A stretch of DNA of 64,000 nucleotides from assembly GCA_049512315.1 (NCBI GenBank), contig JBEKXF010000004.1, positions 89,144-153,143 of the forward strand. The letters run 5' to 3'. Positions 1 to 64,000 of this stretch are shown here, in pieces. Position 1 is the first letter of the stretch. Each line of letters opens with the position of its first letter. The DNA is from Candidatus Aminicenantales bacterium. GTDB lineage: Bacteria; Acidobacteriota; Aminicenantia; Aminicenantales; Saccharicenantaceae. The notes beneath the pieces are model-generated. The model had not been told where the DNA came from, did not search any database, and saw only the letters and a program-made list of their open reading frames with translations. Position numbers and translations under genes: made by a program.

Positions 1-1
1 G

Positions 2-178
2 ATCGACGAGCAGGCGCGGGCCGGCGTCCGGGAGCTCAAAGCGTACGCGGCGGAGCAGGCGACGGCCCTAGCCCGGGAGAGGATCCGGAAAAGGCTGACC
101 GCCGAGGGCCAGGCGGCCCTCATCGACAAGTCCATCGAGAGACTTTCCAAGCTTCATGAAAAACCTGGTCCTCGTTAA
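2..178 (+). CDS. atpF: F0F1 ATP synthase subunit b, 3' end (partial, starts before window)
   Basis: Own translation of frame 2: IDEQARAGVRELKAYAAEQATALARERIRKRLTAEGQAALIDKSIERL...TAA at 176-178; typical b-subunit C-terminus directly upstream of delta. Confidence 0.85.
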   Translation: MDEQARAGVRELKAYAAEQATALARERIRKRLTAEGQAALIDKSIERLSKLHEKPGPR

Positions 179-698
179 AAAATACGCCCAGGGCCTCGTC
201 CAGGCGATGACGGACGAAGCCGAGTTCGAGGCCGTCCGGGCCGAGCTCCGGTTGTTTCTCGACCTCTACGCCGGCCACGATGAGCTCCGCAAAGCGCTCC
301 TGAGCCCGTTCATCAACCTCCGAACAAAAGCCCGGATCCTCCAGGACGTCCTGGCCAGGACACGGGCCGGCGGAAAAACGGCCAGGTTCCTGTCCCTTCT
401 CTTCGAGCACAAGCGGCTCGCCCTCCTCGGAGACATCGTGGCATTTCTGCCGGAAATGTGGAACGACAAGCTCGGGATCATAACCTTCGAGGTCGCCTCG
501 GTCATCCCGCTGACGGCCGTCCAGAAGAGCCGGCTCCGGGAGACGCTCGAGGCTGCGGAGGGAGGGCCCGTGAGTCTGGTCTTCAAGATCGACCCCGCAG
601 TCGTCGGGGGCCTGTCCTTGAGGAGGGGGCACATCGTCTACGACGTGTCCATCCAGGGGAATCTCGACCGGCTGAGAGAGCTAATCCAGCAAGGCTAG
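156..698 (+). CDS. atpH: ATP synthase F1 subunit delta
   Basis: KKYAQGL N-terminus and IDPAVVGGL...[13 protein letters not shown]/delta C-terminal motif; operon position. Confidence 0.95.
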
Positions 699-706
699 AG
701 GTCGCC

Positions 707-4827
<4,121 letters not shown>

Positions 4828-5561
4828 CGGCGAGACGCTGGACACCTTCTACCGGGGCCGGGTCCGGGTTTTCCAGAAAAAGCGAGGCTACCGGTTCTCG
4901 GTCGACGCACCGCTTCTCGCGGATTTCGTCCGGACGAAAAAGACCGACGACGTCCTGGACATCGGGACCGGCAGCGGGATCATCTCCCTTCTTCTGAGCT
5001 TGAAGCCGTTCCGGCACATCACCGCGCTCGAGATCCAGAAAAGCCTCGCGGACATGGCCAGGCGGAACGTCGCCCTGAACGGGCTCGGAAGCAGGATCGA
5101 CGTCATCCAGGCGGATTTCCGGGACTACGATCCCGGCCGGAAGCTTGACCTGATCGTCTCGAATCCCCCTTATATCCGGAGAGCCACGGGCTTCCTCAGC
5201 CGGGTGACCGAAAAGTCCGTCGCCAAGCACGAGATCCACGGCGAACTCGACGACCTCATACGGAAAACGGCGGAGTGGCTCAAAAGAAAGGGCCGGGCTT
5301 GTTTCATTTATCCAGAAAGGCGGCGGGAGGATCTCGCCGCGGCCGCAAGAGCGAATGGTCTTCGCGTCCGGCGGATCCAGTTCGTTCATCCGCGCGCCGG
5401 CGAGCCCGCCAACCTGTTCCTGGCCGAGCTGGGCCTCGCCGCGGGACCGGGAGCCGCGGCGGCCGAGCCGAAAGTCACGCCTGCGCTTGTCCTCTTCGGC
5501 ACCGATGGGAAATACACCGACGAGGCCGAGGCGATCTTCTCCGGCCGCCCCGAATTAAGGC

Positions 5562-6794
5562 CTATCTCTTAGCGAAGGCCGCCTCGATCTCTTTCAGGCC
5601 GACGCCGAGCACCGCCCGGGCGATCTCGTCGAGCGCCTTCTCCGGCCCTTGAATGTGGATCGTCGTGTGGATGTGGGCCAGCGTTTCCCCCGGCCTGAGG
5701 TCGGCGGCCGGCGATGACGACTCCAGCTCATAAAACGGCCCCAGAGGTTTGGCGCCGGGCGACGCCGGTCCGTCGTTGTAGCTGTTGACGACGTCCCCGG
5801 CGAAGGGGTCCTCCTGGATCTTCCACATCGAATTGACGTAGTCCATCACGCCCTCAGGGATCGTGACGTGGACGATCGTCAGGACCCTGTTCGCGGCATC
5901 GAAGCTCCCAACGAACGGCTTGACCCGCTTGGGCGACATCCCGATCTTGCTCCGGTATTTCCCGTCGCCGCTGAAAAAGAGGACGCCGTCCTTATCCCTG
6001 ACGATCAGGCGGTCCGCCGGGACCTTGCCGAAGTAGGTGTCGTTGACGATGGAACCGAGGTCCGCCTCCGGGCCAGTCTTGAACGGGATGACGATGGTCG
6101 TCGCCGGCGAGGGATTGAACATGCCCAGGATCCAGACCGAAAGAAGCCCCGTTTCCTTGGCCCAGGCCTTCTTCCCGGTATTGGTGATCCTGTTGTCGGA
6201 CGAATAGGCCACCATCTTGACCCCGGCCGGGACCGGAACTCCGAGCGCCTTGACCTCGTCCGCCTGGAGGATTATGACCTCGCGGTTGAGTTCGAGGTCG
6301 AATTCCGCGGCCGAATAATTCACCAGGTGCATATCCTTCCGGAAATGGATGCTGTCGGCTTTCCGGCTGACGATATCGTAAGCCGACTCGTTGATCGGGG
6401 GCGGAGTGAACCAGTGGTCGAGGTCGAAGGAGTCGCCCTTCTTGAAAAAGATCGAGAACTGGCCGCCCTCGGGTCCGAGCCAGAAGCGGTCCTCGCCGCC
6501 GAAGGCATTCATATGGAGATTGTTCGCGCCCGAGGCGATGAGCTCCCGGTTGATCCAGCCGAAACTCAGACCGTCGGGGCCGGCGGCCATGCTCGTCATG
6601 ACCCGGCCCTGGAGGTCGGGGTTGACAGCCACCTGGGCCAGGTTGTCCCGGGCAGTCAGGATGATGGCCTTTGTATGGGTCATGAGGAATGTCGCGTCGT
6701 CTTTAAAGAGGATGCCCTGCGGGGCTTTCGCGGATTTCCCGCAGCCCGCCGCGAGGGCGATGATTACGACTGCCGCGCAGATGCCGTATTTCAT
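5562..6794 (-). CDS. Lipoprotein, DUF6786-like
   Basis: Lipobox LAAGC; GGEDRFWLGPEGGQFSIFF and GPFYELESSSPA motifs recalled from this family. Confidence 0.65.
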   Translation of the reverse strand: MKYGICAAVVIIALAAGCGKSAKAPQGILFKDDATFLMTHTKAIILTARDNLAQVAVNPDLQGRVMTSMAAGPDGLSFGWINRELIASGANNLHMNAFGGEDRFWLGPEGGQFSIFFKKGDSFDLDHWFTPPPINESAYDIVSRKADSIHFRKDMHLVNYSAAEFDLELNREVIILQADEVKALGVPVPAGVKMVAYSSDNRITNTGKKAWAKETGLLSVWILGMFNPSPATTIVIPFKTGPEADLGSIVNDTYFGKVPADRLIVRDKDGVLFFSGDGKYRSKIGMSPKRVKPFVGSFDAANRVLTIVHVTIPEGVMDYVNSMWKIQEDPFAGDVVNSYNDGPASPGAKPLGPFYELESSSPAADLRPGETLAHIHTTIHIQGPEKALDEIARAVLGVGLKEIEAAFAKR

Positions 6795-6824
6795 GGGGGC
6801 CTCCTTTTTTGCCGGGCTTGCGCC

Positions 6825-7970
6825 TTATTTCCCGCGGCTCTCGGCGAGCCGGGCCGCGAACCATTTCCAGATCGCCTTGTTGAACTCGAGGCTCGGCGGC
6901 GTCCCCTCGAGGATCGCCCGATAGCTCGTCAACGGGTCTCCGGGCTTCTGCCTGTGGCGGGGCTCGGCGTCGAAAAGCAGGGGATGTTCCGGGTGGAACT
7001 GGACGCCGAGGACGCCGGAGTACTTCTTGTGTGCGACCGCCTCGACGATCTTCCCGTCCCGCGACGTGGCGATGGGGACGAGGTCTTTCCCGAGCTTCTC
7101 CGCCGCCTCGTGGTGGGAGCTCAGGATCCGCGGGTGGTCCGTCGTTTTGAAGCCCATGGCCGTCGTGAAGAGGCTTTTCCCGACGAGCTCGAGAGAATGG
7201 AAATTATAACCCATGAGTTTGTCGAGGGGGAAAAGCAGCCGGTAAGGGTTGTTGTGCCACTGCTCGGGGCCCAGGGCGATCACGTCCTCGACCGTGGTCT
7301 TGCCATACACCTCGGCCCAGATGTCTTGGATGAGCGTCCCGCCCGTGCCCACGTTCAGGGTCTGGAAGCCCAGGCAGATTCCCAAGATGGGGAAACGCGG
7401 TCGTGCGTCGAGAAGAGGACTGAATTTTTCGTCCTGGAACCCTCCGAGCAGGTGGAAGACGGCCGAAACCTCGAAGTAATGGCGATAAGGGTCCGTGATC
7501 TCCGTCAGGAGATTCGTCTTTTCCCCGAAGACCGCCGGTGGAATATCGGGCCCGCCGAAGAAGATGACCCCGTCGGCCTTCTTGACGATCTCGGCGAATT
7601 CGGGCGTGCAGGCGTTCTTCTTAAAGACGACGGACTCGCTGATCTCCGCGGACACCTCGTGAAACTTGAACCAGTCGAGGCCGTTGTCGGCGACGTATTT
7701 CCGCGACTCCTCGAAGTTCCCGGCCTGCTTGACGTGATAGATGCCGATGACAATGAGGTTGGGGATGTTGAATGTCCCGTTTTTCCGGAGAGTGGCCAGG
7801 GCCCGGATGTTGAAGACCTCAGGATTGAAGATGACGAGATGAACTCTTCCGTCCTTCACGGAGAGCTGGTCAAGGGCTCGGTCCGGTGTCTGTGCCCGGG
7901 CCGGAAGGCACAAGCCCGTGGCCAGGCAGAGGATCCCGGCAATGATGTTCAGGACAGCGCGTCTTCTCAT
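6825..7970 (-). CDS. Exported glutamine amidotransferase / peptidase C26 (gamma-glutamyl-gamma-aminobutyrate hydrolase-like)
   Basis: Signal peptide; FFGGPDI, PILGICLGFQTLNV (Cys), SSHHEA, GVQFHPE (His-Glu). Confidence 0.85.
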   Translation of the reverse strand: MRRRAVLNIIAGILCLATGLCLPARAQTPDRALDQLSVKDGRVHLVIFNPEVFNIRALATLRKNGTFNIPNLIVIGIYHVKQAGNFEESRKYVADNGLDWFKFHEVSAEISESVVFKKNACTPEFAEIVKKADGVIFFGGPDIPPAVFGEKTNLLTEITDPYRHYFEVSAVFHLLGGFQDEKFSPLLDARPRFPILGICLGFQTLNVGTGGTLIQDIWAEVYGKTTVEDVIALGPEQWHNNPYRLLFPLDKLMGYNFHSLELVGKSLFTTAMGFKTTDHPRILSSHHEAAEKLGKDLVPIATSRDGKIVEAVAHKKYSGVLGVQFHPEHPLLFDAEPRHRQKPGDPLTSYRAILEGTPPSLEFNKAIWKWFAARLAESRGK

Positions 7971-8212
7971 TCTGTTCTCCCGTGTCGATGCTCGGACTCG
8001 CGGCCATTATAATGATTTCCCCGCGGCTTTCGCAACAAGCCGCCCGAACCTGGGATGGCCGGGAGGCCCGCTCTTTAGCGGACGGAGAGGAAGCGCCATC
8101 GGGAGGTTTGGTTCATGCCCCGTAATTCCGCGCCCTTGCCCGAAGGCGATTTCTGCCCGGGCCAAGCGCAAACGGCGGGCGAATGATATAATAGAAGATG
8201 AAGGAAGCGGTC

Positions 8213-8512
8213 ATGGACTCCGATCTGCCTGATCCGAACGGCCCCCGGCACCGTTGGGAGCCGGCCCACGTCGAATGCTGCTCGGGCTACCGGGACGAGG
8301 AAACGCCCCGGGCGGTCTTTCTCGGCGGGATCCGCTTTCCTGTGGCCGAGGTCCTCTCCAGGCAGCGCGTCCGCGACAGCCGGACGGGTCTGACCACCGA
8401 GACCTTCCAATGCCGGCTGGAGGCCGGCTGGCCGGTTTCGCTCGAGCGGTCGGAGGACGGCTCGTGGCGGGTCCGCCGGAGCGCCTCCTTCTTCTGCGGC
8501 GGCAACAAATAG
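8213..8512 (+). CDS. Small hypothetical protein
   Basis: ATG 8213 after AAGGA, TATAAT at 8187-8192; protein-like sequence VECCSGYRDEETPRAVFLGG; alternative start 8198. Confidence 0.6.
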   Translation: MDSDLPDPNGPRHRWEPAHVECCSGYRDEETPRAVFLGGIRFPVAEVLSRQRVRDSRTGLTTETFQCRLEAGWPVSLERSEDGSWRVRRSASFFCGGNK

Positions 8513-8557
8513 GCGGAAGACTCCCCGCGCCGCCGCTCATGACCCCTCGAACGTTCG

Positions 8558-8587
8558 TGGACGGGACAGACTCGGGCGCCGTATAAT
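8558..8587 (+). promoter_or_regulatory. sigma70-type promoter of mfd (probably leaderless)
   Basis: TGGACG-18-TATAAT (8582-8587), 6 nt before the GTG start at 8594. Confidence 0.6.
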
Positions 8588-8593
8588 AGCCGG

Positions 8594-11500
8594 GTGAGCC
8601 TCGATTTCCTTTTCCGCACGGACGAGTTCAAGGACCTCGTCCGGGCCGTGGCCGACGGTGAGCGGCCGCTCTCTGTCCAAGGCGTCATCGACCCGGCCAA
8701 GCCCTACGTCATCTCCTGCCTGGCCATGGAAGCCCGAAGGCCGGTCGTTATTATCCGCGCCTCGTCGGCACCCCTGACCTCGCTCGAGGATGAGTGCCGG
8801 TTCTTCCTCTCCCGGCTCTCTTCCTCACTCCGGCTGACGACTCTCCCAGCCCTAGCCGACAATCCGTATTTTGAAGTCCCTCCCGCCCTCGACGCCGTTT
8901 CCTCGCGGATGAGGTTTTTCCACGGACTTCTCCACGCGCCTCCCTCGATCATCTTCACCAGCCTGCCCGGACTCTTAAAGCCGTTCCCCGGCCCGGCCGA
9001 TCTAAAGGGGCTGTTTCTGGACCTCGAGCTCGGGGCCGCCGCCGACCGTGACGAAATTCTCGATACCCTCTCCCGCTACGGATACGCCCGCGAAGACCTG
9101 ATCGCCTCCCCGGGCGAGTACGCCTGGCGCGGCGGGATCGTCGACGTCTTCTCGCCCTGGGAGGCCAATCCTTTCCGGATCGAGCTCGCCGGCTCCGAGA
9201 TTGCATCCCTCCGCGAGTTCGATATCTCCAGCCAGAGGTCCCTGAAAAAGATCGAGCGGCTGACCGTTCCCGGGCTCCGGGAATTCCCGGCCGGCCCCGA
9301 TTTTCTGGAAAGCTGGAAGGCGGCGGCCCGCAAGCGCGCCAGGGGGGGCGGCCGCGACCTGGACGCCAAGATTGCGGCCCTGGAGCGCGGCGAGTTCGCC
9401 CCCAGCTTCTCGTCCCTCGCCCTCCTCGAGAAGGCCCGCTTCGTCCCGTTCGCCGATTATCTCCACGACGCCGTTTACGTCGTGGACCGCCCGGAAGAGG
9501 TGGAGCAGAGCTTCGAGGAAAGCCTCAAGGAGCTCCAGGACCAGTACGCGGACCTGCTGGTCGGCGGGACCTTCGCCCTGCCCCCCGACGAGATCTTCCC
9601 GCCCCGGCTCTGGGACCGGGTCCGGGAGGAGGCCGTCCGGTTCGAGGAATTCGCCCCGCCCGCCGGCAAAAGGTCCTTTTCCTTCTCCTTCCAGTCCGTG
9701 CCCCGGTTCGACAACAAGATCCCTTTTTTCCTCCAGTACCTGAAAAAACTTCAGGCCGAGGGAGACCTCTGTTCGATCTATCTTTCGAACCCGGGGACCC
9801 GGCATCGCCTGGCGACGCTGCTGCGGGAGAACGAGGTCCCCGTCCTCGAAGCCGAATCGGCCACGGCTGTCCCGCCGCGGTTCGAGATTGCCCTCCTCCT
9901 CGGCAGCCTCGACCGCGGGTTCAGCTACCCGAAGGAAAAGGTCAACTTCTTCGCCGAGAAGGACGTTTTCACCGAGGAAAAGGTCATCGTCAGCCGCGCT
10001 TCGCGGAAAGCGTTCTTCTCCCAGTTCCAGGACCTCAAGGCCGGCGACCACGTCGTCCACACGGACTACGGCATCGGCATCTTCAGCGGTCTCCAGAGGG
10101 TGGAGGTCGAGGGCCGGGGCCGGGAGTTCATCGAGATCTTTTATCGGGACGGCGACAAGCTCCTCGTCCCTGTCGAGGACCTGAACCTCGTCCAGAAGTT
10201 CTCCAAGGCCGGCTCCGACCTCCCCCTGCTCGACAAGCTGGGGACGATGACCTGGGAGAAGACGAAGACCCGGGCCAAGAAGGCCGTCGAGGCCGTCGCC
10301 AAAGAGCTCGTGGAGCTCTACGCCCGCCGCCGCGCCCTTAAAGGCTACTCTTTTACGCCTGGCGGGGAGTGGGAGGAGGAATTCGAGAAGATCTTCGAGT
10401 ACGACGAGACCGAGGACCAACTCCGGTCGATCGAGGAGATCCTCCGGGACATGGAATCCGAGTCCCCGATGGACCGCCTCCTCTGCGGCGACGTCGGCTA
10501 CGGGAAGACCGAGGTGGCGATGCGGGCCGCGTTCAAGGCGGTCATGGACGGCAAGCAGGTCGCCGTCCTTTGCCCGACGACCGTCCTGGCCAGCCAGCAC
10601 CTCAAGACCTTCCGGGAGCGGATGGTCCTCTTCCCGGTCCGGGTCGAGGCCCTGACGAGACTGCAGTCGGCGAAGGACCAGAAGGCCGTCGTCGCCGACA
10701 TCCGGAGCGGGTTCGTCGACGTCGTCATCGGCACCCACCGTCTCCTCTCCAAGGACGTCGCCTTCAAGGACCTCGGCCTGCTCATCGTGGACGAGGAGCA
10801 GAGGTTCGGCGTCGGGCACAAGGAGAAGATCAAGCAGCTCAGGGCCACGATCGACGTCCTGACCCTGACGGCGACCCCCATCCCGCGGACCCTGAACATG
10901 TCCCTTTCGGGGCTCCGGGACATCAGCCTGATCGAGACGCCGCCCCGGGACAGGCTGGCCGTCCACACGGTCGTGACGCCTTTCAACGCCAAGCTCATCG
11001 CCGCGGCCATCCGTCAGGAGCTCAGCCGGGGCGGCCAGGCCTACTACATCCACAACCGGATCGAGGACATCGACAAAGTGGCCGACCTCGTCGTGAAGCT
11101 CGTCCCCCAGGCCCGGGTCGTGACCGTCCACGGCCAGATGACGAGCTCCGCCCTGGAGAAACGCATGCTGGAGTTCGTCGAGCACCGGGCGGACGTCCTG
11201 GTCTCGACGACGATCATCGAGAACGGCATCGACATCCCGCTCACGAACACCCTGATCGTGGACCGGGCCGACCTCTACGGGCTGGCCCAGCTCTATCAGC
11301 TCCGGGGCCGGGTGGGCCGGTCCTCGCGCCAGGCCTTCGCTTATTTCCTGGTGCCGCCCTATATGGAGCTGACGCCGCTCGCCAAGGAGCGTCTCAAGGC
11401 CCTCAAGGAATTCAGTGAGCTGGGGTCCGGCTTCCGCCTGGCCGCCAAGGACCTGGAGATTCGGGGCGCCGGGAACCTGCTCGGCCACCGTCAGCACGGC

Positions 11501-12016
11501 TCCATGGAGGCCGTCGGCTTCGACTATTACATGCAGCTTCTCGACCAGGCGATCCGGGAGCTCAAGGGCGAGCGGGTCGAGGAAGCCAACGTCGAGATCA
11601 ACCTCAAGGTGGACATCCGCATCCCCGAGGACTACCTCCCCCAGATCAACCTGCGGCTCAACCTCTACAAGCGGCTGGCGTCGGTCGATGACCTCCGGGA
11701 GATCGAGAAGATCCGGGAGGACGTCCGGGACCGCTTCGGGCCCGTGCCGGAGACGATCGAGAACCTCCTCCGCTACGGGACGATCAAGAACCTGGCCCGG
11801 AAGCTCCGGATCCGGACGATCGACCGGAGCGGGAACCGGGTCGTTCTCAGGTTTCTGCCCGCGACTCCCGTGGATTGGGCCAGGGTGCCGGCCCTCCTCA
11901 AGAGATACTCCGGGTCTCTCTCGCCGGAGGGCGTGATGTCGCTCGGCATCCGGGCGGAGAAGGAGCGGGAGCTCCTCGACGAAACAATCCGGGTCTTGAT
12001 GGAGTTATCCGGATAG
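8594..12016 (+). CDS. mfd: Transcription-repair coupling factor
   Basis: UvrB-like N-terminus (RGGIVDVF), RID domain (VVHTDYGIG), CGDVGYGKTEVAMRAAF, DEEQRFG, QLRGRVGRS, TRCF C-terminus. Confidence 0.98.
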   Translation: MSLDFLFRTDEFKDLVRAVADGERPLSVQGVIDPAKPYVISCLAMEARRPVVIIRASSAPLTSLEDECRFFLSRLSSSLRLTTLPALADNPYFEVPPALDAVSSRMRFFHGLLHAPPSIIFTSLPGLLKPFPGPADLKGLFLDLELGAAADRDEILDTLSRYGYAREDLIASPGEYAWRGGIVDVFSPWEANPFRIELAGSEIASLREFDISSQRSLKKIERLTVPGLREFPAGPDFLESWKAAARKRARGGGRDLDAKIAALERGEFAPSFSSLALLEKARFVPFADYLHDAVYVVDRPEEVEQSFEESLKELQDQYADLLVGGTFALPPDEIFPPRLWDRVREEAVRFEEFAPPAGKRSFSFSFQSVPRFDNKIPFFLQYLKKLQAEGDLCSIYLSNPGTRHRLATLLRENEVPVLEAESATAVPPRFEIALLLGSLDRGFSYPKEKVNFFAEKDVFTEEKVIVSRASRKAFFSQFQDLKAGDHVVHTDYGIGIFSGLQRVEVEGRGREFIEIFYRDGDKLLVPVEDLNLVQKFSKAGSDLPLLDKLGTMTWEKTKTRAKKAVEAVAKELVELYARRRALKGYSFTPGGEWEEEFEKIFEYDETEDQLRSIEEILRDMESESPMDRLLCGDVGYGKTEVAMRAAFKAVMDGKQVAVLCPTTVLASQHLKTFRERMVLFPVRVEALTRLQSAKDQKAVVADIRSGFVDVVIGTHRLLSKDVAFKDLGLLIVDEEQRFGVGHKEKIKQLRATIDVLTLTATPIPRTLNMSLSGLRDISLIETPPRDRLAVHTVVTPFNAKLIAAAIRQELSRGGQAYYIHNRIEDIDKVADLVVKLVPQARVVTVHGQMTSSALEKRMLEFVEHRADVLVSTTIIENGIDIPLTNTLIVDRADLYGLAQLYQLRGRVGRSSRQAFAYFLVPPYMELTPLAKERLKALKEFSELGSGFRLAAKDLEIRGAGNLLGHRQHGSMEAVGFDYYMQLLDQAIRELKGERVEEANVEINLKVDIRIPEDYLPQINLRLNLYKRLASVDDLREIEKIREDVRDRFGPVPETIENLLRYGTIKNLARKLRIRTIDRSGNRVVLRFLPATPVDWARVPALLKRYSGSLSPEGVMSLGIRAEKERELLDETIRVLMELSG

Positions 12017-12024
12017 ATTATAAT
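11996..12024 (+). promoter_or_regulatory. sigma70-type promoter at mfd 3' end for the PPIase pair
   Basis: TTGATG-17-TATAAT (12019-12024). Confidence 0.6.
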
Positions 12025-12051
12025 GAGTTGATATTAAAAAAGATGTGCGGA

Positions 12052-13029
12052 ATGAAGAGCGTCCGAAGAACAGCCCCGGCCGTCCTCGCGGTCGTCTTTC
12101 TCCTCGCGTCCGGCTGCGGCCGCGGGGGGGAGAAGGCGGGACCCGTCGCCAAGATCAGCAATTTCGTCCAGGCGAAGCTCGGGCGCGGGCCCATCCTCAG
12201 GGTCGAGTCCCGGGAGTTCTCGAACGACGACCTCCAAGCCTACATCAGGACGACGGGCGGGAACGAGGCCAAGGGTCTCTCGGCGGCCTCCCTGAGCCGC
12301 CTTTTCGACAGGTTCGTCGATGACAGGATCCTGCTCGAAGCGGCCCGGCAGCGGAACCTGAGCCTGACCTGGGACGAAAAAAAGAGCTACCTGGCCAAGC
12401 GGGCCGGCGAAATAGGTACCGGCCAGGCCCCCCCTGAGCCGGATGTTGCCGGGCCGGACAGCATGTTCGACGGCCTCCTCGTCGACAAGTATACCTATCA
12501 GGTCGTCAAGGACATCCACGCCGACGATGCCGAGGTCCAGGCCTACTACGACCTGCACAAGAAGGATTTCCTCCTTCCGGAGCGGGTCCAGGTGAGCCAG
12601 GTCCTGGTCCCGACCGAGCAGCGGGCCGTCGCGGCCCTGAGGAGGGTCGAGAACGCCTCCGAGGCGGAGTTCCGGAAAGTGGCCCGGGAAGAATCCTCGG
12701 GACCCGAGGCCTTCAAGGGCGGCGTGATGGGGATCTACAGGCAGGGCGACCTTCCCTACGACATGGAAAAAGTGATTTTCGCCCTGAACGAGGGGAAGGT
12801 CAGCCAGGTCGTCGAATCGTCCTACGGATACCACGTTTTCCGGCTGGACAAGAAGTTCCCCCCCCAGCTTCAGTCTTTGGCCGACGCGGCGCCGGCGATC
12901 CGGATCAAGGTCCTCGAACAGAGGATCAAGGATGCGCTGGCCGCCCATCTCGAGGGATTGAAAGATACCCTGAGCTGGAAGACCTTTCCCGAAAACCTAT
13001 TCTTCGTTTACCAGAGGTTGGACCAATGA
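12052..13029 (+). CDS. Parvulin (PpiC-type) peptidyl-prolyl isomerase lipoprotein
   Basis: Lipobox LASGC; ERVQVSQVLV, FRKVAREES, KGGVMG, VVESSYGYHVFRL; start 12043 also possible. Confidence 0.88.
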   Translation: MKSVRRTAPAVLAVVFLLASGCGRGGEKAGPVAKISNFVQAKLGRGPILRVESREFSNDDLQAYIRTTGGNEAKGLSAASLSRLFDRFVDDRILLEAARQRNLSLTWDEKKSYLAKRAGEIGTGQAPPEPDVAGPDSMFDGLLVDKYTYQVVKDIHADDAEVQAYYDLHKKDFLLPERVQVSQVLVPTEQRAVAALRRVENASEAEFRKVAREESSGPEAFKGGVMGIYRQGDLPYDMEKVIFALNEGKVSQVVESSYGYHVFRLDKKFPPQLQSLADAAPAIRIKVLEQRIKDALAAHLEGLKDTLSWKTFPENLFFVYQRLDQ

Positions 13030-14003
13030 AAAAAGCCCTCGCCTATCTGATCGTCACGGGGATCGCCGGAGCGGCGCTCCTCGCCGCCGCGCCCCAGGTC
13101 GTCGAGGAGATCGTGGCCGTCGTCAACGACGAGATCATTACCCTCTCCCAGTACAAGCAGCTGTTCGAGCTCCAGGTTCAGCAGCTCAAGGCCCAGAACC
13201 TGCCGCAGGAGGAATATGACAAGCAGTACAAGCTCGTCAGGAGCGAGCTCCTCAACATGATGATCACGGAGACCCTCATCCTCCAGCAGGCCAAGGAGAA
13301 GAATCTCAGCATCAGCGAAGAGCTCAAGAACAACCTCGCCGCCCTCAAGAAGGAGAACAATTTCACCTCGGACGAAGAGCTCCGCCGGGCCGTCGAGCAG
13401 CAGGGGATCCCCTACGAACAGTGGCTCAAGCAGTTCCAGGAATCCCTCCTCAAGCAGATGGTCATGGTCTCCGAGGTGTACCGGTCCATCGTCCTGGACG
13501 AATCGGAGGTCGTCCAGTATTACAAGCAGCATCCCCAGGAGTTCACGGTCCCCACGGAATACAAGCTTCGCGCCGTCTACCTGGCCACGGAGCACCGGAC
13601 GCCCGAGGCCCTCGAAGCTCTCAAGGCGGAGGCGAGCAGCAAGCTTAAGGATGGAGGGGCCTTCCCGGACGTGGCCGCGGCGCTTTCGGACTCTCCCGTG
13701 AAGGAAGCCAAGGGCGACCTGGGAACGCTCAAGAAGGGCGAGCTCGACAAGACCCTGGAGGAAGCCGTCGATAAGCTGAAGGCCGGCGAAATCGGCCCCT
13801 GGGTGGCGGCCAAGAACGGTTGGTACCTGCTCAAGCTCGAGGAGAAGAAAGAAAGCTACCTGAGGACTTTCGACGACGCCCGGTCCGAAGTCCAGGAGAA
13901 ACTCCTGGCCGGCAAGCGCCAGAAGAAAGCCGAAGATTACATCGCCTCGCTCAAGGCCCAGAGTTACATCAAGATCCTGAAGCCCAACCCGCTCGATTAC
14001 TGA
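13026..14003 (+). CDS. SurA-like chaperone / parvulin PPIase
   Basis: Signal peptide, VEEIVAVVNDEIIT SurA N-domain, KGDLG...GWYLLKL rotamase domain. Confidence 0.88.
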   Translation: MKKALAYLIVTGIAGAALLAAAPQVVEEIVAVVNDEIITLSQYKQLFELQVQQLKAQNLPQEEYDKQYKLVRSELLNMMITETLILQQAKEKNLSISEELKNNLAALKKENNFTSDEELRRAVEQQGIPYEQWLKQFQESLLKQMVMVSEVYRSIVLDESEVVQYYKQHPQEFTVPTEYKLRAVYLATEHRTPEALEALKAEASSKLKDGGAFPDVAAALSDSPVKEAKGDLGTLKKGELDKTLEEAVDKLKAGEIGPWVAAKNGWYLLKLEEKKESYLRTFDDARSEVQEKLLAGKRQKKAEDYIASLKAQSYIKILKPNPLDY

Positions 14004-14016
14004 TCTTATTACGGAA

Positions 14017-14559
14017 TTATGAGATGAGGACAGCGGCTGCCAGGGCCGTCGTCCACAGCCCCTGCTCTCCCGTCGCCGTCCGGGAGATGCTCCGCGTCTC
14101 GAGAGAGAGCCCGTTCGAGATCCTGTAGGCCCGGCGGCCTGACACGGGATCCTTCAACTTCCCACCCATCTTCGTGGCCAGCATTTCGGCGGCCAGGTAT
14201 TCGGTGTAGAGCCCGGCCTCCTTTTCGGTCGGCCCGCCGCCTTCGTGCTCGGCGAGGTAGCCGAAGCAGGACGGGTCCTCCGGGATGGCCATCCCGATCG
14301 AGGCCGAGACGAGCCGGCCGGCCTCGTCGGTCGCGCTCTCGCTCAGGACCACAAAGAGGATCTGGCCCGGCTTGAGGAGCTTCACTCCGTCCTCCCGCGA
14401 GACGAGCCGGCAGTGCGGGGGATAGATGCTTGAAACCCGGACGAGGTTGAACGGGGCGATCCCCGCCTGCCGGAGGGCCTTCTCGAAGCTGACCAGCTTT
14501 TCCTTGTGCTGCCCCCGGCCCCGGGTCAGGAACACTTTCGAGGGAACGATGACGCTCAT
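14017..14559 (-). CDS. pdaD: Pyruvoyl-dependent arginine decarboxylase
   Basis: VPSKVFLTRG, SFEKAL..AGIAPFNLVRVSSI self-cleavage site, WTTALAAAV. Confidence 0.9.
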   Translation of the reverse strand: MSVIVPSKVFLTRGRGQHKEKLVSFEKALRQAGIAPFNLVRVSSIYPPHCRLVSREDGVKLLKPGQILFVVLSESATDEAGRLVSASIGMAIPEDPSCFGYLAEHEGGGPTEKEAGLYTEYLAAEMLATKMGGKLKDPVSGRRAYRISNGLSLETRSISRTATGEQGLWTTALAAAVLIS

Positions 14560-14576
14560 GGCTCTGGCTCTCCGGC

Positions 14577-15119
14577 CTATTTCTTGACGTCTTCTTTCCT
14601 GGGCTCGACGGCCGCGTCCTCCTTGAAATCGATGAAGCGGGAGACGTCATAGACGCCGATGAGGACGGGCTGGGTGCCCTTGGACTGGGCGAAAAGCCGG
14701 ACCTCGGCCTGCTTCCAGCCCGGGTTGTCCTGGATGCTCTTGAGGTCCTTCCCGTCGACCCCGAAATTGCTTTTCAGGGCGATGACCTCGCTCTTGGCCG
14801 CGGGCGCGACGGCTTTGCCGCGGATCGCGGCCAGGAAGCAGTCGCCGAAGTTCTCGCGGTCGCCCTTAAAATTGAAAACCGCGTTGAAATTGACATAATT
14901 CATGGGCTTGGGGCTGAGATTCTTGACCCGGAAGGAGAGCACCGGGACAAGGATCAGCCGGGGTGGCCACTGCTGATAAAGCTTGGAAACCCACTTGGTC
15001 TCGATGTCGGTGATCTCAATGGAGGCCTTGAGCTTCTGGGGCGTCATGCGCGTGCAGCCCGCCTGGAAGAGCAGGGGCAGTGCTCCGAGGACAAGGACGA
15101 TCGCCGCGGTCTTCTTCAT
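14577..15119 (-). CDS. Hypothetical lipoprotein
   Basis: Hydrophobic N-terminus with QAGC lipobox; host-like codon usage. Confidence 0.7.
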   Translation of the reverse strand: MKKTAAIVLVLGALPLLFQAGCTRMTPQKLKASIEITDIETKWVSKLYQQWPPRLILVPVLSFRVKNLSPKPMNYVNFNAVFNFKGDRENFGDCFLAAIRGKAVAPAAKSEVIALKSNFGVDGKDLKSIQDNPGWKQAEVRLFAQSKGTQPVLIGVYDVSRFIDFKEDAAVEPRKEDVKK

Positions 15120-15218
15120 GGGATCTCTCCTCTCTAACCGTCTTCATGATAACGGACGGCTGGGAAATATTCAACTTGAAAACCGATCCGCGCGCTCAGA
15201 GAGAAAATAAAAGGCGGC

Positions 15219-17789
15219 TCAGGGAAGGCGATGGCTGTCGTTCCAAACGATATCGCCGCGCTCGAGGCCCCAATCGTCGCCGAACCAGCCGATCACCCGC
15301 ACTCCTTTAGTCCCCGCGCGCAGGGTTTCCGCCGAGAAGAGGAGGAGGTCGGGGAAGCCGGCCCCGGAGATGAAATACTGGCCGGGGGAGGCCGCGACCC
15401 AGCCGGCGGGCCCGGTCCAGGCGACCGCCCCGACCGAGGCCGTGTCGCTCCCGGGACGCGGCCGGACGAAATAGGCCGCGAGGTCCGGGCCGTCCAGGCG
15501 CTTTCCGCCGACCCGGGCCCATCCGTTCCGGATCTCGACGGGGCAGCCGGGGAGGAGCTTTGCCCAGGCGGCGTTCGTGTCGGCGTTCCCGTAGAGGATG
15601 ACGCTCCGGTCCCTGGCCTTGGCCGGGTCGAAGGCCGTGTCGGGCAGGAGCTCGACCCCGCCATTGCCCCGGACCCAGAACATCTCGGCGTCAAAACGCG
15701 CCTTGTTGAAAGCGCGGGCATCCTCGGCGGCGTCGCCGAGGGTGCCATAGACGAAGACAAACCCGTGCCGGAAGGCGTCCTTGAATCCGCCAGACCGGCA
15801 GGGGCCTTTGAGGCCCGGGTTGGGAGTCCCTGCCGTCCGCCAGCCATCCGGAGCGTGCTCGAGATAGAGCCGGGAAGTCCCCGGCGCCGGGGAAGCCTCG
15901 ACGCGCGAGCCGTCGAGCTCGACTTTCACGGTTTTGCCGGCCGGGAGGGCAGGAACCTCAAGCGCCAGGCGGAGGACGTTCTCTGTCGTTCCCTTGAACG
16001 TTGTCCCCGCTTCATCCTTTTCAACGGCGACCCGGCTGTATTCGAGCGGATGCGTCTGGGCCAGGACCTCGAGCCACCGCGAGCGTGATGAGATTCCGGG
16101 GTTGGCCGTCACGAATTCGACCCTGCGCGCCGTCGTATCCGCCGGCCGTATCCTTTCTTTAAGGAATGCGAAGAGGGGCGGCCAGTCGACGCACTCGCTT
16201 CCCCACCAGTGGCCGGCGCCCGGCCTTTCGTAGTAGGAGAAGTCAGGATGGAATTTTCCCAGGAGCTCCCGCATGAACCGGGCCTCCGTCACGGGCACGT
16301 TATCATCCTGGTCGCCGTGGAGGACATAGATCCCATAATGGAGGAAGTTGCGGGCCAGGGCCTCCGTTTCGCCCGGCCGGTTCGCCCGGGCCAGCATCTG
16401 CTCGACCGGCGTCGGGTCCTTATAGACCACGCCGCCCCCGTAGGAGGAGAAGCTGCGCCAGCCCGCGCTCGGGGCGATGGCTGCCCACAGGTCGGGGAGG
16501 GTGGCCCCGATCTGCCAGGTTCCGTGGCCGCCCATGGAATGGCCGGTCAGGTAAGTGCGTAACGGATCCGTCCCGAAGAGGCGGGACGCTTCGGCCAGGA
16601 CCTCGAGGGCATCGAGCCGGCCCCAATCCTCCCAGTCGAAACCGTACGGCCGCCTGTTCGTCGGGGCCACGATAAAGGCCCAATCCTTGGGCTTGTAGGC
16701 GCGGGCCTGGCCCAGGGCCTCGACCCCGGCCCCGTGGAGGGTCGTCAGGACGAGGGCTGGTCTGACCGTCTTCGACAGCGCCGCTGCCTCCCCGCCGAGC
16801 CGGGGTGCCACGGCGAAGAGCTGGACGCTCCGGTCGATCCCGCTGACGAAAGTCCGCACCTGATGGGCCGACGGCAGGACGGCTTTGAGCTCGATCGCGA
16901 AGGCCGGCGTCTCGACCGTCCGGCGGCCGGCGCGGGCCCGGGCCCGGAGCTCGAACCGGACCGTCCCCTCGACCGTCGGCCGAGCATCGATCGACAGGGG
17001 GACAGCCAGCTTCTGCGTCATCATGGGAGCGACGGACACATCCAGAGCGGCCCGGCCTTCGTGCCCGTTTAAGTGAAAGCTGACCTCGATCCTCTCCAGC
17101 CTGTCGCCCGAGGCATTGACCAGGCGGAGGCCCGTCCAGAGCGGTCCTTTTTCCCCGAGGACGATGTCGGGGAGCGTTGCGTCCGCGTCCGTGAAGAAGA
17201 CCGGCGCAGGCGGTTCGACGAGCCGGCCCCGGAAGCGGCCGCGCTCGCCTTTGAATAGCAGCTCGTTGCGGCCCTTGACGAGGCGCACCGGATGCCGGAC
17301 CCAGTCCGTCGCGTACTTTTCGCCGCCCCGGGGCTCGCCGTTGATACGGGCGACGTAATAGCTCGAGGCCTCGAGGATCATCGTCCTCGGCAGGGCCGAG
17401 CTTACGACCATGAAAAGATAGCCGCCCGCCAGTGCCTGGTCCTGGATCCAGCCGTCGGCCCCGGCCGCGACGCGGGCCCAACTTTGCGGCTGGCCGCTAT
17501 CGTTCGTGCCGATGACAAGTCCCTCATGCGGTGCGGCCATCTTTCCCGCGGCGATCTGCCAGGCGAGGAGGTCCGTGGGAACGGCGGAACGTCCGAAAGA
17601 GCCGATGGGACCGACGGCCAGACCCGCGGTGAGAGAAAGCTCCTTGGCCCCTGCGACGAGCTTGAGCTCGGGTGCGTTCAAACTCTGGACAGGGGAGGAA
17701 GGCTTTTGATTTCCAGTCCCAGCCGCTTCCGCGGCCAGGCATGCGCAAAGAACGATAAGGAAAGCTCTCCGGAGGCGGACGATCGACAT
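15219..17789 (-). CDS. Exported alpha/beta hydrolase (prolyl oligopeptidase/esterase-like)
   Basis: Signal peptide; YLTGHSMGGHG nucleophile, HGDQDDNVP, HWWG triad residues. Confidence 0.8.
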   Translation of the reverse strand: MSIVRLRRAFLIVLCACLAAEAAGTGNQKPSSPVQSLNAPELKLVAGAKELSLTAGLAVGPIGSFGRSAVPTDLLAWQIAAGKMAAPHEGLVIGTNDSGQPQSWARVAAGADGWIQDQALAGGYLFMVVSSALPRTMILEASSYYVARINGEPRGGEKYATDWVRHPVRLVKGRNELLFKGERGRFRGRLVEPPAPVFFTDADATLPDIVLGEKGPLWTGLRLVNASGDRLERIEVSFHLNGHEGRAALDVSVAPMMTQKLAVPLSIDARPTVEGTVRFELRARARAGRRTVETPAFAIELKAVLPSAHQVRTFVSGIDRSVQLFAVAPRLGGEAAALSKTVRPALVLTTLHGAGVEALGQARAYKPKDWAFIVAPTNRRPYGFDWEDWGRLDALEVLAEASRLFGTDPLRTYLTGHSMGGHGTWQIGATLPDLWAAIAPSAGWRSFSSYGGGVVYKDPTPVEQMLARANRPGETEALARNFLHYGIYVLHGDQDDNVPVTEARFMRELLGKFHPDFSYYERPGAGHWWGSECVDWPPLFAFLKERIRPADTTARRVEFVTANPGISSRSRWLEVLAQTHPLEYSRVAVEKDEAGTTFKGTTENVLRLALEVPALPAGKTVKVELDGSRVEASPAPGTSRLYLEHAPDGWRTAGTPNPGLKGPCRSGGFKDAFRHGFVFVYGTLGDAAEDARAFNKARFDAEMFWVRGNGGVELLPDTAFDPAKARDRSVILYGNADTNAAWAKLLPGCPVEIRNGWARVGGKRLDGPDLAAYFVRPRPGSDTASVGAVAWTGPAGWVAASPGQYFISGAGFPDLLLFSAETLRAGTKGVRVIGWFGDDWGLERGDIVWNDSHRLP

Positions 17790-17848
17790 CTTCGGCTCTC
17801 CTTTCGGACCGGGTCAGGCTAAGCGCCCGATGTCGCAGCGGCAGCAGT

Positions 17849-18262
17849 TCACTTCTGGGGCTTCTCTTTTTCGACGGAAAAGGTCCCCGTATATCCCGCC
17901 TGGGTGAAGTCCCCGGTGACCTTCGTCCCCGTCTTGTCCAGGGTCCCCTTGAAGGTCGGGTTCCCCTGGGCGGCCAGGTCCGCGATGATGAAGGAGATGT
18001 TCTTTCCCTCGATCTTGATGTCGCCCAGGTTGAGGCCGGCGGCGCCCTGGGTGATGGAATCGAAGGTCCCCTTGATCTTCTTGGCCTCGTCCAGGGTGAA
18101 CACGAAGCGGACCTCGAGCGTCTGGGTCATGATGCTGATATTGCCCTTCCACGAGCCCAGAAACTGTCTCTCGCCCTGGGCCTGGGCCACCGAGGCCAGG
18201 GACAAGAGGGCGAGGATGACGACGGCGAGAGCGGATCGCCCGGACATTTTGTTTTTTTTCAC
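17849..18262 (-). CDS. Hypothetical exported beta-strand protein
   Basis: Signal peptide; FLGSWKG...GTFDSITQGA...FKGTL...GDFTQ resembles domains usually fused to hydrolases. Confidence 0.7.
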   Translation of the reverse strand: MKKNKMSGRSALAVVILALLSLASVAQAQGERQFLGSWKGNISIMTQTLEVRFVFTLDEAKKIKGTFDSITQGAAGLNLGDIKIEGKNISFIIADLAAQGNPTFKGTLDKTGTKVTGDFTQAGYTGTFSVEKEKPQK

Positions 18263-18344
18263 GGCGCACTCCTCCGAACCGGATTTCGAGGACCCATCAT
18301 AAATCGGGAGGGCCGCTCGTGCAATAGACCTGAGCCCCCCGGCC

Positions 18345-21300
18345 TTATCTCTTCACCGGCCCCAGGTACTTGTCGAGCCAGGCCAGGGTTTCCTTGATCA
18401 TTTCGTTGACGGGCGGGATATGGTCGGTTTCGTAAAATTTCTGATCCTTGTCCTTGGCCGGAGTTCCCAAAAGAACAAACATCGGCTTTGATGATGTCTC
18501 TGGCGGAAAAAACGAGTCGTACTTGCCGTTCAACATCAGCGTAGGCGATTTCACCCGGGTCACATAATTGATTTGATTCACCTCCAGGCGTCCCTGTCCC
18601 CCTACGCCGAAGCCTCCGGCCAATAGAACGTTGGCCTTGAGGCGCTCCTCCACGGCCAGGATGATGGGCGCGAGGTTCGACCCGTAGCTCATCCCGTAAA
18701 AAGCGAGCTTCCGGCTATCGATATCCGGACGGGTTTCGAGATAGTCGATGGACCTTCTGAGGTCCTTGACCTGCTGAATGAAGACTTCTCTCCACTGCAC
18801 GGACGTCCAGTTGCCCTCGATGATGGGAATCAAGGCGTCATTCCCGCGCTCGAAGAATCCCTTATAGACGGGATAGAGGACTGCCCGGCCGTTTTTGACG
18901 AGAAAAGAAAAGAACATGGGAACTTCATAATAATTCTCGATGTCCTGGCTCGACCGCTGAAACACGGGAGCGTCGCCGCCCATATAGATGACGGTCTGAT
19001 AAGGCGGCGCGGCGTTCCTGGGAAGGAAGAGATAGGCCATGACCCGTTCGCCGTCATAGGCGGCTTCGAAGCTGATCTTCTCCAGGGTCCATTCGGGGCT
19101 TTCCTTCCTCGATTCCACGCGGGTCTTCAAATCGGTTTTGTCGTAGGAAAACTGTTCCCTGTAAACCTGGAAAACGGAATCGGGAACCGGCTTCTGCTTG
19201 GCGAAACTTTCTGTTTCGCCGGTTATAGGAAGGCCCAAGGACCTGATCATTTGAAAGGCGGTCCCTGGAATTTTTTCCGGCTCAGGATAAAGAGCGCAGC
19301 GGAGTCCGTTCTTGGCGGAACGGTCCATGGCCGGCGCTTGACTCATATTATCGAACATGTAGGTGTTTTCCCCCCAGGCGCCACCCCTGATCACGCGTCC
19401 TTTCGACGTTTCATTCCAGCACCATTCTCTCACGTTCCCGGCCATGTCAGAGGCGCCGTAAGCCGTTACCCCCGGAAGGCTCCCCACCGAAACCGGGCCC
19501 TTCCCCAGGAAATTGCTGAAGGGGGCGAATATGGCAAAACCTCCGAGCTGGGGGAGTTGGATCATCGGAGTGTATTCGCCTCTCGCGATGCCCCAATGGA
19601 TCCCCGTCGGCAGGCTCTTCCCGGCGAATTCCGCATAGGCGGCCGCCTCGTACCAGCTGATGCCCGACACCGGATAATTGCCTTGGCCCTCGGGAAAATC
19701 CCCGGCCTGCCAACCGGACGGACCAGGCAGACCCGTTTGATCGACGAATCCCTTGAGCGCTTCTTCCCAGGTCAGCTCTTTTCCGTCCTTGATGAATTTC
19801 TGCGTCCAGCATTTTTTGTTCCGGTATCCGCCTCCGTTGACGAATTCCTTATATTGCTTGTTGGTGACCTCATATTTATCGATATAGAAATCCGCCAGCT
19901 TCCCGACGGGCGTTTCCGCTCCCGTCACCCGCACCATGCCCGGCGAAATGCTTTCCTTTTTGTCCAGGATTCTCAGGAGATCATTGGGAACGACAATGTC
20001 GGCTTTCGTAATATCGCCATTCCAAGTGGAAGCCGCGGCCAGGACGGTTTCATAACCCTCCTTTTCCATTTTCCAGCGGAAGATCCCGATCGGCAGCCGG
20101 ATCTTTTCGACGGGTGATACGCCCAGATAGGTCCATTCGCTCGCCGGAGCCGCATATTCTTTCATGAAGATCTTCGCGCCCGGAGGTTCGGTTTTGATAG
20201 TGACCTTCAAGGAGCATTTCGCAAAAAGCGCGGCCAGCTTGGGATCACGCGGGATGTAAGCTTCCGCTTTCTCCGCGAGTCGATAGACGGGCACGAGATT
20301 ACGCCAACAATCATTGCCCTCGACAGCTTTCTTGATCTCGGGAAGGGCGACGTCCCGCGCCCAGCGGACCTGAGCTTGGTGTTTGAAAAACCGCGCTCCG
20401 AGAAAAGTCAAGGCGGCCAGAACGGCCATGGTCGGAACAACGACCCGGGGCTTGCGGAGGAGGCGGCCGAGCGTTTTCAGGTTCAGAACGCCGGATTCTG
20501 CGAGCTGAAGGCTCGTCTGATAGGCCCTCAGATCCTTGAGCATCTCTTCCGCTGATCCGTAGCGGGCCTCGCGGTTCTTCTTGAGGGCCCGGGCGATGAC
20601 CTGCTGCAACTCGACCGGCACCGGGGGTTTCCGCAGCTTGAGAGACTTCGGCTCCTCGTGGACGATCGAATAGATGATGGAGACGTCTCTCTCGCCTTTG
20701 AACGGAAGTTCGCCGGTCAGCATCTCATAGAAGACAACACCGAGCGACCAGATGTCCGTGCGGCCGTCCAGCTCATCGCCCCGGGCCTGCTCCGGCGACA
20801 TGTAGGCCACCGTGCCCAGCGTCGTCTGGCTCTTGGTCAGCGAGCTCCCGCCCCGCAGCTTGGCCAACCCGAAATCCATAACCTTGGCTTGGCCTTTTTC
20901 CGTCACCATGATATTCGCGCCCTTGATGTCGCGGTGGATGATGCCCTTGCGGTGGGCTTCGTCCAGGCCGGCGGCGATCTGGCTTGTGATCGCCAAGGCA
21001 TCCTCGGTCTTCAGGGGCCCCTTCTTGATCTTGTCCCGGAGCGTTTCCCCTTCGACGTACTCCATAGCGATGTAGGGACGTTCTTCGCTCTCCCCGACCT
21101 CATGGATGACGCAGATGTTCGGGTGGGAGAGGGCCGCGGCCGCCTGGGCTTCGATGAGGAACCGCTCCTTGAGCTCGGGCGAGTTCATCAGGTGGGGCGG
21201 GAGGAACTTCAGGGCGACTAACCGCTTGAGCTTGAGGTCCTCCGCCTTGTAGACGACCCCCATCCCCCCGCGTCCAATCTCCTCAATGATCCGATATTTT

Positions 21301-21464
21301 CCGGCGATGAGGCTGTCCTTCGATACGGCATAAGCGGGGGTTTCGATGGTTTTCGTCAGGGAGATCGTGGGCGACCCCGCCTGGCTCAAGAGCGTCGCAC
21401 AGTTGTTGCAGAACCTTGAGTTGTCGTTATTCTCGGAATGGCACTTCGGGCACTCGACGGGCAT
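18345..21464 (-). CDS. Ser/Thr protein kinase fused to FGE/SUMF1-like domain and alpha/beta hydrolase
   Basis: Zn-ribbon CPKC..CNNC; GRGGMGVVY, VALK, HRDIK, DFG; TM; FYIDKYEVTNKQY and DMAGNVREW (FGE); GMSYG, GKYD, TDH triad. Confidence 0.9.
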   Translation of the reverse strand: MPVECPKCHSENNDNSRFCNNCATLLSQAGSPTISLTKTIETPAYAVSKDSLIAGKYRIIEEIGRGGMGVVYKAEDLKLKRLVALKFLPPHLMNSPELKERFLIEAQAAAALSHPNICVIHEVGESEERPYIAMEYVEGETLRDKIKKGPLKTEDALAITSQIAAGLDEAHRKGIIHRDIKGANIMVTEKGQAKVMDFGLAKLRGGSSLTKSQTTLGTVAYMSPEQARGDELDGRTDIWSLGVVFYEMLTGELPFKGERDVSIIYSIVHEEPKSLKLRKPPVPVELQQVIARALKKNREARYGSAEEMLKDLRAYQTSLQLAESGVLNLKTLGRLLRKPRVVVPTMAVLAALTFLGARFFKHQAQVRWARDVALPEIKKAVEGNDCWRNLVPVYRLAEKAEAYIPRDPKLAALFAKCSLKVTIKTEPPGAKIFMKEYAAPASEWTYLGVSPVEKIRLPIGIFRWKMEKEGYETVLAAASTWNGDITKADIVVPNDLLRILDKKESISPGMVRVTGAETPVGKLADFYIDKYEVTNKQYKEFVNGGGYRNKKCWTQKFIKDGKELTWEEALKGFVDQTGLPGPSGWQAGDFPEGQGNYPVSGISWYEAAAYAEFAGKSLPTGIHWGIARGEYTPMIQLPQLGGFAIFAPFSNFLGKGPVSVGSLPGVTAYGASDMAGNVREWCWNETSKGRVIRGGAWGENTYMFDNMSQAPAMDRSAKNGLRCALYPEPEKIPGTAFQMIRSLGLPITGETESFAKQKPVPDSVFQVYREQFSYDKTDLKTRVESRKESPEWTLEKISFEAAYDGERVMAYLFLPRNAAPPYQTVIYMGGDAPVFQRSSQDIENYYEVPMFFSFLVKNGRAVLYPVYKGFFERGNDALIPIIEGNWTSVQWREVFIQQVKDLRRSIDYLETRPDIDSRKLAFYGMSYGSNLAPIILAVEERLKANVLLAGGFGVGGQGRLEVNQINYVTRVKSPTLMLNGKYDSFFPPETSSKPMFVLLGTPAKDKDQKFYETDHIPPVNEMIKETLAWLDKYLGPVKR

Positions 21465-21477
21465 GGCTCCCCTCCGC

Positions 21478-23979
21478 CTATTTCTTTTCACTCCCCTCGA
21501 GCTTCAAGCGGCGAAAAAGAGCCTGAAAGCGCGGTTCGGACCGGAGGGAGTCGTACTGCGGCAACCGGAGATAGGGCAGGTTCGGATCGCGAGCTTCGTA
21601 GGCCCGCTCGAGCCACTCCAGGGCGTGGTCCTTGTCGCCGGCATAAATGTATAGAGGGGCGACCTCAGTCGGGAACGCCAGATTTTCGCGGGCGCGGACC
21701 GCAAGAATTTCGGCGCCACGCCTCGCCGCTCCCGGGAAGCCGGCCTCGGCAAATCCCCGGTCCAGCGCCGAATCCAGATCAGGGATCTGACGAATTTTGA
21801 TGTTGTCTTTGAGTGCCGCGAGAGCCTCTTTGCCCATTCCCTTGCCCGCATAGAGTTCGATGAGCTCCCCGATGGCGACGGGATTGTCCGGCTGCAGCGC
21901 CTGCGCCTTACGGACCTGGGCGATGGCATCGTCATAGCGCCTCGCGAACTCGAGGTCGACGACGTAGAAGCTCTGGACCTGGACGTTGAACGGGTCGAGC
22001 TTTAGGGCGCGCTCGATCTGCCTCATGGCCTCTTCCGGACGGCCCATGATCATCAGGAAGTGCGAGTACATGGCCAATCCTTCCGGGTTATTGGGATTGA
22101 GCTCGACCGCGCGTGCCCATTCCGTCCCGGCCGCGGGCATGTTCCAATCGGCCCAGGTGTAGACGGACGCCAGCGCGTAATGCGACTCGGCCAATGTGTC
22201 ATCGAGCGCCACAGCCTTGAGCGCCGCCGCCTTCATCTTCGGCACGGCCTCGCTCGGGGGAGACATCCCATTCTGGTTCCGGCAGGACCAGACCCAGGCG
22301 ATGCCCGCGTAGGCGGCGGCGTAAATCGGGTCTTTCTGAAGGGCCAGCTCGAAGTACCGTTCCGCCGTGTCGAGGTCCCCTTTCGTCATCCTGACCCAGT
22401 ATTGGGAACCCTTGATATACGCGTCATAGGCCTCGGGGTCGACCGTTCGGGATTTCGCCAAGCGTGCCTGCTCGGCCGGGAGGAGCTTGACGGCCAGCGC
22501 CCCGGCCACCTCTTTGGCCACGTCGTTCTGAAGGTCCAGGATGCCGGACATTTCTCGATTGAAAGTATCAGCCCAGACCTGTGTTTGGTTCCGCACCCTG
22601 ATCAGCTCAGTCGTGATCCGGACCCGGGTTCCTTCACGCTGCGCGCCCCCCTCGAGCACATAGTCGACCCCGAGCTCGCGGCCGATCCGATCGATGGGCG
22701 TATTCGTTTTCTTATAACGACCCACAGACGTGTTCCCGATCACGCCGAGTATCTGCGGGTTGAGACTGCTGATCTGCGTATTGATCTCCTGCGTCAGGCC
22801 GTCGCTGAAGTACTCCTGCTGGGAGTCGCCTGTCAGATTCTTGAATGGAAGCACGGCCAGCTTGATGCTTCGCGTCGGAGCGGCTCGGCCGAGTATCCGA
22901 TCCCGCAGTCCCCCGACATTGAAACCGACAAGAAGAATCAGTGCGATCCCCATGACGCCATACACATACGCCGTTCTTAATCCAAGAATCCTGCGTGCCG
23001 CGCGCCTGGCTTTGGCCCTGAGAGGCTTCAGGCCTTCCCTGACGGCCTCGACGTCTTCGCGAAACTCCCCCATAGTCTGATAGCGATCGGCCGGCTTCTT
23101 GACCAGGGCCTGGCCGACGATCTGGTCCAACTCGGCCATCGCGTCGGCAGGGGCCTTTTTCAGGGGCTGCGGCTCTTCATGGAGGATCGAGTAGATCACC
23201 GCCTGGTCGTGGTCTCCCCGGAACGGCAGCTTCCCGGTGAGCATTTCGTAGAGGACGACGCCCAGAGACCAGATGTCGGTGCGATGGTCCAGATCGCCGC
23301 CCCGGGCCTGTTCCGGCGACATGTATGCGACCGTGCCGAGCGTCGTCTGGCTCTTCGTGAGCGAGCTCCCGCCCTGGAGTTTCGCCAGCCCGAAGTCCAT
23401 GACCTTGGCCTGGCCTTTCTCCGTCACCATGATGTTCGCGCTCTTGATGTCCCGGTGAATGATGCCCTTGTGGTGGGCCTCGGCCAGGCCGGCGGCGATC
23501 TGGCTGACGATACCGAGGGCTTCTTCTGACTTCAACGGCCCCTTATGGATCTTGTCCCGGAGCGTCTCCCCTTCCACGTATTCCATGGCGATATAGGGAC
23601 GTTCCTCGCTTTCCCCGACCTCGTGAATGACGCAGATATTCGGGTGGGACAGGGCCGCGGCCGCCTGGGCCTCGATCAGGAAGCGCTCCTTGAGCTCGGG
23701 CAAGTTCATCAGGTGGGGTGGAAGGAACTTCAGGGCCACGCATCGTTTGAGCTTGATGTCCTCGGCCTTGTAGACGATGCCCATACCGCCCTGGCCGATC
23801 TCCTCGATAATTTTGTACTTACCGGCGACGAGGCTGCCCGTTTTCAATACCTGGAGAGGCGTCTCGAGGGTCTTCGTCAGGGACGCACCCTCCGGGCCCG
23901 CCTGGCCCAGGGGCGTGGCGCAGTTGCTGCAGAACCGGGAATTGTCGTTATTCTCGGCGTGACAGCGCGGACATTTCAT
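21478..23979 (-). CDS. Ser/Thr protein kinase with TolB-N-like and TPR C-terminus
   Basis: CPRC..CSNC ribbon; kinase motifs; TM; LAVLPFKNLTGD..QEYFSDG; TPRs. Confidence 0.92.
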   Translation of the reverse strand: MKCPRCHAENNDNSRFCSNCATPLGQAGPEGASLTKTLETPLQVLKTGSLVAGKYKIIEEIGQGGMGIVYKAEDIKLKRCVALKFLPPHLMNLPELKERFLIEAQAAAALSHPNICVIHEVGESEERPYIAMEYVEGETLRDKIHKGPLKSEEALGIVSQIAAGLAEAHHKGIIHRDIKSANIMVTEKGQAKVMDFGLAKLQGGSSLTKSQTTLGTVAYMSPEQARGGDLDHRTDIWSLGVVLYEMLTGKLPFRGDHDQAVIYSILHEEPQPLKKAPADAMAELDQIVGQALVKKPADRYQTMGEFREDVEAVREGLKPLRAKARRAARRILGLRTAYVYGVMGIALILLVGFNVGGLRDRILGRAAPTRSIKLAVLPFKNLTGDSQQEYFSDGLTQEINTQISSLNPQILGVIGNTSVGRYKKTNTPIDRIGRELGVDYVLEGGAQREGTRVRITTELIRVRNQTQVWADTFNREMSGILDLQNDVAKEVAGALAVKLLPAEQARLAKSRTVDPEAYDAYIKGSQYWVRMTKGDLDTAERYFELALQKDPIYAAAYAGIAWVWSCRNQNGMSPPSEAVPKMKAAALKAVALDDTLAESHYALASVYTWADWNMPAAGTEWARAVELNPNNPEGLAMYSHFLMIMGRPEEAMRQIERALKLDPFNVQVQSFYVVDLEFARRYDDAIAQVRKAQALQPDNPVAIGELIELYAGKGMGKEALAALKDNIKIRQIPDLDSALDRGFAEAGFPGAARRGAEILAVRARENLAFPTEVAPLYIYAGDKDHALEWLERAYEARDPNLPYLRLPQYDSLRSEPRFQALFRRLKLEGSEKK

Positions 23980-24071
23980 GTCCCCGTCTCCCTTTTCAAC
24001 AGTTGGGGGAAAGATAACACCCAAATAGAGGCTAGTCAACGGGAAGTCGCGAGTCGCTCACCCGACAGGCG

Positions 24072-25241
24072 TCAGACGATATCCGGCAGGTCATACTCTC
24101 CGAGCCGGAGCGGGTAGCGGCCGTACTCGCGGACGAGATTGACGACATACTCATAATTCTGGGCCGGGACGTTGCCGGGCACCGAGTGGTCGGATTGGAA
24201 GATGTAGCCGCCGCCCTTGGCCGCGTTCAGCTTGGTGAGGACGACGCGCTTGAGCTCCTCCTCCGAGCCCTGGGCCCAGGTCAGGACGTCCATGTTGCCG
24301 CAGAAAGCGATCCCATGCCTGTATTCCCGTCGCAGCTCGACGACGTCCAGCCCGGCCTTGGCCTCGAGCGGGTTAACGGCATCGACGCCGATCTCGACGA
24401 AATCGCCCAAGATGCGCCGGACGTCGCCGCAGCCGTGATAGATCACGGGCAGGCCGTTGGCGTGGCACTCGTCAACGATGTCCTTGACGACGGGCTTGAA
24501 GTACCTCCGCCAGTAAGCGGGCGAGAATAAAAGGTCGTTGCGGTAGGCAACGTCCCCCCAGATGACCAGGCCGTCGAGAAGGCCGCCCGAGGCCTGGATC
24601 TGGGCTTGCGTCAAGCCCAGCGCGAACTCGCCGATCCGCTCGACGAACCGCCCGACCTCGTCGGGATAGAGCCCGATCCAGAGCAAGGCGTTTTCCAGGC
24701 CGACCGTCCGCCACAGCAGCTCCTGGGCCTCGCAGACGCTCCCGTAGACGGGGATATCGGGGTGGAGCGACCGGACCGTCTCGATCCAGGCGGGAGAGTT
24801 CCGGGTGAAGCCGTCGCCCATTCCGGCGAGCTGGTTGTCGCCGGCGCCGAAGTAGCGGCGATCGTCCCACGGGTCGTCGAACTGGAAGGCCTTCATCTTC
24901 TCGATCGTGTCCGTGTCGAACCTGAGGAAGGCCGGCATCGGGTCGGCAAAGTTCTTCCGGATCACGGCCTCGAACCCCGTCCGGACGACGACGTGCTCCC
25001 GGGTTTCCTCGATCGTTTCGAACGGCTTGATATGCGGATCCATGTTGGGCACGGTGACGGTCCAGTCGAGGTCGTAGTACCGATAGATGTCCGTATCCGC
25101 GGGCAGGCCCAGCTCCCTCCGCCAGCGCTCGAGAAAACTACCCCAAAAAATATCGCTGATGGGGACGCGGTCCGCCTCCCGGTGGCCGAGCGTTTTCGTC
25201 ATCCGGTCGAGCTTGGCGAGGCAGTTGGCCGAGCGTTCCAT
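24072..25241 (-). CDS. Uroporphyrinogen decarboxylase / MtaA-CmuA family protein
   Basis: EADRVP N-terminus, WGDVAY...FSPAYWRRYFKP, YHGCG, NPLE, GGGYIFQSDHSV. Confidence 0.8.
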   Translation of the reverse strand: MERSANCLAKLDRMTKTLGHREADRVPISDIFWGSFLERWRRELGLPADTDIYRYYDLDWTVTVPNMDPHIKPFETIEETREHVVVRTGFEAVIRKNFADPMPAFLRFDTDTIEKMKAFQFDDPWDDRRYFGAGDNQLAGMGDGFTRNSPAWIETVRSLHPDIPVYGSVCEAQELLWRTVGLENALLWIGLYPDEVGRFVERIGEFALGLTQAQIQASGGLLDGLVIWGDVAYRNDLLFSPAYWRRYFKPVVKDIVDECHANGLPVIYHGCGDVRRILGDFVEIGVDAVNPLEAKAGLDVVELRREYRHGIAFCGNMDVLTWAQGSEEELKRVVLTKLNAAKGGGYIFQSDHSVPGNVPAQNYEYVVNLVREYGRYPLRLGEYDLPDIV

Positions 25242-25255
25242 CGTGGTCTTTCCGC

Positions 25256-25579
25256 CTAATCCGTGTGGAAGACTTCTTCCATCCCCGCCCACCAGTCGCC
25301 CTCGGCCCGGCCCGGGACGGGCTCCTGCATGGGCATCGTGATCTTCCACCACTCCTGCGTCTTGGGGTCGGCGGCCATCTTGGCCATGTCGGAGGCGTAG
25401 TCTTTGCCGCGATATTCGAAATAGGCAAAGAGGAGGCCTTGCCAGTGGAAGATCGAATAGTTATGGACATGGCACCGGCGGATGGTCTCTAGGACCTCCG
25501 GCCAGACCTTGGCGTGATAGACTCTGTATTCCTCGAACTTCTCCGGCTTGATCCGGATGAGCTGTCCGTATCGTTTCAT
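25256..25579 (-). CDS. L-rhamnose mutarotase family protein
   Basis: YHAKVWPEV, HNYSIF, LFAYFEY, TQEWW, MEEVFH. Confidence 0.88.
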   Translation of the reverse strand: MKRYGQLIRIKPEKFEEYRVYHAKVWPEVLETIRRCHVHNYSIFHWQGLLFAYFEYRGKDYASDMAKMAADPKTQEWWKITMPMQEPVPGRAEGDWWAGMEEVFHTD

Positions 25580-25618
25580 GTGCGCCTCCTATTCAGGGTC
25601 CCAGCCCCGATGTCCGTC

Positions 25619-26944
25619 TTATTTCGCGGCGGTCGGCCCGTCGAGCCCGAGCTTCACGATCGTGTCGAGCTTGTCCTGCTTGTCCGCCGGCATCCGGATG
25701 ATGATACCGTCCCCCGTCTGCTCGATCTTCGCCTCGCCCCCGGTCAGGACGTTGCTCGAGACGATCTTCGCCTTCAGGGCCGGCAGCCTGAGCGAATCCC
25801 CGTCCCACTTGAGGACGTGAACGTAGGCGATATTCCCTTTATGCGTCATCCCGCCCCAGGCGCCGTTCCTGACCGGGCCGCCGCGCGTGCCGTAGATCGT
25901 TTCCCCGTACTTGCCGAGCCAGGCGCCGATGCCCTTGAGCACCTCCACCTGCCGGGGCTCGATCTCGCCGCTGGGCATGGGGCCGACGTTGAGCAGGAGA
26001 TTCCCGCCTCCGGTCGCGCACTGGACGAGGATGCGAACGCACTCGTCTATGGACTTTATTTTGTCGTCGGGCTGCCACGACCACTGCGTGCCGATGGTCA
26101 TGCACGTCTCCCAAGGTTTCTCGAGGTCGAATTCGCCGACCCGCTGCTCGGGCGTCGCGTAATCGGCCTCCGGGCCGACGCGCTGGACCTTGTAATCATC
26201 CATGGTGCCCATGTCCAACCGGTTGTTGATGATGATCCGGGGCTGAAGTGACCGGACGATCGCGTAGGTCTTCTCCTGGTCCCAGGGGGCCGGGCCGCCG
26301 TCCGTGTCGAACCATAGCCGGTCGATGCGCCCGTAGTTGCCGAGCAGCTCGCGCAGGTGGCCCTGCATTCGAGCGACATAGGCGGCGTTCCTGTCCGTCC
26401 GGCAATCCGGGTCACGCCAGTCCATCGGGGAGTAATACCAGCCGATTTTCATATCCGCGTTATGGGCGGCGGCCGCCAGTTCCCCGCAGATGTCGCGCTT
26501 GAAAGGGGAGCGGCCGATGTTGTAGTCGTCGACCTTCGACGGCCAGAGGCAGAATCCGTCGCAGTGCTTGGCCGTGAGGATCATGTACTTCATGCCGGCC
26601 GCCCGGGCGATGGCCACCCATTCCTGGGCGTTGAACTTGACCGGGTTGAACTGCTTATAGAGGTTGTCGTAGATCTCGACAGGGATCTCACCCTTGCCCT
26701 CGATGCCGCGCCGCTGCCCGCCGCGCGACCAGCTGATCTCGGTCCCCTTCAGGCTGATCGGGCCCCAGTGGATGAACATGCCGAAATGCATGTCCTGCCA
26801 ATCCTTGAACGCGGCCTGGTTGGCCTTCGGCTTCGGACCGGTGCCGCTGCCCACGGCGACTTGCGCGGAGATGACCGCGTTCCCTGCGATGAGCAAGAGA
26901 AACAAAAGCAAAAAACGGTGGTTCGCGAAGGACCGAATTTTCAT
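25619..26944 (-). CDS. Alpha-L-fucosidase (GH29)
   Basis: Signal peptide; FGMFIHWG, KHCDGFCLW, YYSPMDW, LWFD, WETC, GGNLLLNVGP. Confidence 0.93.
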   Translation of the reverse strand: MKIRSFANHRFLLLFLLLIAGNAVISAQVAVGSGTGPKPKANQAAFKDWQDMHFGMFIHWGPISLKGTEISWSRGGQRRGIEGKGEIPVEIYDNLYKQFNPVKFNAQEWVAIARAAGMKYMILTAKHCDGFCLWPSKVDDYNIGRSPFKRDICGELAAAAHNADMKIGWYYSPMDWRDPDCRTDRNAAYVARMQGHLRELLGNYGRIDRLWFDTDGGPAPWDQEKTYAIVRSLQPRIIINNRLDMGTMDDYKVQRVGPEADYATPEQRVGEFDLEKPWETCMTIGTQWSWQPDDKIKSIDECVRILVQCATGGGNLLLNVGPMPSGEIEPRQVEVLKGIGAWLGKYGETIYGTRGGPVRNGAWGGMTHKGNIAYVHVLKWDGDSLRLPALKAKIVSSNVLTGGEAKIEQTGDGIIIRMPADKQDKLDTIVKLGLDGPTAAK

Positions 26945-27105
26945 GACCGTTCCCTCCCCCTAGCAGATTCCCCGGCTATAGTCATTGATGGCCTGTGTGT
27001 GTCGGATTTTATAACAAATCCGGCTTCCATGAACAGGGGAGAATAGGCCCGGGAGGGCATTCCCCGTCATATTTGCCGCCCGCGCAAAGAGGGGAATCGA
27101 ATATC

Positions 27106-28071
27106 CTACTTGCCCACGAGGTGCGAGACCGGGACGGCCTCCAGGTTGTACTTCTCGAACAGGCGGAAGCTCGATTTCAGGACCTGGACGGTTTCCGGGA
27201 AAGGATGGCAGATGCCGACGGCCTTCCCCTTTTTCTGGGCCGTTTTGAAAAGCTCGATAAGCCGGCCCCTGATGCGACTCCTGTCCGCGTCCGCGTCCAG
27301 GAAGACATCTCTCTTGAGCGCGGGAATGCCCATCCCGAGCGCTTCGTCGTAAGCCACGGTCTGGGCCGTCGTCCGGCTGTCCACGAAGAGCAGGCCCTTG
27401 TCCTTCATCGGCGCGAGGAGCATCCGCATCAGCGTCGCGTCTGCCGTGAACTTCGAGCCCATGTGATTGTTGACGCCGTCGACGAAGGGGACGCGGGCGA
27501 GGCTCGTCTCGAAGGCCTGGACGATCTCGTTGGGGCTCATCGCGGCCATGATCATCCCCTCGGTGTCAGTCGCGGCGTCGTGGTTGTTCAGGGACTCGAG
27601 GGGCAGGTGGAGAAGCACTTCGAGGCCGTTCTCGTGGGCGAGACGAGCCGTCTCCTGGGCATATTGGCTATAGGGGAGGACCGAGACTGTTATCGGCTCC
27701 TTCAAGCTGAGGATGTCATTGAGCACCTCGAGGCTGTTGCCCATGTCGTCGACGATGAGCGCCACGTAGCCCCGGATGCGCTTCTTCGCTGGCGGCGGTT
27801 CCTTGAGGGTGGGCGTCGGTTCGGCCTTGGGCTTGGTCGCCGCGGGCGCTGCCTCAGGCGTCAAGACCGGTCCCGCCGGGAGCTTGACCTCGGGCCCGGC
27901 GGCGGGCTTTGCTTCCGGGGCCGCGAAGAGGTAGGACCGTTCGCCCTTCCGCGAATTCATGTAATCGAGGGTCACGACCGAAACGACCGCCGCGCCCAGC
28001 ATGATGGCCGTGATCAGGTTGAAGGTCGGCCAGGGCTCGCTTCCTTTTTTCGGCGGCGGCTTGTTGATCAT
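27106..28071 (-). CDS. Divergent polysaccharide deacetylase (YibQ family)
   Basis: ALIVDDMG, LLHLPLE, GVNNHMGS, FVDSRT, RDVFLD, GICHP. Confidence 0.92.
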   Translation of the reverse strand: MINKPPPKKGSEPWPTFNLITAIMLGAAVVSVVTLDYMNSRKGERSYLFAAPEAKPAAGPEVKLPAGPVLTPEAAPAATKPKAEPTPTLKEPPPAKKRIRGYVALIVDDMGNSLEVLNDILSLKEPITVSVLPYSQYAQETARLAHENGLEVLLHLPLESLNNHDAATDTEGMIMAAMSPNEIVQAFETSLARVPFVDGVNNHMGSKFTADATLMRMLLAPMKDKGLLFVDSRTTAQTVAYDEALGMGIPALKRDVFLDADADRSRIRGRLIELFKTAQKKGKAVGICHPFPETVQVLKSSFRLFEKYNLEAVPVSHLVGK

Positions 28072-28074
28072 CCG

Positions 28075-29232
28075 TCAGAGCTTGGGGAGGAGGGGAAGGG
28101 TTTTCTGGAAATACGCCTTGTCGCTCTGATCCGTGACCGGGATGGTGACGTCGGGACTCAGTCCCTGGCCCCAAAGCGAACGCCCCGACGGCAGGGAAAA
28201 GACTTCTCGGACGAGGATGATCGAACTTTCATCCTTCAGGGGGAAGCTTTCCGTCATGGCGACGACACCGGGCGTGGGCAGGCCGAGGACCTTGGCTTTC
28301 CGGACTTCCTGGAGGACTCCGGCGACGAACTCGGCGGGGCCGATCGTGGCCGGGCCGGCCCAGACCGCGACGGGGACCGCGCCCAGCGCGGCCTCGGCGG
28401 GGCAGGCGACGGACTCCTTAGCCCCGCCCCGCTTCTCGAAAGAACCCACGGCGGCCGCCTTGAGGAAGAGATTGGCGAATGCCCGCGCCTCCTCGAAGTC
28501 CCCGTCCGGGCAATTCCGGAGGTCGAGGATGAGCGGTTTCTTCTTGCTCTTGAGGGCCGGCAGGACGCTCTTCCTGATCTCGGCCGCGAGCGAGCGCGAA
28601 AAATCATGAATGCTCAGGATCGCCGGCTGTCCCGGCGCGGACGAGAAAGCCCAGGCGCGCGGGAAGAGATGGGCCCGCGGCAGGGAGAGCTCGCGGGCCT
28701 CGTTGCCCCTGAGGATCTTGACTTGGACGGGCTTTTCGTCCGTCCCGCCGAGGAGGAGGTTGACCTCGGTCAGGCTCATGCTCAGCGTGTTGTGGTGGCC
28801 GATGGCGCTCACCAGGTCCCCGAGCTTGACCTCGGCTTTGTCCCCGGGCGAGCCCGGGACGACCCCGACGACCTGTGGGAACGTGCCGTATCTCTTGAAG
28901 ACGATGAGGCCAGGGCCCGTGTCCCCGCTCGTCCGGGCGGCGTATCGCGCCGTGAGATCTTTATTGAGGTAGCTCGAGAGCGGGTCGAGCGAATTGACGA
29001 TGCCCCGGTAGGTGCCCTCCGCCGTCTGGACGGGGTCGCGCTCATCGAGGTAATCGTTCCGGATGAGGTCCATGAGGACATCCACGAGCTGGAAACCCTT
29101 GGGCCAGGAGCCGCGCTGGGACTTCCCGGGGAGGATCCTCGTCTGGACGAGGAAGAACAGAAGGGCGGCCACGAAGACCGTCAGCAGGACCAGGCGGTAT
29201 CTCGGGATCTTCATTTTAAAATGGACATCCAT
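28075..29232 (-). CDS. S41/CtpA-like PDZ protein, catalytic residues substituted
   Basis: LDPLSSY, PDZ, ILDLRNCPDG (cf. DLRxNPGG); TIGPAE in place of SASASE, GVV in place of GKG. Confidence 0.8.
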   Translation of the reverse strand: MDVHFKMKIPRYRLVLLTVFVAALLFFLVQTRILPGKSQRGSWPKGFQLVDVLMDLIRNDYLDERDPVQTAEGTYRGIVNSLDPLSSYLNKDLTARYAARTSGDTGPGLIVFKRYGTFPQVVGVVPGSPGDKAEVKLGDLVSAIGHHNTLSMSLTEVNLLLGGTDEKPVQVKILRGNEARELSLPRAHLFPRAWAFSSAPGQPAILSIHDFSRSLAAEIRKSVLPALKSKKKPLILDLRNCPDGDFEEARAFANLFLKAAAVGSFEKRGGAKESVACPAEAALGAVPVAVWAGPATIGPAEFVAGVLQEVRKAKVLGLPTPGVVAMTESFPLKDESSIILVREVFSLPSGRSLWGQGLSPDVTIPVTDQSDKAYFQKTLPLLPKL

Positions 29233-29236
29233 TTTA

Positions 29237-30442
29237 TCACCTTCGTTTCAGCCATTGCAAGGGATCGAGGGCCTTGGTCTTGTACCGGACCTCGAAGTAA
29301 AGGCACTCCCCGTTGAGGGACCCGGAATCCCCGACCAGGGCGACGGGCTGGTCCGCCCGCACCATGTCCCCGACGTTCACCAGGAACTGCGAGCAGTGGC
29401 CGTAGAGGGTGTAGTAGGTCATGCCGTGGTCCAGGATGAGGAGGTTCCCGTAGCCCTGGAAGTAGTCGGCGAAGGCGACCTTGCCCGCGTGGACGGCCAG
29501 GATGAGGGATTTGTCCTTGGCCGGGGCGATCTCGACGCCGTTGTTCATGACGATCGTGTTGAAGCGCGGGTGTCTCTGCAGGCCGAAGGATGTGATGACC
29601 CTGCCTTCCAGGGGCCAGGGAAGCTTCCCGCGCCGCTCGTAGAGGGGGACGAAGGCCGAAGGCAGGGCCCATTGTTCATCGGCGATCTTCTTCATCATGA
29701 CCTGGAGCTGCTCGGCGCTGTCGCGGAGTTCCCGGATGGCCTGCTCGTGGGTCTGCCGGTTCCTCCGGATCTCCTGGACGAGATCGGAGTACTTCCGCTG
29801 CTCCGCCTCGAGCTCCTGCTTCTTGAGGCTGGTTTCACGGAGGATCTCGGCGACGTCCTTCTTTTTCGCGGCCAGGCGGCCCTCGGCCTCGCCAAACTCC
29901 GCAAGGGTCTTGAGGTAGGCCGCGACCGTGTCTTCCTGGTAGCGGGCGAGGAGCGTCAGGCGCTTGCTTTCCGTGGTGTAGGCCTCGAAGTCCCGGGCCT
30001 GGAGCATGAAGTGGAAGAAATTCAGCCGGCCGAACTTGTAGAGCGTCACCAGCGTTTTCTCGATGGCGGCGTTGTCCCTTTCGAGGTTGGCCTTGAGGTC
30101 GCGGACGTTCCCCTGGATCCCGTTGAGCTCGGCCCGGGCCTTCTCCATCTGGACATTCCAGGCCGCGATCTCCCGCTCGACGAGGGCCTTGTTGAGGTTG
30201 ATCCGGGCCAGGTTCGAAAGGACGGACGATTCCTTGAGGGCCTCGGCCTCGATCTTGCCCCGGAGCTCGCTGATCTGCCCGTTGATCTTGGCCAGGCGCT
30301 TCTCGAAGTCCGAGAGGTCCTGTTTCGGAGCGGAGGATTGGGCGAGAAGGAGTCCGAGACCGGCCAGAAGGGCCAGGGTGAGGGCAGGGGCGAGGACGGA
30401 TGAGTGAGTGAGGGGGCCTGCGAGCGGACGATAAACTCTCAT
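29237..30442 (-). CDS. envC: Murein hydrolase activator EnvC (coiled coil + degenerate M23)
   Basis: Long coiled coil; GKLPWPLEG, NNGVEI, GYGNLLILDHG, LYFEVR. Confidence 0.85.
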   Translation of the reverse strand: MRVYRPLAGPLTHSSVLAPALTLALLAGLGLLLAQSSAPKQDLSDFEKRLAKINGQISELRGKIEAEALKESSVLSNLARINLNKALVEREIAAWNVQMEKARAELNGIQGNVRDLKANLERDNAAIEKTLVTLYKFGRLNFFHFMLQARDFEAYTTESKRLTLLARYQEDTVAAYLKTLAEFGEAEGRLAAKKKDVAEILRETSLKKQELEAEQRKYSDLVQEIRRNRQTHEQAIRELRDSAEQLQVMMKKIADEQWALPSAFVPLYERRGKLPWPLEGRVITSFGLQRHPRFNTIVMNNGVEIAPAKDKSLILAVHAGKVAFADYFQGYGNLLILDHGMTYYTLYGHCSQFLVNVGDMVRADQPVALVGDSGSLNGECLYFEVRYKTKALDPLQWLKRR

Positions 30443-30491
30443 TATCTTATTTATAGCATAAATGGGAGACGATGATGAAGACCGCTTCCCT

Positions 30492-30519
30492 TTGCGTTCT
30501 GCTGGAGCTGTGCTATAAT
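30492..30519 (+). promoter_or_regulatory. Extended -10 promoter (element 1 / GT9)
   Basis: TTGCGT-16-TATAAT with TG (TGCTATAAT 30511-30519). Confidence 0.7.
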
Positions 30520-30524
30520 TTAAT

Positions 30525-30610
30525 CAAGTTTTCTTTCGCCGGCTGGAGAAAACTTCAATCCACCAATGAATCATTTTTCCCTTTTTCTGCTGTTCATTAA
30601 AAGAGCCGGC
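30525..30610 (+). ncRNA. Candidate structured RNA, copy 1 (hairpin + pseudoknot)
   Basis: Stem AAGTTTTCT/AGAAAACTT, loop CGCCGGCT, second stem AATGAA/TTCATT, 3' AGCCGGC complementary to loop; related copy at 31918. Confidence 0.6.
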
Positions 30611-30663
30611 ATAGTCGTTGGCGGGCGCGATTAGCGGCGCGACATGACGGACATATCGCTTCA

Positions 30664-31773
30664 ATGAAAACGAAATCGCGGGCGATCCTCTTCCGCATCG
30701 GCGGCCTGGGAGACCTCCTCGCCGCCCTTCCCGCGATCTCCCTCGTGCGCAGGAGTCTTCCCGGGTTCTCTCTGAGCCTTGCTGGACGTCCGGAATACGG
30801 CGGGCTCCTTGAACGGGCGGGGCTCGTGGACGAGGTCCTTTCCTTTGAGGACGCCCGGATGGCGGCGTTATTCGCGGGCGGAGGTCCATCCGGTCCCGGC
30901 GTCGATGAAAAAAGTAAAATCAGTACAAGGAGAACCGCGCCGCTGGACGGTTTTGAGCTGGCCGTGGGCTGGTTGAACCGGCCCGGCCATTGGCCCGCCG
31001 ATGATTGGTGGGCCGGGCAGGGGATCGAGCGAGCGTTATTCGTGCCCTACGAGAACGGCGCTGCCGTGCCAATGAGCCGCTTCTTTTTCGACCGTACTCG
31101 CGACTTTTTGAACACTTACGGAATAAAGGCCCAAGTCGTTAGCGTTTCTTCCAGCGCAGGGGCTGTCGGAGCGTTCGCTGCAAGCCGGGATTTCGCCGCT
31201 AACGCCACTGATATGCCTGCCTTCGATCCGGCCGCGCCCGATCCCGATAGGCTCTTCGACGACTGCGCCCGCCTGCCTCTCCCGGGCGGCCTCAGAAAAA
31301 AAGCCCTCGATGACCTCCGCCTCCGGGAGCTCGGGAAGAGCGAACAGCGGCTCGTCGTCCATCCCGGAAGCGGCGGCCGCGCCAAGCGCTGGCCGCTCCC
31401 GAGCTTCATCGAGGTCATTCGCCGGACCGCCTCGCTCGGCCTGGAGGGAGTCCTCGTCACCGGGGAGGCCGAAGCCGATCTCGAAGCGCCACTCCAGGCA
31501 TTTTCGCTCCCCGCCGGTTGGACGCGAGCCTCGCGTCTTCCGGCCGATACGCTGGCGGGTCTCCTCGCGGGGTCGACTCATTATCTCGGCAACGACTCCG
31601 GGCCAACGCACCTCGCTGCGGCCTGCGGCTCGTCTGTCCTCGCCCTTTTCCGCGAGGATAACCTGCCGGCCTGGCGACCGTTCGGAAGGACGCGCCTTAT
31701 GGCTGCTCCATCTATGCCGGAGATCCCGCTCGACAGCGTCCTGGCCGCGCTTGACGGTTTTTTCGCCTCATAG
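30664..31773 (+). CDS. Glycosyltransferase family 9 (heptosyltransferase-like)
   Basis: RIGGLGDLL, VVHPGSG..AKRWP, YLGNDSGPTHLAAA. Confidence 0.9.
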   Translation: MKTKSRAILFRIGGLGDLLAALPAISLVRRSLPGFSLSLAGRPEYGGLLERAGLVDEVLSFEDARMAALFAGGGPSGPGVDEKSKISTRRTAPLDGFELAVGWLNRPGHWPADDWWAGQGIERALFVPYENGAAVPMSRFFFDRTRDFLNTYGIKAQVVSVSSSAGAVGAFAASRDFAANATDMPAFDPAAPDPDRLFDDCARLPLPGGLRKKALDDLRLRELGKSEQRLVVHPGSGGRAKRWPLPSFIEVIRRTASLGLEGVLVTGEAEADLEAPLQAFSLPAGWTRASRLPADTLAGLLAGSTHYLGNDSGPTHLAAACGSSVLALFREDNLPAWRPFGRTRLMAAPSMPEIPLDSVLAALDGFFAS

Positions 31774-31860
31774 AGATGCCGGCAAGGCGACAATCCTACT
31801 CATCCACCCTGCGCTCGTCATTCCCCACATCTTGTGGCCGCGGCGCCGCCCACAAAAAAA

Positions 31861-31911
31861 GTGTTTTTTCTTGTATTTTTTGTTTGCAATATCTTTCGGC
31901 TCTGGTATAAT
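31861..31911 (+). promoter_or_regulatory. Strong promoter with T-rich UP-like element (element 2)
   Basis: T-rich 31861-31883, TTGCAA (31884-31889)-16-TATAAT (31906-31911), extended TG. Confidence 0.72.
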
Positions 31912-31917
31912 GATACC

Positions 31918-31992
31918 GGCTCTCTTTGGCCGGCTGGAGAGGGCTCCCTCAAAAAACTAATCATCACCCCCCTTTTGCTGACCTCAGCCGGC
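31918..31992 (+). ncRNA. Candidate structured RNA, copy 2 (hairpin + pseudoknot)
   Basis: Stem GGCTCTCT/AGAGGGCT, loop GGCCGGCT, AATCA...CCCTTTT..GCTG, 3' AGCCGGC; same architecture as copy 1. Confidence 0.6.
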
Positions 31993-32052
31993 ACCTCACC
32001 CCCCCCCCGGGTGCCTCGCGCACAAATCCGCGTTTTCCGAGCCGCGCGTTTG

Positions 32053-32061
32053 TGATATGAT
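32053..32061 (+). promoter_or_regulatory. Extended -10 for the 32091 gene
   Basis: TGATATGAT about 30 nt upstream of ATG. Confidence 0.5.
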
Positions 32062-32090
32062 ACCGGCGAAATCCCCGGAGCTGGACAAAG

Positions 32091-32555
32091 ATGGGAAATA
32101 AAGACTGGAAGACGGAACTGAAGAATCATTTCGAGAACATGCGCATCCTGGAAAAATGCCAGGCGGAAACGCTCATCCACTTCGAGCAGTTCTGCGAGTT
32201 CATCGTCGAGCCCGCCTTCGAAGCGCTCGTGGAAGAGATCGCTTCGTTCGGCGTGAAAGCCCGGATCCAGAAAGCGAAGGGCCGCGACATCCGCCTCAGC
32301 CTTTCTTTTCCCGGCCGCAAGGACGAGCAGTTCCACTACAAGATCTCGATCCCCAGCAACTCGGTCGAGCTCCGGCTGGCCCTGGTGACCAAGGGGCGGA
32401 AGAACCTGACGTCGGACTACAAGACAACGGAAGAGGCGTTCATGCCGGACCTGAGCCCCGCCGAAGTCCTCAAGCTGACCAAGGACGACGTCATCCTCGA
32501 CGTCCTCGAGCATTACCGCAACTTCAGCTACGAAGCCCTGACCTCGCCCGATTGA
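32091..32555 (+). CDS. Hypothetical protein (154 aa)
   Basis: Host-like codon usage, SD-like GGAG upstream; no family recognised. Confidence 0.75.
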   Translation: MGNKDWKTELKNHFENMRILEKCQAETLIHFEQFCEFIVEPAFEALVEEIASFGVKARIQKAKGRDIRLSLSFPGRKDEQFHYKISIPSNSVELRLALVTKGRKNLTSDYKTTEEAFMPDLSPAEVLKLTKDDVILDVLEHYRNFSYEALTSPD

Positions 32556-32571
32556 CGGGCCGGACCGGTCC

Positions 32572-33969
32572 ATGGGTCCACAGCGAAAAGGTCTTCCCGC
32601 CAAACTCCTCACGCTAATCCTGAACATCGGCGTCGACCCCCGGGATTCCGAGTACATCCGCCTCATCAAGAGGATCTGGTATGTCGCCACGGCCGTCTCC
32701 CTGCCCGTGAGCCTCTCCTTCACGGTCAGCGAATTCGCGAGCGGACACACAGTCAGCGCCGCCGGGTTCCTCCTATCTTTTTTCCTCTTCCTAGCGGTCC
32801 TCGTGGACGGCGCTAGGCGTCCGGGGCATTTCGAACGCAACGCCCTCTATATCCTCGCGTATTTTGTCGTAGGCCCGGCCGTCATGACCGTTGCGTTGGG
32901 AGGTGTTTGGCGCTCTCAGGGTGCCATCATGATCGGGCTCCTCGGTCCTCTCTTCGCCCTGCTCTTTCCCGCGAGACGCCGGGCGTTTTATCTTTTCGGA
33001 ATATACGCGGCTCTTGTTCTGGTGATAGGCGTTTTTTGGCCCTTTCCCCTCGAGCGGGGTTCGTCGCCGCTCGGACTGAACCCGTTCCAATTCTGGTTCG
33101 GCTTCCTCATCCTCCTCGGATTCATTTTCGGAGGCATGTATTTTTTCGTTGTCCAGCGCGAAAAGGCCCATATCCTCCTGGGGCTGGAGAAAGAGAAGTC
33201 CGAGAGTCTCCTCCGGCGGATCGAGAAGGACTTGACCCAGGCGGCCGAGATCCAGAAACGCCTGCTCCCCGGGGACAATCCGCGGTTCGAGGGCTTCGAC
33301 ATCGCCGGGGCGAATATCCCGTGCTATGAGGTGGGAGGCGACTATTACGATTTCGTGCCCATCGACGCCGACCGGCTGGGTATCGTCATCGCCGACGTTT
33401 CGGGGAAAGGGATCAGCGCCTCGCTCCTGATGGCCTCGCTCCGGGCGGCGCTCCTGGCCGAAGTTCGGGCGGATTTCGACGTGGCAGGCATGACGGGGCG
33501 CCTCAACGATTTCGTCCACAGGAGCACGGACTCGGCAAGCTTCATCACCTTTTTCTTCGGCGCGCTCGACCGCCGGACCGGGGAGCTCCGCTATGTCAAC
33601 GCCGGCCACAATCCGCCTTTCATCGTCCGGAGGTCCGGCGGGATCTCGGACCTCGGCACGTCGGGTTTAGCCCTGGGGATGTTTCCCGGCACGCGCTACG
33701 AGTCCAGGACAGAGTGGCTGGAGGCGGGGGACACCGCAGTCCTGTTCACGGACGGAATCGTCGAGGCCCGGAACGGGGAAGGGAAGGAGTTCACGGAAGA
33801 AAGGTTCCGCGAGGCCGTCGCGCGTAGCCGGGACCTTCCGGCCGGCGAGCTCCGCCGGAGAGTCCTCGAGGACGCCCGCTCCTTCGCGGCCACCGGGCAG
33901 CCGTGCGACGACATCACCCTCGTCGTCGTCAAGAAAACGGGCGCGGGCGACCCCGCCCTGCTGAAGTAA
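32572..33969 (+). CDS. Membrane PP2C-family (SpoIIE/RsbU) phosphatase
   Basis: About 6 TM helices; EVGGDYYDF, IADVSGKG, YVNAGHNPP, LFTDG, DDIT. Confidence 0.92.
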   Translation: MGPQRKGLPAKLLTLILNIGVDPRDSEYIRLIKRIWYVATAVSLPVSLSFTVSEFASGHTVSAAGFLLSFFLFLAVLVDGARRPGHFERNALYILAYFVVGPAVMTVALGGVWRSQGAIMIGLLGPLFALLFPARRRAFYLFGIYAALVLVIGVFWPFPLERGSSPLGLNPFQFWFGFLILLGFIFGGMYFFVVQREKAHILLGLEKEKSESLLRRIEKDLTQAAEIQKRLLPGDNPRFEGFDIAGANIPCYEVGGDYYDFVPIDADRLGIVIADVSGKGISASLLMASLRAALLAEVRADFDVAGMTGRLNDFVHRSTDSASFITFFFGALDRRTGELRYVNAGHNPPFIVRRSGGISDLGTSGLALGMFPGTRYESRTEWLEAGDTAVLFTDGIVEARNGEGKEFTEERFREAVARSRDLPAGELRRRVLEDARSFAATGQPCDDITLVVVKKTGAGDPALLK

Positions 33970-34052
33970 CTCTATTTCAGCCGCTTGAAAATTTCCCTTC
34001 GCAGGTGGTAAATTGATGCCGGGCGGATTACCTCTGAGGAGACCCGGCCACA

Positions 34053-34949
34053 ATGAAACGGATTCATTCGGTGAGATTCAAACGGCTCAATAAGGTCGTC
34101 AAGAAGCTCGGCCTTTTCTGGCCGGCTCTAAAAAAATTCAATGGTGACAACGGCTTTTTCTTAGCTTCGGGGATCACCTTTAATATCCTCGTCAACTTGA
34201 TTCCCTTTATCATGCTGCTATTGGCGTTGCTAGGAACTTTTCTCTACAACGACCAAGAAGTGCTCAACCATATTCGCGCTTATTTCAGAGATGTGGCTCC
34301 GGCGTTGGATCCAAAGATCACGAAAAACATTACGGACGTCATCCAGCACCGTCAGATTGTGGGAGTCTTAGGATTTATCGGTTTGCTCTGGTTCTCCACA
34401 TGGGTCTTCAGCTCCCTGCGGATCGCTTTCGATATCGTTTTCCGGGTGGAGAAGAGCAGGGGAATGTTGCGTGGGGTCGGCATTGATCTCTTGATGATCC
34501 TGCTGGCGGGACTCCTCCTCTTCGTGAGCATGTTCCTGAGCTCCGCGATGGCCATCCTACATGGTTACCGGGGACATATTCCAGTGGTGATAGGGCCGAC
34601 GCTTCAATGGATCCTTAAATACGCGCTCCCTTTTATCCTCACCTTTTGCATGTTTTTTTTGATTTACAAAATCATCCCTCATGAGAAGGTCCATTTCAAA
34701 TCCGCCCTTCAGGCGGCTCTCCTCACGGGCGTGCTTTGGGAACTTACAAAACATCTTTTCACTTGGTATGTCCTCCATATCGCCCGCTATGCTAATCTTT
34801 TTGGCTCATTAAATACCTTGGTCCTATTTGTTTTGTGGGTCTATTATTCGTCGACGATTGTCGTCGTGGGCGGGGAGTTCGCCTATTTCTTGGAAGAAGA
34901 TCGACACCGACCGGACGAAGGCCTCTCCGTCGCGGCCCCGCTGAAGTGA
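34053..34949 (+). CDS. YihY/BrkB family membrane protein
   Basis: LASGITFNILVNLIPF, WELTKHLFTWY, YANLFGSL..LVLFVLWVYYSS...GGE. Confidence 0.9.
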   Translation: MKRIHSVRFKRLNKVVKKLGLFWPALKKFNGDNGFFLASGITFNILVNLIPFIMLLLALLGTFLYNDQEVLNHIRAYFRDVAPALDPKITKNITDVIQHRQIVGVLGFIGLLWFSTWVFSSLRIAFDIVFRVEKSRGMLRGVGIDLLMILLAGLLLFVSMFLSSAMAILHGYRGHIPVVIGPTLQWILKYALPFILTFCMFFLIYKIIPHEKVHFKSALQAALLTGVLWELTKHLFTWYVLHIARYANLFGSLNTLVLFVLWVYYSSTIVVVGGEFAYFLEEDRHRPDEGLSVAAPLK

Positions 34950-34956
34950 CCGAACT

Positions 34957-35754
34957 TTATTTCAGCCCGTTGACGACGTCCAGGACCTTGAACAGGTAAT
35001 CGTAGCTCGGGCGGTCCGTGGTGTTCTGCCCCATGTATTTGAAGAGCAGGACGCCGTTCCTGTCCAGGATGAAGACGCTCGGGATGTTCTGGTCGACCTT
35101 GCTCCCGCTCCACTCTGTCTGGAAGAGGCCGAGCCGCTTCGAGACCGCCCTGTCGGCGTCGATGAGGACCGGGAACGGGTCCAGGATCTCGCCCTTGCTC
35201 AGGCTGAAATCCTTGGGGAAGAACTGACGCCACCGCGTCATCCGGCGCTTGCCCGCCTCGTCGAGCTTGGTCGGGTCGGTCGGGTTCTTCCCCTCCCTGA
35301 TCTTATCGAGCTGCCCGGGAAGGGCCTCGAGCCAGGATTGGACGATCTCCCGGCTGTAGGGGAAAACGACCAGGACTTCGACGTTGTATTTCTTCCGGAT
35401 CTGCTGGGCCTTCTCGAGCTCGGCGAGCTCCACGTACCGGTAGTTGCAGATCGTGCACCAGTAGCCCGGGGCCGCGTAGCCGCGCACGAAAATGATCATG
35501 ACGTTCTTGCCCTTGAGCTGGGAGAGCGTCACAGTGCCGCCCTGGTAGGTAGGCAGGCTGAAGTCCTGCATGGGCTGTTCGATGATGGCGGGCTTCATCT
35601 CGGGCTCCTGCGGCTTGGCCTGCGGTGTCTGGGCCTGGGCCGTCCCCTGCGCCTGTTGCGTCTGCTGCGCCGGGGCGGGGCCCGCGAGCGTCAGCCCGAC
35701 AACGACCACCGCCAGGCAAATGCCGAGCCAGAGCTTCCTCACGTTGATGCTCAT
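34957..35754 (-). CDS. Exported redoxin (AhpC/TSA, peroxiredoxin-like)
   Basis: Signal peptide; MQDFSLP, LSQLKGKNV, WCTIC (CxxC), FPVLIDAD, PSVFILD. Confidence 0.82.
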   Translation of the reverse strand: MSINVRKLWLGICLAVVVVGLTLAGPAPAQQTQQAQGTAQAQTPQAKPQEPEMKPAIIEQPMQDFSLPTYQGGTVTLSQLKGKNVMIIFVRGYAAPGYWCTICNYRYVELAELEKAQQIRKKYNVEVLVVFPYSREIVQSWLEALPGQLDKIREGKNPTDPTKLDEAGKRRMTRWRQFFPKDFSLSKGEILDPFPVLIDADRAVSKRLGLFQTEWSGSKVDQNIPSVFILDRNGVLLFKYMGQNTTDRPSYDYLFKVLDVVNGLK

Positions 35755-35787
35755 CGTCTCTCCTCTATCCGTTTTTTATCGATTTCT

Positions 35788-36837
35788 TTATTTCTTTTCG
35801 TCGGATCTCTTTTCCGGATTTTCCGCCAGGCGCTTGGCGGCCTTGCTCAAGGCCTCCTGGATACGGGCCCGGGCCGCTTTCGGGTCAGGCTCGTCGAGGA
35901 TGAGGATACCGTTCGGCCCGTTCCAGCCGAAATAGAACTTGCGGCCGGCCACGGTCCGTCCCTGCATGATCTGGTCGAGGATCGTCACGTCCATCCTATA
36001 CTCGTTGAACATGGCAAGGACCTTGTCCACGAGGTTCGCCGGAGGGGGCCCCTTGAAATGGATGAGGATGAGCTTGGACGGCCCCGGCCCGTACTTGGCC
36101 GAGTAGGCCTCGGCCAACCCTTCCTTGAATCCCCAGAAATCGGCCCCGAGGAGCGGCGATTCGTTGGCTGCCGCCACGTCCCCGCAGATGTACCGCTCGG
36201 TCCCGGGGAGGAGGCTGAACTCGGGCATGCAGGAAAAGGCCTGCGGCCGGGGGGTTTCGGCGGCCGGGAGGGCGCGGTCGAGCGAAAAGACGAAGGTTTC
36301 GACCTCGTCCTGCGTACACCCGGAGGAGAGGATGTTGATGTAAAGGTCGCCCTTGACGAGGTTGGTCTGCTCCACTCCGATCCAGTGGGCCGTCTTGATT
36401 CCGGGGGAAACGGTTTCGTTGCCTTCGCGCCTCGTCGAGAAGATGCCGAAAGCCGCCGCCGGGGAGGCCATCCGGTAGATCTCGAGGGTCATTCCCTTCC
36501 TCTTCGCGGCCGGCTTATCCGGGACGAGCTCGTAGACCGTGAGGTTCCGGAAGCCGTACTGGAGGAAGATCTCGGCGCCGCCGTCGACATACCCGTAGAG
36601 GGTTTCCTTCGCGAAAGTCCGCGGCGTGCCGGAGACGACCCAACCGGCGATGCCCGCGACCCCCATGAAGTCGGGTGGCAGATTCCTCTGGCTGGTGTCC
36701 TGGCTGGCCTGTTGGCCCTGAGGGATCATGGCGGCCGCTGCCGCAACCGTGCTTGCGTCCGCGAAAACCGTCATCCCCGCCGCAGCCACGATCGCCGCTG
36801 CCAAGCTGATTCGTTTCTTCTTCAAAGCCGCTTTCAA
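35788..36837 (-). CDS. DUF6599-like exported protein
   Basis: Signal peptide; TLYGYVDGGAEIFLQYGF, LEIYRM..P.AAFGIFS. Confidence 0.7.
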   Translation of the reverse strand: MKAALKKKRISLAAAIVAAAGMTVFADASTVAAAAAMIPQGQQASQDTSQRNLPPDFMGVAGIAGWVVSGTPRTFAKETLYGYVDGGAEIFLQYGFRNLTVYELVPDKPAAKRKGMTLEIYRMASPAAAFGIFSTRREGNETVSPGIKTAHWIGVEQTNLVKGDLYINILSSGCTQDEVETFVFSLDRALPAAETPRPQAFSCMPEFSLLPGTERYICGDVAAANESPLLGADFWGFKEGLAEAYSAKYGPGPSKLILIHFKGPPPANLVDKVLAMFNEYRMDVTILDQIMQGRTVAGRKFYFGWNGPNGILILDEPDPKAARARIQEALSKAAKRLAENPEKRSDEKK

Positions 36838-36913
36838 TATATTTCCCTTGCCTCAACTCTACCACAAAGCGGCCCTCCGATAGCGTCGGGAATGTATCGA
36901 TAGCGCCCGACTG

Positions 36914-36970
36914 CCCACGCGCCGCGCCGCCGAGCCCCAGTCCCTCGGCGATCTGAAGGAAGGCGCTCCG
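36914..36970 (-). pseudogene. Remnant of a DUF362 gene 3' end (imperfect repeat of 42927-42983)
   Basis: Encodes SAFLQIAEGLGLGGAARG vs SEFLYIAEGLGLGVAARG at the DUF362 C-terminus; core CGCCGAGCCCCAGyCCCTCGGCGAT shared. Confidence 0.7.
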
Positions 36971-37076
36971 GCCGCTGGCGTCAAAGGCCACCTGACCCGT
37001 CCCGAAGAAGAGGACCGCCTACGTTGACATCTCGTAGTTCATAAGAATATATAAGAAGCAGCGCAACGAGGACGCG

Positions 37077-37889
37077 ATGAAAAGACGTGTTTTTCTCACC
37101 TTCTGCCTGAGTGCGTGCCTGATTGCGGTCGCGAACGCATCCGCTCCTCCAACATCCGGCCCGGAACAGGCCGCGGCGCTGGAACGCAAGATCAATCTCA
37201 TCAGCGACCTCATGAGCCAGCGTCAATTGGCGGCGCGGATACTGAACGACCTGAGCACGGCTCTCCCTGACCGGGTCTGGCTGACCGAGGTCATCTATGA
37301 CGCCGGAGGGATCCGGGTCAAGGGCAACGCCCTGTCCAACAACCTCCTTGCCGACTATGTCTCGCGCCTCGAAGGAAGTCCCGATCTGATGGAGGTGAAT
37401 CTCCTCTCGTCTGTCCAGAGACGGGCCCGGAATCGTGAATACCAGGAATTTGCGCTCCGGGCGCTTGTCAAGGACACTCGCAGGGTGAAGCTCTCCAGGC
37501 CCCGACCAGGGTCAGGCTCCGACGCCGTGGCCGCGCTGGCCAGGCGATTGGAGGAGCTCGAGAAGGCCATGCCGGCGCGGAAGGAAACCGCCGAGATCCT
37601 GAGGCAATTGCAGCAGGCCGCCAACGATTCGCGATTGAGTATCACAAAATTCGTCCCGGGAAGCGAAATTCCCAGGGAATTCTACAGCGAATGGCCCATT
37701 TCGATCGAGGTCACGGGGAGCCGTCAAAGTCTCAGGAGGTTTTTCGACAGGGTGGCTGATTTGCCGCGGCTCTGGGTGATAACGAAATATTCTTTCAATG
37801 CCGTTTCGAATCAGGACCCCGATTCACCGGTTCGCGCGTCGCTCACGGCCCATACATACTTTTTGAGTGGATCCCCGTCGGGCTCGTAG
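37077..37889 (+). CDS. PilN-PilO fusion protein with signal peptide
   Basis: PilN core LPDRVWLT..KGNALSN..LADY..RLE; PilO core LEKAMPARKETAEILRQL..EFYSE.PISIEVTGS...FFDRVADLPR. Confidence 0.8.
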   Translation: MKRRVFLTFCLSACLIAVANASAPPTSGPEQAAALERKINLISDLMSQRQLAARILNDLSTALPDRVWLTEVIYDAGGIRVKGNALSNNLLADYVSRLEGSPDLMEVNLLSSVQRRARNREYQEFALRALVKDTRRVKLSRPRPGSGSDAVAALARRLEELEKAMPARKETAEILRQLQQAANDSRLSITKFVPGSEIPREFYSEWPISIEVTGSRQSLRRFFDRVADLPRLWVITKYSFNAVSNQDPDSPVRASLTAHTYFLSGSPSGS

Positions 37890-37949
37890 AACAACGAACC
37901 CGGACGGCGCGACAAAGCTTCTGATAAAGGAGCAGCAGAGAGGGGGGAA

Positions 37950-40434
37950 AATGGAATATCAAAGAGTGACCTTCCACCGGATGCTTTTGGTTGCCTCGGC
38001 ACTGACCGTTCTCTTGCGGTTGTCGGCAGCCGCCCAGACCGAGTCCATCGACTTCAGGGGCCTCGCTAAGAAGGCGTCTCCGGCCGTGATGCTGTTGGTC
38101 GTCTCCGATGCCTCCGGCAAGGAAATCGCCGCGGGCACGGGGTTTGTCGTTTCCGCCGACGGACAGCTCATGACCAGCTACCGCGTCATCGCGGGGGGGA
38201 AAACTGCGACCGCCAAAGCAGAAAACGGCACGGCTTTTCCTGTTAAAGGCGTGCTTGTCACCGACCCCAAAAACGACCTCGCCCTGCTCAAGATAGAAGG
38301 GAAAGACCTCCCATTCCTGACAGCCAACGCCGGCCAGAAAATCCAAGTGGGAGCCCGCATAGCGATCATTGGCAGCCCTCTTCGGTCACAAGTTCCCATG
38401 TCCGAAGGGACCGTGTCGGCCGTCCGCGGGATGCTCATCGGGGGCGTCCAATTGCTTCAGATCACAGCAGCCATCCCGGCCGGCGCCGCCGGATCGCCTG
38501 TCCTGGACGCCAAGGGCGACGTCATCGGCCTGGCTTCAGCATCGCTGCAGGGCGGACAGGCGCTTAATTTCGTTGTCCCGGCCGAGGCCGTCCATGCGCT
38601 GATGACCCAGGCCGGGAAAGCGCCTGCCCCTCAACCCCTCGACGCTTGCCTCGTCGGCGGTGATGAGAAGATGTTCGCCGACCCCGTATCCTGGGCGGCG
38701 ACACTGGCCGAAGCGGCTCAGGATAACACGCAGATGCTGAAATGCCGCCGGGACCTGGCCCGCCGCTACCCGGGGAATTCCACGGCTCAGAGATTCTTGG
38801 GGCATGCCTGCAGGGACACGGACTTGCTCGACGACGCGGTCGCCGCCTACAAGCAGGCCACCAAGCTCAAGCCCGACGACGCCTACTCGTGGCGTGGCTT
38901 GGGCAACTGCCACATGAAGGCCGGGCGCACGGACGAGGCCACGGCCGCCTTTGAGCAAACGGTCAAATGGAACCCGAGCGACGCAGAAGCATGGTGCCTT
39001 CTGGGCGCTTGTCATGGAATCGCCGGGCGCACCGACGACGCGACGGCCGCCTTCCAACAGGCGGTCAAAGTGAGACCGGACACCGCAACAGCTTGGTACA
39101 GCCTGGGCGCCGGCTACGACAATGCCGGCCGGCTTGACGATGCGGTTGCCGCCTATAAACGGGCCGCCGAATTGAAGCCGGACAGCGCCGAGCTATGGCG
39201 CGCTCTGGGCCTCGCCTACGGGAAAGCCGGGCGCTATGAGGACGCCATCCCCGCCTACAAGCAAGTGATTAAACTGATGCCTGAAGACGCCTCAGCCTGG
39301 TTTTACCTGGGGACCAGCTATGTCATGACAGAGCGCGATGATGACGGTATGACCGCCTTCAAACAAGCTGTCAAACTGAAGCCGGACTACGCTGAAGCTT
39401 GGTATGATATAGGCTTTTGCTCCGGAAGAGCCGGGCGGCTAGAGGACTCTATTGCCGCCTACGAGCACGCCGTCAAATCAAGCCCGGACTACTCTAAGGC
39501 ATGGTGTAACTTGGGGATTGCTTACAGAAACGCCGGGCGCATCGACGATGCGATCGCCGCGTCCAAGGAGGCCGTCAGACTGAATCCGGGCGAATTCTAC
39601 TCATGGTTCAACTTGAGCAACTGTTACATGATTGCCGGGCGCAACGACGACGCGATCATCGCTCTCAGAGAATCCGTCAGACTGGAGCCCGGCGACGCCG
39701 AAGCCTGGAATAACTTAGGCGTCTGCCACCTCAATGCCGGACACAACGAGGATGCAATCGCGGCCTTATCACAGGCTGTCAAGCTGAAACCGGACTATGT
39801 CGACGCCTGGGTGAATCTCGGCAAAAGCTATGGAAAATCCGGCCGCAACGATGACGAGGCCGCCGCCTATAAAGAGGCCATCAAGCTCCAGCCGGGCCAC
39901 GCCGACGCCTGGTACAACCTGGGCGTCTGTTACAGGGAAATGGGACGCAAAGACGACGAGATCTCCGCCTACAAGCAGGCCATCAAGATAAAGCCCGATT
40001 ATCAAGATGCCTGGTACAACCTGGGCGTCGGCTACTGGACTTCTGGTCGCGACAACGATGCAATCGCCGCCTACAAGGAAGCCATCAGGCTCAAGCCGGA
40101 CGACCGCGCAGCCTGGGACAATTTGCATGCGTGCTACGTAACGGCCTTGGTGCGAGCCGGGAATGACCCCGCCAAGAAGGCCGCCGTTGAAAAAGCCATG
40201 AAAGAGAACCCGGCCGACGCCAATGCGTGGTTCGCCCTGGGCGAGCGTTACCTGAAGGGCGGCCGCACGGATGATGCCATTCTTGCCTATAAGAAGGCTG
40301 TCGAAATGAAACCGAAGCTGGCCGAAGCATGGTATGCTCTGGGCGCCTGCTACGAAAAGGCGGGCCGCAAAGCCGATGCCGCGGCCGGGTTCAAGCGCGC
40401 CAAGAAATTGAAGCCGGATTTGTTTAAGAAATAG
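37950..40434 (+). CDS. Trypsin-like (S1) pseudo-protease + long TPR array
   Basis: Start MEYQ after GGGGGA; SPAV, GTGFVV, TSYRV, DLALL, GAAGSP; then about 15 or more TPRs (AWYNLG...AYKQAIKLKPD). Confidence 0.85.
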
Positions 40435-40537
40435 CGTTGATCCGTCCTGGCCCGCGGTCCAGGCATCGCCTCCGCGAAGCAACCCTTCTGCCCGGATCGC
40501 GTATATCATCGTATGTGCTTATAGAAGGAGTATTCGC

Positions 40538-42394
40538 ATGAACCGTGCCCACTGGAAACCCTTTTTATTCCTTCTTCTCGCGCTCTCCGCCTTCGCCTTG
40601 GCGGCCGCCTCCGGCCAGGCCTATGCTCAATCCGGCGCAGATCCCCGGATCGGCCACGTCGAAAACGGACTGCTGCCGCCCGTCCTCGTCAAGGGGCAAA
40701 AAGCCTGGAACATCCTCGACCGGATAAAGCTCTACAACGTTCCGGGCGTGAGTATCGCCGTCTTCTTCGACAACAAGATCCAGTGGGCCAAGGGATACGG
40801 TGTCGCGGACAACGGAACGAAAGAGCCCGTGACCGAAAAGACACTCTTCGTCGCCGGCTCCATCAGCAAACCGGTGGCGGTGATGGGCGTCCTCCGGCTG
40901 GTCCAGGAAGGGAAGCTCGGGCTCGACGCGAACATCAACTCCTTCCTCACCTCGTGGAAGGTCCCCGAAAACGCGTTCACGGCGAAACAGCCCGTCACCC
41001 TGCGGCGGATCGCGAGCCACAGCGCCGGCCTGACGGTGCACGGATTCCGCGGCTACGCCCCGGGCGAGCCGCTCCCGACGCTTATTGATATCCTCAACGG
41101 CGCCCCTCCCGCGAACTCGTCCCCCATCGTCGTCGACATCGAACCGGGCTCCACGTGGCGGTATTCCGGGGGAGGCCTGACCATCATGCAGCTCGCCCTC
41201 ATCGACGTCGAGAAAAAGCCCTTTCCCGAGGTCCTCAGCGAAAAAGTCCTCGGACCGATCGGGATGACGAGCAGTTCCTACGAACAGGCCATGGCGCCCG
41301 ACCGCCTCAAGCTCGCCGCCTCGGGCCACGACGCAAGCGGGAAGGTGATCGAAGGAAAGCGCTTCATCTATCCCGAGATGGCCGCCGCCGGGCTCTGGAC
41401 GACCCCCACCGACCTCGCGAAGTTCGCGATCGAGGTCGGGCGCTCCGTTCGCGGGGAATCGAACAAGGTGCTGACCAAGGAGACGGCCAAGCTCATGGTC
41501 ACTCCGCAGATCGTCATCCAGGGAACGACCGAAATGGCCCTCGGGCTTTTCCTCGAACGCCACGGTTCCGAGGTGTATTTCGGCCACGGCGGCCAGGACA
41601 CGGGCTTCGTCGCCTCTCTGCTCGCCGACCGCGACGGGGGATACGGTGTCGCCATCATGACGAACTCCGACGGCGAGGGGGCCGGCTCCCTCATCAACGA
41701 GATCACCATGAGTATAGCGAAAGAGTACGGCTGGCGGGGCTACGTGCCCGTGCCCTATGACGTCATCTCCCTCGAGGCCAAGGCGCTCGCCCCGTTCCCG
41801 GGGAGATACACGCTCGATTCCGATAGCACGCTCGCCGTGAGCCTGGAGGGCGGACGCCTCATGGGCAAGATAACCGGCGGGACCGCCTTCGAGCTTCTGC
41901 CCATTTCCGCGGCTGAGTTTATCCGCACCGACGCGCCCGTAACCTACACGTTCGCGGACGGGAAAGGCACGCCCTCAGGCAGTGTGACGTTGAAATCCAG
42001 CCGCGGGACGAGGACCGTGCCCCTGGTCCCCGAGGAGTTCAAGGCTCCGGCCGACTGGCTCGAGGCGGGGGACACGGTCCGCGCCGTCGAAGGCTACCGG
42101 TCCCTCTGGAAGAAAGATCCGAAAGATCCGAACGTCGCCGAAACCCGGCTGAATTCCATGGGCTACCAGCTTCTCTCGGACAGAAAGATGGCCGAGGCCA
42201 TCGCCCTCTTCAAGCTGAACGTCGAGCTCCACCCCGATTCGTGGAACGCCTACGACAGCCTGGCCGAGGGATACATGAAGAACGGGGAGAAGGCCCTGGC
42301 CATCAAGAATTACGAAAAGTCGCTGGCCCTCAACCCGAAGAACGCCGCCGCGGCGAAGAAGCTGGAGGAGCTCAGACGCCTTCCTCGACCTTGA
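40538..42394 (+). CDS. Serine hydrolase (class C beta-lactamase family) with C-terminal TPR
   Basis: SISK (SxxK), YSG, HGG; signal peptide; TPR NAYDSLAEGY. Confidence 0.9.
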   Translation: MNRAHWKPFLFLLLALSAFALAAASGQAYAQSGADPRIGHVENGLLPPVLVKGQKAWNILDRIKLYNVPGVSIAVFFDNKIQWAKGYGVADNGTKEPVTEKTLFVAGSISKPVAVMGVLRLVQEGKLGLDANINSFLTSWKVPENAFTAKQPVTLRRIASHSAGLTVHGFRGYAPGEPLPTLIDILNGAPPANSSPIVVDIEPGSTWRYSGGGLTIMQLALIDVEKKPFPEVLSEKVLGPIGMTSSSYEQAMAPDRLKLAASGHDASGKVIEGKRFIYPEMAAAGLWTTPTDLAKFAIEVGRSVRGESNKVLTKETAKLMVTPQIVIQGTTEMALGLFLERHGSEVYFGHGGQDTGFVASLLADRDGGYGVAIMTNSDGEGAGSLINEITMSIAKEYGWRGYVPVPYDVISLEAKALAPFPGRYTLDSDSTLAVSLEGGRLMGKITGGTAFELLPISAAEFIRTDAPVTYTFADGKGTPSGSVTLKSSRGTRTVPLVPEEFKAPADWLEAGDTVRAVEGYRSLWKKDPKDPNVAETRLNSMGYQLLSDRKMAEAIALFKLNVELHPDSWNAYDSLAEGYMKNGEKALAIKNYEKSLALNPKNAAAAKKLEELRRLPRP

Positions 42395-42635
42395 AAACCA
42401 GGTCGCCTTCCCGGACCGGCTCTTTCACCTTTACGCCGGCTGTACCGCCCACCTTCACTTCGGGGATGGATTGATGCTCCAGCTGCAGCGATTCCACCGG
42501 CTGCGAAAAGTCGCTGGTGTGCCCCTTGATGTGGATGATCTCCCCGATCTTCAGGCTGTCGGCCGTGACCTCGATAATGGCCACGTTGATTTTGTGGAAG
42601 AAATGCGTGACGTGCCCGATTTCTTTTTCCATCAT
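42372..42635 (-). CDS. Small beta-barrel protein (elongation-factor domain II-like / U32 C-terminal-like)
   Basis: EIGHVTHFFHKINVA, LKIGEIIHIKGHTSDF.Q.V.S, VREGD.VF. Confidence 0.75.
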   Translation of the reverse strand: MMEKEIGHVTHFFHKINVAIIEVTADSLKIGEIIHIKGHTSDFSQPVESLQLEHQSIPEVKVGGTAGVKVKEPVREGDLVFKVEEGV

Positions 42636-42893
42636 CCCTCCTTGGGTGCCATAGTAAAAATAGCAAAATGAGGAGCGCTTGACAAGGGCTTTTGCAGCCG
42701 GCTAAAAAACCCGTTATCGCTTCCCCGTTGGAAGAAACCACTAGGATGCCCAAGCCCGAGGTTGCCGGTCGACCGGGACATTAGATATCAGGCAGCATAT
42801 TCTGAAGGAAAGCGCTCCGTCCGTCATTGACATTCTTCGTGGGGCGGGTGCTGAATTCGGCTGCGTGATTCTAATCAGCTTCCCTGACGCGGC

Positions 42894-44123
42894 TCACCCC
42901 AGGCTTATGTCCGCGACCTTGATCTTCCCCCGCGCTGCGACGCCGAGCCCCAGCCCCTCGGCGATATAAAGGAACTCGCTCTGTTTCTTGTTCTCGAGTT
43001 GCTGGACCCCCCGCGCCATCCGCTGCTTGACGATGAAGTCGTGGGCGACGGCGTCGACCGCCACCGGGTCCGTCCCGAAGAGCATGACGTTTGCGTCATA
43101 GATGAATTTCGGGTTGGCCGCGGGCCCTCCGTCGTAGCAGGCCTGGATTCCGTCCACGATATTGAGGACGACCTTGTCCCTGAGGCAGGGGAAGGCCCAG
43201 GGCTCGGCCACGGACTTCATCCAGAGCGCGTGGAGGCGCCCCGTGTTGCTGAGCGAGCCGTAGGACAGGTTCTTCAGGCAGCAGGTGACGGTCGGGCCGG
43301 CGTTCTTGAGGATGGGGACGTTGATGATCTTCGTGCAGACGCTCGTCACGAGCCGCGTGAAATAGGAATGCGTGCCCTCGTTGATCATGTAGGGCATGGT
43401 CTCCCGGTCGTATTTCTGCTCGGCCTCGGCGACGTAGGGGAGGGCCTCCCGGTCGATGTTGTCCTTGCTCCAGAGCTCGCCCTTCGGGTCCCAGAAGTCG
43501 CCGTTGGGCCCCTTCGTCTCCGTGCCGAGGATCCGGATCCCCGGGAACCGCCCGGGCGTGAACCCGGCGTCCGCGAGCTGGAAATGGCGGCGGTCCCAGA
43601 TGACGATATTCTTTTTCACGACGCCTGCGGCGATCAGGCCCTCGATGATGGCGTCCACGACCTCGGGCTTGGTCGAGAGGATCTTTTCCCCGATGGGGTT
43701 GACCTTGATCCCGACGATATCGGACGGGGAGATGAACTGGCGCCAGGCGGCCCGTATGTCCTTCTCGCCCGTGAGCTCGGCCAGGCCGCGGTTGAGGGCG
43801 GTTTTGACTTTCGAGCCGGCGATCTGCCCGGCCACGGAGGCCGTATCGGTATCAACCTTGACGACCTGGCCGGGGTATTTTCCAGGCATGGAGCCGGCAA
43901 CGCGCGGGATCTTGCGGACCTCGTCGATGTTGGTCTTGATCTCAGCGACGGGGGCTGGCTTGGGCTTCTCCTCGGCCACTTTCTCCTGAGAGGGAAGGCG
44001 GGGAGCAAGGGCGATCCCGGCGACACTCATGGCAGAATAGCGGAAAAACTTCCGCCGTGAGAAAAAGTCTGTGGTCTGAGCGTCTTTCTCTCCTGTAAGG
44101 GCCAGAATGTCATCTTTTTTCAT
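42894..44123 (-). CDS. Tat-exported DUF362 Fe-S protein
   Basis: SRRKFF twin-Arg; VGIKVN, INVPILK, CCLKNLSYG, DPVAVD. Confidence 0.88.
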   Translation of the reverse strand: MKKDDILALTGEKDAQTTDFFSRRKFFRYSAMSVAGIALAPRLPSQEKVAEEKPKPAPVAEIKTNIDEVRKIPRVAGSMPGKYPGQVVKVDTDTASVAGQIAGSKVKTALNRGLAELTGEKDIRAAWRQFISPSDIVGIKVNPIGEKILSTKPEVVDAIIEGLIAAGVVKKNIVIWDRRHFQLADAGFTPGRFPGIRILGTETKGPNGDFWDPKGELWSKDNIDREALPYVAEAEQKYDRETMPYMINEGTHSYFTRLVTSVCTKIINVPILKNAGPTVTCCLKNLSYGSLSNTGRLHALWMKSVAEPWAFPCLRDKVVLNIVDGIQACYDGGPAANPKFIYDANVMLFGTDPVAVDAVAHDFIVKQRMARGVQQLENKKQSEFLYIAEGLGLGVAARGKIKVADISLG

Positions 44124-44153
44124 AGGAGTTTCTTTACTTCGATTAATGGCATC

Positions 44154-44269
44154 AGTATAAGGAAGAGAGGCGAAAAGTCAACGAACTATGGGGGATGTAA
44201 ATCCAAAAAAGGGGATAAGGAATAGATCGAAATAAGGCGTTGACTTTTCTGACATGCCATTTTTATAAT
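44154..44269. promoter_or_regulatory. Divergent sigma70 promoters (DUF362 / TPR-CHAT 1)
   Basis: Minus: TTGACT-16-TATACT; plus: TTGACT (44240)-18-TATAAT (44264); 12-bp inverted repeat GAAAAGTCAACG/CGTTGACTTTTC. Confidence 0.65.
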
Positions 44270-44282
44270 CTTCTTTCAACAG

Positions 44283-47213
44283 GTGGGATCCATGAGGAGA
44301 CAGAGAGGCCTGATTGGGTTTCTGTTCTTTATCTTGTGCTCTTTTTCTTGGGTGTTTCCTGAAGAATGCGTGGGCTTAGGAGTGCAAAATGCAGAAACAT
44401 CATTGGACGCCCTGATTGAAAAGGGAAAGAGCCTCTATTCGGCAGGCGAGTTCGAAAACGCTGCTGCTCTATTTAAGAAAGCTCTCGGGCTTTCCAGAGA
44501 AATAGGAACACCCCAAAAAGAGGCTCTGTGCCTTTCGCAATTGGGGATAGCGTCTTGGGACATGGGCCAGATCTCGGAGTCCGCGAAGCTCTTCAAGGAT
44601 GCCTATCTTCTCGCCCGGCAACACGGAGATCTCTCGGTCGCGGAAGCTAATCGGAAATTCCTTGAAATTACTAGGCTCTACAACCTGGGAAAGGAATATC
44701 GATTAAAAAGCCTGAACAAGCAGTCTCTCGATTGTTTTAAACGGGCCATCGCCGTCGGACGCACAACAGGAATCGACAACTTTGAGCTCAAGTGTCTCCG
44801 TCAGAAGAGCCTGACGTACTGGCAGATCGACGATGTCGAGATGTTTTTCGAATGCAATAAGCAGGGGGTGGATCTATCTAGAAAGACCAACCATAGGAAG
44901 GAACTGGGGAAATTTTTAAACTACATAGGTGCCTATTATGAAAAGACGAGTGATTATTCTTATGCCCTGAAATATTTCGAAGAAGCACAAATTGAATCGA
45001 AGAAAGCAAATGATTTATTAATGGAAGCAGAATGCTTGTCAAATATCGGAGGTGTTTACCTTGATTTAGATATTCTAGATTACGCCGAATCTTATTACGA
45101 AAGAGCGCTTGTTATCGACAGAACTTTAGGCAACAAAGTTAATGTTGCTATGGATCTCAATAATATTGGAATTGTAGTGCTCAATAACGCTCATTTAATT
45201 GATGACCACTCCGGGCTAGATAACTCTCTCCAATGCTTCCAGGAATGCCTCCAATTATTAAATGAACAAGAGAATAGCACATTAGCGATTCAGGTAATGA
45301 ATAATATTGGATATATATCCTATATAAAAGGCAGATATTCGGATGCGGCCAATGCGTTTGAGAATTGCCTTTCTAAAGCAGAGAGGATTGGTTATGAAGA
45401 AGGGATCAGCGTTGCCCACCTAAATTTGGGCAATATGGGCCTAAAGAGCGGGAATTATCAACTGGCTGAAGCTCACTTTGTTAATGCTATTAACACGGCC
45501 ATTGAGACTAATTCGAAAGAAACGTTATGGGAAGCCTATTTTGGACTAGGCCAATGTCGTGAAGCTAGTAATGATTTGCGATTCGCTCTAGAGAATTATA
45601 AAAAATCCATTGGGATAATTGAAAAAATCAGGGACCACATCACCCTGGACATATTCAAAATAGGCTTTGCCAGAAATAAGTTCACTGTTTACGAGCATGC
45701 TATAGATATCCTCCATTCTTTTTATATGTCTTCCCCTTCTGAAGCTCTTCTTGAAGAAATGTTTTCTATGATTGAAAAGGCCAAAGCTCGAGCTTTTCTT
45801 GAAGGCCTTGCCGAAGGTCGGATCGATCTTAGCAGGGTATTGAACCTAGCGAAGAAAAAGCGAGAAAGAGAAGTATCGAAAGAAATTTCGGAAGTTGTTA
45901 AGCAACTGACGGGATTCCAATTGAGAAAGGCAGGGAAGGAAAATCTCCTGCGGGAGTTGGATAGAAAAGAAGAAGAATTTCTGAGGGTCATCTCAGATAT
46001 CAAAACGGAATATAGGAAAGCCGGGATTGTTGCGTCTCCCGAAATCTGTGCAATTTCTGAAGTGAAAAACCGATTGCTAGAGAGGCACAGGGCTTTTCTT
46101 GAATACTTTGTAGGAGAGAAAAAATCTTACCTAATTTTCTTTACGAGGAATCGTTCGGGATTATATGAATTGCCCGGACGATCAAGCCTGGAGAATTCTC
46201 TTAAGGGTTTTTTGAAAACACTTGCCGTACCTTCTCGTGGTCCCTTCATCGGCATGCGAGCAGGGGAGCGTATTGCGCGGGAGCTAGTTTTCCCACTACA
46301 AGAAAAGATCTACAATGAGATTAATTCTTTGATTATCATTCCGGACGGAGTGCTCAATTACCTCCCCTTTGAGACATTAAGAGTGGAGACCAACGGAGGC
46401 CGTTGCTTCCTTATTGAGAAATATGGTGTTTCCTATGGCCAATCAGCCTCGTCACTCCTGTTTTTAAAACAAACTCTCCAGATTACGAAGAGGAATAAAG
46501 ATCTCCTCGCTGTTGGATCACCCAAGTACGGCAAAGCGCAGAAAACGGGCATTAGCCAAAAAATATCGCGGGCAGAAGTTTGGACGGAGATTTATCGGGG
46601 CGATGGCTTTTCCTTCGAATCTTTGCCGTTCAGCAAGAATGAAATCCTGGACATCGTGAGTAATTTTCCAGAGAGGAAAGTTGACGTCTTTTTGGAACGC
46701 GAGGCAAACGAATCTGTTATAAAGAAGTTACCTTTGAGCGAATACCAAATCATACACTTTGCCTGCCATGGGTTTCTTGATGAAAAATCGCCTTTTCGGT
46801 CGGCCTTGGTCCTGTCTCTCGACGAAGGCCAGGGAGAAGATGGATTTTTACAGGTTAGAGAGATCAACAATCTCAGGATTAATGCTGACCTTGTCGTGCT
46901 TTCTGCTTGCCAGACCGGGAATGGCTCTCTAGAGAAGGGAGAGGGTTTGTTGGGTTTAAGCAGAACATTTTTTTATGCTGGAGCTCGTGCTGTTCTTTCA
47001 GCCCTTTGGCCCGTCAATGATCAGTCGACAGCGGCTCTAATGGGCGATTTTTATAGGTTCTTGGTCCAAGGACAAGGTAAGGATGAGGCTCTCCGCCTTG
47101 CCAAAATGAAAATGCTAAAATCCACACGCAGGCATCCATTTTATTGGGCAGGGTTTGTACTTCACGGAGACGCCGCTTCAGTTTCTTTTGATAATTCTAA
47201 GCTAGCGCACTGA
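44283..47213 (+). CDS. Exported TPR-CHAT caspase-like protease 1
   Basis: N-terminal hydrophobic segment; TPRs; EKAKARAFLE, IIPDGVLNYLPFETL, IIHFACHG (His), VLSACQTG (Cys), HPFYWAGFVL. Confidence 0.93.
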   Translation: MGSMRRQRGLIGFLFFILCSFSWVFPEECVGLGVQNAETSLDALIEKGKSLYSAGEFENAAALFKKALGLSREIGTPQKEALCLSQLGIASWDMGQISESAKLFKDAYLLARQHGDLSVAEANRKFLEITRLYNLGKEYRLKSLNKQSLDCFKRAIAVGRTTGIDNFELKCLRQKSLTYWQIDDVEMFFECNKQGVDLSRKTNHRKELGKFLNYIGAYYEKTSDYSYALKYFEEAQIESKKANDLLMEAECLSNIGGVYLDLDILDYAESYYERALVIDRTLGNKVNVAMDLNNIGIVVLNNAHLIDDHSGLDNSLQCFQECLQLLNEQENSTLAIQVMNNIGYISYIKGRYSDAANAFENCLSKAERIGYEEGISVAHLNLGNMGLKSGNYQLAEAHFVNAINTAIETNSKETLWEAYFGLGQCREASNDLRFALENYKKSIGIIEKIRDHITLDIFKIGFARNKFTVYEHAIDILHSFYMSSPSEALLEEMFSMIEKAKARAFLEGLAEGRIDLSRVLNLAKKKREREVSKEISEVVKQLTGFQLRKAGKENLLRELDRKEEEFLRVISDIKTEYRKAGIVASPEICAISEVKNRLLERHRAFLEYFVGEKKSYLIFFTRNRSGLYELPGRSSLENSLKGFLKTLAVPSRGPFIGMRAGERIARELVFPLQEKIYNEINSLIIIPDGVLNYLPFETLRVETNGGRCFLIEKYGVSYGQSASSLLFLKQTLQITKRNKDLLAVGSPKYGKAQKTGISQKISRAEVWTEIYRGDGFSFESLPFSKNEILDIVSNFPERKVDVFLEREANESVIKKLPLSEYQIIHFACHGFLDEKSPFRSALVLSLDEGQGEDGFLQVREINNLRINADLVVLSACQTGNGSLEKGEGLLGLSRTFFYAGARAVLSALWPVNDQSTAALMGDFYRFLVQGQGKDEALRLAKMKMLKSTRRHPFYWAGFVLHGDAASVSFDNSKLAH

Positions 47214-47223
47214 AGTGAGGATC

Positions 47224-47922
47224 TTATTGAAGGATTGTGAACTTCCATAGATTGGACTCGGCTAATTTGTCATTATGGGCGTAAGCGGTTATCATCCAGT
47301 AATATGGCATATTTAATTGGAGCTGACCTGTGATTTCGTGGGGCAAAATAAAGGATGTTGCCGAGGTTGCCGTGCTCTTCCAGATTGGCAAAAGAGATTC
47401 ATCATAGAGTTCAAGGATATAGCTCTCAGCCCCCGCAATTTCCTGCCACTTGAATATCAATGGCAGGGTGACGCGCTGGTTTGGTTTTGGCTGCATAAGC
47501 CCCACAAATGAACGTATTGCCCGTGTCTGATCTTCATGTCCCAGCTTCTGAACGATTGTCGCTAGAGATGCGATAACCAGAATAATGCCGATAAAAGCAG
47601 AAGAGAATCTCCATAAGAGTCGCACTCGTTGGCTTGATCTACGTAAAGAAGGAGGCGAGGATTCCGCTGACTGCGCCTCCCGGACCTCTTGAATCATCTT
47701 TTTCTGGTATCTTTGAAGCTCAAGAAGAAACTCAAACTCTCTAGCGCAAGATGAACAGTTCGTCACGTGATCGATAATCTTCATTTTTTTGGGGATTCGG
47801 CTCGAAGATTCGAAAAAAAACACGAGCTTTTCCAGGGATGGACATCCCAACCTATTGTCTGGGTCCTTATCCGCGATATAGGATCGATACAAACGTTTTA
47901 GCTCTTCATCGTTGAGATTCAT
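47224..47922 (-). CDS. ZAS-type anti-sigma factor with TM and extracytoplasmic Ig/Fn3-like domain
   Basis: GCPS...HVTNCSSC (HxxxCxxC), TM FSSAFIGIILVIASLATIV, beta-rich C-terminus (FKW, YILELY, YYWMI); overlaps sigma stop. Confidence 0.82.
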   Translation of the reverse strand: MNLNDEELKRLYRSYIADKDPDNRLGCPSLEKLVFFFESSSRIPKKMKIIDHVTNCSSCAREFEFLLELQRYQKKMIQEVREAQSAESSPPSLRRSSQRVRLLWRFSSAFIGIILVIASLATIVQKLGHEDQTRAIRSFVGLMQPKPNQRVTLPLIFKWQEIAGAESYILELYDESLLPIWKSTATSATSFILPHEITGQLQLNMPYYWMITAYAHNDKLAESNLWKFTILQ

Positions 47923-48454
47923 AATGAATATCCATATTCTTGAGGTTTTTTTTCAGGTCGGACAAGCCCCGATAGAGGAGATTCCTGGTCTTATCAGTGC
48001 TCCAATTGAGATAGCTAGAGATTTCCGGAATGCTGAGATTGAGGAGGTACAATTTTACGACCTGGCGCCGTGATTCGATGAGCTTGTCCACTGCCTTGCC
48101 GACAGTCTCCTCCAGACTTCTGAACCGAGCCATCTCGATACTATGAACTACCTCATTTTCAGCCACCTGCCGTTCGTGGCTGAAGATCCCCTCCTCTCTT
48201 CGGATTTTTCTGAGTTGGTCGATAACTGAGGAATTCACGATTTTCTTTATATAGGACGGATAATTTGTGATGTTTTTCTCACTGTCAAGGAGTTTCCAGA
48301 TCTTTATCCTGACATCTTGGGAAACATCGTCAGGATCCAGCCCATATTTATAGAGGTTGTACTTGTGGATGTGAATCCGGATGAAATTGGCAAACCGGCC
48401 CAAAAGGTCTTCAAACTCCCGTTCCTTGATTCGCTCTGAATCCATCATCCACAT
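47906..48454 (-). CDS. ECF RNA polymerase sigma factor
   Basis: DDVSQDVRIKIW region 2, NSSVIDQLRK, region 4 LSIPEISSYLNWSTDKTRNLLYRG; start among Met at 48454/48448/48445. Confidence 0.9.
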   Translation of the reverse strand: MWMMDSERIKEREFEDLLGRFANFIRIHIHKYNLYKYGLDPDDVSQDVRIKIWKLLDSEKNITNYPSYIKKIVNSSVIDQLRKIRREEGIFSHERQVAENEVVHSIEMARFRSLEETVGKAVDKLIESRRQVVKLYLLNLSIPEISSYLNWSTDKTRNLLYRGLSDLKKNLKNMDIHYESQR

Positions 48455-48632
48455 CCAGAAAACAAGAAAGACTTTAATTTCGCATCGTACTATTATAGAT
48501 GTCAAGAGATCATTCTTTTTCTCACTTTATGTCCATTTCATGAGAAATATTACCGATTGTATCGTTTTCTTCTAGAGGTGCGGAGGATCGACCCGCTTTG
48601 TCAACAATCCGTGTTCATCCCAGGCTATAATG

Positions 48633-49553
48633 ATGGGCATAACCATCATCGGGTCAAGTTCAGTAATGGTGTCCGTGTCCGGGGCTTTATGCAAGGCCGC
48701 GAGTTTTGACAAAAACGTACTCTTACTTGGTGAGACTGGAACTGGGAAAGACCTCGCCGCTCGCAAAATTCATGAGCTTAGCCCTTGCCGGGCGTTTCCC
48801 TTTATCCCTATAAACTGCTCCAATCTATCGGACGGACTCTTCGAATCAGAACTTTTCGGGCATGCCAAAGGTGCGTTCACGGGAGCTGTTCGTGAAAAGT
48901 CCGGACTGCTGGATGTGGCCGAGAACGGCACTGTCTTTCTGGATGAAATCGGGGAGCTGCCCCTCCATCTCCAAGCCAAAATTCTAAGGTTATTGGATAA
49001 AAAGGAATCGAGAAGAATTGGAGCTACCCAAACAAGAACCCTTAGGGTTCGTTTCATTTTCGCCACTAACAGAAATCTTCATGCGAGCGTTCTTGAAGGC
49101 ACCTTCAGGAAAGACCTCTACTATAGGATCAACGTCGTAAGGATCCAGATTCCTGCCTTGCGGGAGCGGAAAGAAGATATCCCCTCCTTGGTAAATCATT
49201 TTATCGAACAGGAGAATCTGCGGAGCGACAGCCATAAAGCATTAACACAAGAAGCTCTTGAGAAACTCTCGGCTTACGATTTTCCAGGAAACGTAAGGGA
49301 ATTGGAAAATGTCATAGAAAGGTCTTTCGTTTTTTCCGAAGGCGATTTGGTTACGGCAAGAGATATTCGTTTAGATCCCGAGCCCATTATGGGCACGCCA
49401 GAGGTGATCCAGGCGCACATAAAATCGACTTTGGAACAATGCCGCTGGAACAAAACGAAAACGGCCCGGAGACTCGGGAAGAGTCGGAGGCAACTATACC
49501 GGATTCTCGAAAAATATGAACTGACTGACAATTTCAGAAAAGTGGTTCTTTGA
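48633..49553 (+). CDS. Sigma54 enhancer-binding protein without N-terminal sensor domain
   Basis: IIGSS..M, GETGTGKD, ESELFGHAKGAFTGA, FLDEIG, FPGNVRELEN, Fis-type HTH NKTKTARRLG. Confidence 0.92.
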   Translation: MGITIIGSSSVMVSVSGALCKAASFDKNVLLLGETGTGKDLAARKIHELSPCRAFPFIPINCSNLSDGLFESELFGHAKGAFTGAVREKSGLLDVAENGTVFLDEIGELPLHLQAKILRLLDKKESRRIGATQTRTLRVRFIFATNRNLHASVLEGTFRKDLYYRINVVRIQIPALRERKEDIPSLVNHFIEQENLRSDSHKALTQEALEKLSAYDFPGNVRELENVIERSFVFSEGDLVTARDIRLDPEPIMGTPEVIQAHIKSTLEQCRWNKTKTARRLGKSRRQLYRILEKYELTDNFRKVVL

Positions 49554-49632
49554 AAAACAATCTTCGTTTCTGCGATTGAGGAACTGCTGGGAGAAATGTC
49601 CTTTTTCTGATTGGCGATTGCTCTGCGTCAAG

Positions 49633-52611
49633 TCAGGATTTCCTCCGCCGATATGTCACGATGGCCAGGACGGCAATCATGCTAATCCCGAGAACGCCAG
49701 CCATTATCATAATGAGATTGAGGCCTCCGGAATATATTCGAGAGTCCGTCTTTCCGTTGATAACGAATCCTGCCCAGTAATAAGGATGGGACAGTGTCCT
49801 AGAACGGATCATGTCAAGTTTGGCATTCCGTAACGCTCCCATCAATGATTCACCACCCCGGATGTGTCGATAAAACCCTTCCATGAGGAGTGAGGTGGCT
49901 TGGTCATTCACGGCCCAAAGACTCATGAGGACAGATGATGAGCCGGCATAGAAAAAAGCCCGACTCAGCCCTTCGATTCCTTCACCCCTGACAAATTGGC
50001 CCAGTCCGGTCTGGCACGCGGACAACGTTACGAGTTCGGCGTTCATCTTGAGGTTATAAATATCTCTTGCTTGGAGAAGCCCTTCCCCGGCTTGGTTTTT
50101 ATTGAACGAGAGGAGGATGGCCGATCGGGCCGGCTTCTTGTCATCGATCACACTATGAGCCGCGAAATGGATGATCCTGTAGTCCGTTAATGGATTGGAT
50201 TTCAGCCAACGCTCTGTCGCATCTTGTTTTTCCAGCACCGTGACTCTGTTGGGTGGGAAAAGCTGAGAGATCCTCTCGATCTCCGACGCGGAATACTTGA
50301 GCGGGGAGAGTGAGACGCCAAAAGAAGAGCCGGAACCATAAAGAATATCAAGGTCGGGGACGACGGCGGTTCCCCCCTTGCCTATGTTGTACTCGGTATC
50401 TCCTATGGCCAGAAGGTCTTTGTGCGGCCTGGAACCCTTCTGGTGTCTTCGACTTAGAAATCTGAGCGATGAGAGGGAGGGAACATAGCCGATCTGGAAT
50501 TCCCGGATTAACCAGGAGCGGGGTTCATGATTCGTGCGCAGAGTCTCGAACGGAAGGAGATTCAGGATGTCATCTGGAACAAAAACAATCCTCTTTAACC
50601 CCGGCTCGATCCCCGGGGATACGAGCTCTTGATAGAGTTCCTGGCCGAGGTGGAAATCCCTATTTTGACGGTCAGAGATGGCCTTACGGTATTCGATAAC
50701 CTGCTGCTGGATAACCTTCCTTGAGGGGAGCTTAAAGATTCTTAGCCCCTTATGAAAAACCACAAAAGCGTAGGACGCCTCTTTTCCGAGCGAATAGGCG
50801 AAGTAGGCTTCGTCGGGGGCTAGCAGTTCTTTCCGGACTTCCTCGTACGTGATGACCTTCGGATACTTCAGGTCGGCATACGCGGGGCTCGACATCCGAA
50901 TTTCCCGCCTCAAGGTTTCGAGTTGGTCTTCCAAGGACTTGATCTGGCCCGAAATCGTTTCCTTGCCCTCGGGGGAATCATCCGCGGACAAAAGCTTGCT
51001 GTAGGCTTTTGAGATGTTTCTCATAGCTTCTTTTTCGCGGTTTGCCAGGATAGGATTGATCCCTTGTGAAACGTCGACCTCAGCAACCTCAAGGCTGTCA
51101 AGGAAAGCCCGGGCCTTGCCTCTTTCCAGGTAATTAAACGCCTCCTTATCGTAACCCTTGTTGGGATCCATTTTCTGAAGCGTGACCAAAAGGTCAATGA
51201 GGTTCTGGTAAACCTCAATTCGTTTATCTGTGCCGAAATAACTCGCTTTGAGATCTTCGATGGTTATCGAAGATCTGATATGTTCGATTATGGAAATTGA
51301 GGTCTTATAATATTCTAATGCAGCCTGGTATTTTTTTTGTATCGAAAAAGTATTTGCGCTTTCATAGAATACCTCCCAGAGTAATTGTCCGTCTCGGCTC
51401 TTATTTGCCACATTAATTGCCAACTTGAAATATTCTAACGATTCATCGAATTTGCCAATTTTAGAATTGATGATGCCCAGATTATTTAGTATCCTGCCTA
51501 TTTTTTCAGTGTCCCGCTCATTTTGTGCGAGGTTATATGCTCTCCTAAAATAGCCAAGTGCATCGAAATATCGTTCTTTGTCAAAAAGCAATGAGCCAAT
51601 GTTATTAAAGACAGCTATAGTTAGGCGTGAATCTCCAAATTCATTTATTAATGCCAAACTTGATTTGAAATCTGTCAGGGCATTGCTAAAATCTTCTTGA
51701 CTGTTCGAAATCAACCCCCTTTTTCTTAAGATAATCCCCCTGTTGATATAATCAATTGATATTTGTCTGGCGTCCCTCAATTTTTCATCTATGGCAAGCG
51801 AACGAGTGACACAATCTAACGCTTTGTCGTAGTCTCCAAGTTCTTGGTAGATCACCCCTAAATTACTTAGTGAGTCAGTTTCTCCCTGTAGGTTATTTAT
51901 TCCTCTTGTTATCTGGTCGGCTTGCTCGCAAGATCGAAGGGCCTTGGAATAATTCTCTAGTTTTATAAAATATATTCCAATATTATTTAGGCAATTGCTG
52001 GCTTCTCTCATATTGTTTGTTTGTTGTGCTAAGGAAAGCGCTTCTTTATTCAGAGAATAGAATTTCGAATAATCGCCAGTATCCCAGAAGATAAGACTAA
52101 GTTGTCTCTCACACTTGATAACATGATCCGGACTATTAATGCTCTTAGCAATTTCGATTGCATTAACAAAGCATTTAGCGCCTTTTTCATAATTTGACTC
52201 AGATCTGTGCTGTTTTCCTTCCTGATAAAGGTTGTGAATTTCTATCGAACTTAAGATAAAAACGTTGGTGACTTTCTCTTCCAGCCTCTTGGCGAGAGGC
52301 AAGGCTTTATCAAAAAAGAGTTTGGAGCTATTTAAGTCACCGACATTCCAATAAAGAATCCCTAATTCCCTATAACAACTCAATTCAGCTCCGATATCAG
52401 AAGTCTTCTTTATATTCGATAGTGCATTGATATTAGTCTCGATCGCTTTTTGATAATTGCCCTTAATTCTATATCCTAACGCTTCTTTCATCTCTGCATA
52501 CGGGGACGATCTTTCTTGGTTATTTACATTCCGCCCCGGGTTGGCAAAAAAAACCGTCGCATTAAAAAAAATAAAGACGGCCACCCAAATCTTCAGATAA
52601 ATCGCTCTCAA
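49633..52611 (-). CDS. Exported TPR-CHAT caspase-like protease 2 with C-terminal TM anchor
   Basis: TTG start, signal peptide; TPRs; ERGKARAFLD, FVPDDILNLLPFETL, IIHFAAHS, TLSACQTG, HPYYWAGFV; TM + RRRKS. Confidence 0.93.
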   Translation of the reverse strand: MRAIYLKIWVAVFIFFNATVFFANPGRNVNNQERSSPYAEMKEALGYRIKGNYQKAIETNINALSNIKKTSDIGAELSCYRELGILYWNVGDLNSSKLFFDKALPLAKRLEEKVTNVFILSSIEIHNLYQEGKQHRSESNYEKGAKCFVNAIEIAKSINSPDHVIKCERQLSLIFWDTGDYSKFYSLNKEALSLAQQTNNMREASNCLNNIGIYFIKLENYSKALRSCEQADQITRGINNLQGETDSLSNLGVIYQELGDYDKALDCVTRSLAIDEKLRDARQISIDYINRGIILRKRGLISNSQEDFSNALTDFKSSLALINEFGDSRLTIAVFNNIGSLLFDKERYFDALGYFRRAYNLAQNERDTEKIGRILNNLGIINSKIGKFDESLEYFKLAINVANKSRDGQLLWEVFYESANTFSIQKKYQAALEYYKTSISIIEHIRSSITIEDLKASYFGTDKRIEVYQNLIDLLVTLQKMDPNKGYDKEAFNYLERGKARAFLDSLEVAEVDVSQGINPILANREKEAMRNISKAYSKLLSADDSPEGKETISGQIKSLEDQLETLRREIRMSSPAYADLKYPKVITYEEVRKELLAPDEAYFAYSLGKEASYAFVVFHKGLRIFKLPSRKVIQQQVIEYRKAISDRQNRDFHLGQELYQELVSPGIEPGLKRIVFVPDDILNLLPFETLRTNHEPRSWLIREFQIGYVPSLSSLRFLSRRHQKGSRPHKDLLAIGDTEYNIGKGGTAVVPDLDILYGSGSSFGVSLSPLKYSASEIERISQLFPPNRVTVLEKQDATERWLKSNPLTDYRIIHFAAHSVIDDKKPARSAILLSFNKNQAGEGLLQARDIYNLKMNAELVTLSACQTGLGQFVRGEGIEGLSRAFFYAGSSSVLMSLWAVNDQATSLLMEGFYRHIRGGESLMGALRNAKLDMIRSRTLSHPYYWAGFVINGKTDSRIYSGGLNLIMIMAGVLGISMIAVLAIVTYRRRKS

Positions 52612-52692
52612 AATGAAGCCCCAAGAATAGCGGTACTCTACTAATAGATGGGAAGATCGGATTTTTTCTATGCTCTTTAAGGAGGAGAAAGG

Positions 52693-52720
52693 GGGTGATT
52701 TTATATTATAAAAATCACCC
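52693..52720. terminator. Inverted repeat between peptide gene and CHAT 2 (attenuator/terminator or operator)
   Basis: GGGTGATTTT-N8-AAAATCACCC, perfect 10-bp stem. Confidence 0.55.
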
Positions 52721-52775
52721 TTCTGGAGGACGGCGAGGAAGGAAATTTGCGAGAGGACTCTTTTCTAAATCTAGC

Positions 52776-53060
52776 CTAGTCTTTTCCACTAGGTCTTAGA
52801 ATCACTATATCAGCTGTTATTTTGACGACCTTATTTAAGCTATTCGTCCCCGGCTGAACAGGGGTCGGCTGATCGACTTTGATCACGTTCCGGAGCCCGG
52901 GGAAGAGGCTGACCAGGAGCTGGGCGGGGTATTTGAGGAGCAGGCCGAAGCTGAGCCTCGTCGTTTTCTGCGGGTCGGCAGAGAGGCCGGATGCCGAGAG
53001 TCCCAGGAAAGCGAAACAGACGAGAAGGACGACGGCTTTTTGAAGGTTTCTTTTCCGCAT
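52776..53060 (-). CDS. Small secreted peptide precursor (94 aa)
   Basis: AAGGAGG SD; MRKRNLQKAVVLLVCFAFLGLSASGLSA signal; ends ...KVVKITADIVILRPSGKD. Confidence 0.82.
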   Translation of the reverse strand: MRKRNLQKAVVLLVCFAFLGLSASGLSADPQKTTRLSFGLLLKYPAQLLVSLFPGLRNVIKVDQPTPVQPGTNSLNKVVKITADIVILRPSGKD

Positions 53061-53171
53061 AGCGGCCTCCTTGACGGACAGCTCGCCTTGGGAAAATGAC
53101 CGAAGAAAGGACAAGACGGAACAGATGGCTAGGCAAATCCTCTCTTCAGGAAATCATCCAAGGCTGATTTA

Positions 53172-53200
53172 AAAATAAGTCAATAAAATCCAATTGTCAA
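53172..53200 (-). promoter_or_regulatory. sigma70-type promoter of peptide gene
   Basis: TTGACA-17-TATTTT on minus strand, about 105-nt leader. Confidence 0.6.
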
Positions 53201-53320
53201 GCCCCGGCGCCCCTAATACAGGGCCTCCGGCGGCCTCGAAAGAAGCCTGATAGAGAAAAATCTACAATACTTAGTATTCAGAGACCTAGAGAGCACGAGA
53301 TTTAGGGAGCCAAAAAGATT

Positions 53321-53518
53321 TTAATTGGGCCGGAAAAATACAAGGCCGTCGAGCCCCCTCGACTCGAGTTCGGAGGCGATGAGCTTGTCTAGGGCCTGGA
53401 TGTCTACCCCTGGGGATTTGGCGGGAGCTTGGGGAGCGGGTGTCTGGCTGAGCACTAGGTTTCCAGCCCAGAGCGCGGCCAATAGACCTAACAGGATAAT
53501 GATGCGGGACGATTTCAT
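53321..53518 (-). pseudogene. Truncated exported protein (probable serine-hydrolase N-terminus)
   Basis: GGAGG SD, signal peptide, DIQALDKLIASELESRGLDGL, then abrupt switch to AT-rich DNA and stop. Confidence 0.6.
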
Positions 53519-53617
53519 ATTCGCCTCCGTAACTGATCTCAAAACTGCCGGGATTCTACCACTTCTCGGCGCCGGAACTCGAGACCGAAGGCCGCTTCAG
53601 GAAACGCCGTCTCGCCT

Positions 53618-54970
53618 TCAGAGTTTCCGGAAAGCCATCGGGCTTCCCTCAGGCCATTGCCAGGACATACTCACGACCTTTCCGGAAGAGTCGCGCCCGA
53701 AGCGGACCGTGGCATATTCGTAGCGGAAAAAGAACTCATCGTTCCCGGTCGGAATGAGCGCCCGCCGGAATGGGAATTGACCCCAGCGCATGTAAAGCGT
53801 CCCATCCTGCACGGCTAGGGTTTGATGGTAAGGGATGGCGTCCGAGGCGTATTCGCCCGCATAGTCCTGGAGTTTCCGCACCTCGAGTTCGACGGGGACG
53901 ACCGCGGGTGGCCGCGTTGTCTCTCCGCTGAACAGCACCTTCTCCAGGTCTTTGGGGACCCTGTTGAACAGGCCCGACTGAATATTCCCGAGAACGACGG
54001 CATAGATATGCTCCCCGGGGTAGAGCGCGATGTGGGCATTGAATCCTTCCACGATCCCGGACTGCTCGATTAAGGCCCGTCCCGAATAGTTACGCTTCCC
54101 CCAGCCATACGGGTATCGCCAGCGGTCGACCTTGAAGGAGGGATTGGAATCCACCGCCCGCAGCCAAGAAAGCAAGTCACGGACGTTGGAATAGGCCGAT
54201 CCCGATCCTATCTCCGCGGCCTCGTTAGCCGGGAGTCCGACCACGGCATTCCTGGCTATCCCCGGAACATGGCCGGCGGCGTCCGGTCCCGGAGGCAGGT
54301 CCTTGCAGGCGATCCCGGAGCTCTTCATGCCCAGCGGGCTGAAAATGTTATCGCGCAGGAATTGCTCATAGGACGCCCCCGAGACCTTTTCGATGATCAA
54401 CGCGAGAAGGAAGTAACCTTCGTTGCTATACTGGTCATCCTTGCCGGGCGGGAACAAGGGCTTAGCGTCCCTGAGACGCCGAAGGAGTTCCGCCGAAGGC
54501 AGGCAATCGATGTATCGATCGGGCGTGTCCACGACGCCGATGCCGGACTTGTGAAGGAGCAGTTGCTCGACGGTGATGACGTCGCCGTTGGCGATGCCGG
54601 ATACATAGCGGCCCAGCGTGTCCCGCAGCCCGAGCCTTCCGCGCATGACGAGGAGTTCTATGCAGGCCGCCGTGTAAGTCTTCGTGAGGGAGGCTATGCG
54701 GAAGCGGGTTTCGATGGTGTTAGGGACGTCACGGACGAAGTCCGCCTTTCCGTAGGTCTTCTCCGCCAGGATGCGATCACCCTGGGCGATCAAGACGACG
54801 CCGCTGAAGTCGCTATCCGCCTCGTATGCCGCCAGCCACTTATCGGCACGATCGGAGACGCCGCAGGCTTCGAGGGCTGTTTGGGCTCGCGCGGGGAGGG
54901 CCGCGGCCGCGATCACGAAAGCGGCCACCCAACATGCCGCGAGCAACTCAGGACAATGTGACCCCTTCAT
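53618..54970 (-). CDS. Serine hydrolase (beta-lactamase family) with C-terminal beta domain
   Basis: SLTK, LLLHKSG, YSN; HSG-type motif replaced by QSG. Confidence 0.87.
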   Translation of the reverse strand: MKGSHCPELLAACWVAAFVIAAAALPARAQTALEACGVSDRADKWLAAYEADSDFSGVVLIAQGDRILAEKTYGKADFVRDVPNTIETRFRIASLTKTYTAACIELLVMRGRLGLRDTLGRYVSGIANGDVITVEQLLLHKSGIGVVDTPDRYIDCLPSAELLRRLRDAKPLFPPGKDDQYSNEGYFLLALIIEKVSGASYEQFLRDNIFSPLGMKSSGIACKDLPPGPDAAGHVPGIARNAVVGLPANEAAEIGSGSAYSNVRDLLSWLRAVDSNPSFKVDRWRYPYGWGKRNYSGRALIEQSGIVEGFNAHIALYPGEHIYAVVLGNIQSGLFNRVPKDLEKVLFSGETTRPPAVVPVELEVRKLQDYAGEYASDAIPYHQTLAVQDGTLYMRWGQFPFRRALIPTGNDEFFFRYEYATVRFGRDSSGKVVSMSWQWPEGSPMAFRKL

Positions 54971-55113
54971 GCTGGCCTCCTTGGTGGGTCAAGCGCAACG
55001 CGCACGGCTGCCGCCATCCCTCCGCGTTTGAAGTTCTCAGGATCCAGAAATAATACTCTGTTTTTCGGGAAACGTTGCCGGGAGCGGGCAGCAAGCACCC
55101 GTTTTGCCGCGAG

Positions 55114-55518
55114 CTAGCCCTTGAAGAAATACTTGATCTCCCATTCGGCAGTTTCCCGCGCGTCCGACCCGTGGGTGGCGTTCCGCTCGATGGAGAACCC
55201 GTAGGTGTGGCGGAGGGTGCCGGGCTTGGCCAGGGCGGGGTCCGTGGCCCCCATGACCTCCCTCCAGTGGTTGATGGCGTCCTCGCCTTCGAGGACCATG
55301 AGGACGACCGGCCCCGACGACATGAACTCGGTCAGGCTGGCGTAGAATTTCTTTTCCTTGTGGACGATGTAGAACCCCTTGGCCTCTTCCGGGGTCAGGT
55401 GGGCCATCCTGAGCCGGCAGATCCTGAAGCCCTCGTCCTCGATCCGCTGGATGATCTTCCCCACGATCTTCTTCTTGACGGCGTCGGGCTTGATGATGGC
55501 CAGGGTCTTCTCGTTCAT
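55114..55518 (-). CDS. ndk: Nucleoside diphosphate kinase
   Basis: EKTLAIIKPDAV, FMSSGP, PGTLR, NATHGSD. Confidence 0.98.
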   Translation of the reverse strand: MNEKTLAIIKPDAVKKKIVGKIIQRIEDEGFRICRLRMAHLTPEEAKGFYIVHKEKKFYASLTEFMSSGPVVLMVLEGEDAINHWREVMGATDPALAKPGTLRHTYGFSIERNATHGSDARETAEWEIKYFFKG

Positions 55519-55582
55519 GGTCGCTCCTCGGCGGCGAATTCCCTTTTCATATATCGTAACCCGGAGCACGAGTCAACCGTGT

Positions 55583-55612
55583 TTGACAGGCGCGGGAGCC
55601 TGCCGTTACAAT
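55583..55612 (+). promoter_or_regulatory. sigma70 promoter divergent from ndk
   Basis: TTGACA-18-TACAAT; overlaps ORF-track ATG 55611, so the true start is probably 55623. Confidence 0.7.
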
Positions 55613-55622
55613 GATTTCGTTC

Positions 55623-56336
55623 ATGGACAAGGCGGAGAACTATCAGCGGCTGAAATTCCAGGCCCTGGAATGGGGGTTCGAGCTTTTCGGCGTCGCCGAC
55701 GTCACCAAGCTCCGGGCTGAGTTTGCCCTCGCTCCCAAAACCGCCAAGAAATTCGGGCTGGCCATATCGCTCGGGAAGCGCCTCAACGACGCGGTCATGG
55801 ACGACATCCAGGACCGGCCGACACCGCTCTATTTTCATCACTATCGCCAGATTAACTTTTTTCTGGACCGGGGCGCCCTGCTCCTCGCCGACCGCATCCA
55901 GAGCATGGGGTTCGCGGCCATCCCGATCGCGGCCTCGCAGATCGTCGATTGGGAGAAGCAGAGGGCCCACGTCTCCCACAAGCACGTCGGGGCCAAGGCC
56001 GGCCTGGGCTGGATCGGCCGCAACAACCTCCTCGTCAACCCCGGCCTCGGGGCGCGCTTCCGGCTGGTCACGGTGCTGACGGACCTGCCGCTTTCGACGG
56101 ACAGGGCGTTGAGGGACGGCTGCGGCGCCTGCCGGGCCTGCCTTGCGGCCTGCCCCGCCGGGGCCATCAAGGAGACGCGCGAGGAGTTCGACCACATGGC
56201 CTGCTGCGAAAAGCTCAAGGAATTCCAGAAGCTCAAGCTCGTGAGCCAATTCATCTGCGGCGTCTGCGTCAAGGCCTGCCGGGGCCCGGTCAGCCACGCG
56301 CGGGACAAGCGGAAAGGCAGCCAGGGCAAAGCTTGA
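55623..56336 (+). CDS. QueG/reductive-dehalogenase-like 2x[4Fe-4S] protein
   Basis: SHKHVGAKAGLGWIGRNNLL, RLVTVLTD, CGACRACLAACP, CGVCVKAC. Confidence 0.8.
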   Translation: MDKAENYQRLKFQALEWGFELFGVADVTKLRAEFALAPKTAKKFGLAISLGKRLNDAVMDDIQDRPTPLYFHHYRQINFFLDRGALLLADRIQSMGFAAIPIAASQIVDWEKQRAHVSHKHVGAKAGLGWIGRNNLLVNPGLGARFRLVTVLTDLPLSTDRALRDGCGACRACLAACPAGAIKETREEFDHMACCEKLKEFQKLKLVSQFICGVCVKACRGPVSHARDKRKGSQGKA

Positions 56337-56395
56337 TCGTGACCCAAAAAACGCCGTCGCGGACGAAGACCCTGCCGTCGCATTGGGCGCTCGTG

Positions 56396-56992
56396 ATGGC
56401 GCGGGGCGCGAAAAGGACCGCCCTCGGCCTCCTGCTCTCTCTATTGATCCTCGGAACCGGTGCTTGTCAGACGCAGCCCCGGCCCGACAAGTGGGCCCAG
56501 CGGGTTCCTTCGGCGACGCTCAAAGACTGGTACGAACTCGACGCCGACGTCTACCGCTCAGAGCAGCCGACGCGTCAGGGGTTCGAGGAGGCCCGGGCAA
56601 AAGGCATCAAGTCGATCGTCAACCTGCGGCACGACCATTCCGACGCCGCCCTGGTCGAGGGACTGGGGTTCGAGCTCGTGGAAATTCCCATGAGGGCCTG
56701 GAGCGTCTCGGAAGAGGACATCGTCAAGGCGCTGAGGGCCATCCAAGCCGTCCCGAAGCCCGTCCTCGTTCACTGCCAGTATGGCGCCGACCGTTCGGGG
56801 GTCGTCCTGGCCATGTATCGCGTCGTTATCCAGAATTGGACGAAAGAGGACGCCCTAGCCGAGATGACCAAGGGGGGCTTCGGATTTCACTTTTTTTACT
56901 TCAATCTCCCGGCGTTCGTTACGAACGCCGACGTGGCGAGGATCAGGGAGAAGCTGAAACCCCCCGGTCTCACGAATCGTGCTGGCGGATGA
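56396..56992 (+). CDS. Lipoprotein protein-tyrosine/dual-specificity phosphatase
   Basis: Lipobox TGAC; [24 protein letters not shown] (CX5R). Confidence 0.85.
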
Positions 56993-58001
56993 GCTCTTCG
57001 ACTTTCTTGACGAGCGCCATGTCCCCGATGAAGAGGGGAGTCCGCTGGTGGAGCGATTCGGGCTGGATGTCCAGGATTCGACCGCGGCCGTCCGAGGCCC
57101 ACCCGCCCGCCTGCTCGGCGATGAAGGCCAGCGGCGCGGCCTCGTAGAGCAAGCGCAGCTTTCCTGTCTTCGCCTTCGGGTCCCTGTCGTCGGCCGGGTA
57201 GTAAAACACGCCTCCCGCGAGCAGGTTCCGGTGGAAATCGGAGACGAGCGTCCCGATATACCGAAGCGACAATGCCGTGACCCCTCCTTCCCGCCCCTGG
57301 AGGTACTCCGTGTAGCGCTGGACGCCGCGGCTCCAGTGCAGCTGGTAACCGAGGTTGACGCTGAAATACTTGGCCGGGGAAGGGATCCGGATGTTGGGAT
57401 GGGAGAGAATGAACTCGCCCACCGACGGGTCGAGGGTGAAGCCGTGGACGCCGTTCCCGGTCGTGTAGATAAACATCGTGCTCGTCCCGTAGGCGATGTA
57501 GCCCGCGGCGACCAGGTTCCGCCCCGGCTGGAGAAATTCGTCCAGCGTCACCGGGCCTTCCTCGCGCGTCCGCTTGTAGATCGCGAAGATCGTGCCGATG
57601 GGCATGTTGAAATCCACGTTGGAAGAGCCGTCCAGGGGGTCGTAGAGCAGGAGGTACTTGCCCTTCGGATATTTGTCCGGGATCGGCATGAACTCGGCGT
57701 TTTCCTCGGAGGCGAGGCCGGCCAGCCGGCCGGTGTGGTCGGTGAGGCGGAGGATCGTGATGTCGGCGAAGCTGTCGAGCTTCATCACCTGCTCGCCCTG
57801 AACGTTGACCTCCCCGGTCCGGCCCAGGATCTCGGCCAGGCCCGCGCGGGTCGTCTTGCTGGCGATGACCTTGCCGGCCAGGGCGATGTCGTAAAGCAGG
57901 TTCGTCAGGGCGCCGGTGGCCTCGGGATGGAAGAGCTGCCCCTCGAGGATGTGGCGCTCGATGGTGATGATGTTGGGATGGTTGATCAGATTATTTGCCA
58001 T
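56970..58001 (-). CDS. fbp: Fructose-1,6-bisphosphatase class 1
   Basis: [42 protein letters not shown]. Confidence 0.97.
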
Positions 58002-58168
58002 GGCCTCCTCCTTTGGTTCCCCGCAGGTCTTCAGCGTAACACGGTTCCGGGCGCCGTTCAAGGCCCGGGGGCCGGCCTTAGAATTCCGCAGGGATTCCGC
58101 CTTCGCTCTGCGTTTGAAAACGGGATCCAGATATTATATAGTCGGGTCATCGGGGGCCGGTTACGGGA

Positions 58169-60556
58169 ATGAAAAGAACGCCCTTTATCCTCTGGGTCGT
58201 CTGCGGGGCGTTCGTCATATTCTGGAGCATTGCCGGCTTCATCAACCTGAGGAGCCGGCCCGGGATCCCGGATGAGCTGACCGCGGGTGCCGGAATCAAG
58301 GTCGTCCGGGTCGGCCCGCTGGAGGTTGAAACCCCGCACGATCTCGAGTTCATGCTGAGCCAGAAGAAGATCGGCGACCCGGTCGCCGTCGGCCTGCTCA
58401 AGAACGGCCGGGAGGAGACGGTCGAGACGAGGCTCGTGCCCTATTATTCCCAGGCGCCGTTCCCCGTCATCTTCCTGGTGATCGGGGTCTTCGGGTTCCT
58501 GATCGGCCTGGGCGTGTTCGGGGTGCGGTCCGGGGACCCGGCCGCCCGGCTGTTTTACTGGCTATGCTTGGCCTTCGCCTCGGCCGTGATGGTCAGCGGG
58601 GACGTGTACGGCGTCCACGACAGGGGCCTGAGCCTGCTCCCGGGGGTCCTCTTCAACCTGGCCTACCCCCTCGCCCCCGCCATTCTCTGGCGCTTCACCC
58701 GGACGTTCTCGGTTTTCCGGGAAAAAGCCTGGTTCTACTTTTTCTGGGCGGTCCCCATCGGTTTCAGCGGGCTCCTCAACGCCGGGTTCCTGTATTCTCA
58801 GCTCAAGCCGTCCATCGGCGCCTTCCGGCTTTCGATCCGCTATTTCCCGGTTTTCCGGGCGTATGTCGTCCTCGTCTGCATCGCCGCCGTGGTCGAGCTC
58901 GTTCGCGCCTTCCGGAGGTCGGATTCCGAAGAGGTCAGGGCCCAGATCAAATGGGTCTTCCTGGGGACGGCGGCGGGACTCGGCCCGTTCATCCTGCTCT
59001 ACCAGATCCCCCAGGTCATCGGGGGAAGCGCGATTTTGTCCGAGGACATCTCGAGCGCGTTTTTCTTCGTCATCCCCGTGGCCATGGCCATCGCCATCCT
59101 GAAGTTCCGGCTGATGCACGTCAACCTGGTCATCAACCGGGGCCTGGTCTATTCGCTGCTGACTATGCTGACGGTCGGCATCTATTTCGTGTCTGCCGAG
59201 ATCCTGGGGCACGTGTTCGCCCGGGAGTCCATGGTCCGGTCGGACTGGGTCACCCTGGGCGCCGCAATCGTCGCCGCCGTGCTTTTTCAGCCCGGCAGGA
59301 AGTGGATCCAGCTCCTCGTGGACAGGACATTTTTCCGCCGGACCTACGATTACCGTAAGGCCGTCCTGAATTTCAGCACGCGGGCCCAGAAGATCATGAG
59401 CCCCGGGGATCTCGTCTCCGACTTCGTCCGGGCCGTCTCCGAGGCGCTCCCCTTGGAGAGGATCGGGGTCCTGGTAGAGGCGTCGGTCGAGGGGGTGCAG
59501 CGGCACATCCTCAGCAACGGGCTGGATACGGAGACCGCGCGGGCGTTCCTCGCCCTTCCGGCGCCGGCCGCGGGGTCGTGGGCCAGGGAAGAGGCCGTCC
59601 GGACCTCGCAGGGGATGGATTTCTCGAAGCGGCGCCTGCTGAAGACGCTCGGTCTGGAGATCGTGACCCCCCTGCCGTTTGGGGCCGGGCCGCTCACGGG
59701 CTGGCTGGCGCTCGGCCGCAAGAGATCGGGCCTGAGGTTCACGGGGGACGACCTGGAGCTCCTCGAGACTCTGGCCGCGGAGCTGGCCGCGGGACTCCAG
59801 AAGATCCGGCTGCAGGAGGAGGTCTTCCAAGAGCGGGCCTCCCGGGAGAAGGCCGACGAGCTCAACCGCCTGAAGACCGAATTCATCTCCTCCGTCTCCC
59901 ACGAGCTCCGGACCCCGATGACCTCGATCCAGAGCCTGTCCGAGCTCCTCCGGTCGGGCAAGGTCCCGGACGGATCCCAGAGGGAGCGGCTCCTCGAGCT
60001 CATGTCCGGCGAATGCGGCCGCCTGTCGAGGTTCATCCACAACGTCCTCGATTTCGGGAAGATCGAACAGGAGGCCAAGCTCTACGACTTGCGGACGGCG
60101 CCCCTCCAGCCGCTCATCCGGGAGGTGATCGACCTTTTCCGGCCGGGGGCGGCGGGCGAAGGTCCCGTCCTCCGGACCGAAATGCCCGAAGAGTCCGTTC
60201 TCCTCGAAGCGGATCAGGACGCCGTCCGCCAGGCCTTGTTGAACCTGGTGGATAATGCTATAAAGTATAGCGGTGGGCGGAGGGAAGTCACCGTCCGGCT
60301 CGTTCCCGCGAACGACAGCGTGGAGATCCAGGTGGAAGACAGGGGGATCGGCATCGAACCCGAGGACAGGGAGAGGATCTTCGAGGCGTTCTTCCGTTCC
60401 CCCCGATCGGCCCATCACAACCCCGAGGGGGTGGGACTCGGCCTGAAGATCGTCAAGCACATCATGGACGCCCATGGCGGGCGCATCGGCCTGCGGAGCG
60501 AGCCGGGCAAAGGAACGACCTTCAGCCTCATTTTTCCTTTAAGGCGGCCGTCATGA
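58169..60556 (+). CDS. Multi-TM sensor histidine kinase (PDZ-like, GAF, HisKA, HATPase)
   Basis: SHELRTP H-box, NLVDNAIKY, DRGIG, GVGLGL. Confidence 0.95.
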   Translation: MKRTPFILWVVCGAFVIFWSIAGFINLRSRPGIPDELTAGAGIKVVRVGPLEVETPHDLEFMLSQKKIGDPVAVGLLKNGREETVETRLVPYYSQAPFPVIFLVIGVFGFLIGLGVFGVRSGDPAARLFYWLCLAFASAVMVSGDVYGVHDRGLSLLPGVLFNLAYPLAPAILWRFTRTFSVFREKAWFYFFWAVPIGFSGLLNAGFLYSQLKPSIGAFRLSIRYFPVFRAYVVLVCIAAVVELVRAFRRSDSEEVRAQIKWVFLGTAAGLGPFILLYQIPQVIGGSAILSEDISSAFFFVIPVAMAIAILKFRLMHVNLVINRGLVYSLLTMLTVGIYFVSAEILGHVFARESMVRSDWVTLGAAIVAAVLFQPGRKWIQLLVDRTFFRRTYDYRKAVLNFSTRAQKIMSPGDLVSDFVRAVSEALPLERIGVLVEASVEGVQRHILSNGLDTETARAFLALPAPAAGSWAREEAVRTSQGMDFSKRRLLKTLGLEIVTPLPFGAGPLTGWLALGRKRSGLRFTGDDLELLETLAAELAAGLQKIRLQEEVFQERASREKADELNRLKTEFISSVSHELRTPMTSIQSLSELLRSGKVPDGSQRERLLELMSGECGRLSRFIHNVLDFGKIEQEAKLYDLRTAPLQPLIREVIDLFRPGAAGEGPVLRTEMPEESVLLEADQDAVRQALLNLVDNAIKYSGGRREVTVRLVPANDSVEIQVEDRGIGIEPEDRERIFEAFFRSPRSAHHNPEGVGLGLKIVKHIMDAHGGRIGLRSEPGKGTTFSLIFPLRRPS

Positions 60557-61236
60557 AGAAAATCCTGATCGTCGACGATGACCCCGTCATGCGGGAATCC
60601 CTGGCCACCGTTCTCGAGGCCGAAGGCTACAAGGTCTCGCGGGCGGCGGACGGGCAGGAGGGCCTCGCCAAGGCCCGGGAGGGGAGCTACGACCTCATCG
60701 GCCTCGACCTCGTCCTGCCCGAGCTCGGGGGGTTTGAGGTCTGCCGCAAGCTGAGGGAGGCCGGCGTCCAGACGCCGATCATCATCCTCACGGGGAAGAA
60801 GAAGGAGGAGGTCGACAAGGTCCTCGGGCTCGAGCTCGGCGCCGACGATTACATGATCAAGCCGTTCGGCACAAGCGAGTTCGTCGCCCGGGTCCACGCC
60901 GTCCTGAGAAGGGGAGAGCCGCGGCCGGACGCGCCCGAGGAGTACTCGTTCGACAGCGTCCACCTCAATTTCAAGAAGAAGACCGCCTCGAAGGCGGGCA
61001 AGGTCGTTCACCTGACGGCCAAGGAGTTCGGCCTGCTCGCCCTCCTCATCTCGCACGAGGGTGAGGTCGTGACCAGGGAAAAGATCCTCAACGAGGTCTG
61101 GGAATACGACCGCTTCCCGACGACCCGGACGATCGACACCTTCATGCACAACCTGAGGAAGAAGGTCGAGGACGACCCCGCCAGCCCGGTCCACCTGATC
61201 ACGGTGCCCTGGTCGGGGTACAAGTTCCAGAAATAG
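60553..61236 (+). CDS. OmpR-family response regulator
   Basis: ILIVDDD, LDLVLP, GADDYMIKPF, winged-helix TRTIDTFMHNLRKK. Confidence 0.96.
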   Translation: MKKILIVDDDPVMRESLATVLEAEGYKVSRAADGQEGLAKAREGSYDLIGLDLVLPELGGFEVCRKLREAGVQTPIIILTGKKKEEVDKVLGLELGADDYMIKPFGTSEFVARVHAVLRRGEPRPDAPEEYSFDSVHLNFKKKTASKAGKVVHLTAKEFGLLALLISHEGEVVTREKILNEVWEYDRFPTTRTIDTFMHNLRKKVEDDPASPVHLITVPWSGYKFQK

Positions 61237-61252
61237 GGGGCGCGGGAGCGCT

Positions 61253-62794
61253 TCAGCTTTTAGCCGGCTTCGTTTTCGGGAAGAAGGCCCTGACGATGCT
61301 CACGAGGGCGCAGGCCATGAACGCAGCGGTCGTCCAGCCCAACTCGGGTGGCCAGCTGGCTTCCGGGACGGTCGGCGGCAGCGGGAAGGGCCAAGAGGTA
61401 TAGAAGAAATAAATCCAGAGGCCCCCCGCGAACAGCCATAGGACAATCGCCCCCAGTGAAGTCGCCCCGGGGCCCAGCCTGAGACGCCGGCGCCCGGCCC
61501 TGACCTGGGCCATCAGCCGCCAGGCTGTCAACGCGGCGATCACTCCCAGCACCCCGGCCAGGATGAGCGCCGGAGCGATGAAAAAGCCGAAGGGGTCCTC
61601 GGTCGTCGGCTCGAGCCATTTAGGATCAAGCGCGATGTGCCTGCCGAGGGCGGCTTCCGCCCACAGCTCCAGCACGCTCAGCTTGAGCGGTTCGGCCTTG
61701 TCTGAGGCCGCGGCGACGACGACGCCGCTGCGCAGGCTCAGAGCCAGGGCGTAGATCGAGCACCAGCCGCTGCTGTGGCCGCCGTGCGTGATGTACGGCG
61801 TTCCGTTATCGAAAGCTTCGGTGGCATACCCCAGGCCGTAATATTTGTTGGTGCCGGGCTGGGGCGTCATCATCCACAGCAGTGTTTCGGGCCTCAGGAC
61901 GCCCCGCCCCGCCGGTTCGCCTCCGGGGCCGGGCCCGGCGGCCGCGATGAAGCGGGCAAACCCGTCGACACGATCCAGGTAATTGCCGATTCCCAAGGTG
62001 ACAAACCGGTAGAACGGCAGGGCGTCATGACGGAAGCCGTAGGGAGTGGGTGCGGCCGAGAGGCGCGCGGCGGTCCACTCCCAGCCTCCGGACAACCCCA
62101 GCGGGGCCAGGACCTCGCGCCGGATATAATCTGCATACGACTCGCCGGTGACGTCTTCAATGATCATCTGCAGGATGGTGTATCCGCCCCCGGAGTAATG
62201 GTAGCCGTCGCCCGGCTTCCAGGCGAGCCGCACCGCGCCGCTGATCTGGTTTTGCCCTTCCAGCACTTGTTTCAGGGTGGGCAGCGGCCGGCGGCGGGGG
62301 TCGTATCCGGCATACCCGTTGACCGTCAGCCCGGCCGTGTGGCTCAGCAGGCGGCGGACGGTCACTTCGTTCGGGTCAAATTCCGAGGGGGGGAGATGCC
62401 AGCGCTTGAGATATCGTTCGGCCGGAGCATCGAGCTCGATTTTGCCCGTCTCGACCAGGCGCATCACGCCCCAGGCAGTCAGGGCCTTGGCGGCGGAAGC
62501 GAAATTGAAGACCGCTTCCGGCCGGAGCGGCCGGCCGGTGCGGCGATCAGCCACTCCGTAGGCTTTCGTCCAGGCCACGGCGCCGTCCTGGATATAAGCG
62601 ACGACGGCCCCGGGGACATCGTACTTCGTCAGCAGTCCCGGCATCTTTTCGTCGAGCGCGAGGGCAAAAGGATCGACGGAGACGGCTTTGTCCGAAGCCG
62701 GAGCGGCCGCGATGCCGGGAAATGCGGCGCTTCCAACGAGGAACGCCAGGACGAGAACCGGTAGCCGGAGGCGCCTATATTGTTTTATCGGCAT
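61253..62794 (-). CDS. Serine hydrolase (beta-lactamase family) with C-terminal TM helices
   Basis: SAAK, LLSHTAG, YSG, HGG; three C-terminal hydrophobic segments. Confidence 0.85.
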   Translation of the reverse strand: MPIKQYRRLRLPVLVLAFLVGSAAFPGIAAAPASDKAVSVDPFALALDEKMPGLLTKYDVPGAVVAYIQDGAVAWTKAYGVADRRTGRPLRPEAVFNFASAAKALTAWGVMRLVETGKIELDAPAERYLKRWHLPPSEFDPNEVTVRRLLSHTAGLTVNGYAGYDPRRRPLPTLKQVLEGQNQISGAVRLAWKPGDGYHYSGGGYTILQMIIEDVTGESYADYIRREVLAPLGLSGGWEWTAARLSAAPTPYGFRHDALPFYRFVTLGIGNYLDRVDGFARFIAAAGPGPGGEPAGRGVLRPETLLWMMTPQPGTNKYYGLGYATEAFDNGTPYITHGGHSSGWCSIYALALSLRSGVVVAAASDKAEPLKLSVLELWAEAALGRHIALDPKWLEPTTEDPFGFFIAPALILAGVLGVIAALTAWRLMAQVRAGRRRLRLGPGATSLGAIVLWLFAGGLWIYFFYTSWPFPLPPTVPEASWPPELGWTTAAFMACALVSIVRAFFPKTKPAKS

Positions 62795-62826
62795 GGAGGC
62801 TCCTTTTTCTTGCAGGGAATCCAGAT

Positions 62827-63999
62827 CTATGGAGCGCGTTTGAGCGAGGCCAGCCGGGCCCGGGCGTCCTTGAGCTCGGCAAAACGCGGGTCCGCGTCCG
62901 CCCAATATTTGAGGAATTTTTCGTACTGGAAGCGGGCCTTGTCCTTCTCGCCCTTCTGCTCCAGAATTCGCCCAAGCCGATAATGGTAGAGGGGATGAAT
63001 GAGCATGCGGAGCCGGTTCTTCGGGTCGATGGTCGTCAGCCGCTCGTATTCGGCGATGGCCTTGTCAAGATCGCCCTTTTTCCAGTAGGTCCTGGCCAGG
63101 ACGTCCTTGAGAAACGGCGTATTATGCCTAGGCATGTAGCTCGTGTTCACGGATGGCAGGATCCCGAACACGATCTTTTCCCCGAGGCTGATCGCCTGTT
63201 TCACGGAATTCCCGGCCAGGGCGGCCTCGGCGCCGAGGAGCAGCCGACGAAACGTCATCTCCTCCCGTGAGGCCGGATCCATCCCGGGGAGAAGATTCTC
63301 GATCTCTGTGAGACGGGCCTTCAAGGCATCCAGCCGGCCTTGCTTGAGCTCGACCCAGCCGAGGCTGAAACTGTGAGCTGCCGCATAATAGGCCCGGCTT
63401 GATGGATTGGCCTTTACGCTATAATCCGTCCAACTCTGGAACGCCGTCCGAGCCTTGTCGAATTCTCCCCTGTCCGCGTAGAGGAATCCCGTGATCCAGT
63501 CCACGAACGCAACGCCGAAGGCAAACTTGAATTTCTCTGCCTGGCTTCGGAGGGAGAGAAAGCCGGTGAGCGAGCTGTCCAGCCGGCCGAGGAAATAATC
63601 GTAGAAATTCTTCTGGTAAAGCCCCTCCATTTTGGCCTGTGGCGTCGGGGCCTTCTTGACGAACTCCTCTTGCCAGCGCCCGGATTCTTCGTAATCCTCC
63701 TTGAGGGCATACACGTAGGCCAAGCCCTTGCAAGATTCGTAGAAGTCCGGCTTGATGGCCAGCGCTTCTCGATATTTCACCGCAGCCGCGTCCAGGTTTC
63801 CCAAGAAGAGATTCATCTCAGCGATGGAATCGACCGGATTGGGAAGCCCGGGATTCAGCTCGGCATAGCGTTCGAAGCGTTGAACCGCTTTGGCGAAATC
63901 TCCCGTCCTGGCGTAGGCATAGCCGAGCTGATTGACGGCAAAGCCGTACCTTGGATCGATAGCGATGGCCTTTTCGTATTCTCCGATGGCCTCTGGACT
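62827..63999 (-). CDS. TPR-rich protein C-terminus (partial; possibly another kinase-TPR)
   Basis: Frame stays open to the window edge (SPEAIGEYEKAIAIDP...); ends YEKFLKYWADADPRFAELKDARARL. Confidence 0.85.
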   Translation of the reverse strand, partial: SPEAIGEYEKAIAIDPRYGFAVNQLGYAYARTGDFAKAVQRFERYAELNPGLPNPVDSIAEMNLFLGNLDAAAVKYREALAIKPDFYESCKGLAYVYALKEDYEESGRWQEEFVKKAPTPQAKMEGLYQKNFYDYFLGRLDSSLTGFLSLRSQAEKFKFAFGVAFVDWITGFLYADRGEFDKARTAFQSWTDYSVKANPSSRAYYAAAHSFSLGWVELKQGRLDALKARLTEIENLLPGMDPASREEMTFRRLLLGAEAALAGNSVKQAISLGEKIVFGILPSVNTSYMPRHNTPFLKDVLARTYWKKGDLDKAIAEYERLTTIDPKNRLRMLIHPLYHYRLGRILEQKGEKDKARFQYEKFLKYWADADPRFAELKDARARLASLKRAP

Positions 64000-64000
64000 G

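Follow-up and report, generated by a model that had tools for sequence, protein, structure and literature searches.

What are the two similar elements that lie on either side of a glycosyltransferase gene in a contig of an uncultured Aminicenantes bacterium, and how might they act? The Aminicenantes (OP8) abound in sediments, peat and aquifers and have not been cultured; our literature search turned up no description of a regulatory RNA from this group. A sequence-only reading of the window (the whole 64-kb stretch of DNA analysed here) had proposed that the two elements are related structured non-coding RNAs, each with a covarying hairpin, a pseudoknot and a promoter of its own, and that they represent an undescribed family of riboswitches or small RNAs.

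Two paralogous copies of one RNA family

Both elements are present as described and lie on the + strand, on the evidence of their alignment and covariance model scores (Table 1). In a pairwise alignment they have the blocks TCTTTnGCCGGCTGGAGA, AATCAT, CCCTTTT, GCTG and AGCCGGC in common. The 64-kb window contains just two exact occurrences of the 18-mer TCTTTNGCCGGCTGGAGA; with up to three mismatches there are 6 matches against a shuffle mean of 0.33, and no shuffle reaches 6. A scan of the window with a covariance model built from homologues ranked the two copies first, the next-best match scoring 19.7 bits. This match (42644-42715, - strand) was considered as a third copy and rejected, since it consists of a hairpin whose loop is similar and nothing more. 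Copies 1 and 2 are paralogues within one structured RNA family, the first belonging to subtype B and the second to subtype A.

The family has at least 243 instances scoring at least 40 bits, located in 218 public loci. They fall into three subtypes (A, B and C, with 96 instances of subtype C) and come nearly all from Candidatus Aminicenantes metagenome-assembled genomes (MAGs) or from metagenome contigs without a label. Among 99 genome matches, 82 are real copies, again nearly all from Aminicenantes MAGs. No copy was found on viral contigs. The claim of novelty has held: none of the 4227 models of Rfam 15 matched the window at its gathering score, no relevant match appeared at E<=10 in the region 30400-32150, and a scan of 15 further element-bearing loci matched tRNA genes alone (a convergent tRNA gene adjoins the RNA in 3 of these 15). 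A literature search likewise found no paper describing the RNA family. As for coding potential, a short frame in copy 1 lacks conservation, and L3 has no start codon in the subtype A and C copies examined (alignments read by eye). Judged by these comparisons, the element appears to be a real, undescribed, strongly conserved and lineage-specific small RNA of uncultured Aminicenantes.

Table 1. Positions in the window of the two RNA copies, their parts and the neighbouring features.
Feature	Positions	Strand	Details
Copy 1 promoter	30491..30519	+	-35-like TTTGCG 30491-30496, 17-nt spacer, extended -10 TGCTATAAT 30511-30519
RNA copy 1 (subtype B)	30526..30610	+	Predicted +1 (A30526) to end of P2 3' strand; covariance model 59.4 bits, E 5.7e-15; alignment with homologues
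Copy 1 P1 hairpin	30526..30555	+	AAGUUUUCU 30526-30534 pairs with AGAAAACUU 30547-30555
Copy 1 hairpin loop	30535-30546	+	12 nt; holds P2 5' strand GCCGGCU(G) at 30538-30545
Copy 1 loop L3	30556..30603	+	48 nt; AAUCAU, then pyrimidine tract UUUUUCCCUUUUUCUGCUG; alignment
Copy 1 P2 3' strand	30604..30610	+	AGCCGGC; 7 bp with 30538-30544
Glycosyltransferase family 9 (GT9, heptosyltransferase-like) gene	30664..31773	+	Pfam PF01075, E 3.5e-13
Copy 2 promoter	31883..31911	+	TTTGCA/TTGCAA -35, 16-17 nt spacer, extended -10 TGGTATAAT 31903-31911
RNA copy 2 (subtype A)	31918..31992	+	Predicted +1 (G31918) to end of P2 3' strand; covariance model 91.7 bits, E 6.8e-24
Copy 2 P1 hairpin	31918..31945	+	GGCUCUCU 31918-31925 pairs with AGAGGGCU 31938-31945; two G-U pairs
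Copy 2 hairpin loop	31926-31937	+	12 nt; holds P2 5' strand GCCGGCUG at 31929-31936
Copy 2 loop L3	31946..31984	+	39 nt; near-invariant AAUCAUCACCCCCCUUUUGCUGA at 31959-31981; almost G-free
Copy 2 P2 3' strand	31985..31992	+	CAGCCGGC; 8 bp with 31929-31936
Two hairpins after copy 2	31990..32054	+	GGCACC...GGGUGCC 31990-32015; CACAAAUCCGCG...CGCGCGUUUGUG 32021-32054
p154 extended -10 promoter	32051..32061	+	TGTGATATGAT; 29 nt ahead of ATG
p154 gene (154-aa protein)	32091..32555	+	Constant downstream neighbour of subtype A (synteny)

The pseudoknot and its long loop

The covarying outer hairpin proposed from the two copies (P1, 8-9 bp) is borne out across the family, with changes on both sides at 7 of 9 pairs and 88.5% of cells paired. 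The second helix, P2, joins the hairpin loop to the 3' tail. It changes on both sides at 4 of 8 pairs and is paired in 99.3% of cells, so that the pairing predicted between loop and tail is backed by compensatory changes. Its predicted length of 7 bp needs amending: the family consensus is 8 bp, and copy 1 has 7 because its eighth position is a G-G mismatch. The P2 variants, collected with a scan pattern that left both P2 strands free, comprise GCCGGCUG/CAGCCGGC, GCGGGCUG/CAGCCCGC and four rarer double changes. In controls for the two helices no shuffle attains the observed scores, and slid controls drop to 37-48%.

In the alignment of 150 sequences columns 1-31 are without gaps, and the P1 loop is always 12 nt long. 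L1 measures 3 nt, L2 1 nt and L3 39-60 nt in these sequences, and the 3' segment of P2 lies 45-60 nt downstream of the P1 loop. By the general rules for pseudoknot loops, such lengths let both helices coexist. With the 5' strand of P2 lying within the P1 loop and both helices covarying, the comparison shows the predicted fold to be a classical H-type pseudoknot whose loop lengths are compatible with both helices. The G-U pairs in P1 identify the + strand as the transcribed one. Because sequence conservation ends at the end of P2, the functional unit is probably about 75-90 nt long.

The sequence-only reading had also suggested kissing dimers between copies through the self-complementary GCCGGC loop, an idea that the metagenome copies do not support. 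Among the metagenome matches listed, 34 of 119 have the non-palindromic loop GCGGGC, and 31 of those have the matching tail GCCCGC (the pair GCGGGCUG/CAGCCCGC). In this way a third of the subtype C copies among the matches listed have lost the palindrome and kept the complementarity between loop and tail. Going by these variants, the conserved trait is loop-to-tail complementarity rather than self-complementarity.

Other pairings were tried and rejected. A small hairpin P3 (GCUG-loop-CAGC) would rival P2, and its partner stays unchanged when P2 covaries in loci L210, L208 and L111. The pairing of the pyrimidine tract with the purine strand of P1, which RNAalifold prefers, is feasible in subtypes A and B and is not family-wide, 77 of 150 sequences (mostly subtype C) being unpaired at one position. 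The sequences do not fit a pyrimidine-motif triple helix of L3 on P1, as judged by eye.

L3 is the most conserved unpaired stretch of the family, and its core AUCAUCA-CCCCCCUUUUGCUGA is nearly invariant. About 25 unpaired bases are fixed while the helices covary, and the neighbouring proteins are just 30-60% identical among genomes; conservation is stronger in the RNA than in the proteins of the adjoining genes. Folded alone, L3 is predicted to be nearly unstructured in copy 1 (-1.9 kcal/mol) and unstructured in copy 2 (0.0 kcal/mol).

Promoters, neighbouring genes and 3' ends

An extended -10 element had been noted about 6 nt upstream of both copies, and the family keeps this placement. TGCTATAAT and TGGTATAAT each terminate 6 nt ahead of the first P1 base; in the profile of 215 distinct upstream regions TATAAT ends 6 nt 5' of P1, the +1 base is a purine and the -35/-10 arrangement is kept. 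The window has four TGnTATAAT sites against 0.19 expected, and a promoter scan gives the copy 2 promoter 10 of 12 matches plus TG. In tandem B-A loci each copy has a separate TTGAtt-17-TATAAT promoter. Since TATAAT lies 6 nt upstream and the first base is a purine, the transcription start is predicted at the first base of P1. Comparison of the upstream regions shows a separate, near-consensus sigma-70 promoter ahead of each copy, from which that copy would be transcribed starting at that base. The promoter of its own that marks a small RNA gene is found in the 215 upstream regions as well as in the tandem pairs.

The downstream genes are GT9 and p154 here, and elsewhere the contexts are functionally unrelated. 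The GT9 gene starts 53 nt past copy 1 and matches NCBIfam heptosyltransferase models below their cut-offs only; in many loci it is conserved as the gene that follows subtype B. p154 matches no Pfam, NCBIfam or PADLOC family and no PDB sequence. Its AlphaFold2 model has a pLDDT of 93, and the best PDB fold match (E 0.08) is an unrelated protein. The homologues of p154 form 85 clusters, and the few with a source name are from Aminicenantales or Acidobacteriota. The motif TRTGnTAnnAT precedes p154 in 92 of 93 subtype A loci, mostly 26-30 nt from the ATG (median 29) and 32-153 nt from the RNA. As this promoter is fixed relative to the ATG and variable relative to the RNA, the RNA is presumably a transcription unit of its own. 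No gene is conserved beside subtype C, whose largest cluster of neighbours covers 11 loci against 96 instances. In some loci the distance from P2 to the next gene start is 12-30 nt: in L091, L088 and L073 subtype B precedes GT9, and in L116, L133, L167 and L196 subtype C precedes a gene that is the same in all four.

On the 3' side, the two predicted hairpins that follow copy 2 may form a 3' end or a terminator. The latter hairpin (32021-32054) overlaps the next promoter, and the family at large does not keep the pair as a canonical terminator. Few copies have a canonical hairpin-plus-U terminator downstream: 12 of 84 in subtype A, 4 of 41 in B and 6 of 83 in C (7-14%). Directly behind P2, a stretch of 9 nt is U-rich in 44% of B, 36% of C and 7% of A copies; in L073 CAGCCGGCACUUUUUU stands directly upstream of the GT9 ribosome-binding site.

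Possible functions and known counterparts

The gene context (own promoters, tandem copies, subtype C without a neighbour) speaks more for an independent small RNA than for a riboswitch. Of the two possibilities left side by side in the sequence-only reading, the small RNA is the one favoured; in a minority of loci the RNA may serve as a 5' leader. We give about even chances to a trans-acting small RNA that is independent and produced in abundance, with the pseudoknot as a scaffold showing L3. The pseudoknot would close and protect both RNA ends and would display L3 as an almost G-free, unstructured loop. In the mechanism that we prefer, the C/U-rich L3 would pair with G-rich mRNA segments, for example ribosome-binding regions; nearly as likely, a conserved protein binds L3 instead. 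Read-through could turn the same RNA into a 5' leader at loci with a gene 12-30 nt behind P2. In the 64-kb window, complementary sites were at chance level, without enrichment, and no target stood out when 43 start regions were scanned with RNAduplex. Several points weigh against a small RNA. The roughly 25 near-invariant unpaired bases exceed a typical small RNA seed and are closer to what is seen in ligand- or protein-binding RNAs. Subtype A is always beside p154 and B often beside GT9, which could indicate a cis or local function, and the loci with a gene 12-30 nt after P2 have no space for a second promoter. The rarity of canonical downstream terminators counts on the same side.

These points bear on the alternatives. 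In a cis-acting riboswitch or leader the pseudoknot would be an aptamer or sensor, and P2 would control termination or translation of GT9, p154 or other genes. An H-type pseudoknot with many invariant unpaired bases is indeed like small riboswitch aptamers, and the loci with a gene close behind P2 fit this reading, as do the U-rich segments that follow P2 in B and C. We nevertheless consider it unlikely: a consistent 5' UTR position before a coherent gene set was not found, the downstream genes being functionally unrelated and none being conserved for most subtype C copies. Moreover, p154 nearly always has its own promoter, a full promoter lies between B and A in tandem loci, subtype A is without a U-tract after P2, the candidate switching helix fails in subtype C, and no known riboswitch model in Rfam matches. 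A new class of riboswitch or sensor, with P2 as a regulatory helix whose ligand- or signal-dependent formation ends transcription or hides the start site lying a few bases further on, is a still more speculative proposal. If true, one state would release a stable small RNA and the other a full-length mRNA (of GT9 or others), making it a dual-function small RNA and leader built on a pseudoknot terminator. An RNA that serves as a protein sponge or RNP scaffold, with a single-strand pyrimidine binder, or p154 in the case of subtype A, as the putative partner, would account for fixed unpaired bases beside covarying helices and diverging neighbour proteins, for the strict linkage of subtype A to p154 and for the confinement of p154 to the same lineage. 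We judge it improbable as a whole, since p154 is without a recognisable RNA-binding family or fold and subtype C copies have no adjoining p154 homologue.

The position of pseudoknot-forming RNA genes directly upstream of a small protein gene, with two RNA units in tandem loci, also recalls type III toxin-antitoxin pairs such as ToxI and CptI, in which case p154 would be the toxin and the RNA its antitoxin. This is very improbable. Tandem Repeats Finder detected no tandem short-repeat array in 30300-32300, and p154 is not ToxN-like and, as noted, matches nothing in PADLOC or among PDB sequences and no related PDB fold. Each RNA has a promoter distinct from that of the protein gene, synteny and vertical inheritance of the locus extend across the class, no copy was found on viral contigs, and subtype C is present without p154. 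Finally, the palindrome GCCGGC, which occurs twice near a promoter, might suggest operators or another DNA-level feature, or else a chance resemblance. More than 240 instances exist, the compensatory changes keep RNA pairing (including G-U pairs possible on the + strand only), and loop-tail pairing outlasts the palindrome in the listed subtype C copies described above; on this comparative evidence covariation effectively refutes such a reading, to which we give almost no credence.

Among known RNAs, the riboswitches for fluoride (crcB, RF01734), SAM-II (RF00521) and preQ1-II (RF01054) resemble the family in that the loop of a 5' hairpin pairs with sequence further downstream, and in being small, rich in conserved unpaired bases and placed at the very start of the transcript. 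In contrast, their covariance models do not match even at E<=10, the L3 of small riboswitch aptamers has a few to about 20 nt against 39-60 nt here, and the Aminicenantes RNA has no coherent regulated gene set and downstream genes that often have their own promoter. The likeness to the fluoride riboswitch remarked on earlier therefore goes no further than topology: RF01734 matches neither at the gathering score nor at E<=10, and the neighbours are GT9 and p154, not crcB or eriC-F. RNAs of the RsaE/RoxS type are trans-acting small RNAs of Firmicutes with C-rich loops. Like them, the Aminicenantes RNA has an unstructured C-rich segment on a stable scaffold and may pair with G-rich ribosome-binding regions, a comparison limited by the target search in 64 kb, which gave none. 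There is no homology, and the scaffold is a pseudoknot here, whereas RsaE/RoxS consist of hairpins plus a terminator.

Because it is conserved above its neighbours, has a near-consensus promoter and has comparative support for both helices, the RNA probably ranks among the foremost small RNAs of the lineage in abundance and importance. As an object of structural work the family is a well-defined target, a compact H-type pseudoknot presenting a long unstructured C/U-rich loop, and if part of it acts in cis it would be a new class of regulatory RNA. Lineage-restricted orphan motifs have precedents in Acido-1, Chlorobi-1 and Bacteroidales-1, which Weinberg et al. reportedly found in 2010 by comparative genomics. 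Like the Aminicenantes RNA, those motifs stay within a single phylum or class and have a strong promoter of their own, variable context, covarying structure and no assigned function. They differ in sequence and fold, and their Rfam models do not match; the Aminicenantes RNA further differs from the Acido-1 type in having two syntenic paralogues plus a free-standing subtype.

A lineage-specific RNA family with two paralogues in the window

The window carries two paralogues of a new, lineage-specific RNA family that combines an H-type pseudoknot with its own promoter. Both elements claimed by the sequence-only reading are present as described, and pairwise alignment identifies TCTTTnGCCGGCTGGAGA, AATCAT, a CCCTTTT tract, GCTG and AGCCGGC as blocks common to both copies. 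An 18-mer pattern has two exact matches in the window and six with up to three mismatches; shuffles average 0.33 and never reach six. As also claimed, TGnTATAAT ends 6 nt ahead of each copy (four sites in the window versus 0.19 expected).

Features of the two RNA copies and their surroundings
Feature	Position	Strand	Remark
RNA copy 1 (subtype B)	30526-30610	+	
RNA copy 2 (subtype A)	31918-31992	+	
First hairpin after copy 2	31990-32015	+	
Second hairpin after copy 2	32021-32054	+	strong; 3' arm overlaps next gene's promoter
Extended -10 box of p154 gene	32051-32061	+	TRTGnTAnnAT

We scanned one genome per prokaryotic species with the pattern CTTTNGCCGGCTGGAG-N35-65-AGCCGGC and obtained 99 stretches, 82 clearly homologous and 17 chance matches in unrelated GC-rich genomes. 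Almost all of the 82 homologues are in MAGs whose names read Candidatus Aminicenantes, Aminicenantales or Acidobacteriota, or whose labels are uninformative. A covariance model built from them scores the two window copies at 91.7 and 59.4 bits (next-best match, 19.7 bits) and finds second copies in many fetched loci. A profile HMM with a 40-bit minimum identified at least 243 instances in 218 loci. Comparative support for the family is strong. 'Uncultured Eubacteriales' is the label of many of the MAGs in which the element occurs.

Rfam 15 gave no match to the window at the gathering score and nothing relevant at E ≤ 10 for 30400-32150. With no family matched in this covariance-model search, the novelty proposed from the sequence stands. 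Literature searches retrieved no paper describing the family, and no instance was found in IMG/VR viral contigs. The family is new but belongs to a known kind, the structured small RNAs restricted to one taxon.

Pseudoknot structure and transcript ends

Each RNA comprises a 5' hairpin (P1) and a helix (P2) that pairs the P1 loop with the 3' tail. In the genome set P1 covaries and includes G-U pairs, which assign the RNA to the plus strand. This set was unusable for testing P2, both strands of which are imposed by the search pattern; metagenome contigs were therefore scanned with both P2 strands free (CTCTTT-N9-GAGAG-N20-50-CCCCTTTTGCTGA), giving at least 119 loci. Among the metagenome matches listed, the loop/tail combinations were GCCGGCUG/CAGCCGGC (67), GCGGGCUG/CAGCCCGC (31) and, once each, GCCGGGUG/CACCCGGC, ACCGGCUG/CAGCCGGU, GCCGGUCG/CGACCGGC and GCCGGUUG/CAACCGGC, along with a few half-changed intermediates.

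In a 150-sequence alignment, both sides change in seven of nine P1 pairs and in four of eight P2 pairs, and P2 is 99.3% paired. No shuffle reached the observed values, and slid partner columns gave 37-48% pairing. The Watson-Crick-consistent pairs ranked highest in a mutual-information scan include 16/99 in P2 and 5/28, 7/26 and 4/29 in P1. These both-side changes uphold the covarying hairpin and pseudoknot put forward by the sequence-only reading; its suggestion of kissing dimers between the copies is not supported.

Every aligned sequence has a 12-nt hairpin loop made up of 3 nt, the 8-nt P2 strand and 1 nt, a layout that matches classical H-type pseudoknot geometry. General rules of pseudoknot loop length are the basis for judging that P1 and P2 are able to coexist. 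The calculated energy of the P2 duplex is -16 to -19 kcal/mol, against about -21 kcal/mol for the nested minimum, and thermodynamic folding cannot decide between the two forms. Two competitors were examined, a helix between the P1 purine strand and the pyrimidine tract and a GCUG/CAGC mini-hairpin; neither is a family feature.

We aligned 215 distinct upstream regions at the first loop base. The TATAAT box ends 6 nt ahead of the first P1 base, and in 203 regions that base is a purine. About half of the regions have TG in front of the -10 box, and 17 nt upstream of this box is a TTG -35 element. These features place the putative transcription start at the base of P1. Conservation stops at the final P2 base, but this does not define the 3' end. 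Canonical hairpin-plus-U terminators are rare downstream, and the share of copies with a U-rich stretch right behind P2 is 44% for B, 36% for C and 7% for A.

Subtypes, neighbours and proposed action

Every subtype A copy (P1, GGCUCUCU/AGAGGGCU) is followed, after 55-182 nt, by a gene for a homologue of p154, the 154-aa protein encoded downstream of copy 2 at 32091-32555 (+). Subtype B (P1, AAGUUUUCU/AGAAAACUU) occurs either upstream of a family 9 glycosyltransferase gene (GT9), as in the window, or directly ahead of subtype A at a spacing of 57-150 nt. Subtype C has an additional 3-bp mini-hairpin inside the long loop. Its contexts vary and no neighbour is dominant or conserved, the largest neighbour cluster having 11 loci; it adjoins a convergent tRNA gene in 3 of 15 loci scanned with Rfam. 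One public locus carrying the family, L045 (DATKXS010000076.1), is a contig of 3.3 kb whose bin is assigned to the Thermodesulfobacteriota genus Candidatus Desulfaltia. This label is probably a binning error or contaminant, because the synteny (subtype B, GT9, p154) is the same as in Aminicenantes loci.

The sequence-only reading left open whether the elements are riboswitches or small RNAs. We infer that the main mode of action is that of an independent small RNA. No common theme is obvious among the downstream genes. For loci with a gene directly following, a cis-regulatory or riboswitch role is unlikely but conceivable: GT9 starts 12-25 nt past P2 in L091, L088 and L073, and another gene starts about 25 nt past P2 in L116, L133, L167 and L196. 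Against a simple leader, a very regular promoter of the extended -10 type, TRTGnTAnnAT, serves the p154 gene in 92 of 93 loci (mostly 26-30 nt ahead of the ATG, but 32-153 nt from the RNA, and with no clear -35), a complete promoter separates B from A in tandem loci, and subtype C lacks a conserved neighbour. Because the second hairpin after copy 2 overlaps the p154 promoter, RNA termination and transcription initiation of p154 may hinder one another there.

For an independent small RNA, the long loop between P1 and the 3' strand of P2 (L3) is the candidate acting part. Copy 1 has a 48-nt L3 and copy 2 a 39-nt one; the loop is almost G-free and is predicted to be unstructured. Its most conserved unpaired stretch reads AAUCAUCACCCCCCUUUUGCUGA in A and C copies and, in B copies, AUCAUUUU-CCCUUUUCUGCUG. 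This conservation is strong, since the identity of neighbouring proteins across the same genomes is only 30-60%. The pseudoknot would tie both RNA ends together and display the unstructured C/U-rich loop to a partner. We favour pairing with G-rich mRNA segments, although binding by a protein is nearly as likely. No target sites were found in the window, a weak test given its 64 kb. The hosts are uncultured, so functional work is confined to in vitro or heterologous systems.

The protein p154 and minor observations

The p154 family comprises 85 homologue clusters among 5.8 billion proteins, nearly all of about 154 aa; the few with a source name are from Aminicenantales or Acidobacteriota. The protein matched no Pfam, NCBIfam or PADLOC family and no PDB sequence. 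Its AlphaFold2 model (pLDDT 93) has a long helix, a five-stranded sheet and a second helix. Because this model is confident and has no convincing match among PDB folds (best E 0.08), p154 may be a new fold. The family is confined to the lineage of the RNA and is always encoded directly after subtype A. A type III toxin-antitoxin pair of RNA and p154 is unlikely: the repeat array is absent, the two promoters are separate and the synteny is vertically inherited.

Degenerate or partial subtype B copies (L041:2385-2476, L124:1266-1357, L214:361-452, L063:6465-6538, L053:1834-1925) keep the pyrimidine tract and CAGCCGGC tail but no longer have the P1 hairpin or the loop strand of P2 (e.g. AGGCGGCUGG); they may be decaying paralogues. 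Downstream of subtype C, a 10-bp palindrome, ATTGYRCAAT (ATTGCGCAAT, ATTGTACAAT, ATTGTGCAAT), recurs after an A-run about 20-30 nt past the RNA (L025, L057, L084, L113, L121, L064, L168, L186, L188, L006 and others), with otherwise differing flanks. Possible roles are an operator or a segment of a subsequent promoter.

Within the window, 51640-51940 is AT-rich amid GC-rich surroundings and contains TGATATAAT (51744-51752) and a CAACCCCCTTTTTC tract; its family-model score, 8.8 bits, is at chance level. A hairpin at 42690-42716 (-), GGGUUUUUU-AGCCGGCUGC-AAAAGCCC, has AGCCGGCUG in its loop, as in the family P1 loop, and is flanked by the end of a gene on one side and a promoter-like TTGTCA...TATTTT stretch on the other. 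With only 19.7 bits against the family model, and none of the element's other parts, this hairpin is probably a terminator.

Follow-up and report, generated by a model that had tools for sequence, protein, structure and literature searches.

What does a short open reading frame lying directly upstream of a protease gene encode, and what is the end of its product for? The question is raised by a stretch of 64,000 nucleotides of Candidatus Aminicenantales DNA (the window), in which an open reading frame on the minus strand runs from an ATG at position 53060 to a TAG stop at 52778-52776 (53060..52776). Its 94-residue product, translated from the window as MRKRNLQKAVVLLVCFAFLGLSASGLSADPQKTTRLSFGLLLKYPAQLLVSLFPGLRNVIKVDQPTPVQPGTNSLNKVVKITADIVILRPSGKD, ends in ITADIVILRPSGKD. 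The first-pass annotation had described this product as a secreted precursor with a promoter, a ribosome binding site and a short C-terminal core, and all of these sequence features were recovered in place and on the minus strand. The open reading frame is a genuine and conserved gene for an exported protein of 94 residues. Protein searches assembled a family of approximately 90 full-length relatives of 87-97 residues. A word-index search with the small protein returned 36 protein clusters, all of 89-119 residues and aligned end to end, and a profile search of 1.84 billion representatives returned 62 small-protein matches, nearly all full length and again 87-97 residues long. The one member of 119 residues (P0022) is a gene-caller extension of the small gene. 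Every member with a named organism, in both searches, belongs to Candidatus Aminicenantes or Aminicenantales, and the source databases label these relatives 'hypothetical protein'. Searches of Pfam and NCBIfam gave no curated family for the small protein above E = 0.01, and the defence-system models of PADLOC gave it no match. A scan of genome contigs for the gene yielded two true loci only. The candidates L011 and L012 were rejected as family loci, being signal-peptide look-alikes with no CHAT gene nearby.

Base composition had raised the suspicion that the open reading frame is a remnant, a host gene truncated by an AT-rich insertion. Its first two thirds are 63% GC while the tail is AT-rich, and the GC content of the window, generally 60-65%, drops to 39-47% between 44.2 and 52.9 kb. 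This reading was rejected because the homologues are all full length and keep the tail motif, and also because the AT-rich block occupies the same chromosomal site in all lineages. A longer version of the protein starting at a TTG at 53114 was likewise rejected, since conservation at the protein level begins at the ATG and the spacing of the Shine-Dalgarno sequence suits the ATG.

The small gene carries its own sigma-70-type promoter, as the first-pass annotation had proposed. On the minus strand, a -35 box TTGACA (53195..53200) is followed after 17 nt by a -10 box TATTTT (53172..53177), and a strong Shine-Dalgarno sequence AAGGAGG (53066..53072) lies 5 nt ahead of the ATG. Across 18 aligned loci the -35 element, read as CTTGACA, is invariant, and it also occurs in 5 far more distant loci; the -10 box and the Shine-Dalgarno sequence are nearly invariant in the same 18 loci, and the Shine-Dalgarno region GGAGGCCG shows no variation in 16 loci. 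The 5' leader of approximately 105 nt (53061..53165, minus strand, counted from a predicted transcription start) contains invariant blocks, and the GCCTTGGATGA box directly after the -10 box is retained family-wide. Two possible stems can be drawn in the leader, together with a possible hairpin that would bury the Shine-Dalgarno sequence by pairing it with codons 5-7 and leave the AUG in the loop. Synonymous divergence (pS) in codons 1-11 is only 0.12, as opposed to 0.38-0.86 in other regions, which indicates that selection around the start acts on the nucleotide sequence itself. Compensatory changes were found in 0 of 25 leader pairs, the folding z-score was only -1.67, and Rfam families gave chance-level matches only in leader and spacer (E values of at least 1.7). 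The stems are plausible, but a proven RNA structure was rejected. A sigma-54 promoter was also sought near the small gene, and none was found within 3 mismatches, the window as a whole containing fewer matches than its shuffled versions. The TGG..TTGA of the leader was rejected as such a site, as the -12 GC is missing from it and distant loci do not retain its spacing.

The protein itself divides into three parts under very different selection. Codons 1-28 (52977..53060, minus strand) specify a Sec-type signal peptide, MRKRNLQKAVVLLVCFAFLGLSASGLSA, with n, h and c regions that can be partitioned as MRKRNLQK / AVVLLVCFAFLGL / SASGLSA|D, and that have the sequence features of a signal peptidase I substrate. 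Cleavage would be expected at this point from the n-h-c pattern and from the PGLxSA|AEKK-type site that recurs throughout the family. The small protein lacks the lipobox L-[AS]-[GA]-C that would close the h region of a lipoprotein signal; its Cys15 follows L-V midway through the hydrophobic stretch. An x-A-C arrangement near the signal peptide occurs in a few distant family members only. Codons 29-76 (52833..52976) specify an amphipathic helical hairpin followed by a linker of Pro, Gln and Ser, both weakly constrained, and codons 77-94 (52779..52832) specify the C-terminal tail, KVVKITADIVILRPSGKD in what we call type A, which carries a right-anchored motif with a terminal Asp-COOH. In an AlphaFold2 model of low confidence (pLDDT 60), residues 3-25 form a helix, the stretch 38-57 forms short helices, and 58-94 is coil. 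In cross-lineage pairs, pN/pS is 0.12 in codons 12-28 (pN 0.04, pS 0.38), about 0.7 in codons 29-76, and 0.24 in codons 77-94 when tails of the same type are compared (pN 0.19, pS 0.77, saturated). The model and these ratios back the arrangement proposed at first pass, in which a signal peptide is followed by a helical middle, a Pro/Gln linker and a C-terminal core. The small protein thus joins a well-conserved export signal to a selected tail through a spacer that is almost free to vary. Its mature form would be approximately 66 residues long and would consist of a short helical segment, a flexible linker and the 18-residue tail.

Gapless C-terminal alignment of 92 family members revealed the tail motif [IV][KR]xT[GA]x[IL]xxx[RK][PLV][SG]x[GK]D-COOH, or, with positions counted back from the free end, [IV]-16 [KR]-15 [PTI]-14 T-13 [GA]-12 [DTGE]-11 [IL]-10 x x x [RK]-6 [PLV]-5 [SG]-4 x [GK]-2 D-1. 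The terminal Asp is present in 84 of the 92 members, and none of them shows any length variation in the motif relative to the C-terminus. The tail of the window, V79-K-I-T-A-D-I-V-I-L-R-P-S-G-K-D94, matches the motif at each position. The terminal pattern R-P-x-x-x-D, which the first-pass annotation had suggested looking for, is essentially present in the family in the form [RK]-[PL]-[SG]-x-[GK]-D. The fixed register of the motif suggests, from the alignment, that the free C-terminus itself is read. The motif provides a defining feature for a protein family that had been unannotated.

The candidate reader is encoded next door. CHAT2, a TPR-CHAT gene for 992 residues (52611..49633), follows the small gene on the same strand after 164 nt; its start codon, a TTG at 52611, is uncertain. 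Its first half, residues 1 to approximately 440 (51292..52611, minus strand, GC 38%), comprises a signal peptide and a TPR array (Pfam TPR_12 and TPR_1) and is allele-specific, as described below. Sequence matches of this half in the PDB include LGN/Pins, Rap phosphatases (RapF among them) and kinesin light chain, all of them peptide-binding TPR proteins. The constant half, residues from approximately 441 to 992 (49633..51291, minus strand), comprises a linker, a caspase-fold CHAT domain (clan CD, PF12770, E = 2e-69), a C-terminal transmembrane helix and an RRRKS tail. The catalytic residues, His in HFAxHS and Cys in LSACQTG, do not vary among the 12 loci that reach the catalytic region, and the topology of the protein, with an N-terminal hydrophobic signal, a C-terminal transmembrane helix and a basic tail, is kept in all loci. 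The signal peptide and the C-terminal membrane anchor place CHAT2 outside the cytoplasm.

Four further genes complete the conserved module. A sigma-54 activator (48630..49553, plus strand) has AAA+ and HTH domains only, the sensor domain being absent; an ECF sigma factor (47906-48505, minus strand) is followed by an anti-sigma factor (47224-47922, minus strand) with a zinc-binding HxxxCxxC, a single transmembrane helix and approximately 95 residues of periplasmic domain; and CHAT1 (44283..47213, plus strand) is a second TPR-CHAT protease, which starts with a signal peptide and lacks a C-terminal anchor. The TPR region of CHAT1 likewise varies as a mosaic, and no small partner gene accompanies it. 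PADLOC gave only generic TPR matches for CHAT2 and CHAT1, with an additional weak BovA match for CHAT1, and matches to RtcR/PspF-type AAA models for the sigma-54 activator. The small protein, CHAT1, CHAT2 and the sensing domain of the anti-sigma factor are all predicted to face the periplasm.

The first-pass annotation had linked the small gene to a CHAT gene, and this linkage holds in all informative loci. A CHAT2 orthologue was the next gene in all loci that had enough DNA downstream, approximately 20 distinct loci from NCBI metagenome-assembled genomes and from JGI, ENA and Logan assemblies, distant members included. The usual order, at the same site after ndk, is small gene, CHAT2, sigma-54 activator on the opposite strand, ECF sigma factor, anti-sigma factor, and CHAT1 on the opposite strand. 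The pairing of the small gene with CHAT2 persists where the other module genes have moved (L001), are missing (L027) or are interrupted by a glycosyltransferase gene (L030 and L035). Adjacency alone is nevertheless weak evidence of a functional bond, because all these loci are orthologues within a single phylum and their gene order partly reflects shared descent.

The same neighbourhoods bear on the proposal, also made at first pass, that the gene specifies a RiPP precursor, its N-terminus acting as a leader for modifying enzymes and its tail as a chemically modified core. The leader-linker-core layout agrees with such a precursor, as do weak matches of the TPR half of CHAT2 to TPR proteins from the RiPP-type systems HaaT and FxSxx-COOH; these matches lie far below cut-off, with NCBIfam scores of 81 against a cut-off of 1125 and of 29 against 300, and amount to generic TPR similarity. 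As judged from Pfam content, genes for radical-SAM, YcaO, lanthionine or other maturases are absent from all neighbourhoods, and the N-terminus is built on the n-h-c scheme of Sec signals and does not have the character of a RiPP leader. We therefore regard modification of the tail into a RiPP as scarcely credible.

What ties the tail to CHAT2 more closely than gene order is a shared dimorphism. Tails come as type A (TADIxILRPSGKD), which is that of the window, or as type G (TGTIKSIRLSGGD), and each was found in at least two lineages. Tail form is independent of the remainder of the protein. In L024 and L025 the signal peptides match and residues 29-74 are 94% identical, yet the tails differ, and the small proteins of the window and of L004 are similar up to the tail and then diverge into A and G. 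Residues 60-450 of CHAT2 are 49-86% identical within a tail type and only 31-39% identical between types, whereas identity over residues 450-960 tracks lineage and not tail type. Over this second region, identity is 85% between the window (A) and L004 (G), and 87-96% when the type-A loci L007, L017, L024 and L027 are compared with the type-G loci L023 and L025. Partial Mantel tests on 13 loci revealed a strong correlation of tail with TPR half when the C-terminal half was controlled for (r = 0.80, p = 1e-4), as opposed to r = 0.25 (p = 0.09) for tail with C-terminal half given the TPR half.

At the nucleotide level, sliding identity delimits an AT-rich dimorphic block of approximately 1.55 kb (~51290..52860, minus strand) that spans the tail, the spacer and the TPR half. 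Within it, from approximately +200 to +1770 relative to the ATG, identity falls to 29-67% (mostly 30-55%), while the flanks are 85-99% identical. The edges were derived from three pairs of loci, each pair of the same lineage and of different type, and they coincide in all three. The left edge lies within the linker of the small gene, just ahead of the tail; in L013, a 94%-identical relative of the window, the break falls at codon 76/77. In the window the block coincides with the AT-rich stretch at ~51150-52850. The GC content of the block is 38-44% in all loci and in both types, and that of the DNA upstream is 58-66% in eleven main-clade loci and approximately 45% in two distant loci. The 164-nt spacer (52612..52775, minus strand) is part of the variable block and contains a hairpin, GGGTGATTTT..AAAATCACCC, at 52720-52693. 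Hairpins resembling GGGGTGA..TCACCC, approximately 55 nt past the stop, were found in the window and in 4 of 6 other type-A loci (L007, L017, L024 and L027), and in no type-G locus. Finally, the C-terminal half of the outgroup L030 is approximately 56% identical to that of all other loci, and the identity of its TPR half to either type is 39-45%. Since its TPR half is closer to each type than the types are to each other, the dimorphism is old.

On the strength of these comparisons, we take the tail and the TPR half to be a co-adapted, co-inherited unit. The tail co-varies with the TPR half and not with the protease half, and for this reason we think it somewhat likelier than not that the tail of the small protein binds the N-terminal TPR array of CHAT2 as its cognate partner. 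The co-variation upholds that part of the first-pass proposal that made the tail a partner of the TPR domain; the tail may be a ligand, a substrate or an inhibitor, the three roles that proposal had offered.

Part of the co-inheritance could be plain linkage to a diversifying TPR, given the adjacency of tail and TPR half in the DNA. In its full form, this explanation holds that only the TPR half of CHAT2 diversifies (e.g., in response to an external ligand or to phage), that the tail merely happens to lie inside the non-recombining block, and that the small protein has an unrelated periplasmic role. The separation of tail and TPR half by just 164 nt is what such hitch-hiking would need, and the mosaic TPR of CHAT1, which varies with no partner gene beside it, speaks for it as well. 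Linkage alone is the poorer explanation in light of the purifying selection that acts on the tail within each type in spite of saturated synonymous sites, and in light of the left edge of the block, which keeps to a few codons of the linker, the same ones in separate lineages and in L013, where an edge free of selection should have drifted over an age that has reduced identity between the types to 31-39%. It also leaves aside the right-anchored motif conserved family-wide, and the adjacency of the small gene and CHAT2 that outlasts rearrangement of other module genes. We consider hitch-hiking of the tail, joined to an unrelated role for the small protein, improbable.

The age and distribution of the alleles raise a further question, namely whether the pair acts within a cell or between cells. 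The block consists of discrete alleles over the tail and the receptor sensor half, with conserved flanks and shared between lineages, which is the arrangement by which pherotypes are recognized in agr, comQXP and PlcR-PapR. It is accordingly conceivable that the small protein is the precursor of a diffusible pheromone, which would be exported, cut after a conserved Arg or Lys, and sensed through its last 5-15 residues by the TPR array of CHAT2 on the cells nearby; the two tail/TPR alleles would then be mutually private dialects under balancing selection. Types A and G occur together in at least two lineages and within one metagenome, Ga0209777 (L024 is A, L023 is G), and diverge from each other at least as much as the distant outgroup does from either. 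The conserved basic residues at -15 and -6 would serve as cleavage sites, and the small gene has a strong promoter and Shine-Dalgarno sequence of its own and a hairpin-bearing spacer ahead of the receptor gene. The main argument for action between cells is that two old alleles have persisted next to each other in several lineages, which a partnership within the cell does not obviously explain. Coexisting alleles are, however, also explicable by whole-block recombination between co-adapted pairs. An outer membrane is expected in Aminicenantes from their placement near Acidobacteria, and a peptide of 0.5-2 kDa would need routes of export and entry across it, none of which is encoded nearby; processing or export genes are not linked to the locus either. 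Moreover, the periplasmic position of CHAT2, which its C-terminal anchor would hold on the inner membrane, together with a probable two-membrane envelope, makes a diffusible signal less likely. We therefore hold the combined proposition of a pheromone with private dialects to be possible and rather doubtful. The further notion, that Aminicenantes possess a peptide-dialect system of an undescribed kind in which a membrane-anchored extracytoplasmic caspase-fold protease reads the tail of a secreted protein through its TPR array, appears to us a little more doubtful still. If true, at least two ancient tail/TPR alleles would be held by balancing selection, and proteolysis would feed an ECF sigma/sigma-54 circuit.

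Returning to the cognate partnership of tail and TPR array, we infer physical binding, its geometry and its effects on proteolysis and signalling along the following lines. The tail would lie extended inside the TPR superhelix of CHAT2, with the allele-specific residues -14 to -7, -5 and -2 touching the allele-specific TPR surface. The invariant features, which are the basic residues at -15 and -6, the Ser at -4 and the free Asp-COOH, would touch parts common to all alleles, perhaps a carboxylate clamp, perhaps the active-site cleft of the CHAT domain. Binding may restrain the protease, much as securin does separase, or may present the small protein for cleavage after the conserved Arg or Lys, as Csx30 is presented as a substrate. 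In either case, the pairing of tail and CHAT2 would set the output of the module of ECF sigma factor, anti-sigma factor and sigma-54 activator. The pair probably acts mainly inside the periplasm of a single cell, a view favoured by the anchoring of the protease there and by the lack of a peptide export route encoded nearby.

CHAT proteases are widespread in bacteria, and substrates or triggers are known for few proteases of this kind: separase, Craspase and, in part, DdvA. The present comparison names, from comparative sequence data alone, a specific candidate partner for one of them and the 18 residues that would be involved. The two natural matched pairs, A and G, supply cognate and non-cognate combinations for assays of binding or activity. 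Furthermore, an old and sharp-edged two-allele block is here described in an uncultured phylum, and patterns of this sort are usually tied to self/non-self or dialect recognition.

Several known systems share part of this arrangement. In the RNPP systems (Rap-Phr, PlcR-PapR and NprR-NprX), as here, a small Sec-exported pro-peptide with its active part at the C-terminal end is encoded beside a TPR receptor, and in PlcR-PapR the peptide and the TPR co-vary as allelic pherotypes. However, RNPP receptors are cytoplasmic, sense peptides that Opp brings back into the cell, act through HTH or phosphatase domains, and belong to Firmicutes, whereas CHAT2 is exported, membrane-anchored and equipped with a caspase-fold protease. 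The Pfam model RNPP_C scored 20.2 bits on CHAT2, under its cut-off of 26.5, and membership in the RNPP family was rejected on account of this score, the non-cytoplasmic receptor and the CHAT output domain. In agr and comQXP, a sharp hypervariable block covers the peptide end and the receptor sensor half between conserved flanks, and its alleles are shared between lineages. The likeness lies in the pattern of the block: in agr (AgrB/D/C) and comQXP, histidine kinases act as receptors for modified peptides, and the proteins are unrelated to those of the CHAT2 system. Among eukaryotes, Hop reads the EEVD-COOH of Hsp70/Hsp90 and PEX5 reads SKL-COOH, in both cases by means of TPR domains. The tail motif resembles their ligands in its register with a free C-terminus and, in the case of Hop, in a terminal Asp read by TPRs; Hop and PEX5 are cytosolic and carry no protease fusion.

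Closer in their protein parts are separase-securin and Craspase (Cas7-11-Csx29), in which, as here, a TPR-CHAT protease has a small partner. Both securin and Csx30 run along the TPR into the CHAT site (cited in PMC11506125; PMC10028731), securin as an inhibitor and Csx30 as a substrate, and an ECF-type sigma factor is linked to the cleavage of Csx30 (PMC11506125, PMC10028731). Separase and Craspase are cytoplasmic, however, Craspase is RNA-guided, allelic blocks are not described for either pair, and the small protein has no sequence similarity to securin or Csx30. The one studied periplasmic TPR-CHAT precedent is DdvA, an anti-sigma factor, from the DdvA-DdvS system of Myxococcus xanthus, a single signalling unit that combines a periplasmic TPR-CHAT with a zinc-binding anti-sigma domain and with an ECF sigma factor (PMC11506125); the same study reported proteins like DdvA only from Myxococcota and one Comamonas. 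In DdvA, the anti-sigma factor and the TPR-CHAT form one polypeptide with an incomplete active site, whereas the locus studied here has separate genes, two CHAT proteins with intact His/Cys pairs and a small partner gene. Our literature search found no paper joining CHAT with pherotypes, TPR-CHAT with a periplasmic signal peptide, or CHAT proteases with allelic peptide partners. By analogy, the logic of the locus resembles that of the RNPP and agr/comQXP systems, and its protein parts resemble those of separase-securin, Craspase-Csx30 and DdvA.

The block that differs between the two allelic forms of the pair, composed of the tail of the small exported protein (codons 77-94), the spacer and the TPR half of the CHAT2 protease gene (window approximately 51290-52860), has a GC content of 38-44% in the window and in 12 other loci, that is, in all loci and with both alleles. 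Upstream values are 58-66% in eleven main-clade loci and approximately 45% in two distant loci, and the constant half of CHAT2 has 47-56% GC. The low GC is a stable trough at a block that does not recombine and does not point to a recent foreign origin.

Two natural variants of the pair involve this block. In locus L018 (positions 905-3085), CHAT2 lacks the entire TPR array and its signal peptide is fused directly to approximately residue 450. In the small protein of the same locus, P0022, the signal peptide, invariant elsewhere, is altered and the tail, AGAVRSVRLSGGD, is degenerate. In this case, a single 3-kb contig, the small protein and CHAT2 seem to have decayed together. In locus L013 (10229-10354), the sequence is 94% identical to the window and departs from it precisely between small-gene codons 76 and 77 (window 52832). 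Beyond this breakpoint lie a stop and then unrelated sequence with a promoter of its own (TTGACA..CATAAT), a palindrome, GTGCATAATATATGCAC, and another ATG, after which the contig ends. This arrangement could reflect inserted DNA, or else a third state of the variable block's left edge.

Within the spacer, a 10-bp hairpin, GGGTGATTTT..AAAATCACCC (window 52693-52720, minus strand), is located approximately 55 nt 3' of the small-gene stop. Similar hairpins were found in the spacers of 4 of the 6 other type-A loci (L007, L017, L024 and L027), and none in type-G loci. The window hairpin lacks a clear U-tract; read-through into CHAT2 may be attenuated by it.

The 5' leader of the small gene (window 53061-53165, minus strand) was compared with the same region in the homologous loci L001-L035, and its conservation exceeds that of the middle part of the coding sequence. 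The leader contains a GCCTTGGATGA box, 8-12 nt 3' of the -10 box, that is retained even in the most distant loci, and in most main-clade loci a 12-nt mini-frame, ATG-NNN-NNN-TGA. Synonymous sites in codons 1-11 are almost frozen. A possible leader hairpin would bury the small-gene SD; no covariation was found in the leader, and no match of the leader to known RNA families. A second conserved block (window 53262-53307, minus strand), approximately 200 nt upstream of the ATG and found in most main-clade loci among those aligned, comprises CCTAAATCTTGA, a GC-rich inverted repeat and AATACCAAAT..TGTGGATTTT, in that order. It might serve as an operator or as an upstream promoter, or else as the terminator for the gene before it.

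CHAT1 (window 44283-47213, plus strand) is also mosaic, in a pattern that does not track tail type. Identity between the window and the type-G locus L004 is 74-82% at residues 51-200 and 22-38% at residues 250-400, where L020 is nearer to the window (42-60%). Residues 250-400 may constitute a second recombining TPR segment. The anti-sigma factor (window 47224-47922, minus strand) has in one lineage (L007, L017 and L023) a periplasmic end, ...FIVRPKKD-COOH, that recalls the type-A tail ILRPSGKD-COOH; the window protein ends in ...KFTILQ, without likeness to the tail. The resemblance hints at a more general recognition of C-terminal R-P-x-x-K-D tails by the CHAT proteases of the module.

The AT-rich island of the window yielded no sigma-54 promoter. 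The sigma-54 activator (window 48630-49553, plus strand) consists of AAA+ and HTH domains only, with no receiver or sensor domain, as is likewise the case in PspF, and a regulator acting in trans would therefore be needed. CHAT2 ends in ...YSGGLNLIMIMAGVLGISMIAVLAIVTYRRRKS (window 49633-49730, minus strand), in which a small-residue motif precedes a transmembrane helix and the chain closes with a basic cluster, a topology kept across loci. This terminus is treated here as a plain anchor; its layout resembles that of C-terminal sorting signals.
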